Of a DNA stretch of 64,000 nucleotides, positions 1 to 64,000 are shown piece by piece (positions within the stretch are counted from its first letter, which is position 1; each line of letters opens with the position of its first letter). The DNA is from Dipteris shenzhenensis. Taxonomy: Eukaryota. Made by a program: the position numbers and the translations under genes. The notes below the pieces were generated by a model that was given only the letters and a program-made list of their open reading frames with translations, made no database searches and was not told the DNA's origin. The stretch lies in assembly GCA_047967505.1 (NCBI GenBank), contig CM106538.1; one strand, 5' to 3'.

Positions 1-1661
1 TACCACAGCCATGGCTATGCAGGATACGGCTCTTGTCCAGATGGGACAGCAAATTGGTCAACAGATCACATCTGCCATTGTTATGCAGGATAAGGGTAAG
101 CAGCCCATACCCCAGCACGCGGACCATTCAGACAGTCAATATGTTTTGTCTGCTCCACGCAGGGGTTTTATGGCAGATGCCCATCGTGCCTATGAGCATC
201 AATCTTCTGGACCATTGCATGTACCCCAACTTGGGGATTATCTGGACATAGATGATGCATTTTCTATGCCACAGAGCACCTTCTTGTAGGATGTCAGGCC
301 ATCTTTTGGCTCTCAGCTTTCTGCATCTATGCAGGCTGAGCTATCTTTATTGGGCCGACCCGTTGGTGTGCATCCGGCTAGTGCTCCTTTAACTGCACCA
401 ACGAGTATGCCTGAAGTTGGCTTGGGTTTATATGGCAACCCACACCCCTGGGAGAGAGGTCAGTCCTCTTCTCAGCCCTTTAGTATGCCATCATTTCGGA
501 GAGATGCATTTGGCAAAGAGACCCAACCCAGGGTTCATGCACCTATCGCTCCGCCAACAAGCACATATAGCCAGACACAGCCAGTGCATCAAATGGAAGT
601 GGCTTCTACGCAGCAAGGGGTTGGTGGTGGGCAGCAAGCCACTTTTGATGACATGTTGGCAGATTCTTTGCGTTCATACAGGGCCCTACCTGAGGCCATC
701 AAACTTGAGATGCCCTTCTCCAATTATGTGAAGCTCAAGCGTGATGATGCTTGCACTTTTGGAAGTTACACACACAAGAATTATGCAGCCCAGGATATCA
801 AGGACAAACTCATAGTGCATAAGTTTAAAGGGGACACTCGCACTCCCAATGAGTTGGAGGAGTGGCTCACGAAGCAGGAAGACTATTTCCACTTCTACCC
901 CAAGTCTGAGGAGGAGCGCATCATTTTTGTAGGTATGCATATGCAAGACTATGCCCACACATGGTGGCGATACATGAGGGATTCGCCTCAGAAACCAATC
1001 ACTTGGAGGGGTTTCAAAGAATTGATGGTCACTACATTTGTATCTCCACTTATATTGGATCAATACTTGGCTGAATTTTATGCCTTGTCACAGACCGGTA
1101 CGGTCCTAGAGTACTTGCAACGCTTTTGGAGGCTTTCCCTGTTTGTGCAGGACGTATCTGAAAAGGTAAAGCTGTTGCGTTTCATCCATGGGTTAATTCT
1201 TCTCTCACTGCAGATGTGAAGGCACATAACCCTCAAACAATTGAGAGGGCAGCTCAGCTTGCAGAAGTATTCGAGCCTAAATATGCTGGCAAGCACAGAA
1301 ATGCCATGGGCAGCTCGCATGCTACGGGGTATGACGCTGAGTCGAAGCCTAAGTTTGCTGAGTGGACTGACAAGAAATCTGCAGCAGCACCATTTCCTCG
1401 CTTTCCTACTGTCTTGGGTAGTAAGATGCCATATGCCAGGCCTTACAGGTATCCTAATGCCAAGCCTGGAGGCAAGCCTACTGCTGGAAATGAGCAGGCT
1501 GAGATAAAACAGCATACACGGGCAATAATAGACAGCAGAAAGAAGGCCAACTTATGTTTTAAATGTGGCGAGAAATGGACTCCTAAGCACAGGAATGTGT
1601 GCAAGATGCGCAACAATGGTACTGCCAAGCTCAGCATGATCAGTGACCTCTCAAATGACGA
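1..1661 (+). mobile_element. Ty3/gypsy element A, gag part (decayed), interrupted by element B
   Basis: ORFs 329-1219 and 1216-1677: retrotransposon gag (WWR..ITWRGFKELM, FIHGL) and zinc knuckle CFKCGEKWTPKHRNVC; pol resumes at 14637. Confidence 0.85.
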
Positions 1662-2081
1662 GGTACGGACCAGTTAGAGGTCTTCGCTATTTTGGGCGCT
1701 TGGGGCCCGAGTCTATACAAGGGGCCCAGGGGTTCAGTTCTCAGAGAGCCAATGGGAGCAAGTTTCGTTCCCAGGTGCTAGGTCTGATCCTGGATTGAGT
1801 CGCGGACGCGCGCCTGCATCATAGCATAGCCCAAGGCCCAGCAGCAGATCCCAGGCTTCACAGCGCCACCTGGTGGTATGGGACACCAGGCTGGTTAGGA
1901 TCTGGTTGGGAGTTCATGCCAGTAGCTCAACTCATGGCTCGGAGGGGACATCTCCTAATTCGGGATCACATCCCGTAGATGTCATGGTTGGGTGGTAAGC
2001 AGCCTGCTCAGTTTCCTCACGTTGTGTGTGTTCTTGTGTTTGCTTGCAGATCAAAGGTTTCAGGAGTGCTGGGACGTGTCA
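1662..2081 (+). repeat. 5' LTR of B (first ~110 bp missing)
   Basis: Matches 14217-14636 with about 20 differences; ends TGTCA before PBS. Confidence 0.92.
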
Positions 2082-2927
2082 GTTGGTATCAGAGCCAACT
2101 CCTGAGGTAGGAACTTCTGTTGCGAAAATTTTGGATGATTCTTTCTCCAGGTATGCCCTAATTTCGAAATTCGTGCTCAAACCCTGCAAGTGTCTGTTGG
2201 TTCATCGCTTAAGGGAAGTGGTATTAGATTGGGATAGAAGGAACGAGAGAGGGAGAGTGCAAGGTGATTTCGTTGCAAGAAGTGACAGGTTGAGAGAGAG
2301 GGAGAGAGGTGTAGTTAAGAGGAAGTAGTGGGGTCCAGGTAGAGGCGTCAAAAGGGAGTCAGGAGAGAGCGTAGAGTTGGGGCGAACCAAAGGGGATCCC
2401 GCATGTCGGCTGGCTGCTCAGGCGTTGTGATGGTAGGTAGAAGGGGAGCATAGGAAGGTGTGCAACAGGATAGGGCTAGATCGTAATCTAGGCCAGTTGC
2501 TTTTCGGGGGGGCCTGGGGCTTTAAAAAGCGCTACCCCTCCATTTTTTGGAGGGTGAGCTTTTTGAAAAGCAGGGCTTTACTAAAAGCCTGCTCTCCCGC
2601 TATTAGTACGGCCCAATTGCCTTCTCCCATAGCCTGTAAATTGCGCAGAATTCCAGCCCCTCTACACCTTCACGCCCGGGAGCCAGAACACTTGTACGGC
2701 TTGCTACAGTCCTTCGTACGGACAGCCAGGAGCGGAGTCCCACGTTCCAGAATCTGAGCTGAATCGTCAGCTCAGCTCAGCCAGCTTACCTTCTTCATCA
2801 ACCAGCTTTCCCTTCTTCCATCGCCTCCTTCTTGGCCAGCTTTCACTTCGTTTCTACCTCCTAGCTCCGAGGCCACCTGCTTGTTTCTCTTCTCTAGCCT
2901 ATCTTCTTTTCAGATCAGATTTCAGCC

Positions 2928-3711
2928 ATGGCTAATTCTGTAAACCCTGAGCTTGCGATGGGAGACCAGGATTTGAACTACCATGCGGAGGATGATCAGG
3001 GTCTCTATGATGATCTGATTACGAAAAAAGCCTTTAGTGAATTCACCACTGCTCTTGATGGAAAGTTTGAGCAAGTTAACACGAATCAAACGGGGTTGAC
3101 ACAGCAACTCCAAGGGATTCAGACTACACTCACACTTTTGACTAGCACTGTTCAGGCGCTCACGCATGTGGATGCCATGGCTTCAGTGTTAGGTCCGAAC
3201 ATCACTCCAGATCATTTTCCCGGAGACCAGAAGTCTCGTACCAAGGAGGTTGTTGACACTTGGTTGCACAAGTGGCAAGTACACTTCCAGTCTCACCCTT
3301 ATCCAGATGACAAGAAAATACAGCTTGCAGCCAGGTTTATGTCATGAAAGGCTTTATTGTGGTGGAAGGAACTCCAACCCAAGCCTGCAACATGGATAGA
3401 ATTCAAAGGGGTCTTCAGGAAAGAGTTTCTGAAAAAGGAGGAAGATAACGATATCGTACGCAAGCTCAAAGCCCTCGATATGTCCAAGCTGAATTTGACT
3501 TTTGAGGTTTATCTTCAAAGGTTTCGAGATTTGCAGACCAGAGCTACAAAGATGGATCCAGTGACCTTGTTAGGTTTCTTTGTGGATGGTTTGCCTGACT
3601 CGTACAAGTTACAGATCAAGAACAACAAGTGTACCACGTTACAAGAGGCCATGAATTACGTGCGCATTTATGATGATACCATGGCCAGCGCAAAGGGAAC
3701 CACAGTTGCCG
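2928..3711 (+). pseudogene. gag of B, N-terminal part (internal stop at 3345)
   Basis: ORFs 2928-3347 and 3357-; WWKELQ..TWIEFKGVF, FVDGLP; zinc knuckle CFFCEERSH continues after 10376. Confidence 0.85.
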
Positions 3712-4243
3712 ACACGGGTGGGAAGAATTCGAAATCTAGAGACTCAACTTGCGAACGAGAAACTGTCTGAGTCTGAAGCGACAGAGAAGTTCATCACCAG
3801 GGTGAAAAATCTGCGCGATCAGATGACTACGATTGGTATCACCATCACCAGCGAGAATCTAGCACGAAGGTGCATACGGATCCTCCCACCAAAGTACGAC
3901 GGTCTTGTTACGGCGCTGAATACGCAAAATAGAAATCCATCCCTCAACTTTGAGGATTTCAGCGCAATGCTTCTAGAGGAGGAGATGCGTCAAAAGACGA
4001 GGACTGGAGAAGATTCGGCTTTCTGAACTGGATCAAAGAAAGGTAAGGGTAAGGACTCTGGTAACCCATCTTCTTCTGATGATAAAAAGAGAAGGAAGAA
4101 GATCAAGTGCTTCTATTGCAACAAGGCAGGGCACAAGCAGAAGTAGAGCTATTCGTAGCAATTGAGGAGATTTGCATGGAGGCAGTTCATGTACCTGCGG
4201 ATGAACCTTGGATTATTGACAGTGGTGCATCGCGCCACATGAT
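3712..4243 (+). mobile_element. LTR-less Ty1/copia gag-protease fragment, left part
   Basis: UBN2-like gag (LPPKYDGLVTAL..LLEEE), CFYCNKAGH knuckle, protease WIIDSGASRHM; left boundary approximate. Confidence 0.85.
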
Positions 4244-4934
4244 TGTTGAAAATGGGGAGAGGGTGAGAGACACTCATCACATGATTGGAGACAAGAGTTG
4301 AGTCACAATAGCCGATGTTGATAGATGGTTGAATCGTAGCAAGTACATGGCCTCATTTATAGGCTGGGCAAGCCTTATCTTCCCACACTGACACCTCATA
4401 GATGAGGTCACACACAAGAGAATCTAGATCCTATAATTTAGGGGAGGAATCACACCTACCACATGAGGTGGCACAAGTGGCCTCAAGACTCTTCACACTC
4501 ACACAACTGTAGGACACTCCTAGGACTCTAGGACCACACATACTAGGACTCCGATAGTTCCAACAAACCCCCCTTCGGAGCTAGGGTGAGAAACTATGAC
4601 ATCATCCAGACTGTGCATCCCAGGCAATCTCAGAGGCTAACAACTGAGCATAATTCAGAGGTTGAACCAAGCACTCTCATGGCTTAGGTGTCAACGAGAT
4701 CAGAGACTCAAATCTGAGCATGGATGCATGACCAACTCATAGGTCTAGGGAGTACACCAACATCCTTAAACTCGGCCAGGCCTGATAAAGGAAAGACATA
4801 ACAACCCCCCTGTTTCCTAACTGGGTACATGGGAATAAGTGGAGCCTTTTATAGGACAAGGCACACAAAATGACAAATTATTACATCATTTTAGGGGGAC
4901 TACCCAAGGCAGAGTACCTAACACACACACGATT

Positions 4935-5806
4935 CTAGAAAGCCCACTCTTCATCTATCACCTCATGGAGGGATAGACCAAAAACAACAACAGTGCAGGC
5001 TTGTTCCTCAGGTCCACAAGGTGTAGCTTCATCGTCTTCGTCCTCGCTCTGCTCCGCAACCAGATTGGCATGTTCTTTGGCTTGTACCTTTGCCATCTTC
5101 TTGAAGCAACGATCCTCTGGATGGCCAGGCCAAGCTTCTGACAGTAATTACATTTAAGAGGTTTTCCTTTCTTCTTGGGCTTATTCTTGAGAAAGAATGC
5201 TTTATCACGTTCAAAAGAAGATTCTGCTTTCTCTGTAAGCCTACGGTCCTCATCAATGAGATGAGCTACCATATCCTTAAAGCTCATATTGCGGCTGACT
5301 CTCAGGACAGCAAGGATCTCACTGTACTTGGAAATGTCTTCAATACTTGAGAGAAGTACAGCAACTTGATCATCATCTTCAACAATGGCTCGGATGGCAG
5401 ATAATTGTTGGAGAATTGACCCAAGATTGCTCAAGTGTTCATTGAGGGTTTCAGTTTCCTTCATCTTGAGCTTGAAGAGTTTTTGTTTGAGAAAGACTTT
5501 GGAATTATTAATCTTATTTCCAAACAAATTCTCTAATTTTTCCCAAACGTCATTTGAAGTCTTATCAAAATCCACATGGTGGATAAAGTTGTCAGCTAAA
5601 GCTAGGCCAATGATAGCCATTGCTTTATCATTTTGGTTCTCCCACCAACTGATTCTAGCATCATCACTTTGGGGTTTTGGCTCCTTGCCATTGGTGATAT
5701 TCCATATGCCTTCTCGCAAAAGAAGAAGCCGGAGTTTCGTCTGCCAAGTTGGGAAATTGTTCCCTGAGAATTTCTCGATGAACGAGGAGAATTTTATGCT
5801 ATCCAT
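4935..5806 (-). pseudogene. copia-type gag of D (5-bp duplication frameshift at 5123-5132)
   Basis: IEKFSGNNFPTW..; removing the duplicated TGGCC restores CNYCQKLGHPEDRC and a C-terminus ..EEWAF*. Confidence 0.88.
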
Positions 5807-6794
5807 TGGTGGGAAGGTCTTAGCTGTTATTACAGCCAGTGTCTAAATCCCTTACAATGTTTACTCCAAAAAACCAAAAAAAAAGGCACAGAGGAGACCT
5901 CAGATTATCAAGAAAGAATGCTGATTTCAGCCTTCAGAAGCATAACTCCAGGAATGGAATTGGAAGACATGGAGCTATACTAGATACATGCTTCGACAGT
6001 AGCTTAAAAACAGCAATTTTCATGTCATACCATGTGAGCCATCCTGTCCGGACTGAAACTTGCAGCAGCACCTTCTTCAGTTCACGGTCAGCTGTTGGAA
6101 ACAGTGCGCCCCTTTGCTGAATTAAAGGCGATGAAGAGGGCTGGAGAAGACGAACAGGAGCAGATTTGACTGTGGCGTCTTCAGAAAGCATGGCATGGCG
6201 ACAGTTCCAAGATGGCGTGAAGAGGCACTTTGATGCAGTTTTGGCGGCCGGGTGAGACCGTGACGTGTGAGTCGATGGCCACGGCCTTCACAAGGTCATC
6301 AGTCGCCGGTGCATGCGAGACGCCGCCAAATCATCGCACTTATTACAAGACACAGATCACGACACCTTCGCAGGAGCTGTCACAGGTCATTTCATCCCGC
6401 AAGCAGCACACAATTTGATCTAGACCACAAGTGAACCCACGAACTGAAAGAACAAATCTGCAATTTCTGCCTTCGTGCTGCTGCCTGAGAGAGATCTCAG
6501 ATCGTGGACAGAGATCCCAAAAGAATAAGCAAAATGTTGTTGGAGAACTGGTGGCGAGTCACACCACGATCATCCTGGCGAGTTTGCATAGTGAGGGGGC
6601 GTCCGCTCGTCAAGCAGCAAACAGCATCAGACCATCACGCCATCCTTTTCGAGTATGGTGTCCAGATTAGTTCAAGTCGGCAGGGAATGGCGGGCTGTAT
6701 TGCTGATCATGAGCAAAAAATTGAGGACGGGTAGAGCAAAGGCTTTCAGGCGATTCCTTATACAATGTTGATAGTAGAGATTAGCGCAGGTAAG

Positions 6795-9431
6795 TGTTGG
6801 TAAACTGAAAGGAAAGAGTAGAGTGGACACAAATTCAGAATACTTGCATATAGAATGAAGAAGAGTGAGGTCCTTACGTAGGCACCTCTTACATGCTCAC
6901 TGACATCACTGATGACTTCAGAGCTCCACAATCATCTCCTCAATCTGCTCCTAGATTCTCTCAATCATCCTATGTGGCTTACCACCACCTAACTGTGCTT
7001 ATGGGCACCTAACTGTGCCTCTAGCACTCACACATAGAAACCAAGGTGTGCCTGAGGCATACACCTTGATATATCCCAACAAACCCCCCCTCAAGGGAAT
7101 GCCTCAGGCTACGTCAAGGATACAGCTAGCACAAGGTGTCTCATGCCATCTCATGGTGGTCATGGATCTATCAATGGCTAGGATCTCAAGCTAGCAAGGG
7201 TTCCCATGGGTGTAAGGTAAACAAAAGGGATACAAAAAGACCTTCGAATGGTTATTTCCCCTGTATGTACATGCACACAATGTCTGCAGGAGGTACCATG
7301 GAGCAAAACAGATACACATGGCCTACATCATAAGGTGACCAGAGGTGTTTACAAAACACACAAAACACAATAGTTTATTTCATTCATTTTGGAGGACTAT
7401 CCAGGCTGAGTACCTTGACTCAACATAAAAAGAGAGATCTGGAGCATACATAGAGATGATTTAAAATGCATAATCTTCAAAGGATGCCTCATCTTGTGGA
7501 GGCACATCAACTGAAAGTAGATTAGCATTTTCTGTCTTTGCTTTGGCTTTGCAAAACTTCTCATGATGATTGTTTTTGCCACAGTGTTTGCATGGATTGA
7601 TTTTGAAGCAGTCCTTTGAAAGGTGATTTGTCTTCCCACAATGATTGCAAGGTGAAAACTTGCCCTTCTGGATTTTTATAGCATAAGCTGTGTCATTGCC
7701 TTTCCTGAGCTCCATGTGCCTTTCTTCTTCTTGGAGAGCACAGATAATACCTTCAAGATTAGGATTAGGAAGATTTTTCAAAGTGGTAACAATATGATCA
7801 TAATCTTTAGGCATACTCTTAAGCAACACTGCCATAGCATCATCTGTAGTGATAGGAGAGTTTATAGAAGCAAGTTGAGTCATAAGACTCCGCATGTAAT
7901 TGACATGGGCTGCAAAGTGCCACTAACCATCTTCAATTCAAAGAAAGAGATTTTAAGTGATAATTTTGAGATGTGAGAGCTAGCACCAAAAATCATGTCA
8001 AGCTTCTGCCAAGCTTCTGAAGGAGACTCTAAGTTAGAGATGTGATGAATATAATCATCTCCTAAAGCAAGAGCAATGATACCATATGCTTTCTCCTCTC
8101 TAGCAGGATCCCTTGCAGGGAGTGTCAGAGCTGAGGATTCTCCAGCATTGGAGGCTGTAGAAGAAGAAGTTGAAGTCGGTTTGACAAGTCCCCAGAGGTT
8201 TTTCCTCATCAATGCAAATTTCACCTTCATCTGCCATGTGTGGAAGCCCTTTCCATTGAACTTATCTATATTCAATATGGTAGCCATGAGAGGGTCTAAC
8301 CCAGGTATTGGGCAGTGTCTTCTCTCTTACAAGGCTAGAATAACAACTGAAAGGCTTCCAAATATAAGCATTTAATGTAGCAAAGACTAGTGACCAAAAT
8401 ACAATCAATAATGCTTTTTCTTACATGCTTCATAGAGGTGGCTAAAATGAAAGCTTTCCAATCAAAACCAGATATAGCAACTCAAAGCAAAGCTGAAGCC
8501 ACAGTTGTACTGATGTTATTGAAAACTTCAAAAACTCAGAAATGCTAGAGTAGCATCTTATGTAGCATCACTTTCAAAAACTTGTCAAAACTGTCAAAAT
8601 CAAAAGACTGAACTTGGAGGGCTTGAATCTCACTCTCCAGAGCAAAGAAAAAGGGGGTTTCTGAGGCAAAAGAAAGCTTATATACCACAGAAGGTCCACT
8701 GAGGAGAAGCAGTGCAAAATCGCGTCAGGGCGCCATAGCTTGGCTCTCCATTTTCGACTGGTTTTTCTCTGTTTTCAGCTTGAATATGCAGCCATTGCTG
8801 CTCAGATTTCAGCACAGGATAGCTCTAGGTATGGAGAAGCTCCCTCTGAAAGGAATTAGAGAAGCATGGAGCATTCTCAGAGAAAACGCAGGAAGAAGGG
8901 TCGACGATCTGCGTGAAATGGCGACGAGCAGAGGCAGTGATTCTTCAATTCCTTGCAGCCAGGGGTTCGCCCCTTCAAGGTGTATCTCCAGCAGGAAGGG
9001 CGTGGAGAATGGCAGAGAAACGGAGGAGAACAGGCTTAAGCAAGTTTTGGGAAGAAGAGGAAGAGATGGTGAAGAAGAAGATGGAGAAGAAGATGATGAT
9101 GTGGCAGAAATGGAATCAAGGGGGATTAAATGGCTCTGATACCATGTTGGTAAACTGAAAGGAAAGAGTAGAGTGGACACAAATTCAGAATACTTGCATA
9201 TAGAATGAAGAAGAGTGAGGTCCTTATGTAGGCACCTCTTACATGCTCACTGACATCACTGATGACTTCAGAGCTCCACAATCATCTCCTCAATCTGCTC
9301 CTAGATTCTCTCAATCATCCTATGTGGCTTACCACCACCTAACTGTGCTTATGGGCACCTAACTGTGCCTCTAGCACTCACACATAGAAACCAAGGTGTG
9401 CCTAAGGCATACACCTTGATATATCCCAACA
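6795..9431 (-). mobile_element. gag-only (TR-GAG-like) copia-type LTR element E, youngest insertion
   Basis: 287-bp LTRs 6795-7081 / 9145-9431 with 2 mismatches, perfect TSD GTAAG, PBS 9132-9144, PPT 7082-7091. Confidence 0.95.
7461..8287 (-). pseudogene. copia-type gag of E (one frameshift near 7915)
   Basis: IDKFNGKGFHTWQMKV..; two CCHC knuckles CNHCGKTNHLSKDC and CKHCGKNNHHEKFC; ends EDYAF*. Confidence 0.88.
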
Positions 9432-10012
9432 GTAAGTTCTGACGAACGGGTAGCGGCAAACAGGGCAGCGCAGATGATCAGTGCAGGACCACATCAACAC
9501 ACAGCGCAGGTAGAGTTTCGGGCAGCAGCAAAAGTCACGATCAGCATCAGATCGTCAGTCGAACAGTAGATGTTGAGTAGCAAATGGCAAAGATCTCAGA
9601 TTGTCAAAGTAGCGCTTGTTGATGACGACCCAAAGACAGCCACTGTAGGTAATGGTGGCAGCTACAGCTCCAGGAGAGGGAGTGCAGGAGCTAGCCTCTC
9701 CATAGCTCTGATACCATTTGTTGAAAATGGGAAGAGGGTGAGAGACACTCATCACATGATTGGAGACAAGAGCTGAGGCACAATAGCCGATGTTGATAGA
9801 TGGTTGAATCGTAGCAAGTACATGGCCTCATTTATAGGCTGGGCAAGCCTTATCTTCCCACACTGACATCTCATAGATGAGGTCACACACAAGAGAATCT
9901 AGATCCTATAATTTAGGGGAGAAATCACACCTACCACATGAGGTGGCACAAGTGGCCTCAAGACTCTTCACACTCACACAACTGTAGGACACTCTAGGAC
10001 TCTAGGACCACA

Positions 10013-10376
10013 ATGACCAATCGGAAGGATTGGTATACCTCTCTACAGCCGGTAGGGAATGCCAACCTGGTAACAATCAGTAATGATGCAAAATGTCCAG
10101 CAAAAGGAAAAGGTACGATTGCTCTCAAGTCAGATGGAGTTGTAAAACAGTTGTCCGATGTTCTTTATGTGCCAGATATCAAGAGGAACTTGTTGTCCGT
10201 TTCTGCGATCACGGATCGGGACCTCAAAGTTCAATTCGATAAGAATGGCGCACAGATTTTGGATCTTCAAGGGAAGGTCGTTGGTAAAGGTACATGGCGC
10301 AACAACATCTACGAACTCTCATCTTTCAGTGCTCGAGCTGATGTGAGCAACACTAAGCTATGGCATGAGAGGTTTG
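10013..10376 (+). mobile_element. LTR-less copia fragment, right part (protease to GAG-pre-integrase)
   Basis: Continues SRH|MTNRKDW..VLYVPDIKRNLLSVS..LWHERF across D, then switches back to gypsy gag. Confidence 0.88.
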
Positions 10377-10583
10377 TTCCCAGGGAAGTTCTTCCAGTCT
10401 ACCACTGGTACCGGGGAGTCGAAGTCTATAGACAACGCCTCCAAGAAACATTTGATTCAGGCGAAGAATGGTCGTGCCCGTTTCCTTCGTACCTTGAAGC
10501 TAAAGAAGGAAGGACGTTGCTTCTTCTGCGAGGAGCGGAGCCACACTAAGAATGATAGTCCTAAGCGCAAGAACTAGAAGCAA

Positions 10584-13500
10584 GTGCCGGGATTGAAGCT
10601 CCAGTCGGGTCCGGGTACCAAAGCTAAGGGAGCTAATCAAGTTTCGATGACAAGTATTTCTATAAATGTCATTACCTGCCCACTTTCTTGTAATTGCACT
10701 TTTAATACTTCGTTATTTGGTTCCCATTATCTTTTCCGAGTTTATGGAGAAGTTAGGGACCAAAGAGTTCACATTCTTTTTTACCCGGGCAGGTCTCACA
10801 ACTTTGTTGATTACAAACTTGTGCAGAAGATAAGGCTGTCCACGATACCTAGCGATCACACCTATGAGGTGTAGCTTCCAGCTGGGAAGCAATTTTGGGA
10901 TCGCAAGATTGAAGCCCTTTCTATCCGGATTCAAGGATACACAGCGGCTCTTACGTGCTATGTCATGCACTTGGAGCATGTGGACTTGTTAATCAGAATA
11001 GAGTGGTTTAAAACCCATGATATGGAAGGAACATACTCTTTTTTTTTTTTAAGGACACCCAATTTTGTATCCAGTGTGATAATATTCCCTCTTCTCAGGG
11101 ACCTATTGTATCTGCGATGCAGCTTCGGAATATATTAAACACTTCTCATTATGATGTCTATCAGTGTGTTTTGATTCCGCTTTCTTCATTTGTTATCTCT
11201 GTTAATAACAAGAATGATTTAAGTATGTTTGAATTGAGAATGTTGTTAGATGATTTCATGGATATATTCCCTGCTCAATTGCCGGAAGGTTTACCTCCAG
11301 AACGGGCAGTAGACCATCACATAGATTTAGTACCTGGGGCTCAACCTATTAATGTTCCACCTTATAGGATGAGCCAGCTTGAGGAGGATGAGTTAGCTTC
11401 ACAGCTACAGGATTACTTGAATATGGGTTATATTCGCCCGAGTAAATCACCTTGGGGAGCACCTGTCCTCCTAAGAAAGAAGAAAGATTCTACATGGAGA
11501 ATGTGTATAGATTAAAAACGATTGAATAAAGTGACAATTAAGAATCGATACCCTCTACCTCGTTCCGATGATCTAATAGACCGTTTGGCTAGAGCGAAGT
11601 ATTTCACTAAGATTTATTTGCGTACGGGTTATCACCAAATCCGTATCTATGCTAAACACATAGATAGAACCGCATTCTGAACTAGGTATGGCCACTACGA
11701 GTTTCTTGTATTACCTTTTGGTTTGACCAATGCTCCTGCCACCTTCCAGCAAATGATGAACGATTGGTTCCGAGATTTTCTGGGCAAATTTGTTGTAGTG
11801 TTCTTAGATGACATCTTGGTATATAGCCGAACGCTAGAGGATCACATAGGACACCTCCGGATTGTCTTAGTTATTCTGAGACTGCATAAGCTCTATGCCA
11901 AGATGAGTAAATGTGACTTCTTTATGAAGGAGATCATTTATTTAGGACACAAGATTTCTTCTGAAGGTATTAGCATTGATCTGGATCGTATCCAGAAAGT
12001 TTTAGAATGGCCTATCTCTCAGACTGTGAAACAACTTCGTTCTTTCCTAGGATTTACGGTATTTCTACGGAAGTCTGTGCGTGATTATTCACACATCACG
12101 GCACCCCTGACAAACATATTGAAAGGTCGTGGACGCAGGTCTACCCAACCGATCTCTTGGAATGACGCATTGAACAAGACTTTTGAAACCTTGAAGTTAA
12201 CTATCAAGGAAGCACCCGTTCTTGCATTACCCGATCCTACCTGGCCTTATGTTTTAGAGGCCGATGCGAGTGATTTTGCGATTGGGGCAGCTTTATTCCA
12301 AGAGGGCAAACCTATAGCTTTTGAGAGTAAGAAGCTAGACGACACCCAATATCGTTGGCCCACACTAGAAAAAGAACTCTATGCAGTCGTGTATGCACTG
12401 AAGGTTTGGAGACACTACTTGTATGGTTCGAAGTTTCTTGTATTGACCGATCATCAGTCAATCAAGTATGTGTGTGTTGGGTCTGACTTGAGGGGACGGA
12501 AAGCTAGATGGGCAGAATTAATGCAAGATTTTGATTTTGAAATACCTTATCGCAAGGGTTCGTTGAATAGTGTGGCGGATGCCTTAAGTCGAGTCAAGTT
12601 TGTAAATGCTATGTCATTTACGGAAATATCCTCAGACCTATTTCAATCCTTGAAAGGGCTTTGCACAACTCATAGTCATTTCAATTCTTATTGGCAGAAA
12701 GTCCAGGATGGGAGCTCCATGGTTGACCAAGACTCAGGGATTGTGCCACCTACCGTACAGGCGGCGGGAGGTCAGTGGATGATTAGGAGCGGCTTGCTGT
12801 TCCGGAATGGAAAGATTTGTGTGCCACATGTTTTGGAACTTCCATCCAAGATTCTCTCAGGGAGTGTCATGATGCTCCTAGTGCTGGACATCCGGGTATA
12901 CATCGGACTCTATCTCTTGTGAAGCATACCTTTTATTGGCCTAAGATGCGTGCATTTATTGAAAACTATGTGGTAGGTTGCCGGGTTTGTCAGGTTACTA
13001 AGGCAGAACGCCTTAGAAGCGTGGGTTTATTACAGCCATTGCAAATTCCAAATAATAAATGGGAAAGTATTTCCATGGATTTTATTACTGGTTTGCCTCG
13101 AATGCGCAAGGGTCATGACTCCATTTGGGTCATAGAACAACTATTTCAGCCGTTCAGCTGGCTCACGAGTTTGTGGACCACTTGTTTAAGCTGTATGGTT
13201 TGCCCTCTGACATAGTCAGTGACAGGGACTCAAAGTTTACAAGTAACTTTTGGACACTTGTTTTTGAGAAGTTAGAAACTACTCTAAGTATGAGTTCCTC
13301 AGATCATGCACAATCCGATGGTAGTACAGAGAAGGTCAACCAATTGGTTGAAGATATGCTTCGGGCATATGTTTCTAAGAGACAGTCTTCATGGGAAGAT
13401 TATCTACCTATGATCGAATTTGCTTATAACAGTGCAAAGCATTCGAGTACTGGTTACAGTCCTTTTATGCTTATGTACAGGTTTCAACCTAAGTCACCAG

Positions 13501-14093
13501 TTATGGTTGGGTTAAAGGGAATCCAAAATGATGCTGCAAAGACGACCTTGCTAGACATGCAGGAAATGTTGCAGTTTGCCAAGGAGTCTATTAGAAGTGC
13601 CGAAGATCGGGATAGATTTTATGCTAATAGACATCGTTCACCTAGAGAGTTCTCTGAAGGAACGATGGTATATTTGCGAATTCCCAAGGAATCCAAGAGC
13701 CTAAGTACTGGTTTGGTTCCGAAGTTATCCCCCAAATACTGTGGTCCGTTCAAGGTCATTAAAAGAATTGGACCAGTTGCATATCGACTAGAATTGCCTC
13801 CTGATGCTAAAGTATATCCAGTATTTCATGTCAGTAGACTGAAAGAAGTATTGGGTACGGATGATCAGCTTGTTTCTCCTCAAGAAATAATAGAAGTTAC
13901 TGATTTGACTTTTATTCCCCACGAACCTGAGTATATTCTTGAATTTTGTGAAAGACAGATTCGTAATAGAACTATCACGAAATACAAGATCAAGTGGAAG
14001 GATCAAGTTGAGGAGGATGCAACATGGGAGACATTACACAACCTCCAAAGGACATTCCCGGGTATTTTAGCGAACTCAGGAGTGAGTTCTTAA
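10584..14093 (+). pseudogene. pol of B: protease, RT, RNase H, integrase, chromodomain (stops and frameshifts)
   Basis: KKKDSTWRMCID, VFLDDILVYS, EADASDFAIGA, ISMDFITGLP, IVSDRD, YCGPF, chromodomain EPEYIL..YKIKWKD..ATWE. Confidence 0.95.
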
Positions 14094-14106
14094 AGGAGGG
14101 GAAGTA

Positions 14107-14636
14107 TGTCATGTGCATGGATTGGTATCCGACGTGTGCTAGGTACACAAGACTAGCTCAGGTAGCCTGGGGAGGCTTAGAGCTAGGCAGGCTTGATTCT
14201 CGGGTTGAGTGGCAAGGGTACGGACCAGTTAGAGGTCTTCGCTATTTTTGGCGCTTGGGGCCCAAGTCTATATAAGGGGCCCAGGGGTTCAGTTCTCAGA
14301 GAGCCGATGGGAGCAAGTTTCGTTCCCAGGTGCTAGGTCTGATCCTGGATTGAGTCGTGGACGCGCGCCTGCATCATAGTGTAGCCCAAGGCCCAGCAGC
14401 AGATCCCAGGCTTCACAACGCCACCTGGTGGTATGGGATACCAGGCGGGTTAGGATCTGGTTGGGAGTTCGTGCCAGTAGCTCAACTCGTGGCTCGGAGG
14501 GGACATCTTTTGATTCGGGATCACATCCTGTAGATGTCATGGTTGGGTGGTGAGCAGCCTGCTCAGTTTCCTCACGTTGTGTGTGTTCTTGTGTTTGCTT
14601 GCAGATCAGAGGTTTCAGGAGTGCTAGGACATGTCA
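14107..14636 (+). repeat. 3' LTR of B
   Basis: TGTCA..TGTCA after PPT; TATATAA at ~14269. Confidence 0.92.
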
Positions 14637-17120
14637 TGTTTGATGCCCCAAGTTCTTTGGACACATCTCAGGATGAGATGGCAAATACACATGATGCAAA
14701 TGAGGCTCCTGACACTAGAGCCACGAAGGGCACTGACTTTCCTTTTGATCCGGGTGGTGCTACTACGCATGACACTTATGCTTCGCATTCGTATGAGACT
14801 CAGTCCACTGGTGGCATGAGAGGCCGTAGGCCAACACTCTTTTCTGTGGAGCATCACAATGCGATACCTTTTTATACACGTGAAGATGCAGGTGGTAATG
14901 CTCCTGTGAACAAGGATGAGGTTTATTGGGATGCCCAGCCAACACTTTATACTATTTCCATGCATGCCCTGATGGGTGCCAAAAGTGTTGATACTATCAG
15001 ATTAACAGGATGATTAATGGCAGGATTGTGCATGTGTTGGTGGACAGCAGTAGCACCCACAGTTTCGTTAACTGCAAGACCTTACAGAGGGTGGGACTGA
15101 TTGCTACTGAGATAGACCATGGGCTGAGAGTAGAAGTGGCCAATGGACAGCATATGATCAGTAGATCTTGTTGCCAAGATGCAAGGATTAAGTTCTCTAA
15201 TGACTATACATTTGCAGGTGATCTCTTAGCACTTGACATGGGCCCAATAGATGTTGTCTTGGGCTGGGATTGGTTGCAATCACTGGGCAAAATCAGCATG
15301 GATTTCAATACCTTAACACTCAGCTTTGTCCACAGGGATGGATCAGTTACATTGCATGGTATTGCAGCTCCTAAATTGCAGGTCATTTCAGCAAGGCAGT
15401 TGGCCAAAGAGCTCAAGAGGGGCAGCCCCATATATGCATTAAATGTGTCAGTAACTAAAGAGGGTGGCGACTCCCCGTGTTGATGATTGTGATATGCAGA
15501 GATTGCTCTCAAAGTTTGCAGATGTGTTTGCTGATTTGCCATCACAGTTGCCTCCGAGAAGAGATGTAGATCATGCCATAGTCCTGAAACCTGGCAGTAA
15601 GCCAATCAATAAGGCCTCATACCGACTCTCTAAGGTAGAACGGGAAGAAGTGGCAACTCAAGTGAGGGACTTACTTTAGAAGAGTTTCATCACTCATAGC
15701 ACTTCTCCTTTTGCATCCCCTGAGCTCCTGGTGAAAAAGAAGGATGGTTCTTACCGTATGTGCATTGACTACAGAGACTTGAATAAGGTCACCATCAAAA
15801 ACAGGTTTCCAATCCCCAGGATAGATGACCTGTTGGATGAACTCAAGGGTGCTCAGTATTTTTAAGCATCATGGTTTCCCTCAGGAGATTGTCAGCGACA
15901 AAGATGAAAGATTTATGGGTCACTTTTGGCAGGAATTATTTACAGCAGTGGGTACTTCTCTAACACCTAGCACTGCTTACCACCCTGAGACAGATGAACA
16001 GTCAGAAAGGGTGAACAAATGGCTAGAGGAGTATTTGAGGCATTTCTGTCATGACACACAGAAGTCTTGGGATAAGTGGTTGGCACTTGCTGAATTTTGT
16101 TACAACAGTACAAAGCACATCTCTATTGGCATGAGCCCTTTCGAGGCTATGTATGGATGCACAATGGGTATGCCATCTTTAGTTGCAGATATGGCTGTGA
16201 AAAATCAGCAAGCAAGAAATGACTTGGAGAGCATGGATGCCCTTCTGCAATTGGCTAAAAAGAATATGCAAGATGCCCAAGCCAAGCAGAAGAAGTATGT
16301 GGATGAACACAGGAGGTATCTGTCTTTTGAAGTAGGGGATTATGTGCACTTATGCCTCCATAAGAACCGTTATGCCTCGCTGAAAGGTAACACCAACACG
16401 AAGCTTGCTCATAGGTATTACAGTCCATACAGGATCATCCGCAAAGTTGGCGAGGTGGCGTATGAGTTGGAGCTACCTAGGACCTCCAGGATTCATAATG
16501 TTTTCCATGTGTCCTTGCTGAAGCCACATGTCGGACAGCATGTCCAAGTCCTTCCTGAGCTACCACCTATGGATGAGGAGGGCCACATACTCTATGTTCC
16601 GGAGCGCATCATGGGTTTCAGGGATCACGTACTCCGAAACAAAGTCTATCAAATGGCACGGACTCCCTGAGGATGAGAACTCATGGCAGCCAGAGAGCAT
16701 TGTCCAGGACAACCCCTATCTCCTACCGGGCTGACTATTATTTGCTGTTTGCTGCACCTATTTAACAGCCCGCATATAAAGTTTTGAGGGCAAAATTCTA
16801 TGGGAAGGGATGGCTGTAATGAAGGGGAAAAAGAGGCCAAGTTAGAGGCCCTTTTGGTGGAAAATGTGGAGGGACTATATAAGTCTCCATCCACCCCACA
16901 CTATGTACTTTTTGATGTGACATCTAATCTTATCTACTCTCCTTCCTCCTTCCTACCTACGCTCACTCACTCTCTCTCTCTTTTCCCTACTCCCTCTCAA
17001 TCTCTCCCTCTCTTTCCTACCTCATTCTCTCTCCTACCCCTTCTCCTCCCTTCTTCCCCTATCTCTCTCTCCTTCTGCTAGTCTATCCCCCTTTTCCAAA
17101 TCTGTCCCTACCCCCTTTTC
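14637..17120 (+). mobile_element. Element A pol remainder (protease, RT start fused to integrase, chromodomain) and start of 3' LTR
   Basis: [26 protein letters not shown] joined to [29 protein letters not shown] then TGTAAT at 16815; LTR end not found; linkage to the gag at 1-1661 is inferred. Confidence 0.85.
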
Positions 17121-19600
17121 TACACCTAAAAGAGGGATATTTAATGAAGGATAACTGCCTATGTATCACCCGAGATATGAGACAAAAGATTTTGGAGAAA
17201 TGCCATACACCTCCATACGCTTGGCATAGAGCCATTACAGCTACCCACTCAGGCTTTAGAGAGGTATTTTTACTGGCCAGCCATGCGTAAGGATATACAC
17301 AAAGTATGTGACAGAATGCCTCACTTGTCAAAAAGTCAAGTATGATAGACAGAACCCACCCGGCCTACTAATACCTCTTCCTGTGCCTCAAGAACCATGG
17401 GAACGTATAGCAATGGACTTCATCTTTGATTTGCCACGATTAAAGTTAGGGAATGAAGGGATATGGACTATCACTGATAGATTCAGCAAACAGGTCCATT
17501 TCATTCCAGTACGCAAAACCATGAAGGCAGATCATACGGCCAAGGTTTTTATGGCACACATCTTTATACATCATGGCATGCCAAAGTCCATTGTCAGTGA
17601 CCGAGACCCCAAGATGACCAACCTATTCTGGAGAGCCTTATTTGACAATATGGGGATGAATCTGAAGTACTGCTCCAGCTGGTGATGATATGAGGGCTGA
17701 GGGGGGGCCTATATATAGCCCCCCAACCCCTCCCTAGTCGGGTATAGCAGGCTGGCAGACCAGCCTGAATAGTGGCCAAAAAACCAGGCCATTTGGCCGA
17801 CCCCCCTCCAGCATACAAAGGGGCTGCACACATGCCTATATAGGGGCACCCCTCACAGTACACTACCCTCACAGGAGGAGGGCACACCCACAACAGAGGC
17901 CCTCACTCATCTACCCTAACCTCACACAGGGCGGGCACACCCACAAGCAAGGCCCTCTCTCTCTAGGTGGCATCAGAAGATGTTGACCTCCAACAAAAGT
18001 ACCTCCCTCTCGTGGAGTTTGCATATAACAATTCAATTCACAGCTCCACATGGAAAGTCCCATTTGAGGTCATTTATGGAAAGGTCATTCTGCCACCAAT
18101 CCTAAGGACCAAAGACAACATTTTTGCATCTGATCAGTATGTTGGAGATCTCTAGACAGCATTCAGCCAAGCAAGCACAAGAAAGTTGTAGATAAGCACA
18201 AGAGATAGCTAGATCTTAAGGAAGGGGATTGGGTACTTTTAAAGTTTGAAAAAGTCAGGCTCCGCAAGCTTAAGGGCAAAGAGAAAGTGTATGCCAAGTT
18301 CTCTCCCAAGTACTATGGCCCTTTCAGGGTTTCAAATGAGATTAATGAGGTTGCATACAGATTGGAACTGCCAGAGCATCTGAAGGTTCACAATGCCTTT
18401 CAAGTGAGTCCTCTAAAGAAATATCAAGGGCCGGAGCCTATAATGGAACATCCACCAAAAGTGGAAGAACTAGAGGAAATTCTCCAGCCAGAACAGATTG
18501 TGTATTATAAGGCAAGGTATTTTACAGGTACCTTGTCAAGTTCAAGAATTACTCGGCATTGAATGCAAAGTGGATGGATGAAGACATGTTGTTTGACTAT
18601 CCGCAAGTTCTCGATATTTACAAAGACGTTTTCCAATTGAGGTCAACTGAATAGAAGCCAAGGGGATGTCACCAAGCTGTAAATATTCCAAGTCAAATGT
18701 TGAGTTGACCTTTAATGTGACCATAGTTAATGAGTTTTGAGTTTATTTTAATTATGGTCAAAGAGTTCTTTTAATTGGTCAAAAAATTGACTTCAAGCCA
18801 AGAGTTCTTTTTGGTTTATTTTAATCAGGATCAAAGAGTTCTTTCAATTGATCAAAGAACTAACTTCAACCCAAGAGGGTTGACTTTGGTCAACCAAGAT
18901 GTTCCAACCTCGGTTGGAGAGACTTGATTAGAACTAAGGCTCACTCTCAGTCAAAGCCCTTAATTATAGTCAAAGAGATTGACCCCAGTCAACCAGAGAA
19001 TTATTGTTTGTGCGTATGCATTGGTTTGCTGGTGGGGATGCCCACAAAGACTAGAAATTAGTCTAGAGATTTATTTTTCATGCAAAGGCTAACAAATAAT
19101 GGGTGCAATGGCTATGTGCTTTATTTAATTGTTGCAGGTACAAGAGAGGGGTAAATTGCCCTATTTTTAAGGAGCTAAGGCTGCCTATGAAGAGGAGATC
19201 ACAAGAGCATGTGACCAAAGGCTTGGAAGCCTCTATAGCTGCCAATCTATTTGGCATGTAACTAGGCAATTGATACGTGGCAATTGCCAAGACTGGAGAG
19301 CCCTCTCTCCCTTAAAATCTCATTTTTCTCACGTTTGTAAGGATCAGCTTCCGAGCTGCAGATTGTACTCAGGTTTTTTAATCAATCAGAAATACAAACC
19401 TTTCAAGGGGTCCAGGCCATGTTGGTAAGAGAGAGAGAGAGAGAGAGCCAGCCATTTGTAGAGCAAAAGATTGTGCACAAGAATTGACGAATACTTTTCT
19501 AATCGAAGCGTCGTTATGAAGCGTGAATAAAGCATTTAAGGTTTCATTGTCTGTCCTGAAAACTCTATCGTGCTGTTGTTAGTACCACCGGAGGATTACC
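17121..19600 (+). mobile_element. Decayed chromovirus C: integrase, chromodomain, PPT, 3' LTR from 18667
   Basis: CLTCQKVK, IAMDFIFDLP, IVSDRD, YYGPF, YLVKFKNY..KWM; right end approximate. Confidence 0.8.
17683..17975. mobile_element. Solo-LTR-like insert in the integrase of C
   Basis: TGATG...CATCA termini, TATATATA; no TSD. Confidence 0.6.
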
Positions 19601-20404
19601 CACTTGAGAGCTCATCTGGAGCTCATAGTCTAGGACTTCTGGAAACACACTTAGCTTTGGAGGCCTCTATGGATCACCTATTGGGATCTCGTTGCTCAGG
19701 CAAAGGATTTGTTTATGGATTTAGCCAAAGTGAAGACAGTTCATCATGCATGCAATGTTTGAAAGAAAGCAATGAATCTTCAAATGAATGTCACAAGCAC
19801 ATGCATGCACAAATTTGGGAGCACAGTGCTTGGAAGAATCCAGGCTGTCCTCACATTCTGAGGGGAACAACTAGATGTGGTTTGTACCAAGATTGCTCAA
19901 GAACAATAGCGGACTCGTAACCAAAGATGGTGCTCCCCTACAATGTCATCCAAGTATATGGACTCCTTAAATTGTCTCCTTTCTCGTGCGGGATCTACTC
20001 ATAGGTTTATGAAATCCCAGTTGTAGTTGATTCCTCCATTCTTTGGCCACGTGGTGGTAGTCTGTTCGTTGCTAGGACAATGATTGCTTCTGACCTTTAT
20101 AGACCAGCCATCATGCACATCCAAGTGTTGGCCTTGTAAGTGATTTGCAGCACGTCTCATGCCATTGAAGCAGCAAGAAGGAATCCAGGGAGTTTGCGAC
20201 AAATTTCATGGAGAGGTGATGTTGAATAAGGTCTCTGCTGATGTCACTACTAATGGGTCCTTGGTTCTAGTATCATGTTCAAGTTCCCTGTATAAGCGTA
20301 CTATATGAACATGCATGTGGCTCTTAAATACCCCTGAACTGTCGATGTATCTGTGCATGCCTACATCCGCTCGCTAAGCACACAATATGAAAATAGTACA
20401 TTAC

Positions 20405-20500
20405 CTGCTGCGTAATTTCTTCGCCTGCTTTCCTCACAAACAACACCTCCGATTCCAAAACCGGGAAATCCACTTCTTCGAATGCAAATAACCTGGACAC
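20405..20500 (-). CDS. HisRS: Organellar histidyl-tRNA synthetase, exon 2
   Basis: VSRLFAFEEVDFPVLESEVLFVRKAGEEITQQ; AAG acceptor, GTAATG donor, 96 nt, phase 0. Confidence 0.9.
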
Positions 20501-20662
20501 CTTTGGGTCAACAAGAATAATCATATCCTGCTCAGAAAGCATAGAGAGTACAAACCCACGACCCTGCCGAGACGTTGTTACTCTCCGTTCGTCACCCTCT
20601 TCTATTTGAACGTCTCCTCTGATTTCTAAAGGCCGCAAAGTCTGATAACGTGAGTATCTCAC

Positions 20663-21067
20663 CTCCCTAAACTTTGTGAAGAGCCAACTGCGAAGTCGCA
20701 TTTCGTCGGGTGGGAAGTCTCGAGTACCGCGAGGCGGATTGTAATCGATGATCTCGTCTTGAGTGGGGGGAGGAGGAGGACCGGCAGAAGCGGGTCCTCT
20801 GCCAACGTCGTGGGAAGCAGCAGCGACGGTGTCCAAGGTGCGACATCTGGGCAGGGCTGGAGATGGGGAAGGAAAGGAAATCAGCGGGGGGAAAGAGGAA
20901 AAAGGGAAGCAAGGTAAAGGAGGATGAAAATACCTGGGAGGAGGGAGGAGGGAGAGGTCTGGAGGATGGAGGAGGCAAGGTGGAGGTGCCATGGACGTGA
21001 GAGGGGGGAAGGAGGGGAGGGCAGGAGTAAGCGAATGCGCAGGGCTGCAGCTCGCGAGAGAGGCCAT
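20663..21067 (-). CDS. HisRS: Organellar histidyl-tRNA synthetase, exon 1 with transit peptide
   Basis: MASLASCS.. S/P-rich transit peptide, then IDYNPPRGTRDFPPDEMRLRSWLFTKFRE and GTGAG donor; CpG-rich. Confidence 0.9.
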
Positions 21068-22141
21068 GGACTCGTAGAGCACGAACAAGCACAGGAACAA
21101 CTCAACAGCCTCATCTTTCTTCCTCCTCCTCCCTCTCTCTCTCTCTCTCTCTCTAATAAGTATATATAATCCGCACTCATGGGACTCCTCAGTAAATCCC
21201 ACAGGATTCTCCCCACCACCGGCTCTCATGCCCGAAGCCAAATCTCCCCGGATTTGCTTCATTTGACCCCTAAATGGCCGGATCCCCCCCAAGAGAAGGC
21301 CTTTCTCGGCCGTCACGTGACACTTGGCGGTATCGTGCCACTCCCACATGGCATTTTCGGCCCTCGATTTTTGGATGCCACTTTTTGCATTTTTGAGTCA
21401 CGTGATGAGATTAGATCTCCACCGACCCTCAACCTGTATATACTCGTAGGGGACTCATCGTGTTGCGGCAACACAACATGATTGTCCCAAGTTCAACCAA
21501 CCTGCAAGCAATAGCAAACCCAAGTGCATTGCATGTTCATGTGTCACCACCTGCTGCGAGCGGCGGCGGTGCACCTTCTCCTTCTCCCTCTCTAAGCATT
21601 TTGGGGGACCGGAGAAGCATGCATGTACATTATATTTACTAATCCACAGCAATAGGACCCCCCAGTTAGTAGAAATTCCAATTAGTTAGGGATCGCGGTG
21701 TGGGGGGTGTGGGGGGAGGGGGGGTATGCATTGCTATATGATGTGTGGCAGCCACAATACATGGCTGACCATGTGGTTTCTAGAGGCATCCAACCTCACT
21801 AAAGAGGAGGAGGGAGTAAAGGAGGCAATCATTTGATCGACCTCCCTAGAGATGATTTCCACGACCTCCCACGATGTCGCCAACTGCAAGGTAGTGTTTA
21901 AATCAGATGTTGTGGAGGAGTACGAGAAGTGTGATGCGGAGATCGGGCATGAAAGGGAAGATGATGGCCAGGCAACACGTTGCAGCAGAGGAGTGCGAGG
22001 TTGATGCCAATGACAGAGATCTTGATGTTTTGGATGACGTGTGGGAGACAATAACAACATGCTTTTGTAAGTTTTGAGTTGTTTTGGATTTTGGGTAGCA
22101 CGGAGAGAAACGCAAGAGTAACCTTTGTATGTGTGTTTTAG

Positions 22142-23153
22142 GATAAAGCGTGGGAGAGGAAGGCCTCCGAAGGTGAAGGGGAAGACATCGGGTCCTAGAG
22201 TCTTTGAGCTAAGCGTGACGGTGGGTGTGATATTGATATAATTGTGTTGTCAAAAGTGGAGGCTTTTTTTAAAGAGGCATGCGTCTCGGGTTTTTGCACT
22301 GTGGAAAGAGGAGGGGCCTTGTCCCATTTGCATCTTCAGATTGTTTATGCGTGTGTACGCTCGCAGCATAGTGTCAAATAATAGGATGATAAAGAAATAC
22401 ATCGGGTGGGATGTCAGTAAACTGGTAGGAGCCGTGATCATGTGCCGTCAGTTGAAACAACGTAACATGCACACATTTCATGGCATGTTAGGCTACTGCT
22501 TGAAGGACTTTGGGCAACCACACCTCAAAAGTGTGTCCAAGAATGTGAGTTTTGACGACTTGAAAGCTGGTATTGAGTTGTATGTAAGGTATGGTTCAGA
22601 TGAGATTAAAAATCGGGTGTGTTTGAGCAGCGCAAATGTCTTTGACCATTCTTGTAGGTTTTGAAAGTATAAGTTAGGAAGTAGAATTGGCACGACATTT
22701 AGCAGATGCCTACTCAAAATGCTGTGAATAGGTCAGTATTACCCGTCTGGTGCGTGGGTGATTCCATATGTGGGTAAAGGAATGGAGGCAGAGAAAGCAC
22801 AATCATTGTGGAAGGCGATGATCTCTCCCAACGCCTTGACAAGATCAAATGTTGGTACTATTTTCTTCTCCTGCGACTCCTGATCAGTGCAGCCTAGACT
22901 TGACAAGCACATCAAGGGAGTGCTGGACGTGCATGCTCCCAAATACTTCGACTTGGAAACTCCTTGCTCACCGGTGCTAACTGCTCGAAGTGATGGTCCT
23001 GTTGATGTTGTTGTGGGGACCTATGCTTGGGTGGAGAATGCTTTTGAAGACATGTTGCTGTGCCAGGAGAGCCCCTTGAATGCTGACACTGATGCAACTG
23101 CACCTCTTATGCACCATCCCGGTAAAGAGCCTCTTATGGAAGCCGATGATTAG
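22142..23153 (+). pseudogene. Replitron-type HUH (Rep) transposase, decayed
   Basis: FELSVTVG, VERGGALSHLHLQ (HUH 22325-22333), HTFHGMLGYCLKD (Tyr codon 22494), GQYYPSGAWVIP; frameshifts and stops; probable intron 22066-22141. Confidence 0.8.
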
Positions 23154-24269
23154 GATACGAGCAACAACAATATGATGGTGCCCGGCTTTCTTCCTTTGCT
23201 GACTAAGTATAGGAATGGGATACACATCAAAACCCAAATCTCCTTTGGTGATATCCTTCAAACCTTATGCATGCAAGAAACTCTGAGGTTCATAGTTTCT
23301 AGGAAGCTCATAGTTTTTTGGATTCTAGCTGTTCTTTTTTACCCCTTACTAGCCCTTCAATTTGGATAGGTCCCTACCTCATGGAGGTATCTTTTGTAAG
23401 AATAATAAATTTGAAACTCTATTTTTATAAACAAAATATATAATGGAATCTCTCCATTTTCTTTCATGCATGAATTCCAATTTTTCATCTATGTGCTTAA
23501 GTCCCACAACTTTGTTTGTAGGATGCTTTGTTCTTGATATTACATTAGTTATGTGGCTACCTCTATTTATGTATTGCAGTTTATTGGTCAGTAGGAGGTT
23601 TAGTACATATTTCTCGGGTACCTTAAATGATGTGTTTGATGTATTTACAAGAAACGTTGCCTCATAATGTGTTTGCACATCTGCTCATACCCATCATAGT
23701 ATGTGATGAACAGTTAAAGACACGGTTGCCTCCTAGGCTACTAGACGAAATACAGATGCCATGAGAGGGTATACAAAAGAGAGCAAATATTGATGCTAGA
23801 AGAAGAAGAAGTATCAAGAGATCGATCTAATGCCAACTCTAGAGAAGAATGATTGCAAAGCCCTTATAATGGTGTGCTACTGTGTTCTTTAAGGAGAAGG
23901 GCTCTAATTTCAAGGTATTCCTTGTCTTAAAAAGGTGGAATCAATGGGTATGAGAAAGTATGGATCTAGAATGATGGAGCATATTGTTTGCAAAGGTGCT
24001 TGGACAACATTTATTGTCATGGATGAGGAGGGATTAGAGGCATAGGTAATATTTTGGCAATAATAACATTTTGGATGAGGGATTCGAGGGGTAATGGTTT
24101 GGATGAGGGATTCATGGAGGAGGGAGACAAAAATGATGGCACTTCAACAAACGTGGGTTCACGTCCTAGGGTCAAACTTGGGCTTTGGCTTGGGTTCTCA
24201 TCCTAAACCTAGGCATAAACCTAAACCTTGGCTTGGCTCATCAACTGATAGAATGCTAGACCTAACCAA

Positions 24270-24430
24270 ATTTGCTTAGCGAGTCACCCCATTGTTGTAT
24301 TTCCATAGAAGTGCTTCTTCCCATTTGCTTAGCAACCACACCCCATTATCATATTTCTATACAAGCTAAATGTTGTCTCCTTCCCATTTGCTTAGTAGCC
24401 ATGCCCCCATTTGGTAGTTCCATACAAGTG
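24270..24430. repeat. Three degenerate 53-62 bp tandem units
   Basis: ATTTGCTTAG..CCCCATT recurs at ~24270, 24323, 24385. Confidence 0.6.
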
Positions 24431-24469
24431 TTTCTTCTAAACTACATGACCTTCTTTTGTGCAAGTTGT

Positions 24470-26750
24470 GAGGAGAGGCTACAAGTGAAACCAACTAGGC
24501 AACCATTGCAAGATTACCGAGGATAGCCTCTCTCAACATTTCAACCAAACACATGGTCGTTTCAATCTTTACTGAATGATTTTAGAGGGCCAAAAATGTA
24601 TTGACAAGAGAAGACTTCAAATTTTTCTACCCAATGATTCTAGGGACAACTATTATGAACTCAATGCCTCTTATGGACCATTTATCAAAACTGTGATGCT
24701 ACTAAATATAGATAACAAGGATGGCATCCCACTTTTGTTTGCTGATAAAGATAAGATTGCAGAGCAAATGAGGACTTCACTTTGATTTTCGAGGATGGAG
24801 AGGTGGAACGCCCTACATATATTTATGAGAATAATTTACATGAAAAAATATTGAGGTGCACTCCAAGGTGAATTATAGGAAGACACATAGTCAAGACTGA
24901 TGAGCATCATGTTGCTAGGCAACTTCCTACTCATTATAATGGGAACATTGTCTTTGAGTTGCCACCGGTGGATGCTAATGCTAGTGGTATGGATGGAATG
25001 CAACAATTATATGATCCTCACAATTGGTCAAGAACCAATCTTACTTCTCTTATGTCCTCAGGAGGATTGCGAAGGTGATGCTAAGCCCTTCTGGTGGATC
25101 TTTTGAATGCGCATTCCTCTATGTGGCTGTCTTCTGACTCGTGATAGGGTAAATGATCGACAATGGAAAGATAGAATAATTAAGTTGTGGATGTTGGAGA
25201 GGTTACCCACAAACATGGTAGTCTTGAGTGTTTGCAGCATGGTGAGCAACCTTTCTAGAAATCAAGATGTACACTATGAACCTGAAGATGTTGGCTTGAC
25301 AATACATGGTGGGTATTATAGCAATCCCATTGGCCAAGTGGAGAATAGGAAGAAAGTTAGCAAAGGCCACACAACTAGTTCAAGACAAGGTGAATGAAAT
25401 GCCAAATGCAGGGACATTTACAAAAGGAGTTGGCTGGGTAAATTGTATCCCACAATCTCTTATCTACAATGGAAATCGATGATATTTCAACTACAATGTC
25501 AATGAACATGTGGGAGGACATTCTTTGCCAATTGCAAGAAAGCACAAACCAAAGAAGGTGATTTAAAAATTATTATTGTTTGCATATTTATCTGCATGTT
25601 TTGTTGTGTTTGTGAAAAGTAAGGATACGGGAGATTTCTTTCAGGTTTCAAAGATGGATACATCAAGCACTAGATTCTTTGCATCCTAAGAGAGATTCTC
25701 TTGATTCCATCATGTACTTAAGAGAGCACTTGAGATATGATTTCCTATAAGGTTTCATGTTCCCAGGATAATCAAAAGAGGATTCACAATCTTGTTATGT
25801 CATGAAAATGTCCACAAAGGGTAGAGACTTTGGGTTGGATATAGTCAATCACCCGCATCCTAGAGGTCACCTTCAGAAATCTTGGGTGCATTTTGACCAT
25901 GTTCGTAAAGTTCGTGGTTGGACCACTATGGCAACTCATGTATATGATCCAAGTTTTGGATCTGCATCCCCATTACCTCCTTCATATGAGCTTTATTCAT
26001 ATGGAATCAAATTCTTATTTTCTTTTAAAAATGTTTGTAGCATGCGAGAGCTTCTAACCATTGCATCTTATGAGTTCGAAAAGGAGGGGACAGATTCCCA
26101 AGTACTATTTTGGACTATGCTAAATGATATTGGAAAGTGTGGATTCGGTAAACCTCAATCCTAGGGCAACATCAATGGGACCCATTTGCAAGGCAAAAAG
26201 ATCTTCTGTGAAATCATAATCATAAGAGACTCGGATCCGTGCATTCTGGCAACATAGCCTGCTAATCATATGTTGCCCATTAGCAACCTTAACTCACAAC
26301 CCAATCTCTATTGCAACAAGCCCCACCTTCTAGAGGGTCCTAGTGTTGATGGAACTATGTGTGCTCCCTCTATCCACAAGCATATGAACAACTTACTTCG
26401 AATGTCAACCCTCAATCTAAGTGTTCCAGCGCTCTAGGCACCATTAATGCATCAAAAGATATTGAGTAAATACAAGCTGTAAAATCAACCGTGGAAACCC
26501 TAAAATGAATTTGCAATTAGCTTGTAAAAAAAAATAATATGTAACTAACCCATATGCCCTAACACAGCACTTCATAGTGAATTTACAATCAGAGATGATG
26601 AAGCATAGGCCAATTGGTGGGTATTCGTACTGTTTATAATGGGGTTCCTAAAAATGTGATGGACCGCGGATAACACTCATGTATTTTTCATTGGGAGCAA
26701 GGCTTACAAAGAGTCACAAAAAAGTACATCTACCATAGATTTCAAGATAC
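24470..26750 (+). pseudogene. Decayed MULE-like DDE transposase, 5' part
   Basis: KMSTKG..WVHFDHVRKVRGWTTMATHVYDP, LLTIASYEFEKEGTDSQVLFW; left boundary approximate. Confidence 0.55.
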
Positions 26751-28885
26751 TGTGACGCCAAAAATTGATATTTTTAATTTGGCATTAGTATTGTTTTCTT
26801 CTATGTTTGATAAGAGTTTGAGTATCAAGTGATAGCCTAGCGGCTCTCACTTATGTTTATTTTCTAAGATATTGTATGGGATTGAGAGGATGAGTGGAAT
26901 GGATCATTGTAAATACCATAGGTATGAATTATAAATACCTTGGTATGGGGTGAGAGTTATTTGTGTATGGGATATTATGGGGTTTTTTGAAAATAGGAAG
27001 AGAGTCATATAAAGAGGTGGGCTCATGTCCATGTGTTCCAATAATATAAGAGAGGCCACATGCCAAGCGTGTGGAAGGCATGTGGAGGAGTGTGGAGTCA
27101 AGAGGAATCCCTCTAGAATTCCCATGTGGAATAAGGAGGATGTGGACATATGGAAAAGAGAGGGTCCCTATGGGCTCCATGTGAAGAGACTCTTGACATT
27201 CTCAATATTTTAAGAGTCTTGAGCATCTTTTGATGGGACACATGGCAAGAGTAATCAAAAAGGACATGGATGGTGACATATGGGCTTATGTGATTGATGG
27301 GGAAAAGAATCTACAGGTAGCAATTGTAAATGGGTGAATGAGGGTGACAAAATCTCTATAAAAGGAAGGCAGCAATTGTAAATGGGTGAACGAGGGTGAC
27401 AAAATCTCTATAAAAGGAGCCTTCCTCTCCCTTGTTCATAAATCTCTTCCACCATTAGGCCTCATGTTGCTGTAGCTCTAGTCTCCTCAAGCCTCTTCCA
27501 TGAGCCTTCTCTTCCCCTTGTAGATATTCTCTTATGTAGAGTCTTGAGTCCATCTCTCTCTAGTTTATTCTCTCTCTATGAGTAGTCTTGGCACTTCCGC
27601 TCCCTCTTGTATGTATGAAACCTCTTCTTCTCCCTTGTGTTTGTAGTGTATTTGAGTGGTCTTACTCTCATGGCAATAAAAATCACTTTTTATCATTTTC
27701 CTTGAGTCTCCATTCTTATGTTCTTTTCTCTCTCTATTTAAGTCTCTAATGTAGTACTTGTTTGGCCGCTCACTGTGCACACATGGTCCATCCGTTTCCC
27801 GAGCCACCATGCAAGCTTCTTCCTCTCTTTTAAAATAATTCTAGGGGTATTGGATCTTTGATAATTGTGGAGCCTTGATGGAGTAGTTTGCTTAGGCGAA
27901 ATCTGCATGGGCAGATGGTAGTTAATATAGTAGTTAGACCCCCTGTTAGTATTTGGCCTATAGCTTTCTCCTTGGTGGTCCGATTTCAATGAAACTTATA
28001 TCAGCGTGAAGCTCTCTTTAAGGGTCTCCCTCCCATGTAATGAGTTTCTTGCATTGGGTCCAGGACGAGAAGTTATGAGTCTCTATGTATAGCTATTTAT
28101 TTCTATGGTAGTTTTTACCCCCTTTCAATAAACTATCCATATCTCTTCAACTAATTATCTGTTTTCAATGAAACTTATATCAGCGTGAAGATCTCTTTAA
28201 GGTTCTCCTCTCATGTCATTAGTTTCTTGCATTGGGTCCAAGTCAAGAAGTTATAAGTCTCTTTGTATGACTATTTATTTCTATGGCAGTTTTTACCCCC
28301 TTTCAGTAAACTGTCCATATCTCTCCAACCGGTTATCTGTTTTCAATGAAATTTATATAAGTACGAAGCTCACTTCAAGGCACATCTTGTATGTACTTTA
28401 GTTTTTTATATCAGTTTTTTGGTGGAAGTTATAGACCTCTATGTTTTCTAGTAGTTTGTAGAATGTTTTTGAGCCATTTCTAGAGGCTTCTCTGAAGGAG
28501 GTGCCATGTTTCCCTGGAATTTACCCATCCAGCCAAATCAGCCCCTTCAAGCCCCTAGATATATATTAATTCATGTCATGTTGAGCCGAAAGATCTTCTT
28601 CCAACAATGCATCGCTCTTCTCTTTGGCGCCAACCGGCTTGGTGAGATAATGGCCTCTGCGGATCCTTTTCTTCTCCCGATGCTGGACTACAATGTCACT
28701 TGGGATGTTACCATATTCATTCTCCTATAAGGGAAGCAAGGAGAACGATATGTTGTGGTTTTCTTCGCATGAAAATATTTTCTTCATCTCTCTTTGCAAG
28801 TGATAAGGGTCTCTATTATTAAAATTGGGAAGAGCAGGAAGCTAAGAGGTGCATGAAGTTTCATTACCCCCAACTTCATGTCACA
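26751..28885 (+). repeat. 5' LTR of F
   Basis: TGTGAC...GTCACA, colinear with 34243-36301. Confidence 0.93.
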
Positions 28886-28984
28886 TATTTTTGGTGGAGA
28901 TGCCAGGTACATTTGGTATTGAATTCATTCCACCTTACTAAACGGTCCCGGGTGTACTTGATTGCATGTTATGCTTAGTATAGG

Positions 28985-31900
28985 CATGTTTTCGAATGTG
29001 ATAAAGAAGATGCTTGGAAGAACTCTGTTAGAAGAGATTGCAGCCTATTTAAGAGAACTAGACAATTGTGAAGGTGATGCTCAAGCTATTTGCACGATCA
29101 TCATGATCATATCCTTTATGTTTGCACTCTTGAATAAGTTGGTGAGTTGGCATGAGGCCTTGCCGGACTCTACTAAGGAGGACTGGGACTAAGTGGTGGC
29201 AGCAATGAACCAGAGATTTGGGGCAGTGGAGTCGCCATGCTTTGATGTTGTAGTTGGACCGATTCTATTAAGGAGAGGGTGATATGTTCTCTGCGTTGGC
29301 AATCCGATATGAAACTTTATGGACAAAATATGAAAGGGAAGCTTTGCGAGCTATGGCATCTGCATCATCGGCCCCTCAAAGTCTTGTAGGGATGGAGCAC
29401 TTAAAGATGAGCAAATTTATTATCACTTTGGAGCCTCGTCTTTGCTCAAAAGTAATGAGTAAAGATTCAACAACATACATGGAGGCACTTCGCATTGCGA
29501 CCAAGAAAGAAGCTTCTATAAAGATCGAATCCTCTTTTGTGTCTTCAACAGCTTTAACTTCTAAGGTGGAGGTAATGGGCACTCCTCAGGTACCAAAGTC
29601 CTCTGAGTTAGATCATAATATTTCCCAATTGATGGTAGAGTTTGCTGATTTGAAATTGCATTTGGTTAATGCACGACAACCTAGAGCACCAAAGAGTGAA
29701 GATAGGCCTCGAGATAAGAGTGGGGTCACTTGCTATGAATGTAATGAAAAAGGTCACTATCACCCAGAGTGTCCTAGATTGAGAAAAAAAGAAGAAAAAC
29801 AAGTATTCTTGTCAGAAGCTTCTTCAAGTGATGAGGAAAGAGAGGTAATGAAGGCTAAACAGGGGCGTGGTAAAGCAAAAGAATAAGAAAGCAAGGAAGA
29901 AGTAGATGAGGAACATCAAGAAGAGGAACATCGTAGTATGAAAAAGAAGGCATCTAGAAGGAGAATTAGCCGATCAGACTTTCCTTTAGGACAAGGCATT
30001 GGAAGCTATGACTTGTTGTCCGACCTTAAAGAAAAGGAAACTCATATCACCTTTGGTCAATTACTTACTTTGTCTCCAAAACTATGGAAGGAATGGGGAA
30101 AGCTAGCAAGCACAAGAGTGTCAAAGAAGAAAAGTTCCATTCCTATTGTTCAAAAGGTATATATAGATGTTGGTGATGATGTACCTGTGGTTGATGTGAT
30201 TATTGATGGTCAAGTGATTTCTAATGTGTACATTGATGGAGGTGCATCGATTAATGTCATGAGTGAGAAGACCACTATAGATGCTGATTTAAAATACTCT
30301 AGTACTACCTCTCTTTATCACATCAAATTGGCTGACAACATTAGGGTAAAGACCTTGGGGGTTGTGAAGAATCTAGAAGTGGATGTGTGTGGAATTTCTA
30401 TGCTGACTACTTTTCAGGTGATCCCTACTAAGCCAGATGCATGTGCCTATCCATTGATTTTGGGAAGGCCTTGGCTATGCAAGGTGAAGGCTGTTTAAAA
30501 GTGGGATACTGGAGAATTGATTTTGTAGGAAAATGATAAGAAAGTGCGCTACGACATCAGAAGTCACAAAAAGGAAGTTGTCAAGGAGGAGTCTTCAACA
30601 TCAAAGAGTGTGATCTCTGACTTAACCAATGAAGAAGAAGAGACAGGGTGTAGCTCCAAGGAGTCCAGTTAGAGGGTGAGGTGGAAGGAGTGGCCTTTGG
30701 TCTTTGTCTTAGTGCCTAATCAGGATGAGTTAGGAGGGAACAAGGTAGTGGTACAAGAAGATCCTGTAGAGACACTTCATGTGGAGGATGTGGAGCACAC
30801 TAAATGACGCCAACGCAATGAGGAGCTTCTTGGTGATTCTCTATCAGGTAGTGAGAAGCTCTAGTACTTGGATATGTTACATGATTTTCCATGTCTCTTT
30901 GCAACAAGCTATTCACAGGTTTGACCAGTCTCTCTTGTGGAGCACAAGATTGAGTTGAAGCCAGAAAGCAAGCCAGTTGTGCAATGCTTAAGGCGATTGG
31001 GGGTGATCCAAGCTGAGGCACTAAAGAAAGAGATTACACAACCATTGAGGTGGGATTCATCTTTCTTGTTGATGATTCAAAATGGAAATCTCTTGTAGTT
31101 GTCACACCAAAGAAAGGAAATAAGTGGCGGGTTTGTGTGGACTTTTGTCCTTTGAATGCATGCACTAAGAGGGATCATTTTCCTTTGCCATTCCAAGATG
31201 AAATACTAGACCAAGTAGTAGGGCATGAGATGTATTCTGTATATGATGGGTATTCTGGGTACTTTCAAATTCGTATTCGGGAGGAAGATCAAAATAAAAC
31301 ATCATTTGTCACACCTTGGGGAGTTTTTGCTTACAGAGTGATGCCTTTTGGATTGACCAATGCACCAGCTACATTTCAAAGGTTCATGAGTTAAGTGCTT
31401 GAGCCTTACTTGGGAAAGTTCATAAGGGTGTTTTTGGATGATTTTTGCATTTATTCTCGGCGCATAGATCACATGGAGAAGTTAAAGATGGCCTTAGCTA
31501 GGATTGATGAAGCAAAAGGGTGTCTAAATCCTAGCAAGTGTCATTTGGCTCAAACAATAGTCTTGTTGGGGCATATTGTGTCTGAAAAAGGCTTGCAAAT
31601 AGATCCTAACAAGGTTCAAGCAATCATGGCATTGCCAAGTCCTGAGGTTTGCAGAATTCTAGGAAAGAGTAAGTATTATCAACACTTTTGTGATGATTTC
31701 ACAGAGATAGTGCATCCCATGAACTTGTTGACAAGAAAAGGAGTTTCTTTCCAATGGGGTGTGGAGCAACAAGAGTCTTTTCAGCAACTTAAGGAGGCCA
31801 TGAGTAAGGGCCCAATATTGAAGCCCCCTGATTGGTCTCAAGAGTTTTATGTAAATCCAAGTGTATCTTTGCATTCAGTTGGTGCTATATTGCTGCAAAA

Positions 31901-34190
31901 AGGAGAGGCATGAAGAATGCAACCCATTTATTATGCCAGCTGACAGCTTACAGAGGTAAAAAAAAGGTATGAAGAAATGGAGCAGGAAGCCCTCTCTTTG
32001 GTGTTTTCAGTCAGAAAGTTTCGCTCCTATTTATTACCTCGACCATTTTTCTTTCTTACCTCTCAGTCTGTATTACCCTGATTGGTCTCAAGAGTTTTAT
32101 GTAAATCCAAGTGTATCTTTGCATTCAGTTGGTGCTATATTGCTGCAAAAAGGAAAGGCATGAAGAATGCAACCCATTTATTATGCCAGCTGACAGCTTA
32201 CAGAGGTGGAGACAAGGTATGAAGAAATGGAGCAGGAAGCCCTCTCTTTGGTGTTTTCAGTCAGAAAGTTTCGCTCCTATTTATTACCTCGACCATTTTT
32301 CTTCCTTACCTCTCAGTCTGTATTAGCATATCTAGTTCACAAGCCTAATCCTGGAAGGAGATTTGCAAGATGGTTGTCAGAGTTTCAAGAGTTCTCTTTC
32401 TCTTTTGTCACTGAAAATACCACTAGGTCCACTATGGCAGATTTGCTCACAGGATGACAGGATCTAAGAGAAGAAAAGAAATATAAGGAGGACATTAATG
32501 ATGAAAGGGAGACACCACCAACAACTTTTGTCTTGTATTTTGATGGGGCTTTTAGTCTTTCATGCCAACAAGGGGCTGGGGGGATAGTCTTGATGAATTT
32601 TGAAGGTCAAGAGGTGTGGGCAAGACGACAAGAGCTTCCAGGTATCACAACTAACAATGCAGCTGAGTATAATGCTTTGATTCTTAGTTTGGAGAATTGT
32701 CTTCAAAGTCAAGTTAAAGAATTAGAAGTAAAAGGAGATTCTCAGCTTATTATATAGCAAATGCAAGGGCATTACAAGACAAGAAGCCCTCATTTGAAGG
32801 AGCTTAATCAGAAGGCTATGGCACTATGTAGTTAGTTTGATTTTTGCACGTTTGTTCATATAAATAGAAAAGAAAATCAAAGGGCAGATGAGTTGGCTAC
32901 TCAAGCCATTGTAGTACAAGACTGAGGGGTGGTTTCTTTGGTAGACACTGGATGGCCAGAACTGCAAGATGTTTAGTAATATGTGGAAGAAGGCATGTTT
33001 CCTCGAGGGTTAACTCCACAACAAAAGCAGAGATTGGTAAGGAAGGCTTGTTCCTATGCTGTTGTTGATGACATTCTTTATAAATTGGGAAAAGATAAGG
33101 TGCTATGTCGGGTGGTCCATCCCATGGAGACTACGAGAATCCTAGAAATGTGTCATGAATGCTCTGGTCATTTTGCTTTAGCAAGCACACCTAGGAGAAT
33201 TCTCAATACAGGTTACTTTTGGCCACACCTCCATAAGGATGTATATGAATGGTGTTGAAGTAGTAAAGTATGCCAAAAGTTTGGAAGGCGACAGTTGATT
33301 CTTGGGCCCTTGAAGCCTATTCCAGCATATGGACCATTTGAGAGGTGGGGGTTGGACTTTGTGGGACCACTCCCTCGCTCATCTCATGGCAAGCATTATT
33401 TATTGGTGGCCACAGATTATGCGACTCGGTGAGCGGAGGCCAAGGCCACAGTCAATAGCAAGGCAAGCACAATTGCAAAATTTCTCTTTTATCAAATTTG
33501 TTCACGCTTTGGTTGTCCTTCGGAAATTCTCATTGATAGAGGAACCTCTTTTAGAAATGAACTAATTAAAGATGTGGTGCATAAGCTAAAGATAAATCAT
33601 AGCATGTCTACGCCATACTATCCACAATGTAATGGCTTGGCTGAGAAAACAAATGGATTGTTGTGCAAGCCAATGGGAAAGCTTGTAGACACCAAGAAAA
33701 GGCATTGGGATAGGCACTTGGCAGAAGTTTTATGAGCTTACAGAACCACACACAAGCTAGCTATTGGGTTTACACCATTCCAACTAGTGTATGGAATAGA
33801 AGCCATTTTACCCATTGAATTGGAGATACATAGTCTTCGCACTGCTATTGCAAGAAAAGGACAGGAGGATGCCTATGCTCAATGCTTGGTACAGCTAGAA
33901 GCCTTGGATGAATGCAGATTACAGGCCTTACAAAACTTGGAAGCTTCTAAAAAAAGGCACAAAGCCCATTTTGAACCAAATTATTGCAGAAGTAGATTTG
34001 GTCATGAGATTTGATAGCTATCTAGACAACCGGTTAGATAAAAAGTTTATCGGCCGATGGAAGGGACCATATCGAGTCAAAAAGAAGTTCATGAATAAAA
34101 ACCTATCAGCTTGAGGATGTTGATGGCATGGTGATACCCAAATGCACCAATGAGTATCGCCTTAAATTCTTCTATGCTCGACCACCTTGA
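28985..34190 (+). pseudogene. gag-pol of F: gag, PR, RT, degenerate RH, extra RNase H, integrase
   Basis: CYECNEKGHYHPEC, YIDGGASINVM, VFLDDFCIYS, YFDGA..TNNAAEY..KGDSQL (32533-32900), WGLDFVGPLP, WKGPY; many stops. Confidence 0.92.
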
Positions 34191-34242
34191 GGGCCAGCAG
34201 ACCCTCTCTATCATTAGGGAGGATCTGCTGGGGGGGGAAAGA

Positions 34243-36301
34243 TGTGACGCCAAAAATTAATATTTTTTCTTTGGCATTAGTATTGTTTTCTTCTATGTTT
34301 GATAAGAGTTTGAGTATCAAGTGATAGCCTAGCGGCTCTCACTTATTTCTATTTTTTAAGATATTGTATGGGATTGAGAGGATGAGTAGAATGGATCATT
34401 GTAAATACCATAGGTATGAATTATAAATACCTTGGTATGGGGTGAGAGTTATTTGTGTATGGGATATTATGGGTTTTTTAGAAAATAGGAAGAGTGAGTC
34501 ATATAAAGAGGTGGGCTCATGTCCATGTGTTCCGTTAATATAAGAGAGGCCACATGCCAAGCATGTGGAAGGCATGTAGAGGAGTGTGGAGTCAAGAGGA
34601 ATCCTTCTAGAATTCCCATGTGGAATAAGGAGGACGTGGACATATGGTAAAGAGAGGGTCCCTATGGGCTCCATGTGGGGAGACTCTTGACTTTCTCAAT
34701 ATTTTAAGAGTCTTGAGCATCTTTTGATGGGACACATGGCAAGAGTACCCAAAAAGGACATGGATGGTGAGATATGGGCTTATGTGATTGATGGGGAAAA
34801 TAATCTACAAGCAGCAAGGAGGGTGACAAAATCTCTATAAAAGGAGCCTTCCTCTCCCTTGTTCATAAATCTCTTCCACCATTAGGCCTCATGTTGCTGT
34901 AGCTCTAGTCTCCTCGAGCCTTCTCTCCCTCTTGTAGATATTCTCTTATGTAGACTCTTGAGTCCATCTCTCTCTAGTTTATTCTCTCTCTATGAGTAGT
35001 CTTGGATGTTCCCCTCCCTCTTGTATGTATGAAACGTCTTCTTCTCCCATGTATTTGTAGTATATTTGAGTGGAATCTTACTCTCATGGCAATGAAAGTC
35101 ACTTTTTATCATTTTCCTTGAGTCTCCATTCCTATGTTTTTTTCTCTCTCTATTTAAGTCTCTAAAGTAGTTCTTGTTCAGCCACTCACTGTGCACACAT
35201 GGTCCATCCGTTTCTCAAGCCACCATACAAACTTCTTCCTCTCTTTTAGGCTAATTCTAGGGGTATTGGATCGTTGATAATTGTCGAGCCTTGAGGGAGT
35301 AGTTTTCTTATGCGAAATCTGCATGGGCAGATGGTAGTTAATATAGCAGTTAGACCCCCTATTAGTATTTGGCCTATAACTTTCTCCTCGATGGTGTGAT
35401 TTCAATGAAACTTATATCATGCGAAGCTCTCTTTAAGATCTCCCTCTGATGTAATGAGTTTCTTGCATTGGGTCCAGGATGAGAAGTTATGAGTCTGTAT
35501 GTATGACTGTTTATTTCTATGGCAGTTTTTACCCCCTTTTTGTAAACTGTCCATATCTCTTTAACCGATTATCTGTTTTCAATGAAACTTATATCAATGT
35601 TAAGCTCTCTGTAAGGGTCTTTCTCTTGTGTAATTAGTTTCTTACATTGGGTCTAAGACAAGAAGTTATGAGTCTCTGTGTATGACTATTTATTTCTATG
35701 GTAGTTTTTACCCCCTTTCAGTAAACTATCCATATCTCTTCAACTAGTTATCTATTTTCAACGAAACTTATATCAGTACAAAGCTCACTTCAAGGCACAT
35801 CCTTGTATTTACTTTAATTTTTTATATCAATTCTTTGGTGGAAGTTTTAGACCTTTGTGTTTTTTAACAGTTTGTAGAATGAATCTGAGCCATTTCTAGA
35901 GGCTTCTATGAAGGAGGTGCCATGATTTCCCAGAATTTACCCATCCAGCCAAATAAGCCCCTTGAAGCCCCTAGATATATATAAGTTCATGTCATGTTGA
36001 GCCGAAAGATCTTCTTCCAACAATGCATCACTCTTCTCTTTGGCGCCGACCAGCTTGGTGAGATAATGGCCTCTGCGGATCCTTTTCTTCTCCCGATGTT
36101 GGACTACAATGTCACTTGGGATGTTACCATATTCATTCTCCTTTAAGGGAAGCAAGGAGAAAGATATTTTGTGGTTTTCTTTGCATGAAAATATTTTCTT
36201 CATCTCTCTTTGCAAGTGATAAGGGTCTCTATTATTAAGATTGGGAAGAGCAGGAAGCTAAGAGGTGCGTGAAGTTTCATTACCCCCATTTGCATGTCAC
36301 A
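34243..36301 (+). repeat. 3' LTR of F
   Basis: Follows poly-G PPT; TGTGAC...GTCACA. Confidence 0.93.
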
Positions 36302-36305
36302 ATAC

Positions 36306-37700
36306 ACATCTTCAACACTGTAGAGCATGGATAGTTGCAAAGACAAAGGATGCAGCCCATGAACAAACATGTGTTGTGAGAACGTGGTGGAGGAATGCCC
36401 TTGTGGCTACAAATGACATTCGATTCCTTGACCAGCGGATGTCATGGTGGGAGGATAGGACAGCCCATTGGGGTGCATTTATGGTGCAAGTAAGTGGCAT
36501 TAAGTTGAATTACTTCTTCATTTTTTTCATCTACATGAAAATTTTAGGATTGCATTCTAAAAGGATACCTTGTCAGGTGATGGACTCAAGAACTGAAGTC
36601 AATACTCCATGGATGAACTTGTTTGAGTCCAATCATGGGAGTTTGTTAGCATCAGAAGGGTACATTCAACTGATTTCTTTGTATGGTGCATGCATTGGGG
36701 CTACTGCATTGATGCAAATTGATAGTAGGTGTGAGCAACATGTGAAAATATTGCATATTGGATCTAGCCCAAGCTTGGAGAACTTTTTTCATCCATTGGC
36801 CAAACTAGATCAAGCAATATCGTCGCACAACAAGCTTTCAAGGTTGTAACTCTGCCATCAATATTACAAGGGTTGATATGGATCCAAATCATCTTCCAGG
36901 GGATGTTGAAAGTGTTTGATGAAAAAAGAGGATTGCATAAGGTTTTGGAATGAATGACACCCATTGCCATGACTACGAGTATGTGGTTCATCCAAGAAGA
37001 GGGAGTCACGCAATTCCAGGTGGAGCCATGCAATCTAATGGCTTGCAAGAGGGGTAGCCATATAACCATAATTCTTAAAGGGAGAAGGAAGGGTGTCAAG
37101 TAGATCTCACTATGGAAGAGCAAGAAATCCATGATATCTTTTGGGCCATCTACCGTTGTGAGCAGCTTGGCCATCTAGTGAGGGACACAAATGTGGGAGC
37201 TTATCAATGAGAATAATTTGAGTCAGTGTGTAGTCCTATCCTTTAAGAGAAGCATCAATCATAGCCAAGGACAGAGGGTGCAATTCTTTTGGTTCTATGG
37301 GAGATGATGTTTTACATGCTTGGACTCCAAGCAATAAGGTTGTTGAAGTTCCAAGAGTACCAACCATATGGTCTAGCAGGGAGTTGGATGCTAATTACAA
37401 AATTGCAAAAACTACAAAGATCAGGCTTTCAAGTTCAAACATCATGCCACTTGGAGATCCCATTTGTTGATCGCAATAATGTTGGGATACCATCCACCTT
37501 AGTACACTACTTCAACTCATCATAAATAAAATGAAATGATGCTCAAGTATCTCTAAGGCTTGCTCTAACTGTATTGATTGCTCCTTGCACATGAGGGCTA
37601 CAATAAATATTGGATGAGTGTGGCTTGTGGATGAAGATGAGAAATTTTCAGTTACAAGATTTGACTCTGCCATTACTGGGAATACATAAACGATGTGTAT
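36306..37700 (+). pseudogene. Decayed MULE-like transposase, 3' part
   Basis: Frame FQD|THLQHCRAW restored by removing F and one TSD; MSWWEDRTAHWG, NLFESNHGS; right boundary approximate. Confidence 0.55.
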
Positions 37701-38200
37701 ATGCAATGGACCATCCTGCACCTGCAAGGACTTCACAATAAGCATGGCACACATGGCATGTTTGTTCCATGCAAGCACATGTACTTATTTATATTCATGT
37801 CTTAGGGTAGAATATGGACTGCATGACCATATATCAACCACGGTTAACATGATTTGATGTATTTCAACTTTTAACATCACCTAGGGTGTATGTTAGTCAA
37901 TGTTTGGAGTGACATTATTTGATCAAATTCAACATTTTTGACATATTTTTGTAATACAAGCCAAGAAAAGTGGAGACCTAGGTATATTGTTTTGGCCCTA
38001 TTTTGACTTGGCATGTACCTTCTTTTTTCAACTACATGATCTATGCTTTCACTTTTGTGGGATATTAGTAAAGTGACTTCCATTGATGTAACTCGTACTA
38101 TGACATTGTGGTATAGACTAGGATATGTGGATATTAAAAGTTGATTCTAAGAGTTGACCCAATCCACAACACTGCTAGCAGATCTAGAGTCACACCACCA

Positions 38201-38376
38201 ATAAGATAATGTATTGTATGCTTTGTTTTTCAAAAAAAGGGTGTATCTATACACCACTTATATATTGAATTCAACTCTTTTTTTTCAAAAAAATGGTGTA
38301 TCTATACACCACTTATTTGTTGAATTCAACAGATACACCATTTGTATGGAAAAAAGCATACAAAACATTATCTTAT
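38201..38376. mobile_element. MITE-like foldback element
   Basis: ~24-bp TIR ATAAGATAATGT(A/T)TTGTATGCTTT; two internal copies of near-palindrome GGTGTATCTATACACC. Confidence 0.6.
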
Positions 38377-39228
38377 GCATCTGAATCTCGTTCAAAGTCA
38401 TCAGATTCATAGAGGGAATTTGCTACACAATCAAAGGTACTTGGAAGTATAAGGCTCGCTGCAAGTCTCAGACCAAATGAAGCTTCACACCTCCAGGGGC
38501 AGCAGCATCTTCTCCACCTCCAAAAACATGTCTTCTTCAAAACCCGACTGGTTTTTCCTTAGTTTCTCCTCATTCCCTTGACCATTTGCCCTCAAAATTC
38601 ACCAATAGGTAGCTCATATAGTTCCTAAGTGCACCTCAGACCATTTTTTAAATGGTGGCTCCAACAAGCTGTATCATCAAAAATGGCACAGGATAGGGCG
38701 AGTGTAAGCATGGGTTGTAGAGGCCATAATCCTTCAATTCCTCTCAAGTGGAAGTGCGCCTTAACTAGGGTAATCTACACCTAAAAGGGTTGGAGCAATG
38801 GTTCAAAGATGAAAGAGAACAAGCACTTGGAAATTTTGTGGGAAGAAGAGGAAGAAAAGCTTCAAAAAGTTCATTGGTGAAGAAGATGATGACATGGCAC
38901 TCAAGGAGGTCTCAAGGAGAGTGGACCAAGGCTCTGATACCACATGTTAGAGTTGCAAGAAGGATTGAGCAAGTGAAGCAAAAGAGAGTGTTTATTCAAG
39001 AGAGACAGGCCCAATATATAGGCTCTAATTACATCCAGTAGTGACATCACATGTGAGCTCAGTAGAGCATCTAGATCCACAAATCTCTCAACCAGTTCCA
39101 TGATTCTCTCAATCACACACCACACACCTAGATTCACTCAATCACACCTATTGACACCTATCTAGGCACACCATGTGTTTGCACACTCACAACCTTAGAC
39201 CTTAGGACTCTAGATCCCATTATCTCAA
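38377..39228 (-). mobile_element. Truncated copia-type LTR, PBS and 5' UTR remnant
   Basis: GGCTCTGATACCA (PBS) 38930-38942 next to TGTTAG LTR end; layout like D and E. Confidence 0.7.
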
Positions 39229-40169
39229 TTTGTCCTTCACTTAATCTTCCAAGATTTGATGGGTGGGAGGTGTGAAAATTCAAAATTCGTAGTAGTGAAA
39301 TTTCAGCAACCAGTTTTCTCCCTCCAGCAATACACATCAACAGAATTGGATATCCCAAACAAGTGCAATGTGGCCTAAATACTTGAAAACACAAATAGGC
39401 CAAAGGGCACGGTATCAGGTTTGGTGCTGTGTATTATTAAATGCAATGACATTTTGGCATGCTTATGAGCCATATGGGAAGCAAGTGCATGGAAAAAGAA
39501 ACAATTCAAAATTGTAAATAGTGTTGGATTTATTAAAATATCTTTTCACATGCACAAATTGCACTTTTCCAACTCCTTCCATTTTAGGGTGAATCTAGAT
39601 ACCAATACCAACAACTATCAATGTTTTAGGACCACCATGCACTAGTCGCAATAGTTTGGATTCCAAATTTTCAATCTGTTTTGGTTTTTAATAAATCAAA
39701 AAAAAGTTATGGAGTGTGCCCTCAAATGGGTATGCATCACTTTAGCACAACATTGGAGGCCCATTAACCCATGCATGATGATCTCATTTAGGTGTTTCCT
39801 TGGGTTGAGGAGAAGCTCACATAGTGTACTTTATAATGATTACTTGGTTGCATGTATGTATAGAACAAAATTTTGATGTTTTTGAATAAATTGATATATC
39901 CTATAGTCTTCAAGATGCACATGCTTCACATGCAACATAACACTTGTAATGCTTTAATGATCTCATTCCAAATCCTTATTCCATAATTTTTTGCTCTCAT
40001 GTTCAAGTTTGAATGTGTACTACAACTTGAAGTCAAAATTTACCGAATTTTGTTGAGAAATGCATAAGTTATGGGTCATGCAAGATACCCATATACAGAA
40101 AAGTCTCTGAACCTCACCAAAAATGGCTACACCCAAGCAAACAATGACCCCGTCCACAACTCCTTGTTG

Positions 40170-41190
40170 AGCCCTGTGTAAAAATAGTCTCCCAACTATT
40201 CTTCAAAAGGTCTTTGTGGTGCTGCAAGCCTTCGATACAAAATTTTAAATTTGTGTGCATAATCCTCCACTAATAAGTCTTTCTGCTTCATGTTGCAAAG
40301 CCTTTTAAGCACTACCTCCAATGTTTTTTCCTTCCAAAATCTTCCCAAGAAAGATCCCTTCAACTCATCATATGTAGTAAGAAAGATCCCTTCAACTCAT
40401 CATATGTAGCAAAAGTGTGGTAGCCCATACTGCATGAACCAGATCATTGCTCTCCCTTCTAGTGTGGCTGCAAACTGCTCCTTCTTTACTGCATCTGCTA
40501 AACCCTGGAAACCACTTGCAATCCATCGGGTCTCAAATTGCCCTACATGATTGTCAGGGTCTTGTCCTTTTTTCTGTTTGAACTTTGTAGCTTTTACCAG
40601 TGGATTTGGACTTGCCATGATGACAAGTGGTGGAGCAATTTGTCTCCTTAGTTGAGGTGGCAATGGATTGAACAAGTTTCTTCAAGTTGCAACACAAACT
40701 CTTGCTTCTACATAAGATCCATAGGTAGTTCTAATGAAAACTTATGATGGTGATGCTAGGGTCAAGTTTGGATTTGCTTCCTCCACTTCTAAATACTGTG
40801 AAGTCTAAGTAGAATTTGCAGAGGATCCTTCTCTACTTGGGACATATTTGACATCTTCACTGCTTTCTCAATCTTGTTGTTGTTGGAGGTCAGTTTGACT
40901 TGAGGCTTTGGACCTGACTCTTGCCTTGGTAAAATAGGTGTGGCTTCTTTAGGTAGAAGTCTTTTGTTCTCTTGTGTCTGACATTTGCTACTCGATCCTC
41001 CATGAAGGCAATGATCACCCTCAGTCAAAATTTGGTCTGATCTTCTTTTACGTACTATGTCTCACATTAGTTGCTTGTAGATTTCCCATCTTTCAGCTTC
41101 ATCTTGCTCTCTTTCTTCCTCATCTTGTCATCGCTTTGATTCCTTCCATCTCAAAGGCTTTTTTGATGTAGGACAACTCAAGGAAATCCC
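40170..41190 (-). pseudogene. gypsy-type gag remnant
   Basis: KFKQKKGQDPDNHV..FAATLEGRAMIWF; 32-bp tandem duplication 40347-40409. Confidence 0.7.
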
Positions 41191-41786
41191 CATGGCCTCT
41201 CAATACAATGATGCAAGAAAATATAGCATGAAAAATGATGTCACAAACTTGCTTTTTGCAACTTTATTCCTAAGTTCCTACTCATTGCCCTCACTTCGAC
41301 AAGCTACACAGCATCCCTACTATTTCCATTACTCCCAAGACTTCTCACCCTATGAGTGACCTCATAAACAACATTGCAAAATTTGCAAGAGTGGGTGGTG
41401 GCCAATGCAAGTGCATGTGTTAAAGAGTAATCATTAACACCCAACATAGTTGGATTGAGGAGCTTGGAGACATGGACAAGAGCATGCATCTACCCACCAT
41501 TTGTCATTATGGGTGATCAAGAAAGTGGCAAGATGAGTGTATTAGAGTTGTTCATAGGCATCCATCGCTCAAAGGTCATGGGATAGTGACTCATGTGCCA
41601 CTCATCTTAAGGCTGAAGCAAGAAGAGAAGTTCAAAATCACATTTGAGTATGATAAGAGGATGCAGTATATCAAGTAGAACACAAGCCCCCAAGCTCTAA
41701 TATATGCAATGGATGAGCTTGGTGGCAATGGAAGAGGGGTTGCAAATGAATCAATAATTGTGCATGTCAACAGGCTAGCAGCTCCT

Positions 41787-41921
41787 GATTTGAGGCTGAT
41801 CGATCTTCCAAGCATCACAAGAGTTCCTATGGAGGGGCAATAGAACAATATTACCGATTTGAGGCTGATCGATCTTCTAAGCACCACAAAAGTTCCTGTG
41901 GAGGGGCAATAAAACAATATT
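41787..41921. repeat. 69-bp tandem duplication
   Basis: GATTTGAGGCTGATCGATCTTC.. at 41787 and 41856. Confidence 0.85.
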
Positions 41922-42621
41922 CATGACATGATATTAAAGCTTATCCTCAGTACATCTTACTTGGGACACCCAAAGGACACCATCATTTGCAACATGCTTT
42001 TTGCAGCTGCAATAGATTTGTCCATCTATGAGTCAACTCAAATCACTTGCCACATTGAGAAGCTTCAGTATGCTAGTCCTTTTATTTCCATGGTACTATT
42101 CTTTTTCAATTTCATTTGCTTCTCAAAAATCCATACTAGCACGTGTTGAGCTTGGACACCATATTTCAAATAATGCAACTTTATATATTCCTTCCTAACT
42201 AGGTTACAAAACTCCAGCAAAGTGTTTGTGGGAGTGTAGTCATTTTGAGATTGAGACTCCTATGCACATGTCCAATTTGAGACCTTTTTCACTGTTAAAA
42301 TGCAAATGATGAGAGAGCTTAGCAAACTTATCAATTCCTTTCTTAAGGATCCAACAATTTAAATGCTGGAAAAGGGATGAAAGGCTAACCTTGGGAGCAC
42401 ACTCTCCTAGAGGAATACCAAGAGGTCATATTAGAAATCCAAAGAATCACTATTACAGAATTGTATTTTTTATATTTCTTGCTATGGGAATTATTTTATT
42501 TTAGTCAAGTGTGACTATGGCAAAGTATTCCATAGGAGCGCACCAAACATGGCGGGGGTCCTAGTGGATGGTTTGTAGGGTTTAGTTGGGACTCCTAACT
42601 ATCTATGTTTTGCCAAGCTAG

Positions 42622-43112
42622 ATGGTTAGTATTGTGGGTAATTCGATGTTAATATTAATGTCACTAGTGTTACTAGTATTATTGCAATTGGTGACAAGGT
42701 GTGTATTTTGACGTATGTATATCAAGTATACAATTGTGTTTGGGATTAGTTGATGTGATGATTCATCAATTAATTGTAACAACTAACACAATTGGCAGCT
42801 TGAGGATAGATGATGAGTTGGATTATGAGGAATGGAGATGGTGAAGGTGATTTGGATTCATCAAAGTATCGAATGCTCATCAAATGGTTGCCAAAGGCCA
42901 TGGGTCATATTGTAAAGTAATGAATATTAAGTCATGGGCTAATTTATTTTATTAATTGTGGACGAGGGCATATTAAGCCTTGTGATATTTTGAGCTCATG
43001 GAGCTATGTTGAGCAATCCCTCTAATTGTGGACAAGAGATGCTTTTGGATGTACTATCATTGGTTCTTTGCTTTTTGGAATTACAATTATAAATACTCTA
43101 GATGAAAAGCAA
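42622..43112 (+). repeat. LTR-like fragment, inverted copy of 46450-46921
   Basis: Reverse-complement match over ~480 bp including TATAAATA. Confidence 0.8.
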
Positions 43113-43571
43113 GTCATAGCTTGCTTGAGTAGATGCCAATCCTAGCTTAATTGTAGATAACAAAATTATTATTGTGTGATACATATGGTATGCTTCAATA
43201 AAGTGTTGTTAAAGTGAATTGAATTGGATAAAATTAAAGGAAAGAAAAAGCATATGACATTTTTGCTAAGCAAGAGGGAAGGCATTATTGTTTGCTATGG
43301 CAAGCTTTTTGCTCTGATAATTTCTTTACAAAATTGCTTTTATAGATAATGAAAAATAGCTGATATGTTAGATAATATCTTCTATGTATTTTCTAGTAGC
43401 TGAAGAAAACACATATTGGATCATTACCAGCTACCAAGTTAAATCAGAAATGTGTGATTAGACAATGGCATACATATACCCTTCTGCTGATCACAGAATA
43501 GTATATGTCACCTGAACATTACTACTCGCATCATAAGGAAAAAGTATTATGCTTTGTATTTGTTATTGATT

Positions 43572-43927
43572 TCAATATCATACTGGAATGGGACAGTATA
43601 GATATTGAGTAATATGACAAATATAATGCTTGGACCTATACCAAAATAACATAAGGATTGAATGGATGTAGTATAGTACTTTCTATTGGTATAGGATAAG
43701 AATAAAAATCATCTTTCATAAGTTTTGAATTGGCTAAATTCATTATCTCTCAATATCATATTGGTATGGGAGGGTATAGATATTGAGTAATATGATAAAT
43801 ATAATGCTTAAACCTATACCAAAATAACATAAGGAATGAATGGATGCAATAGAGTACCTTCTCTTGGTACAGGATAAGAATAAAAATAATCTTTCATAAG
43901 TTTTGAATTCGCTAAATTCATTATCTC
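43572..43927. repeat. 178-bp tandem duplication
   Basis: TCAATATCATA..TAAATTCATTATCTC at 43572 and 43750. Confidence 0.85.
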
Positions 43928-46069
43928 TTGGTTAATGAGAGCTTAAGATCTCTTGAAGAAATTTTTTGACCATGCTCCATAAGGGTAGATTTGTCTATGG
44001 AGAAAGTGGAGTAGACTCCTATGATTCTACCTCTAGAGGTGGTTGATGCTTTGGGGTGTAGATTAAATCTCCTCTGGTTAAATTGCAAGGCACTTCCCAA
44101 TGGTATCAATTGAATGGTCTCGACCGTAAATGCATGTAGATCCATCTTTGTATATGCTGACATTAAGTGATCTGAGCTAAATTCAAAATTTTGGTTGAAG
44201 AGTTACATGCAATTGTAGGAAACCCTCCACACATAGATGTGGCCATCCTTTTGAGGGATATGAGTACAATTTAAAAATTTGGTTGAGGAGCAAGATCTAG
44301 TTGCAGAAAACTCTCCACCCATAGGTGTGGCCATCCTTTACTCCACTACTTTGTGTCTTATGAGCTCCATTTTGTCTAGCAAATCACCATCCTATTGCAT
44401 GATTGCATCAATTGTAGATATCAATTTTCTTGAGGCTTGCCCATCATAACAAACTAAATATGTGCATTACATAGGATACAAAAGACAAAAGTTACAACAC
44501 ATTAAGTGTACAACACTTATTGTTTCATAGTGCCATGATAGCCTACAATTGAATTGATAAAAAAATATCACTTGGCTTGAATGCCTAGAACTAATAAATT
44601 CCAATGTGAGTTCACACATCATCCAAATTTATAGGCTGCAACCAATTATAAACATCCTAAATTGAATTTTTGTTATTGCTAAGAAGTGTAGAACAAAGGG
44701 AATTGAGCATATATACACTACTTTATACTAATCTAGGAAACTGTGATATAACGATACTACACTAAAAAATAAGTGAAAATTATCTCATTAGATTCAATCA
44801 AGATACTGAAGCATCAAGCCAATAAAAACTTTGTATCAAACCTAAGGAAGGCCATCATTACTTTGTCATTAACCTCTTTCTTACGGTTGGATAGGATTAA
44901 AATCTGCTCTCTACCAAATGGAAAATACTGAGATTGTTTTTTAATGACAACATAACATCAAATGAGCTTCCCATTTGCTTGAATGCAACCACATTTGTAG
45001 AATTGATCTAGATGATAGCCAACCTCCTATCTTTTTCTCTTCTCCTCTCTTCCTCTTCATGCCTCCTCAATTTATTTGAGCTTACAATAGACTAGGACTT
45101 AGTGATTTTTTATGCTTCATTTGAGTCTCTATATAATCCTAAACTAACTCTAATGACTATATTCTAATCCAAGTATAATTCTAACTAAATATATTTAACT
45201 TAACTAGCTATATACTAACTAAGTAATTTAAATATATTTAAATTAAATATGCAGTATGACCCGTCTATGGTGGGTTAGGGACCATCTCTATCAAATCTCA
45301 AGGTCAAGATCATAGGTTGCCCAAGGTGGCAGCACCTTGCAACTCTCTATATGCTTTATCATGGTTTGATTTTGTAGATCATCTGATATAATACCAATGC
45401 AAATTCTCTATTGAAGCAAGCTCACAATTGGAGTTAGTAGCCATGGATACACCACCTCTTTGTCTGCATGCTTTGGCTCTCCCCTTCCCTGCTTAGATTG
45501 CATCCATCCAATGCTCCACCTCTCCTTCCCCTCTCCGTCCTTCTCTCCTCACATGGCTGCTTCATTACCTTAGGTTTACAATACCTACTTTCATTATGCT
45601 ATGTAATTGTTCCTCAAGTGAGTGCATTGGAGACATTCGGCAAAGGCATTGATTGGCCCTTCCTCCAAGGAATTCTTGCATGCTCAGTAAAGGCTTTGAT
45701 TAGCCCTTTTGTGGAATAGTAGGTAGGTTTATCAAGCCTTGTCTAAACGGCTTGTTGATTGCTTCTTGTTTTGGATCATTTGTGGCCAAAAGGAAGCTTT
45801 AAACATCAGCCAATTCCTATGAAGTACGCTCTTATTCTTTTGGGAAATCCCACCATCACATGCTCAAACTGGACATCCTTCCCATACATCCCCCTTTGAC
45901 CTCCCAAACATTTGTTTCCCTTCTCAATTCTTTCTAAGCATGCTCTTATTCTTATGAGAAATCTGACCTTCAAATGGTCAAATCCGATAGTCCTTTCTCT
46001 ACATCTTCCTTTTACCTCCCCAACATTTGTATCCTTTCTTGATGAGCTCTTGTTGTTGTGCCATGCCAT

Positions 46070-46921
46070 CTAAGACTTGGAAAAGGGCCCAAATGAAAGA
46101 ATTGAGGTGAAGAAGCTCCCTGTTGACCTAGGCACTACTCTCATCATATTCATCATCAATTCTTTCTTTCCCTGGATGCAAGATATATTCATATTCATCA
46201 TCATCAATTCTTTCTTTCTTTCTCTTCATATTCATCATCACCAATTCTTTCTTTCCTTGGATGCAAGATATTGCAAAAAAACTAGGCTTAGCAAGGGTGA
46301 TTGTTATGAAAATTAAAATTAAACATGATCACAAATTCATGATTTACCAAAACCATAGAAATCAAGAACAAGGAAACAAGTGGGGGAGAGAAGAGAAAGA
46401 GAGAGAGACACTACATGGGGTCCAATTTGTTCCCCCTAGATGGTGGCTATTGCTTCCCACATCTAGAGTATTTATAATTGTAATTCCAAAAATCAAAGAA
46501 CCAATAATAGTACATCCAAAAGCATCTCTTGTCCATAATTAAAGGGATTGCTCAACATAACTCCACGAGCTCAAAATATCACAAGGCTTAATATGCCTTC
46601 ATCCAAATAAATTAGCCAACGGCTTATTATTCATTACTTTACAATATGGCCCATGGCCTTTGGCAACCATTTGATACTTCGATCAATCCAAATCACCTTC
46701 ACCATCTCTGCTCATTGTTATCTAATGCATCATCTGTACTCAAGCCACCAATTGTGTTAGTTGTTACAATTAATTAATGAATCATTACACCAACTAATCC
46801 CAACGCAATTGTATGCTTGATATACAAACATCAAAATACACACCTTGTGACCAATTGCAATAATACCAGTAACACTAGTGACATTAATATTAATGTGGAA
46901 TCACCCACAATACTAACCATG
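46070..46921 (-). repeat. LTR-like remnant
   Basis: TATA followed by a CT-rich tract on the minus strand; partner of 42622-43112. Confidence 0.65.
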
Positions 46922-47865
46922 TTTTCATGATGTTTACTTCATGTGTTTTTATTTAATTATTGAATATGTCATGATGTATTTTTTCACTTGCATAAAATGT
47001 CTCAAATGCATATAACTGTATTTAATCCCTCCTAATGGACTTTTATCATTAAATTAAGCGTTATTATATTAAATGTACGATTTATTATATCAGATATGTC
47101 ATGATCTCTTATTAAATTTTATTAAATATCTCATGTTTTTTTAATATATCTGATTATAGTAAATTTCTACTCATGAATTTTTACAATTATATTAAGTATC
47201 TCATGATGCTCTTTTTTAAGTTGCATTATATTAAATGACTTATGATGATGTTTAAGTTTCCTAGAGAGATATTTAAGTAGGGGAATATATGATTGCCTTC
47301 ATAGTATTTAATGGTTATAATATGCTAGATGAAGAGGATATGAAAGTCTCTATAAGATGTTACCTTGTATCTCCTCAAAAAATGAATCCAATCCAACCCG
47401 AACCACTTGCAAACAAGAGCTAATTTTGAGGACAAAATTCACATAATCACTCTAAGTGCTTGCTACATCTTGAGTGACACCAGCGAGAGAGGGACCCTAC
47501 TCAATTGTTTTTACATTTGTATTTGTGATAAATTAAGCTTAATTTATGGGTTTGGAGGCGGGAGATGACGTTGGGTAAGCCTGAGAGGAAGGTAGCAAGG
47601 GAGAGGGTGGCGAATGAAGGCAGAGAAGGGAGGGAGAGAGACAAGGTAAAGAGTGAGAGAGAGGCACCCAAAATGGAGGATGGGAGGGAAGATATAAGGG
47701 AGGCAAGGCATTTCGAGAGGAGTCCAAAACCCTCTATTTTTGCTTACCTTTGCTTACCTTAAATTTTCATTGTCCTTGCATTATATAGCTTAATATTTCC
47801 CTGCATGGGGAAACTCAAATAAAACTCATGGGGGGGCCTACTTGCATGTGTGTGTATGTGTTTTA

Positions 47866-50800
47866 TGTGTGTGTGTGTGTGTGTTACCTAATAGAACAAT
47901 AAAATCTATATGTCCCTTACTAGAATCATTTGGCTCATAATTACATAAATGCCCTTTCATTTGTGCAACTTCAATCCCATGTAATTCATTCAGCCAATGC
48001 TATAGTTCATATCAGTAAATCAAAAAATGCTTAAGGAAATCCTCAAGTCAAAGTTCATTATACTGTATTAACGCCATTTCAGCCCAACTATTATCAACAG
48101 AATTCTGCAAAAAGAAATTTATGTTTGTCATATATATATATCTTAATCAAAATTGCTAATTTGGCTAATCATACTGTATATAACTGTCTCCTTGTCCTGT
48201 TTTTGTATTACAGGCATTACAGTGGATAATCTTCCCCTTACTCATGTATATCGAGCAGGGGCTCCCCCACAAAAATAATCATAAGGGGTGTCAAGATGGA
48301 ATCAAAAGTCGGCTCCATTTGATAGTCACTACTGTCTTTTGGAAAATCGTGGAGTGGACCGGCGGTCTTATAAGCCAGTGTGTCAGTATCCTCCTTTTTT
48401 TTTCAACCAAAACACCGAGATAAGTAGCTGGACTCACCTACATCCATCCACAAGCATCGCATGTTAGGACATGAATTCAATGCAATGTGGGACTATAGGC
48501 TTGAAGGCCCAACCACGGTTGTTATCCTTGTCAAACTCAGCAATTTCTAAAAATGGAGCAATAGTAGTGGTTACTAAGGGTGGCCAAGGTTATAGCTGAG
48601 AAATGGTGTTGCAATAAGATGAGTGTGATTAACAGAGTAGCAGTGAGTTCTTTAGTATTATTAGTCCTCAGAAATTTTACAGAAAAGTTCTCATGAAATG
48701 TGCTAAGTTAGAGATAGACATTATCCATAAGTGTAACAGTAGCAGTAGTAAATTATAGAATTACAGCAAGTGTCTCAATTAAATGGGAGACCATTTTATT
48801 TCTCATGTATTCAATGTAAACAGATATATGTAGCTGGTCTCCTAGTCCAAGAAAGCTTAATCCATACACAAGTGTATCATCAGTTGTCTCAAATTGTTTT
48901 AAGAGCTTGCCTATCCCTAGTTAACTTGGGGAATGAGGGACTCGTCTTATCCATTACTCTCTAAGTCTCATGCATTTGAGAGTGTATACAATTTGGTTTT
49001 TTCCTAGTAAAGCAAATACCCCTTCATATACTACTAAAACAAGTATTCAAAGGGGTTGTTCGAGTACTCCTAGTGTCTGCAGTATCAGATCCGTGTAACT
49101 CAATTGTATTGAGTGAGTCATGTGCTAAAACCGCTGAGTAGAGATGCTACATGCTTCTTCTAAAATAGTAACAACATCTTGAGGCTAATAGGTGGCGTTG
49201 TAGGTATCGAGCTGCTACCCAGCTTTCTGAGCCATGCTGTTCTTGCAACTCCACTTTAAATAGTCGTGGAGAGCAACTCCCTTTTGGAGCTCGGGCTTAC
49301 AAGCTGACCCTATACTCATCAAGGGAGTATAGCATCGAGATCCCGGGCTTTAGGGTTATGCATCTGGTATTGGGCTCCTCCTCGTTGCCCACCATAGTGA
49401 TGGCCATAGTTTTTTGGGCTCAGGCATATATAGCGAACCTGGATGTGGGTTTAAGGGGTACAGTTCCATTGCTCCAACCCAATAATGTATCCTCGTGTTC
49501 AAGTGAACAATCAACATGTAATCTCACTCCCATGGTGTCTAGGGAGCTTGGTGTTTGGTGATAATCTCTTTACACTATCTATCCTTCGTATATAATTGAA
49601 ACAAATCAATACAACAAAGTGCGCAGGGCGTTCAAAGTTTCATGAGTTTTTATATATTTCCTAGTTACTCACCTCTATTGCGAGCAAGCAGCTTCCAAAA
49701 GTATGCGTAACCAACTCACGTAAACGTTGATTTTGGATGCATGCAACAAACTGCAGGTAAATGTAAGTGGCACGTAGAAAGAAATCGAACTCCCAAGACC
49801 GAGAAGGTTCATTTCTACCCATTGGCACTTTGCAAACAAGTGTTGCAAAATCCTTTGGTTGCTGAATCTCTTCTGTTCCATTGTGTGTGGAGTTTCTGTC
49901 GTCAACCCTACAGTCCAGGAGTTGAACGTGGCAGGTCATTAGCGTATGGAGCCTCCCAAGTCATCAGCTCATCGAGTCTCCTCGGTCATCAGCTCATGGA
50001 GCCTCCCGAGCTCCCTTTGCTTCTCCTTATTGCTATGCGAGATAAGAGTCAATTACGGATCGTTTGTCAGTGTATTAGGAATGCCAGATACCTGTCTGTA
50101 TGTCACCCCTCCTAGAGAGAGGTGCATATTGCTGAGGAGCCATGTGTTTATTGCAATCAGTTCTTGTTTTGATGCTGAGGTGGTATGTCGTGGTCTATTG
50201 TCCCACCAATCAGCTTCTTTTCTTTTTCGAGGGAAAATGAACTCTTTTTCTAAAAAAGAGAAGGCAAGTGAAATCACTAGTTCCATCACTTAAATGGGGC
50301 CTGTTTCTCCTTCCAGGGGGATGTTCTCAAAACATTTGCCAATGTCAGCTGAGAATATGCATGTTATGGAGTCTCACAGGTTTATTTTTTTATCATATAT
50401 TGATTTGACTATCCAAAAGGCTTTTGAAGGGATGTTCGCTTTTGAAGGGATGTTCAGATCGTCCTTGATTGCTTCCTGTAGGCTTGCACTAGCAACCATA
50501 AGGGGTTCTAGGCATGCTTGTAGTGAAGATGCTATGAATCTGGCTATTTCTAAGAAGACACATGCATGGGCATTTGTTATCCACCTAAAGGAGTTTTTGT
50601 GTGCTTTGTATGTGCACATCAAGTAGGGCAAGAGTGTTTCTCAATAAGTGGACATATCTAGAAGGATAAGATGCCCTTTGCTAGTCGATCAAGGGAGTTC
50701 TCATGTTCGATTTGGATAAAGTCTGGGCTGTGTAGCCTCTCATATGCTAGGGAGAAGGCCAGTTTTGTGCATATGAATGCTGGTGTGGATGCTGATTTAT

Positions 50801-53061
50801 CTATGGAGTTGACTAGGACATTGGATACAATCTGGTATGCACCTCTAGAGTGTATGAAAAGGTTAAGTTTTCCACTCTTGTAAGTGATTTGGATGCAATC
50901 AAGTGCTCCAAGAAGCTTCTTGCAAATGTTTCAAAAGGTCCCTTTAGTTTTTGAAATATATTCTCTCTTGGGATATGGTTCAAACCTTTTTGCAGCTCAT
51001 TGCAAAGCTGTTCATTTTTAACTAGGCCTATATCCAGTGTTACCACGTGGTTCCAGTTGTTGTCTCTAAAGGCTACCATGTCAACTTCATGGCAATGGCA
51101 AGATATGTTCCCTTTATCCCTAAAGTATAACCATGGCTTCATTAATTTTGCTCCCAAGTTGTCCTTAAATGACTAGCTAATAGACACATTCATTATGAAT
51201 GTTTAAGGCATTGGTAAATTGTGGTCCAAAAAGAATTCAAAAAGCCGCTTTTTTATTGAAAAATAGTCAAGAAGGGGGTTATCAAATTCCAAGGTTATGA
51301 ATCCTTTATTTTCTTTCGAGCGATGAGTGATTAAAGTAAGCTCTCCACGAGGAAGGTAAACAAAGCTTTTTAGGGGGGAGTTGCATACCTGCAAAACATC
51401 AATCTTTTTCATCATAGAGAAGGTGCTTGACTGGTAACTTTACATTGCTATCTTGTGTAAATGACATTGTCTTTCCACCCCTCATAATCTTTGAAGGCCC
51501 TACTTGAGATTCTCTAGTGTCTAGGTGGACTGATCTTTCTGCACTGTTCTGCCATTTAATTTGCTTTGGGGTATGTGATTGGATTGGTTGTGATTTTCTG
51601 GCTCTCCCATAGCCCATTCCACCACGTGACTGAAATCTACCCTATTTCAAGGAGCTGGTTGCTCTATGGCTACTTGTGTCTTGCCCTCTTACAATTCTTT
51701 CACCATAAGAACAGATCCCTGGGAGGGGTGTGGGAGCAAGGGTAAGGAAGGGCTCTTCTCTAAATTATGTACTGCTGTAAGCATCAGCTCTCTCATGTAC
51801 ATGAATGTAATGGAGGCTTTCCCAAATAATATCATATCGGGGGTCTTCATAAATAATAGAAAGGAGTTAAATGCTGCCTTCAATGGTCCGCCAGGATAGA
51901 AGGTAACCAAGTTATTGACGATGAACCAAATGGCATGGTCGAACTAGAGTGGTTGGGCTTTGCAATCCATTATTTCTTCATTGCATCTGCATTTTATATA
52001 TGGCCTGCCCATGTTAAAGATGTCATTGACGTACTTCAGAGTTCTCCTTTTTGCTTCATTAATCCTACTCTTGCATCTACCAAAGAATCCTACCAGGGAT
52101 GGGCATCTGTCGGATGCAAACATAGCCATGGGAAAGAAGCTGGCCAATGTGTGGCTATATACAATGTGGATATCAAAATTCTGAGCTGCATGTTTTGCTT
52201 CCGATTTGATACTCGTAGTGGTCTGTATTAAATCTATGAGGAACAACCAAGTGTCAATGTGGAATGGGGCCAAGAGATTCATATCATGCACATCCCATAC
52301 TTTGTTATCATGTGCCATAAGCTCCGCTTCTAGCACTCTGAGTGGGAATAATGGGTTTGTATATGTGGGGCAAGAGCTTTTCCTAGTATTTGTCATAGGT
52401 ATCACCATCAGATCTGAGAAGATCTTGTCTTGATCATCTTGAGAAAGTCCCTCCATATTGCAGAAACTATGTTGGAGGGTAGAAAGCAGATTTTGTGGAG
52501 GAATAAAGCATTTGAGACCCATATTTTCTGTAGACACCGGGAGGACTAGGGGGGCAGATTGAAATTGAGGAAGAGACTCCTCATAGTGTTTGGGGATGAT
52601 TCCAGGAAGTCCAAGAGGGCCTTGTTGTCTTCATGGATGATTTGATCCAATGATGCATGGAGTTTCTTTATGAGTGCTATTGACTCCTCTATTTTCCCTT
52701 TGCTGAGTATCAAGACTTTGCACCAGTCATTGAAAGACAGCTGCATTATTAGAAGTCTCCCTAAGTCTGGGTGATCCTTTAGCTCTTGTGTGTCCAACCA
52801 AATAATGGTCTCATGGAGCCCCCTTTGATGGAACATGGTCATGATAGATTGGCAAGCTTGAGATGGGGCTGGTAATGGATCCTCGTAACCAACTTTGGTG
52901 AGGTCCGTGAACCAAACGGGTGCCTGGGGGAGAGAGAGAAACAAACCCATTAAGTTAGGATCTTTGTAATCCTGACGAGCGTATTACGATGTGTGTTGCC
53001 TAATAGAACAATAAAATCTATATCTCCCTTACTACAATCCTTTGAATCATAATTACATAAA
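47866..53061 (-). mobile_element. Penelope-like retroelement (Chlamys/Naiad-type) with pseudo-LTR-like direct repeat
   Basis: ~72-bp direct repeat 47878-47949 / 52990-53061, (CA)n at 3' end, PLE-type RT ORF inside. Confidence 0.65.
50075..52950 (-). pseudogene. Penelope-like reverse transcriptase ORF, 3'-truncated
   Basis: CHC..HVVTLDIGLVKNEQL..KGLNHIP, IDKSASTPAFIC, PYLMCTYKAHKNSFRWI, ADIGKCFENIP, YRQVSGIP; motif C absent. Confidence 0.8.
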
Positions 53062-53660
53062 ACACACTATTCAAAATTTTTGGACTTGTGTAAAGTCCAA
53101 TTTGAGAAATGGACTAAAAAACAGTCCAAAATTTTTGAATATACTAGTAATGTTGTTTTTTGAACTAGATTTGACAATTCCAAACAATAGATTTGGTGAT
53201 TAAGTACTAAGAACATAAATGCATAACCAAATCTCTTACAGAGGTGGTCTACATAAACATCTTCATAACTTCTTATGAATTGAGCTACTATCACCTAAGA
53301 ACATCAATAGATGACCAATTCTCTTAGAAAGGTGGTGTAAATAAACACCTTTATGTATAAGTGGTGTGCACACACCTTTATGACCATTTCTTTTAGAAAG
53401 GTGGTGTACATAAACCCCTTACAAAGGTAGTGTACATAGATCCTTTTATGTGTAAGTGGTGTACATATACGCCTCACTTGGTATTAAAAAACACCCTTAA
53501 CTATAAAAATACATTGACATAAAGTTTAAAATACACCATTAAGTATAAAATGGACCTCATAAACAATCTTTATACACAATAATGAGAGTAAAGAAATAAA
53601 AAAAGTAGCTAACTTTTTATTAGATATTTGCTTTACATAGAAGTTCAAAACTTGCGAAGT

Positions 53661-56600
53661 TCAAAACTTGCGAAGTTCAAAACTTGTGATTACAAAGCCG
53701 TCAACCATCATGTTCCTCAGTACAAATGTCCTCAATGCTAGGCCCTTGACTACCAGGTTCCTGACTAATAGGCTGCTCTGCTCTAAGACAATACCAATGC
53801 TCTCAATGCACCCTTGACTACCAGGGTCTTGACTAATAGGCTGCTCTAAGATTGGAGTCTCAGTAGCAAGGTCCTCAGTAGTTTGCTCTTCAGTTCCAAG
53901 CACTTGACTAGTAGGCTGCTCTAAAGTCTCATGTCCCAGTTCTTGGTGAGTAGGATCTTGGCTACTAGGCTCCTAACTAGTAGGTTGCTCTGGAGTCTGT
54001 AAGATCATGGTTGAAGAACCATCTATGCCTCCTGGTAACTCCTCCTGGTCATGCTTTGCCTCATCCATACCTTCTTTGGGTAAGGCTTCCTTGCTTGATC
54101 CACTTGCATGTCCTTCACCCAAGATCAAAGGTGCCTTCCTCACTCATAATTTCAAGGGAAGTGCTTGCACCTCTTTAGCCTTACCTTTTCCTATGACGTG
54201 CCATACTACTACTTCTTGTTGCTGCGAGCCTTCCCATATGATGAGTTGAACCTCCTTGACTCTAGTTAACAATTGATCACCCTTATTATTTGTGCGAATT
54301 TCTTCTTACTGTAAGTCATCGGATGCAGAGCTTTCATCCTCATCATCACCTAAGCTAGAATCATCACCCTCAGACTCACTACCCTCGTCTTCGACATTTT
54401 CCTCACTACCCTCTTCTTTGACATTTTCCTCTTCAAAGAAGGTAGTGCAACTGCAATATGTGTCAAAGAACTCAATCTGATGGGGGGTATCAATGACATT
54501 TACATTTCTACGTTGGTGTAGCAATTTCTCAACAGCAAAACCCATTCGATACAATGCTACTTCCCATCCATCATTCAGTAAATTATTTGTCATTTCTAGT
54601 ATCACATTAGGATCCATCGGCTTTCGGTAATCCACCATTGCTGCATCAAGTTTAACCTTATTGTCCTCAAAGTAATGAAGCTCGAGAGTCCTTAAAGGAA
54701 TTTTGATTAGATTGCCACCACCCCTGGATAAGTAGTACATCAAGAAAGGCTACAAGACTTGAATGGCAGTGCCTTCTACAGTCATATGATTGCGTAGGAC
54801 TATACCATGGTATACTTTTGAAAGTAAATACCCAAATGCAGATGTCAAACTTGCATACAAGGCATCCCTTTGTGATTCTATCATGAACAGGACCAACGTT
54901 GATCTTTTCTTATCTGCCATAGGACCTTCTATGATAAACCGCACAAGTTCAACTATCTGTTACACTGCAAGGTCTTGCAATTCATCTATGAAAAATACAC
55001 ATGGCTTCTCCCAAGCATGACCGCTTATTGTTATGAAATGTATGTATCAATGCCATTGATGTGTGCGAAATTTGTATCATTCTCTGATAGCAAGATATCA
55101 TAGGAGAAGCTGAATGGAGAACCATCATCTAAACCACCAATTGCTCTACCTTGGGCAGTGGATTGCAAGGCCTTTTTCTTGATGTCCATATATTCTGTCT
55201 CAATAACCTTTGGCATTTTAACTCTTAGATCCATTGTTGGTGTGGCATCTGCATCCATTGAAGCCAATCACTTTCTAGCCCATGTCTTATCAAGGAGTTG
55301 ACCTAGGCTAAGTGCTTTCTTCTTATCCACATTAATTGACTTGCCAACTAACTCATCATCAGATTTCAATAAAAACAATAGTGTCGAGAGAGCAGCCTCA
55401 CTTTGAATCATTCGGGTGACCACTTCATCCAAGTTGCTATGGTTGCTCTTCTTTCCAAAGAAGCAGTCACCGCTTAGGATCTTCTTGCATACTTCTTCTG
55501 TTATTGCATCTGGAACAAACCTTAATGCTCTCCACCAAACAATACACATCGGTTTCATTATTTCTTTCCTCTGAGTTGCACTGTGCTCTGGTGCCTCAAA
55601 GGATATCTTTCCTGTTTCATATGGTTGGCAAACATCCACCATGCTCTAAAACACTGAGTCCTTGCGGAAGACAATGCAAGTAACATCCCTGTCTCTTACA
55701 ACGGTGGTGTTCAGATCCTTTGCCTCAACCTTATTACTTGGTATGCCTTGCGTATTACTTTACAACACCTTTCAAGCATCTATAGAATGGTGTGCTCTTT
55801 GCCATGTACTCAGATGTAGGTCTCTTGCCCTTCACTGTTTGTGGCTTTCCATAGCCCACCCATAACTCCCTTGCCTTTATCAGGATCTCAAAAAGAGAAG
55901 AGCTATTTTTCAACCTAAATGGAGTAGAATTTAGCCTTTTTGATTCTAGAATGAACTTCGAGTCATCGTTAAATATGCATACATGACAAATGACCCATTG
56001 AAACTTTTCCATCCACTCAATCTATGGCAAGTTTCCTTTTCTTCCCTCATCAAAGGCGATCCTGCAAGCTTCACAAAAGTGTTGCCCATCAATGGGCTCA
56101 AACCTGCATCGTTCCAAGAATCTATTCTTTGCCAGCATGTATCTCTTCTCGATGTCAGTCCCATATTGGCTTTGGTACAAAAACTCTCCACGAACAAAGT
56201 CACTCCTTCTAAGGTTCTCAAAAGCATCAAGAAAGTCCATGCGCTTTTGAAATGTGACATCAGGCAATGTAGGATCATCTTCTTGAAGTCTCTTAAACAC
56301 CATAGGATGAAGAGTCATATTAGTGGCAACTGGAGTTCTTGTTTTCCTCGTATCTTCATACAATTTGCATGCAAATGTCTTATCTAGCTTTCTTTGATTT
56401 ATGAACAATGAAGCTCAATCAATAAGCATTGTGGCCATGCGGAATTGTGAAAATCCCTAAATATACCCCTCATCCTCTGGAGGATTTAAGTCTACCACAC
56501 TTATAGAAAAGTCTGCGAGACTTGTATCTTCTTCTTGCGGATCCTCCTGATCATCACTATTCAATTTTTCGCCTGGTTTTAAATAACCTACACTTGAACG

Positions 56601-57191
56601 ATCTGTGCATGGAGTAGGAGTTATTTTTGCTCTCTTTTTGGGAATAGTTGTGGAACTTGAATCTGCTCCACGATCACTCCTTGTTCCTATAGTTGTAGTA
56701 GTCGATGGTGTAGGTACAGTTGGAGATACTGTAGTTACTACTATAGATATTGTAGTTACTCTTGTCAGAGATACTGTAGTTATCACCACATATATTGGCA
56801 GAACAACTTGAGGGTTACATGTTATAGATGGCATACTTACTACTGCTGAAGGTACAACACCACCACTTGGAAATGCATCCCACATTTTCTTCAATGCTTC
56901 CAAGGCACTAAGTAATTCTTGGGATCCCTCAATTAAATTTGGTAAGGGCTTCAAGAAGTGCTTGTAGACCACATCATCATTCTTCCCTTTGCACACAACT
57001 TCTATCAAATTGTTTTCTTTAATGTTAATGGTTGAGACCATGCCACCATTTCTTACTGCCTGTGGAGAATATTTCACGCTTGACACATTCTTGGCAGTGA
57101 TCACAAAAAAATACTTTGATTTGCGCTTCATAAAATACCAAGCATGTTCAAGATATTTAAAAGACACCTTGGAACCAAAACTCAAAGCCAT
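53661..57191 (-). pseudogene. Large decayed ORF (~1,170 codons) with ParB/DGQHR-like motifs, possible degenerate methyltransferase-like region and acidic tail
   Basis: Eight consecutive minus-strand ORFs, mostly one frame; NQRKLD (~56390), FEPIDGQH (DGQH within 56079-56093), KPMDP..NLLNDGWEV..RRNVNVID. Confidence 0.6.
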
Positions 57192-57779
57192 AGTTCTCTG
57201 CAAAGCAATCAAAAACAAAAAATGAGAATTACAATGATTTTCAAACTCAAAATATTAAAAAAATTGCTAATTAAATATTTAAATATTAAAAATTAAAAAT
57301 TAATTAAAATTCCAAAAGATTAAATATATTTAAAAAAATATTTTTATATTGCGAGATACTATTTTTAATCTAATATTTTTCTACATAAATAATTTAATTA
57401 AAAATATTTTATAAACATAGATAAAAGAATTTAATTTAATTTTCCTAAAATTTTATTTAATTTTTTAAAATGTTTATTTTATTTATTTATATATATATCT
57501 ATATATTTAAAATGTAATTTATTTTTTCTTTAAAAAAAATATTTTTTAAATTTTATTTATTTATTTAATTTTAATTTTTAAATTAAATTAAATTTATTAA
57601 TTTAATTTTTAATTTTTTAAATTATTTTAAATTATTTATTTATATATTAAAAATTTAATTTAATTTTTTTGCATTTTATTTATTTATTTATTTTTTTAAA
57701 AATTAAATTACTTAAATTAATTTTTTTCTTTTTCTTTTTTTTTAAAGGAGCCCCAAAGGGCCTCCACTTAAGGAGAGGA

Positions 57780-58236
57780 GGGGATTAACCCCCCATAACC
57801 TGTTGCGCACGCAACAGGTTAGGGGGGATTAATCCCCCCGCCTCCCCGTCCCCCCGCCCTCCCCTCCCCTCCCCTCCTCTCCCGTCTGCCTGCCCCTCCC
57901 CGCCCCTCCCCTCTCCTCCCGCCTCCCTGCCTCTCCCCTCCCCTCCCCTCCCCTCTCGTCTCCCCTCCCCGCCCCTCCCGTCTCCCCTCTCCTCCCGCCT
58001 CCCTGCCCCGCCCTCCTGTCCTCCTCCCCACCCTCCCCTCCCCTCCCCTCCCCTCCCCTCCCCTCCCCTCTTGCCTCCCCGCCCCTCTCCCTCCTCGGGG
58101 AGGGGAGGTGGGAGGGGAGGGAAGGGGAGGGTAGGGAGGCAGGGGGATTAACCCCCCCTAACCTGTTGCGTGCACAACAGGTTAGGGGGGGTTAATCCCC
58201 TCGTGCACGCAATAGGTTAGGGGGGGTTAATCCCCC
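57780..58236. repeat. ~60-bp palindromes (two full, one partial)
   Basis: GGGATTAACCCCCC(A)TAACCTGTTGCG-CA-CGCAACAGGTTAGGGGGGATTAATCCC at 57781; copies at 58142 and 58202. Confidence 0.9.
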
Positions 58237-59420
58237 CGCCCTCCCCTCTCCTCCTGCCTCCCCGCCCCTCCCTCCCGTCCTCCTTCTCTCCTCGCCCTGC
58301 CCCTCCCCTCCCCTCCCCTCCCACCCCTCCTCGCCCCTCCCCTCTCGCCTCCCCTCCTCGCTCCTCGTCCCGCCCCTCCCCTCCCCTCCTCTCCTCGCCC
58401 TGCCCCTCCCCTCCCCTCTCGCCCCTCCTCGTCTCTCCCCTCTTGCCTCCCCTCCCCACTCCCTGCCCCTCCCCCCTCCCGTCCTCCTGTCCCTGCTCCC
58501 CGCCCTCCCGTCCTCCTCCCCTCCTTGCTCCGCCCCTCCCCTCCTACCTCCCCACCCTGCCTCGCCCCGCCCCTCCCCTCCCGCCTCCCCGCCCTGCCTC
58601 GCCCCGCCCCTCCCCTCCTACACCTCGCCGCCCTTTCCCTCCCACCCCTCCCTGCCCCTCCCCTCCCACCCCTCCCCGCCCTTCCCCTCTCGCCTCCCCT
58701 CCCTGCTCCCCGCCCCACCCCTCCCCTCCCCTCCCCTCCCCACCCTGCCGCTCCTCCCCTCCCGCCCCTCCCCTCTCGCCTCCCCTCCTCGCTCCCCACC
58801 CCTCCCCCCTCTCGCTTGCCCCTCCTCCTCTCCTCTCTCCTCTTCCTGCCCCTCCCCTCCCCTCCCCTCTCCCCTCTCCTACCCTCACCTCCCCCTCACC
58901 GCTCGGAGGGGGAAGCGGGAGAAGAGGGGAAGGAAAGTGGGAGGAGAGGGGAAGGGAGGGGAGGGGAGGGAGGAAGGGAGGGGAAGCAAGAGAAGAGGGA
59001 AGGGGAAGGGGGAGGAGAGGGGAGGTGAGGGGAGGAGAGGGGAGAGGGGAGGGGAGGGGGGGGGGAAGCGGGAGTAGAGGGAAGGGGAGGGGGAAGGAAG
59101 GAAGGGAGGGGAGGGGAGGGAGGGGAAGGGGAAGTGGGAGGAGGGAGAGGACAGGGGAAGGGAGGGGGAAGGGAGGGGAAGGGAGGAGAGGGGAAGGGGG
59201 AAGCGAAAGGAGGGAGGGGGGAGGGTAGAGGGGAAGCGGGAGGAGAGGGGAAGGGAGGAGAGAGAGGAAGCGGGAGGAGAGGGGATGGGAAGCGGGAGGA
59301 GGTGGGAAGGGAGGGGAGGGAGAAGAGGGGTTGGGAAGCGGGAGGAGAGGGAAAGGGAGGGGAGGGAGGAGAGGGGAAGGCGGGGAGGGAGGGAGTACCT
59401 GGGTGGGGAGGTGGTGGAGG
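58237..59420. repeat. C-rich then G-rich (CCCCT/AGGGG) imperfect foldback
   Basis: Strand switch centred at ~58900. Confidence 0.9.
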
Positions 59421-59454
59421 AGCTCCAGAAAGTTGTGAGAGAGAATGAGTAGAG

Positions 59455-59542
59455 TTTTATAGGAAAGTGGTAGCTTTCAGGTCAAGTAAGCTTTTTTTAG
59501 TTTTTAAGGTTTTTTTAGTTCTTTTAGGTTCACTATAAGTAG
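59455..59542. promoter_or_regulatory. Putative bidirectional promoter
   Basis: CCTATAAAA (minus, 59463-59455) and CTATAAG (plus, 59533), each followed by a CT-rich leader and a splice donor (59398 minus, 59653 plus). Confidence 0.5.
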
Positions 59543-61096
59543 AACGTTTTTCATCCTCTCTTTCATTCAAAGTTCATTCTTTCACACTCCACGCTTCTCT
59601 CCTCTCATCAACCTGTTGCAAGATTCTCAAAATTTTCAAAATGTTGTAAGAGGTGAGTTCATTTCCAACCTATTGCGTATGCAAGAACTTCTAAGAATCA
59701 AGTTTTTGTAAATTTGAGTTTTTTTTCAAATCCGATTCTTTTCTCAAAAACTTATTGCGTACGCGACTTCAAAAAACCATCTTTTGCATTAAATCTTTTT
59801 TTCCACAAATTTCCCTCTTTACCTCAAACTCTCACAACCTATTGTCACAAATTTCTCTCAATCTCAAACTCTCCCAGCCTATTGGGCACGTAATAATTTT
59901 TCAAAATAAATAAATTAGAAAACAATCTATTACAAATTTCTCTCTCAACCTTAAAACCACTCAAACCTCCCTACCTATTGTGTGTACGCAAGAACTTCAA
60001 AACAAAATTTCACCATAAATCTCTCCAAAAACTCTTCCCATGACACTTTATTAATATTTATAATATTCTTAATCCATAATATAATAAATTTTTATTAACT
60101 AATATTAAAATATAATTTTGCTAAAAATATATATTTTTAATCTATAAATTAATATAAATATTATATAAATATATATATAAATACATTAATTAAAAAAATA
60201 TAACAATGAAAATATTTTTGAATGGGAGGTCTTCTAGCATATGTGCTTTATATAATACTTATGCTTAAAACAATGAAGAATTAGTGAATATATTAGTAAG
60301 GTAGTCCTTAATATGAAAAATCTCTATAATATTATGTATTTGTAAGGTAGTTCTTAATATGAAAAATCTCTACAATATTCTTCTTGCTATTAACTAGATA
60401 TTAAATTTTAGTTTTAATAAAAATATACATTATTAACTTAAAAACTAATATAAATATAATGTAATTATTATATAAATTTATATAAATATATAAATTATTA
60501 ATATTATACATTAATAACATTTAAAATTATATATATTATATACTAATAACCTTCAAATTTCAAAAAGGTAGTCAATCAAAGAATTGAATTAATTTAAAAA
60601 ATAAGAAAATATTAAAATTTACACAAGTGCTTTTAGCATGTATGCTTTTCTTCCATGTGTATAATACTTGTTAGTCGAAGAATGAAGAATTAGATAATGT
60701 ATTTGTAAGGTAGGTATTTAAAACCATAGAATCTGAAAGAGGTTTAGCAAACTTGCTTATCTTTGTTACAATATGTAATACTTTGCAAAAGCCTTAAACT
60801 TTGTTTAAGGCTTTGCACAAAACTACAGTATCATTGAATCCATATCATTTTTCTACCTTAGCAACCACCAGATATCCATGATATGAATCCATGATATGGA
60901 ATACATATTTCTTATGAATATTTATTATCACATACTTCTTCATTTCTTCTGATACACCATGTAGCATGAATGTAAGAAAATATGAATCGGTGTGCTTTTA
61001 GCCTATGTGCTTATTCCTAATAAGTAGGATACTTTAACTAGGTAGACTTATAATTACTTAAAGTAAAGCCTTTGCAAAGGATCGTACCTAGTATTG

Positions 61097-62400
61097 GATA
61101 TATCCAACCTGTTGCACAAATCAAGAATTTTCTTGATTTGTGCAACAGATTGGATATACGGTTGTTTGAATAAACTTTAAACTATTAATACCAAAACATC
61201 TTAACCACCGTAAATCCTAAACTTTAAACATTTAATTCCTAAACCCTAAACCCTAAATCCTAAACTCCTAAATGATAAATCCTAAACCCTAAATCCTAAA
61301 TCCTAAACCCTAAACTCTAAATCCTAAACCCTAAATCCTAAATTCTAAACCCTAAACCCTAACCCTAATCCCTAATCCTCAAATACAACCAAAATTTAAT
61401 GAAATTTTTTGATTTGTGCAACAAGTTGGATATATCTCCCAACCTGTTGCTTGAGCAATAGGTTAGGGGATATATCCAACTTGTTGCACAAATCAAAAAA
61501 ATTGCACAAATCAGGAATTTTCTTGATTTGTGCAACAAATTGGATATACGGTTGGGGATGCACCCCCAACCTGTTACTTGAGCAACAGGTTGGGGGATAT
61601 ATCCAACCTGTTGCACAAATCAAGAAAATTACACAAATCAAGGATTTTCTTGATTTGTACAACAGATTGGATATACGATTGGGGGTGCACCCCTAACCTA
61701 TTACTTGAGCAACAGGTTGGGGGATATATCGAACCTGTTCCACAAGTCAAGAATTTTCTTAATTTGTGCAACAGATTGGATTGAGCAACAAGTTGGGGGA
61801 TATATCCAACCTGTTGCACAAATCAAGAAAATTCCTTAATTTGTGCAACAAATTGGATATACCTCCCAACCTGTTGCAAGAGGTTGGGGGTGCACCCCCA
61901 ACCTGTTGCTTGAGCAACAGGTTGGGAGATATTCAACCTATTGCACAAATCAATAATTTTCTTGATTTGTGGAATAGATTGGATATATCTCCCAAGTTGT
62001 CGCTCAAGCAATAGGTTGGGGGATATATCCAACTTATTCTACAAGTCAAGAATTTTCTTGATTTGTGCAACAGGTTGATATACCCCCCAACCTGTTAATC
62101 AATATATCCAACCTGTTCCACAAGTCAAGAATTTTCTTGATTTGTGCAACAGGTTGGATATATCCCCTAACCTGTTGCTCAATCCAACCTGTTGCACAAA
62201 TCAAGAAAATTCTTAACTTGTGGAATAGGTTGGATATATCTCCTAACCTATTGCTCAAGCAACAGGTTGGGGATGCACCCCCAACCATATATCCAATCTG
62301 TTGCACAAATCAAGAAAATTCTTGATTTGTGCAACAGGTTGGATATATCCCCCAACCTGTTGATATATCCAACCTGTTGCACAAATCAAAAAAATTCATT
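61097..62400. repeat. Array of alternating-orientation CCAACCTGTTGC motifs with palindromic spacers
   Basis: Spacers GATATATC, GGTGCACC, TTGA, ACAAATCAAGAATTTTCTTGATTTGT. Confidence 0.92.
61171..61436. repeat. Left arm of inverted repeat with degenerate (CCCTAAA)n
   Basis: Reverse complement of 62362-62579. Confidence 0.9.
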
Positions 62401-62596
62401 AAATTTTGGTTGTATTTTAGGGTTAGGGTTTAGGGTTTAGGATTTAGGATTTAGCACTTAGGATTTAGAGTTTAGGGTTTAGGATTTATGGTCTAGGAGT
62501 TTATGGTTTAGGAATTAAATGTTTAAAGTTTAGGATTTATGGTGGTTAAGATGTTTTGGTATTAATTGTTTAAAGTTTAGGATGTAGGGTTTAGGT
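62362..62596. repeat. Right arm of inverted repeat with degenerate (TTTAGGG)n
   Basis: Reverse complement of 61171-61436. Confidence 0.9.
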
Positions 62597-62708
62597 TTAA
62601 TGCCTTCTCTGCTAGTTTTGATATAAAAGTTATTAAGTAATAATAAGCTCAATGATTATTTATTGTGTCTTTTTTTGAGTTACTAATCTATTTTTGTACA
62701 TAAAACAG

Positions 62709-63113
62709 GTATTCATGCTAACAGAGGGTATGAATGTGGCGTTATATAAGAAGAATAAAGTGGTGGCTTTTGGACGAATTCATAGTCTTGATCCTATGAA
62801 TGTTTGTCATTTCCAACATTGTGGTGAGAGAAGATGTGTAGTGATAATAACCAACGTTGTAAATCCTGAAGTACATTTAAAATATCCACATGGAGTCTTT
62901 GAAACATTGTGAGATATCTTACAATGTGACATATTTGATATGCAAGCACACAGAATGCTCTGGGACCAAGATGAAATTATTCCAAAGACATACTTTCAAG
63001 ATATCAAGAAAACTTATTTTGAGGGGGAAAAAGTAGAGATGTTATCTTGCTCTGGAGAAGTTTTAGCAATTGGCAACTTTGATGCTTTGTGGAGTGAGGT
63101 AGCAATCCTCTAA
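62709..63113 (+). pseudogene. Tnp1/En-Spm (CACTA TnpA-associated)-like domain fragment
   Basis: VVAFGRIHSLDPMNVCH..RCVVIITNVVNPEVHLKYPHGVFETL*D..MLW; start of a second repeat VEMLSCSGEVLAIG; CAG acceptor at 62708. Confidence 0.6.
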
Positions 63114-64000
63114 GGTTCCTCTGTTTTTTGCAAGCTTTTCTAGACTATTTTTGAAGTTTGATGTTACACTAAATGCTAAGGTGATGCTTGAGGAATAAAG
63201 TATAGATCAGAGATTCTGAGATTACTTTTTAAGTTTAGTTGAATGAATTTTTCACCTTTTATGTTGAGGATTGAGGTTATGATACTTTGAAGTGGATTTC
63301 AAGTCATACTATCTTGTTGACTAGTTGACTAGTTGACTAGTGTGGATTGATTAACCACCATAATAAGAGCTTTCATGAAGGAAGAATATATCATGACTTG
63401 CATGATGGTTTCCAATGGATATGATTGGAACAAAGGTTTCAACTACAACCATTATGAATCTTATTTTGAATATGCTTTAGTTATGGTCTCAGTATCTTTC
63501 ATGATGTGGAAAATGTACTTGCATTTGGTTGACTATACCTTGCCATAAAATCATGACCACTTCTTGTACAAGAGTAGAAACTACCCTTGCATGACAAGTG
63601 GTAAGACCCTCTTCAGTCCATATAATTCACAAAATGGTTTTAAACCTTGGACACTCAAAGAAACTGAAGGACTACAAGGATCTTGTATTGCAGAATATGG
63701 ACAAGATACATTAAAGAGTGTGGAGAAGGACAAAGAGGAAAGGAGCTACAAGATTGGATACACCAAGAACGTCTCCAATGACAATGCACCTCACACTATG
63801 GTAGCTTGGAAGAGAAGAAGGAAAAGGACAAGATATGCCATCAAAGGGGGGTATTTCCCCACATCTTCCACTTAAAATAATTTTGTGTGTGTGGTCAATA
63901 AGGGTTCTTTGCCTTGGGATGTCCCCCTCAAATGATTGTTAGCCTTATGTGTTACCTTGTTGGATCTAAGGGTATTCCCATGCATAGTGATTGTCTATCT

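Follow-up and report, generated by a model that had tools for sequence, protein, structure and literature searches.

A decayed DGQH-family gene, possibly ParB-like, beside arrays of palindromic sites in a plant genome

The 64-kb stretch of DNA analysed here (the window) holds the remains of a minus-strand gene of the DGQH protein family together with arrays of one short palindromic site upstream of it (Table 1). The gene is a pseudogene and this copy is dead. Tentatively, and with slightly less than even confidence, we read the locus as a dead piece of a large DNA transposon of plants, or of a locus derived from one, that carried a ParB/Srx-type accessory protein and that protein's own upstream binding sites. 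Most likely it is a land-plant version, now decayed, of a kind of ParB-like accessory gene described from algae.

Table 1. Features of the window discussed in the text (strand '.', no orientation assigned).
Feature	Position	Strand	Remarks
DGQH-family pseudogene, ~1,100 codons	53661..57191	-	family-profile matches, tblastn, in-frame stops
N-terminal domain of pseudogene	57191-56800	-	
Core of pseudogene, QR...DGQH...SxxxN	56474-55758	-	
IVWWR block of pseudogene	55645-55271	-	
C-terminal alpha/beta block and acidic tail of pseudogene	54749-54306	-	tail continues to 53661
Left AACCTGTTGC cluster	57797..58218	.	one half-site and two palindromes, the latter with spacers of 4 nt and flanked by GGGGATTAA...CCCC
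Low-complexity tract	57833..59392	.	C/T-rich at 57833-58894 and G/A-rich at 58913-59392, the two parts complementary to each other
Outward-facing pair of TATA-like boxes	59455..59542	.	candidate bidirectional promoter, read from sequence
Motif copies, one exact and several degenerate	59610..59990	+	putative plus leader and start of its putative intron
Dense palindrome array	61096..62400	.	long and short palindromes alternate, all with CCAACCTGTTGC arms
Telomere-like (CCCTAAA)n array	61207..61375	.	left arm of inverted pair bracketing palindrome array
Telomere-like (TTTAGGG)n array	62416..62543	.	right arm of same pair
Broken ORF, sub-threshold TNP1/EN/SPM (PF03017) domain	62715..63113	+	in-frame TGA at 62910

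When the window was cut into 1557 six-frame pieces, six matched the family profile, all on the minus strand and collinear (E-values 3.2e-8, 3.4e-8, 4.8e-5, 0.011, 1.1 and 5.4). The gene is a full-length, collinear relative of a rare family of eukaryote-like proteins that has so far borne no name; by tblastn, 19 of 20 fetched proteins aligned at 55761-56555 only. In-frame stops fall at conserved positions, where the relatives have W/Y, R and S/R, and the downstream part of the gene carries many stops and frame changes. The first-pass annotation, which had proposed divergent ParB/DGQH-like and Tnp1-like genes, was silent on the breakage of both. None of five window ORF pieces matched Pfam, a search of the ESM Atlas with the 128-aa DGQH ORF gave only unrelated bacterial clusters with scores of 0.86 or less, and no further conserved gene was found beside the DGQH gene in the window ORFs scanned. 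Because this copy is dead, it is useful for pointing to the DGQH family and not as a working system.

Proteins of the family are roughly 1,100 residues long and without a Pfam model; the longer relatives have 1097 and 1271 aa, and one relative comes from a lycophyte. A profile search for longer family proteins recovered P0019 alone, small-alignment profile searches found no relatives in JGI metagenome contigs, IMG/VR or GTDB genome contigs, and tblastn gave no match at E <= 10 for P0010 against phages or for P0021 against plasmids. Among the aligned sequences N(Q/H)R is present in 9/9, DGQH in 9/12 and SxxxN in 13/14. The ParB/Srx signature is given as QR, DGQHR and FxxxN in that order (PMC4619093), and compared with it the family lacks the Arg, having I, F or V instead, and has S in place of F. 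In a model of the core domain DGQH is predicted to lie between a strand and a helix, and the best domain-spanning fold matches were to the ParB-like PadC and to sulfiredoxin; from this weak signal we infer that the core is possibly ParB-like in fold.

Other searches for a known fold or activity came back empty. Not one of 19 family members matched the ParBc, DndB/DGQHR or DUF262 models at E <= 10 (Pfam, NCBIfam, PADLOC, PHROGs), and neither the domain profile nor the full-family profile retrieved anything relevant from PDB sequences. A Foldseek search of PDB returned helical-hairpin noise only, as did VIA run on the list that Foldseek gave; the full-length AF2 model of P0010 had a pLDDT of 41, too low for judging a modifying-enzyme domain at its C-terminus, and VIA matched a low-confidence helical stretch of it only. 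The conserved family behind the ParB/DGQH-like gene suggested at first pass is real and its core gives weak ParB/Srx signals, while no curated ParB-type model bears out the name. Models of 2OG oxygenases and of N4/N6 methyltransferases were matched neither by P0010 nor by any of the 19 members. Strings reading 'LPP' and 'vvVl(E/D)' in the predicted alpha/beta region of P0010 and P0021 look somewhat like N6/N4 methyltransferase motifs; no model supports this resemblance and we do not claim it.

As it is described in PMC4619093, the DGQHR/DUF262 branch of ParB/Srx (DndB, GmrS) shares with the DGQH family the order of QR pair, DGQH and xxxN. The family differs in having about 87 residues and a helical insert between QR and DGQH, in escaping the branch's HMMs, and in that its proteins look eukaryotic and transposon-associated rather than like prokaryotic defence proteins. 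Since nuclease activity is documented for some ParB/Srx members (PMC4619093), the DGQH protein could also be imagined not as an accessory but as the protein that mobilises an element so far undescribed, with the palindromes as its recognition or processing sites. The longer relatives fill much of short contigs (e.g. 1097 aa on a 6.2-kb contig), which agrees with such a role, as does the finding of no conserved companion gene among the window ORFs scanned; however, the family shows no identified catalytic motif and lacks the Arg conserved in DGQHR, and no evidence of termini or target-site duplications was found. We regard this reading as very unlikely indeed.

The palindromic sites are far in excess of chance. 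Allowing up to one mismatch, we counted 41 matches to AACCTGTTGC in the window, whereas 100 shuffles gave 4.33 +/- 2.19 and never more than 10; of the 41, 38 fall within 57797-62380, including all 20 exact ones; the remaining ~59 kb has three one-mismatch matches and no clusters. Most copies are paired in inverted orientation, with start-to-start distances recurring at 14, 36 and 23 nt; the inverted pairs listed comprise nine at spacing 14, nine at 36 (three of these rows being offset or degenerate), one at 37 and two at 54. The many, mostly palindromic copies of one motif noticed between the two genes at first pass are borne out. In the dense array the long palindromes measure ~64 bp with a 26-nt spacer and the short ones ~34 bp with a 4-nt spacer, repeat periods being 76 and 127. 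A literature search for the motif itself returned primer hits only. Plasmid centromeres to which ParB-family proteins bind offer a formal parallel: in the F plasmid, sopC consists of tandem units, each with a short inverted repeat, and adjoins the gene of its binding protein SopB, much as the short inverted-repeat arrays here lie beside the gene of a putative binding protein. There is, however, no ParA partner here, and one would hardly expect a repeat in a plant chromosome to serve segregation.

The palindrome and telomere-like arrays might instead be an independent foldback-type repeat or satellite, caught by chance among nested dead repeats, with the DGQH pseudogene on one side and a CACTA fragment on the other, both unrelated to it. 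The window overall is a patchwork of decayed retroelements, a setting that favours such an accident; a single copy was seen, and 61.1-62.6 kb forms a self-contained, foldback-like inverted structure bracketed by telomere-like arrays whose arms are 85% complementary. Yet one and the same 10-mer arm is found in four different flank and spacer contexts: at 57.8-58.2 kb, at 59.6 kb, and in the long and the short palindromes of 61.1-62.4 kb. Because it recurs outside the bracketed block in different contexts, both in the palindromes that lie 600-1,000 bp ahead of the DGQH ATG and in the 59.6-kb leader, a single foldback insertion is insufficient, and the lack of motif clusters elsewhere in the window also argues against this reading. 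We consider chance juxtaposition unlikely. A 72-bp repeat (47878-47949 and 52990-53061) was considered as an insertion boundary and rejected, both copies being flanked on each side by unrelated sequence.

The candidate signals for divergent transcription from between the two genes are short consensus strings, read from sequence; a search of sequencing runs listed five DNA runs containing 5-7% of the sampled words and no RNA run. The TATA-like boxes and putative splice-site strings do sit where the first reading placed them. The minus-strand box, CCTATAAAA, lies near 59456-59464 and the plus-strand box, CTATAAGTA, near 59533-59541. On the minus strand a candidate donor GT at 59398 could pair with TTTGCAG, which ends at 57198, six nt ahead of the ATG at 57191; on the plus strand GTGAGT at 59653 could pair with CAG at 62706-62708, followed by an ATG at 62715.

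The connection with CACTA elements depends on the plus-strand ORF. Its first 65 aa matched PF03017 with an E-value of 0.016 (15.5 bits), improving to 0.002 when the stop was read as X; this match covers positions 7-65 of the 66 in the profile and scores 18.3 bits, which falls short of the curated cut-off of 21. PF03017 is the sole family that this broken ORF matched, and the Tnp1-like label depends on that sub-cut-off score; proteins of 72-231 aa yielded no homologue, and in the ESM Atlas the 65-aa ORF met only unrelated bacterial clusters at scores up to 0.86. CACTA membership is suggested solely by this sub-threshold match. No DDE transposase of TnpD/Tnp2 type was present among the ORFs scanned (five pieces, three more and, in 38-53.7 kb plus flanks, ten of the 20 ORFs that reach 90 aa), the window ending 0.9 kb past the Tnp1-like ORF. 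Likewise, a comparison of 52.5-53.8 kb with 63.1-64.0 kb gave no convincing pair of terminal inverted repeats: the best was of 13 nt (E 0.014) and bears no relation to CACTA, the CACTATTC at 53065 stands alone, and the ends may lie beyond the window. Termini and a catalytic transposase had been reported as not found at first pass, and the present searches did not find them either.

The TnpA protein of En/Spm recognises short motifs repeated in both direct and inverted orientation, and by this classical logic the sites would be a subterminal or internal array for the plus-strand Tnp1/TnpA-like protein, the DGQH gene being a passive captured or neighbouring gene. Consistent with it are the PF03017 match and an exact copy of the motif within the putative plus leader. 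Against it stand the low score of that ORF, for which no homologue was retrieved, the absence of a Tnp2/TnpD transposase and of CACTA termini from the scanned ORFs and flanks, and the arrays themselves, which are internal, kilobases long and away from any recognisable element end; we therefore judge it rather improbable.

The accessory-protein reading has published precedent. In Plavaka elements (EnSpm/CACTA superfamily) of the red alga Bostrychia moritziana, the accessory gene PAG3 adjoins inverted-repeat arrays and encodes a large protein with an N-terminal ParB-related domain and a 2OG-oxygenase domain; most copies are degenerate, and anti-silencing or self-marking of its own element has been proposed (bioRxiv 10.1101/2025.02.11.637652). 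Compared by description only, the DGQH locus resembles it in the large protein, a possible ParB-related domain, the tandem inverted-repeat arrays beside the gene, the degeneracy and, as the weak Tnp1-like ORF hints, a CACTA-superfamily link. It differs in that no 2OG-oxygenase domain was detected in the DGQH family, whose suggested ParB relation escapes profile libraries, in its plant-like host, and in that neither transposase nor element ends were seen. In Ectocarpus, Sola1-1_Ec32 carries a 1104-aa accessory gene (ParB-like plus N4/N6 DNA methyltransferase) whose product, according to the proposal made for it, binds and modifies the transposon that encodes it (PMC12477816). By the same kind of comparison the likeness is in size and in the proposed role; the DGQH family matched no methyltransferase model, Sola1-1_Ec32 belongs to another superfamily, and the passage describing it mentions no site arrays. 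Since such an arrangement is described in algae, calling the locus an undescribed element, as at first pass, was an overstatement; what survives is that our literature search found no land-plant report of a ParB-like accessory gene beside repeat arrays.

In the reading we favour, the main gene would have encoded an accessory protein of ~1,100 residues whose core is a divergent ParB/Srx-type (DGQHR-like) domain, and the non-coding DNA upstream would be arrays of inverted CCAACCTGTTGC half-sites bound by it. In an intact copy, DGQH dimers may sit on the palindromes and regulate the divergent promoter, or alternatively bring in, or themselves exert, an activity that modifies the element's chromatin or DNA (anti-silencing or self-marking), as for PAG3. 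We infer the binding of protein to site, the membership of both in one element and any effect on silencing or transcription. The broader proposal, that DGQH proteins are a hitherto unnamed family, transposon-borne, perhaps green-lineage-wide, derived from DGQHR/ParB-Srx proteins and able to recognise kilobase arrays of their own palindromes, is possible and on balance doubtful.

Proteins that bind and modify their own DNA are rare among transposons: VANDAL elements of eudicots are described as the sole ones so far known to encode such a protein (bioRxiv 10.1101/2025.02.11.637652), and ParB-like accessory genes beside repeat arrays have been described recently and from algae only. If our reading is true, the land-plant DGQH family would extend the algal strategy to large, repeat-rich plant genomes and, as a counterpart of the algal ParB-like genes, would be a new example of a transposon marking or protecting its own DNA, and tests of binding and anti-silencing would have a 12-bp site and a protein family, both defined, to work with.

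The palindromic arrays described in the first-pass annotation are borne out: the motif AACCTGTTGC, with at most one mismatch, has 41 matches in the 64-kb window as against 4.33 ± 2.19 in shuffled sequences, and 38 of these, including all 20 exact copies, lie within 57797-62380. The copies form inverted pairs with recurring start-to-start spacings of 14, 36 and 23 nt, and CCAACCTGTTGC arms are common to two palindrome types, a short one (CCCCCAACCTGTTGC-TTGA-GCAACAGGTTGGGGG) and a long one whose 26-nt spacer is palindromic in its own right. A dense block at 61.4-62.25 kb has periods of 76 and 127 (Tandem Repeats Finder), and the palindromes of the left cluster differ from the short and long types in spacers (GCAC/GTGC) and flanks. 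The arm is thus kept in four different sequence contexts, which exceeds the yield of a single tandem amplification. The telomere-like arrays and their adjoining unique sequence make up an inverted repeat (~85% complementary), so that the entire 61.1-62.6 kb stretch amounts to a single large, imperfect foldback. The TATA-like boxes and splice-like strings, proposed at first pass as promoters and leader splice sites of two divergent genes, do occur where they were placed, as short consensus strings that we treat as candidate signals only.

Features of the palindrome-bearing region (window positions)
Feature	Position	Description
Left cluster	57797-58218	one half-site and two palindromes that share the arms; 600-1,000 bp 5' of the ATG on the minus strand
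Low-complexity tract	57833-59392	1.5 kb; separates the left cluster from the promoter-like region
Scattered copies	59610-59990	one exact and several degenerate motif copies
Telomere-like arrays	61207-61375 (CCCTAAA)n and 62416-62543 (TTTAGGG)n	inverted; flank the dense palindrome array on both sides

The low-complexity tract is C/T-rich and (CCCCT)n-like, then G/A-rich and (GGGGA)n-like. Its halves are mutually complementary, with G-runs abundant on one strand of each half and a GC content of 0.61 (~0.40 in the surroundings).

The DGQH gene, a minus-strand pseudogene named after its core motif, is broken. A single frame can be read from the ATG at 57191 as far as 55755 through three internal stops, which align with W/Y, R and S/R of relatives; past 55755 come changes of frame and many additional stops, and the frame change near 55757-55645 could, judging from GT...AG strings, be a short intron. 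None of five ORF pieces matched Pfam. When the stop-read-through N-terminal half was searched with phmmer against 1.84 billion representatives, only 15 proteins were returned at E <= 1e-3: seven are plant-type fragments (87-177 aa, 43-55% identity), and the others form a more distantly related group, taken from metagenome or run assemblies, with the 1097-aa P0010 among them; a word-based search starting from P0010 gained proteins of 784, 683 and 1271 aa. The single named relative comes from the lycophyte Diphasiastrum complanatum, where it is listed as a hypothetical protein; searches of contigs from JGI metagenomes, IMG/VR and GTDB, and of phage and plasmid records, returned no relatives. By tblastn, 19 of 20 fetched proteins map to minus-strand 55761-56555, their sole match in the window. 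A family profile built from eight distant members and run against 1557 six-frame pieces of the window matched six, every one of them minus-strand and ordered as in the profile. They run from an 'EKHGWWI'-type domain at the N-terminus (E 0.011) via the core (two pieces, each E 3e-8) to a block at the C-terminus (E 4.8e-5), and the two matches in between are weak but collinear. This collinearity shows the locus to be a full-length copy, now decayed, from a genuine protein family of ~1,100 residues. The arrays are real, as is the gene family, and the window copy is dead. The distant branch (P0010, P0019, P0020, P0021, P0013) includes apparently intact proteins, at 500-1271 aa with long acidic tails and without a Pfam domain.

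Is the core ParB-like? On the negative side, ParB, DndB or DUF262 models in four profile libraries were matched by none of 19 members, two profile searches of PDB sequences gave no relevant match, and Foldseek gave none. On the positive side, N(Q/H)R, (V/I)DGQH and SxxxN motifs follow one another in the family, with presence in 9/9, 9/12 and 13/14 aligned sequences, respectively. In the GmrSD study, three features define the DGQHR domain (a QR pair, the DGQHR pentapeptide itself and FxxxN), and the domain is reported as significantly similar to DUF262, itself assigned to the ParB-like superfamily (PMC4619093). AF2 modelling of the domain encoded in the window (217 aa, 19-row alignment, pLDDT 71) places DGQH between a strand and a helix, and a model of P0010, which has much of its alignment in common with the first, gives the identical secondary-structure order around DGQH (pLDDT 70-88); in an exhaustive VIA search most rows cover the C-terminal helical hairpin only. 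We consider an origin of the core from a ParB/Srx-type, DGQHR-like domain more probable than not, though not established. The signature arginine is absent, so NTP-dependent chemistry as in ParB, Srx or GmrS is not to be assumed. In the remainder of the protein, profile libraries detected no enzymatic domain (P0010 and 19 members); the full-length model is too poor for use (pLDDT 41), and a fold search with it matched a low-confidence helical segment only. That the DGQH protein itself has a mobility role we regard as very improbable.

The plus-strand ORF (62715-63113) matched a single family, PF03017 (TNP1/EN/SPM), at 15.5 bits over its first 65 residues and at 18.3 bits (E 0.002, profile positions 7-65 of 66) when the TGA at 62910 is translated as X, the curated cut-off being 21; a search of proteins of 72-231 aa gave no homologue. 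The ORF probably represents a Tnp1-like domain in decay. Its below-cut-off match is the single link to CACTA elements, the kinship proposed at first pass. No transposase was found among the ORFs scanned, and no terminal inverted repeat between the flanks. A CACTA array bound by Tnp1/TnpA would account for the palindromes, a reading that we judge quite unlikely.

Within the window, no part of 53-64 kb recurs outside that interval, save a 72-bp direct repeat (47878-47949 and 52990-53061, 92% identity), which was rejected as an element boundary, both copies having unrelated sequence on both sides. Immediately 3' of the DGQH pseudogene, a 16-mer resembling GGTGGTGTACATAAAC recurs as six direct copies within 230 bp (53243-53470), with a lone CACTATTC at 53065; these are reminiscent of DNA-transposon subterminal repeats, and a matching other end was not found. 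Right downstream of the pseudogene, 51944-52983 (minus strand) holds a pair of open frames, 228 and 145 codons long, that overlap; they matched no Pfam family beyond a 14-bit GRF zinc-ribbon hint and may form another gene belonging to this unit.

The main rival is that the palindromes and genes are independent repeats, neighbours by accident, which we think unlikely. The window has the appearance of a large, repeat-rich plant genome: its long ORFs, read from translations, are LTR-retroelement gag, protease, reverse-transcriptase and integrase fragments, and internal telomere-like (CCCTAAA)n tracts are present. A 2.1-kb direct repeat (26751-28885 and 34243-36301, 89% identity) flanks gag/protease/RT-like ORFs and represents the LTRs of a moderately old retrotransposon; the stretch 0-36 kb is filled with additional nested fragments of retroelements.

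The reading we find most likely, held tentatively, is that the locus is a decayed land-plant variant of a module seen in algal transposons, namely a ParB-like accessory protein together with its own palindromic site array. The giant Plavaka transposons of the red alga Bostrychia, members of the EnSpm/CACTA superfamily, are reported to bear an accessory gene, PAG3, whose product has a ParB-homologous domain at its N-terminus and also a 2OG-oxygenase domain; inverted repeats form tandem arrays beside the gene, and the copies are mostly degenerate (bioRxiv 10.1101/2025.02.11.637652). Ectocarpus Sola1-1 is described as carrying a 1104-aa ParB-like plus N4/N6-methyltransferase gene on the strand opposite the transposase, with a proposed role in binding and modifying the transposon that encodes it (PMC12477816). 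We compare these accessory proteins with the DGQH family by their described features. The element was first called undescribed; the mechanism is already a published hypothesis for algae, but full-text literature searches found no land-plant report of such a ParB-like accessory gene and no report of the DGQH family. We infer all functional links from a single broken copy; the DGQH family and its palindromic site are themselves well defined and open to testing.
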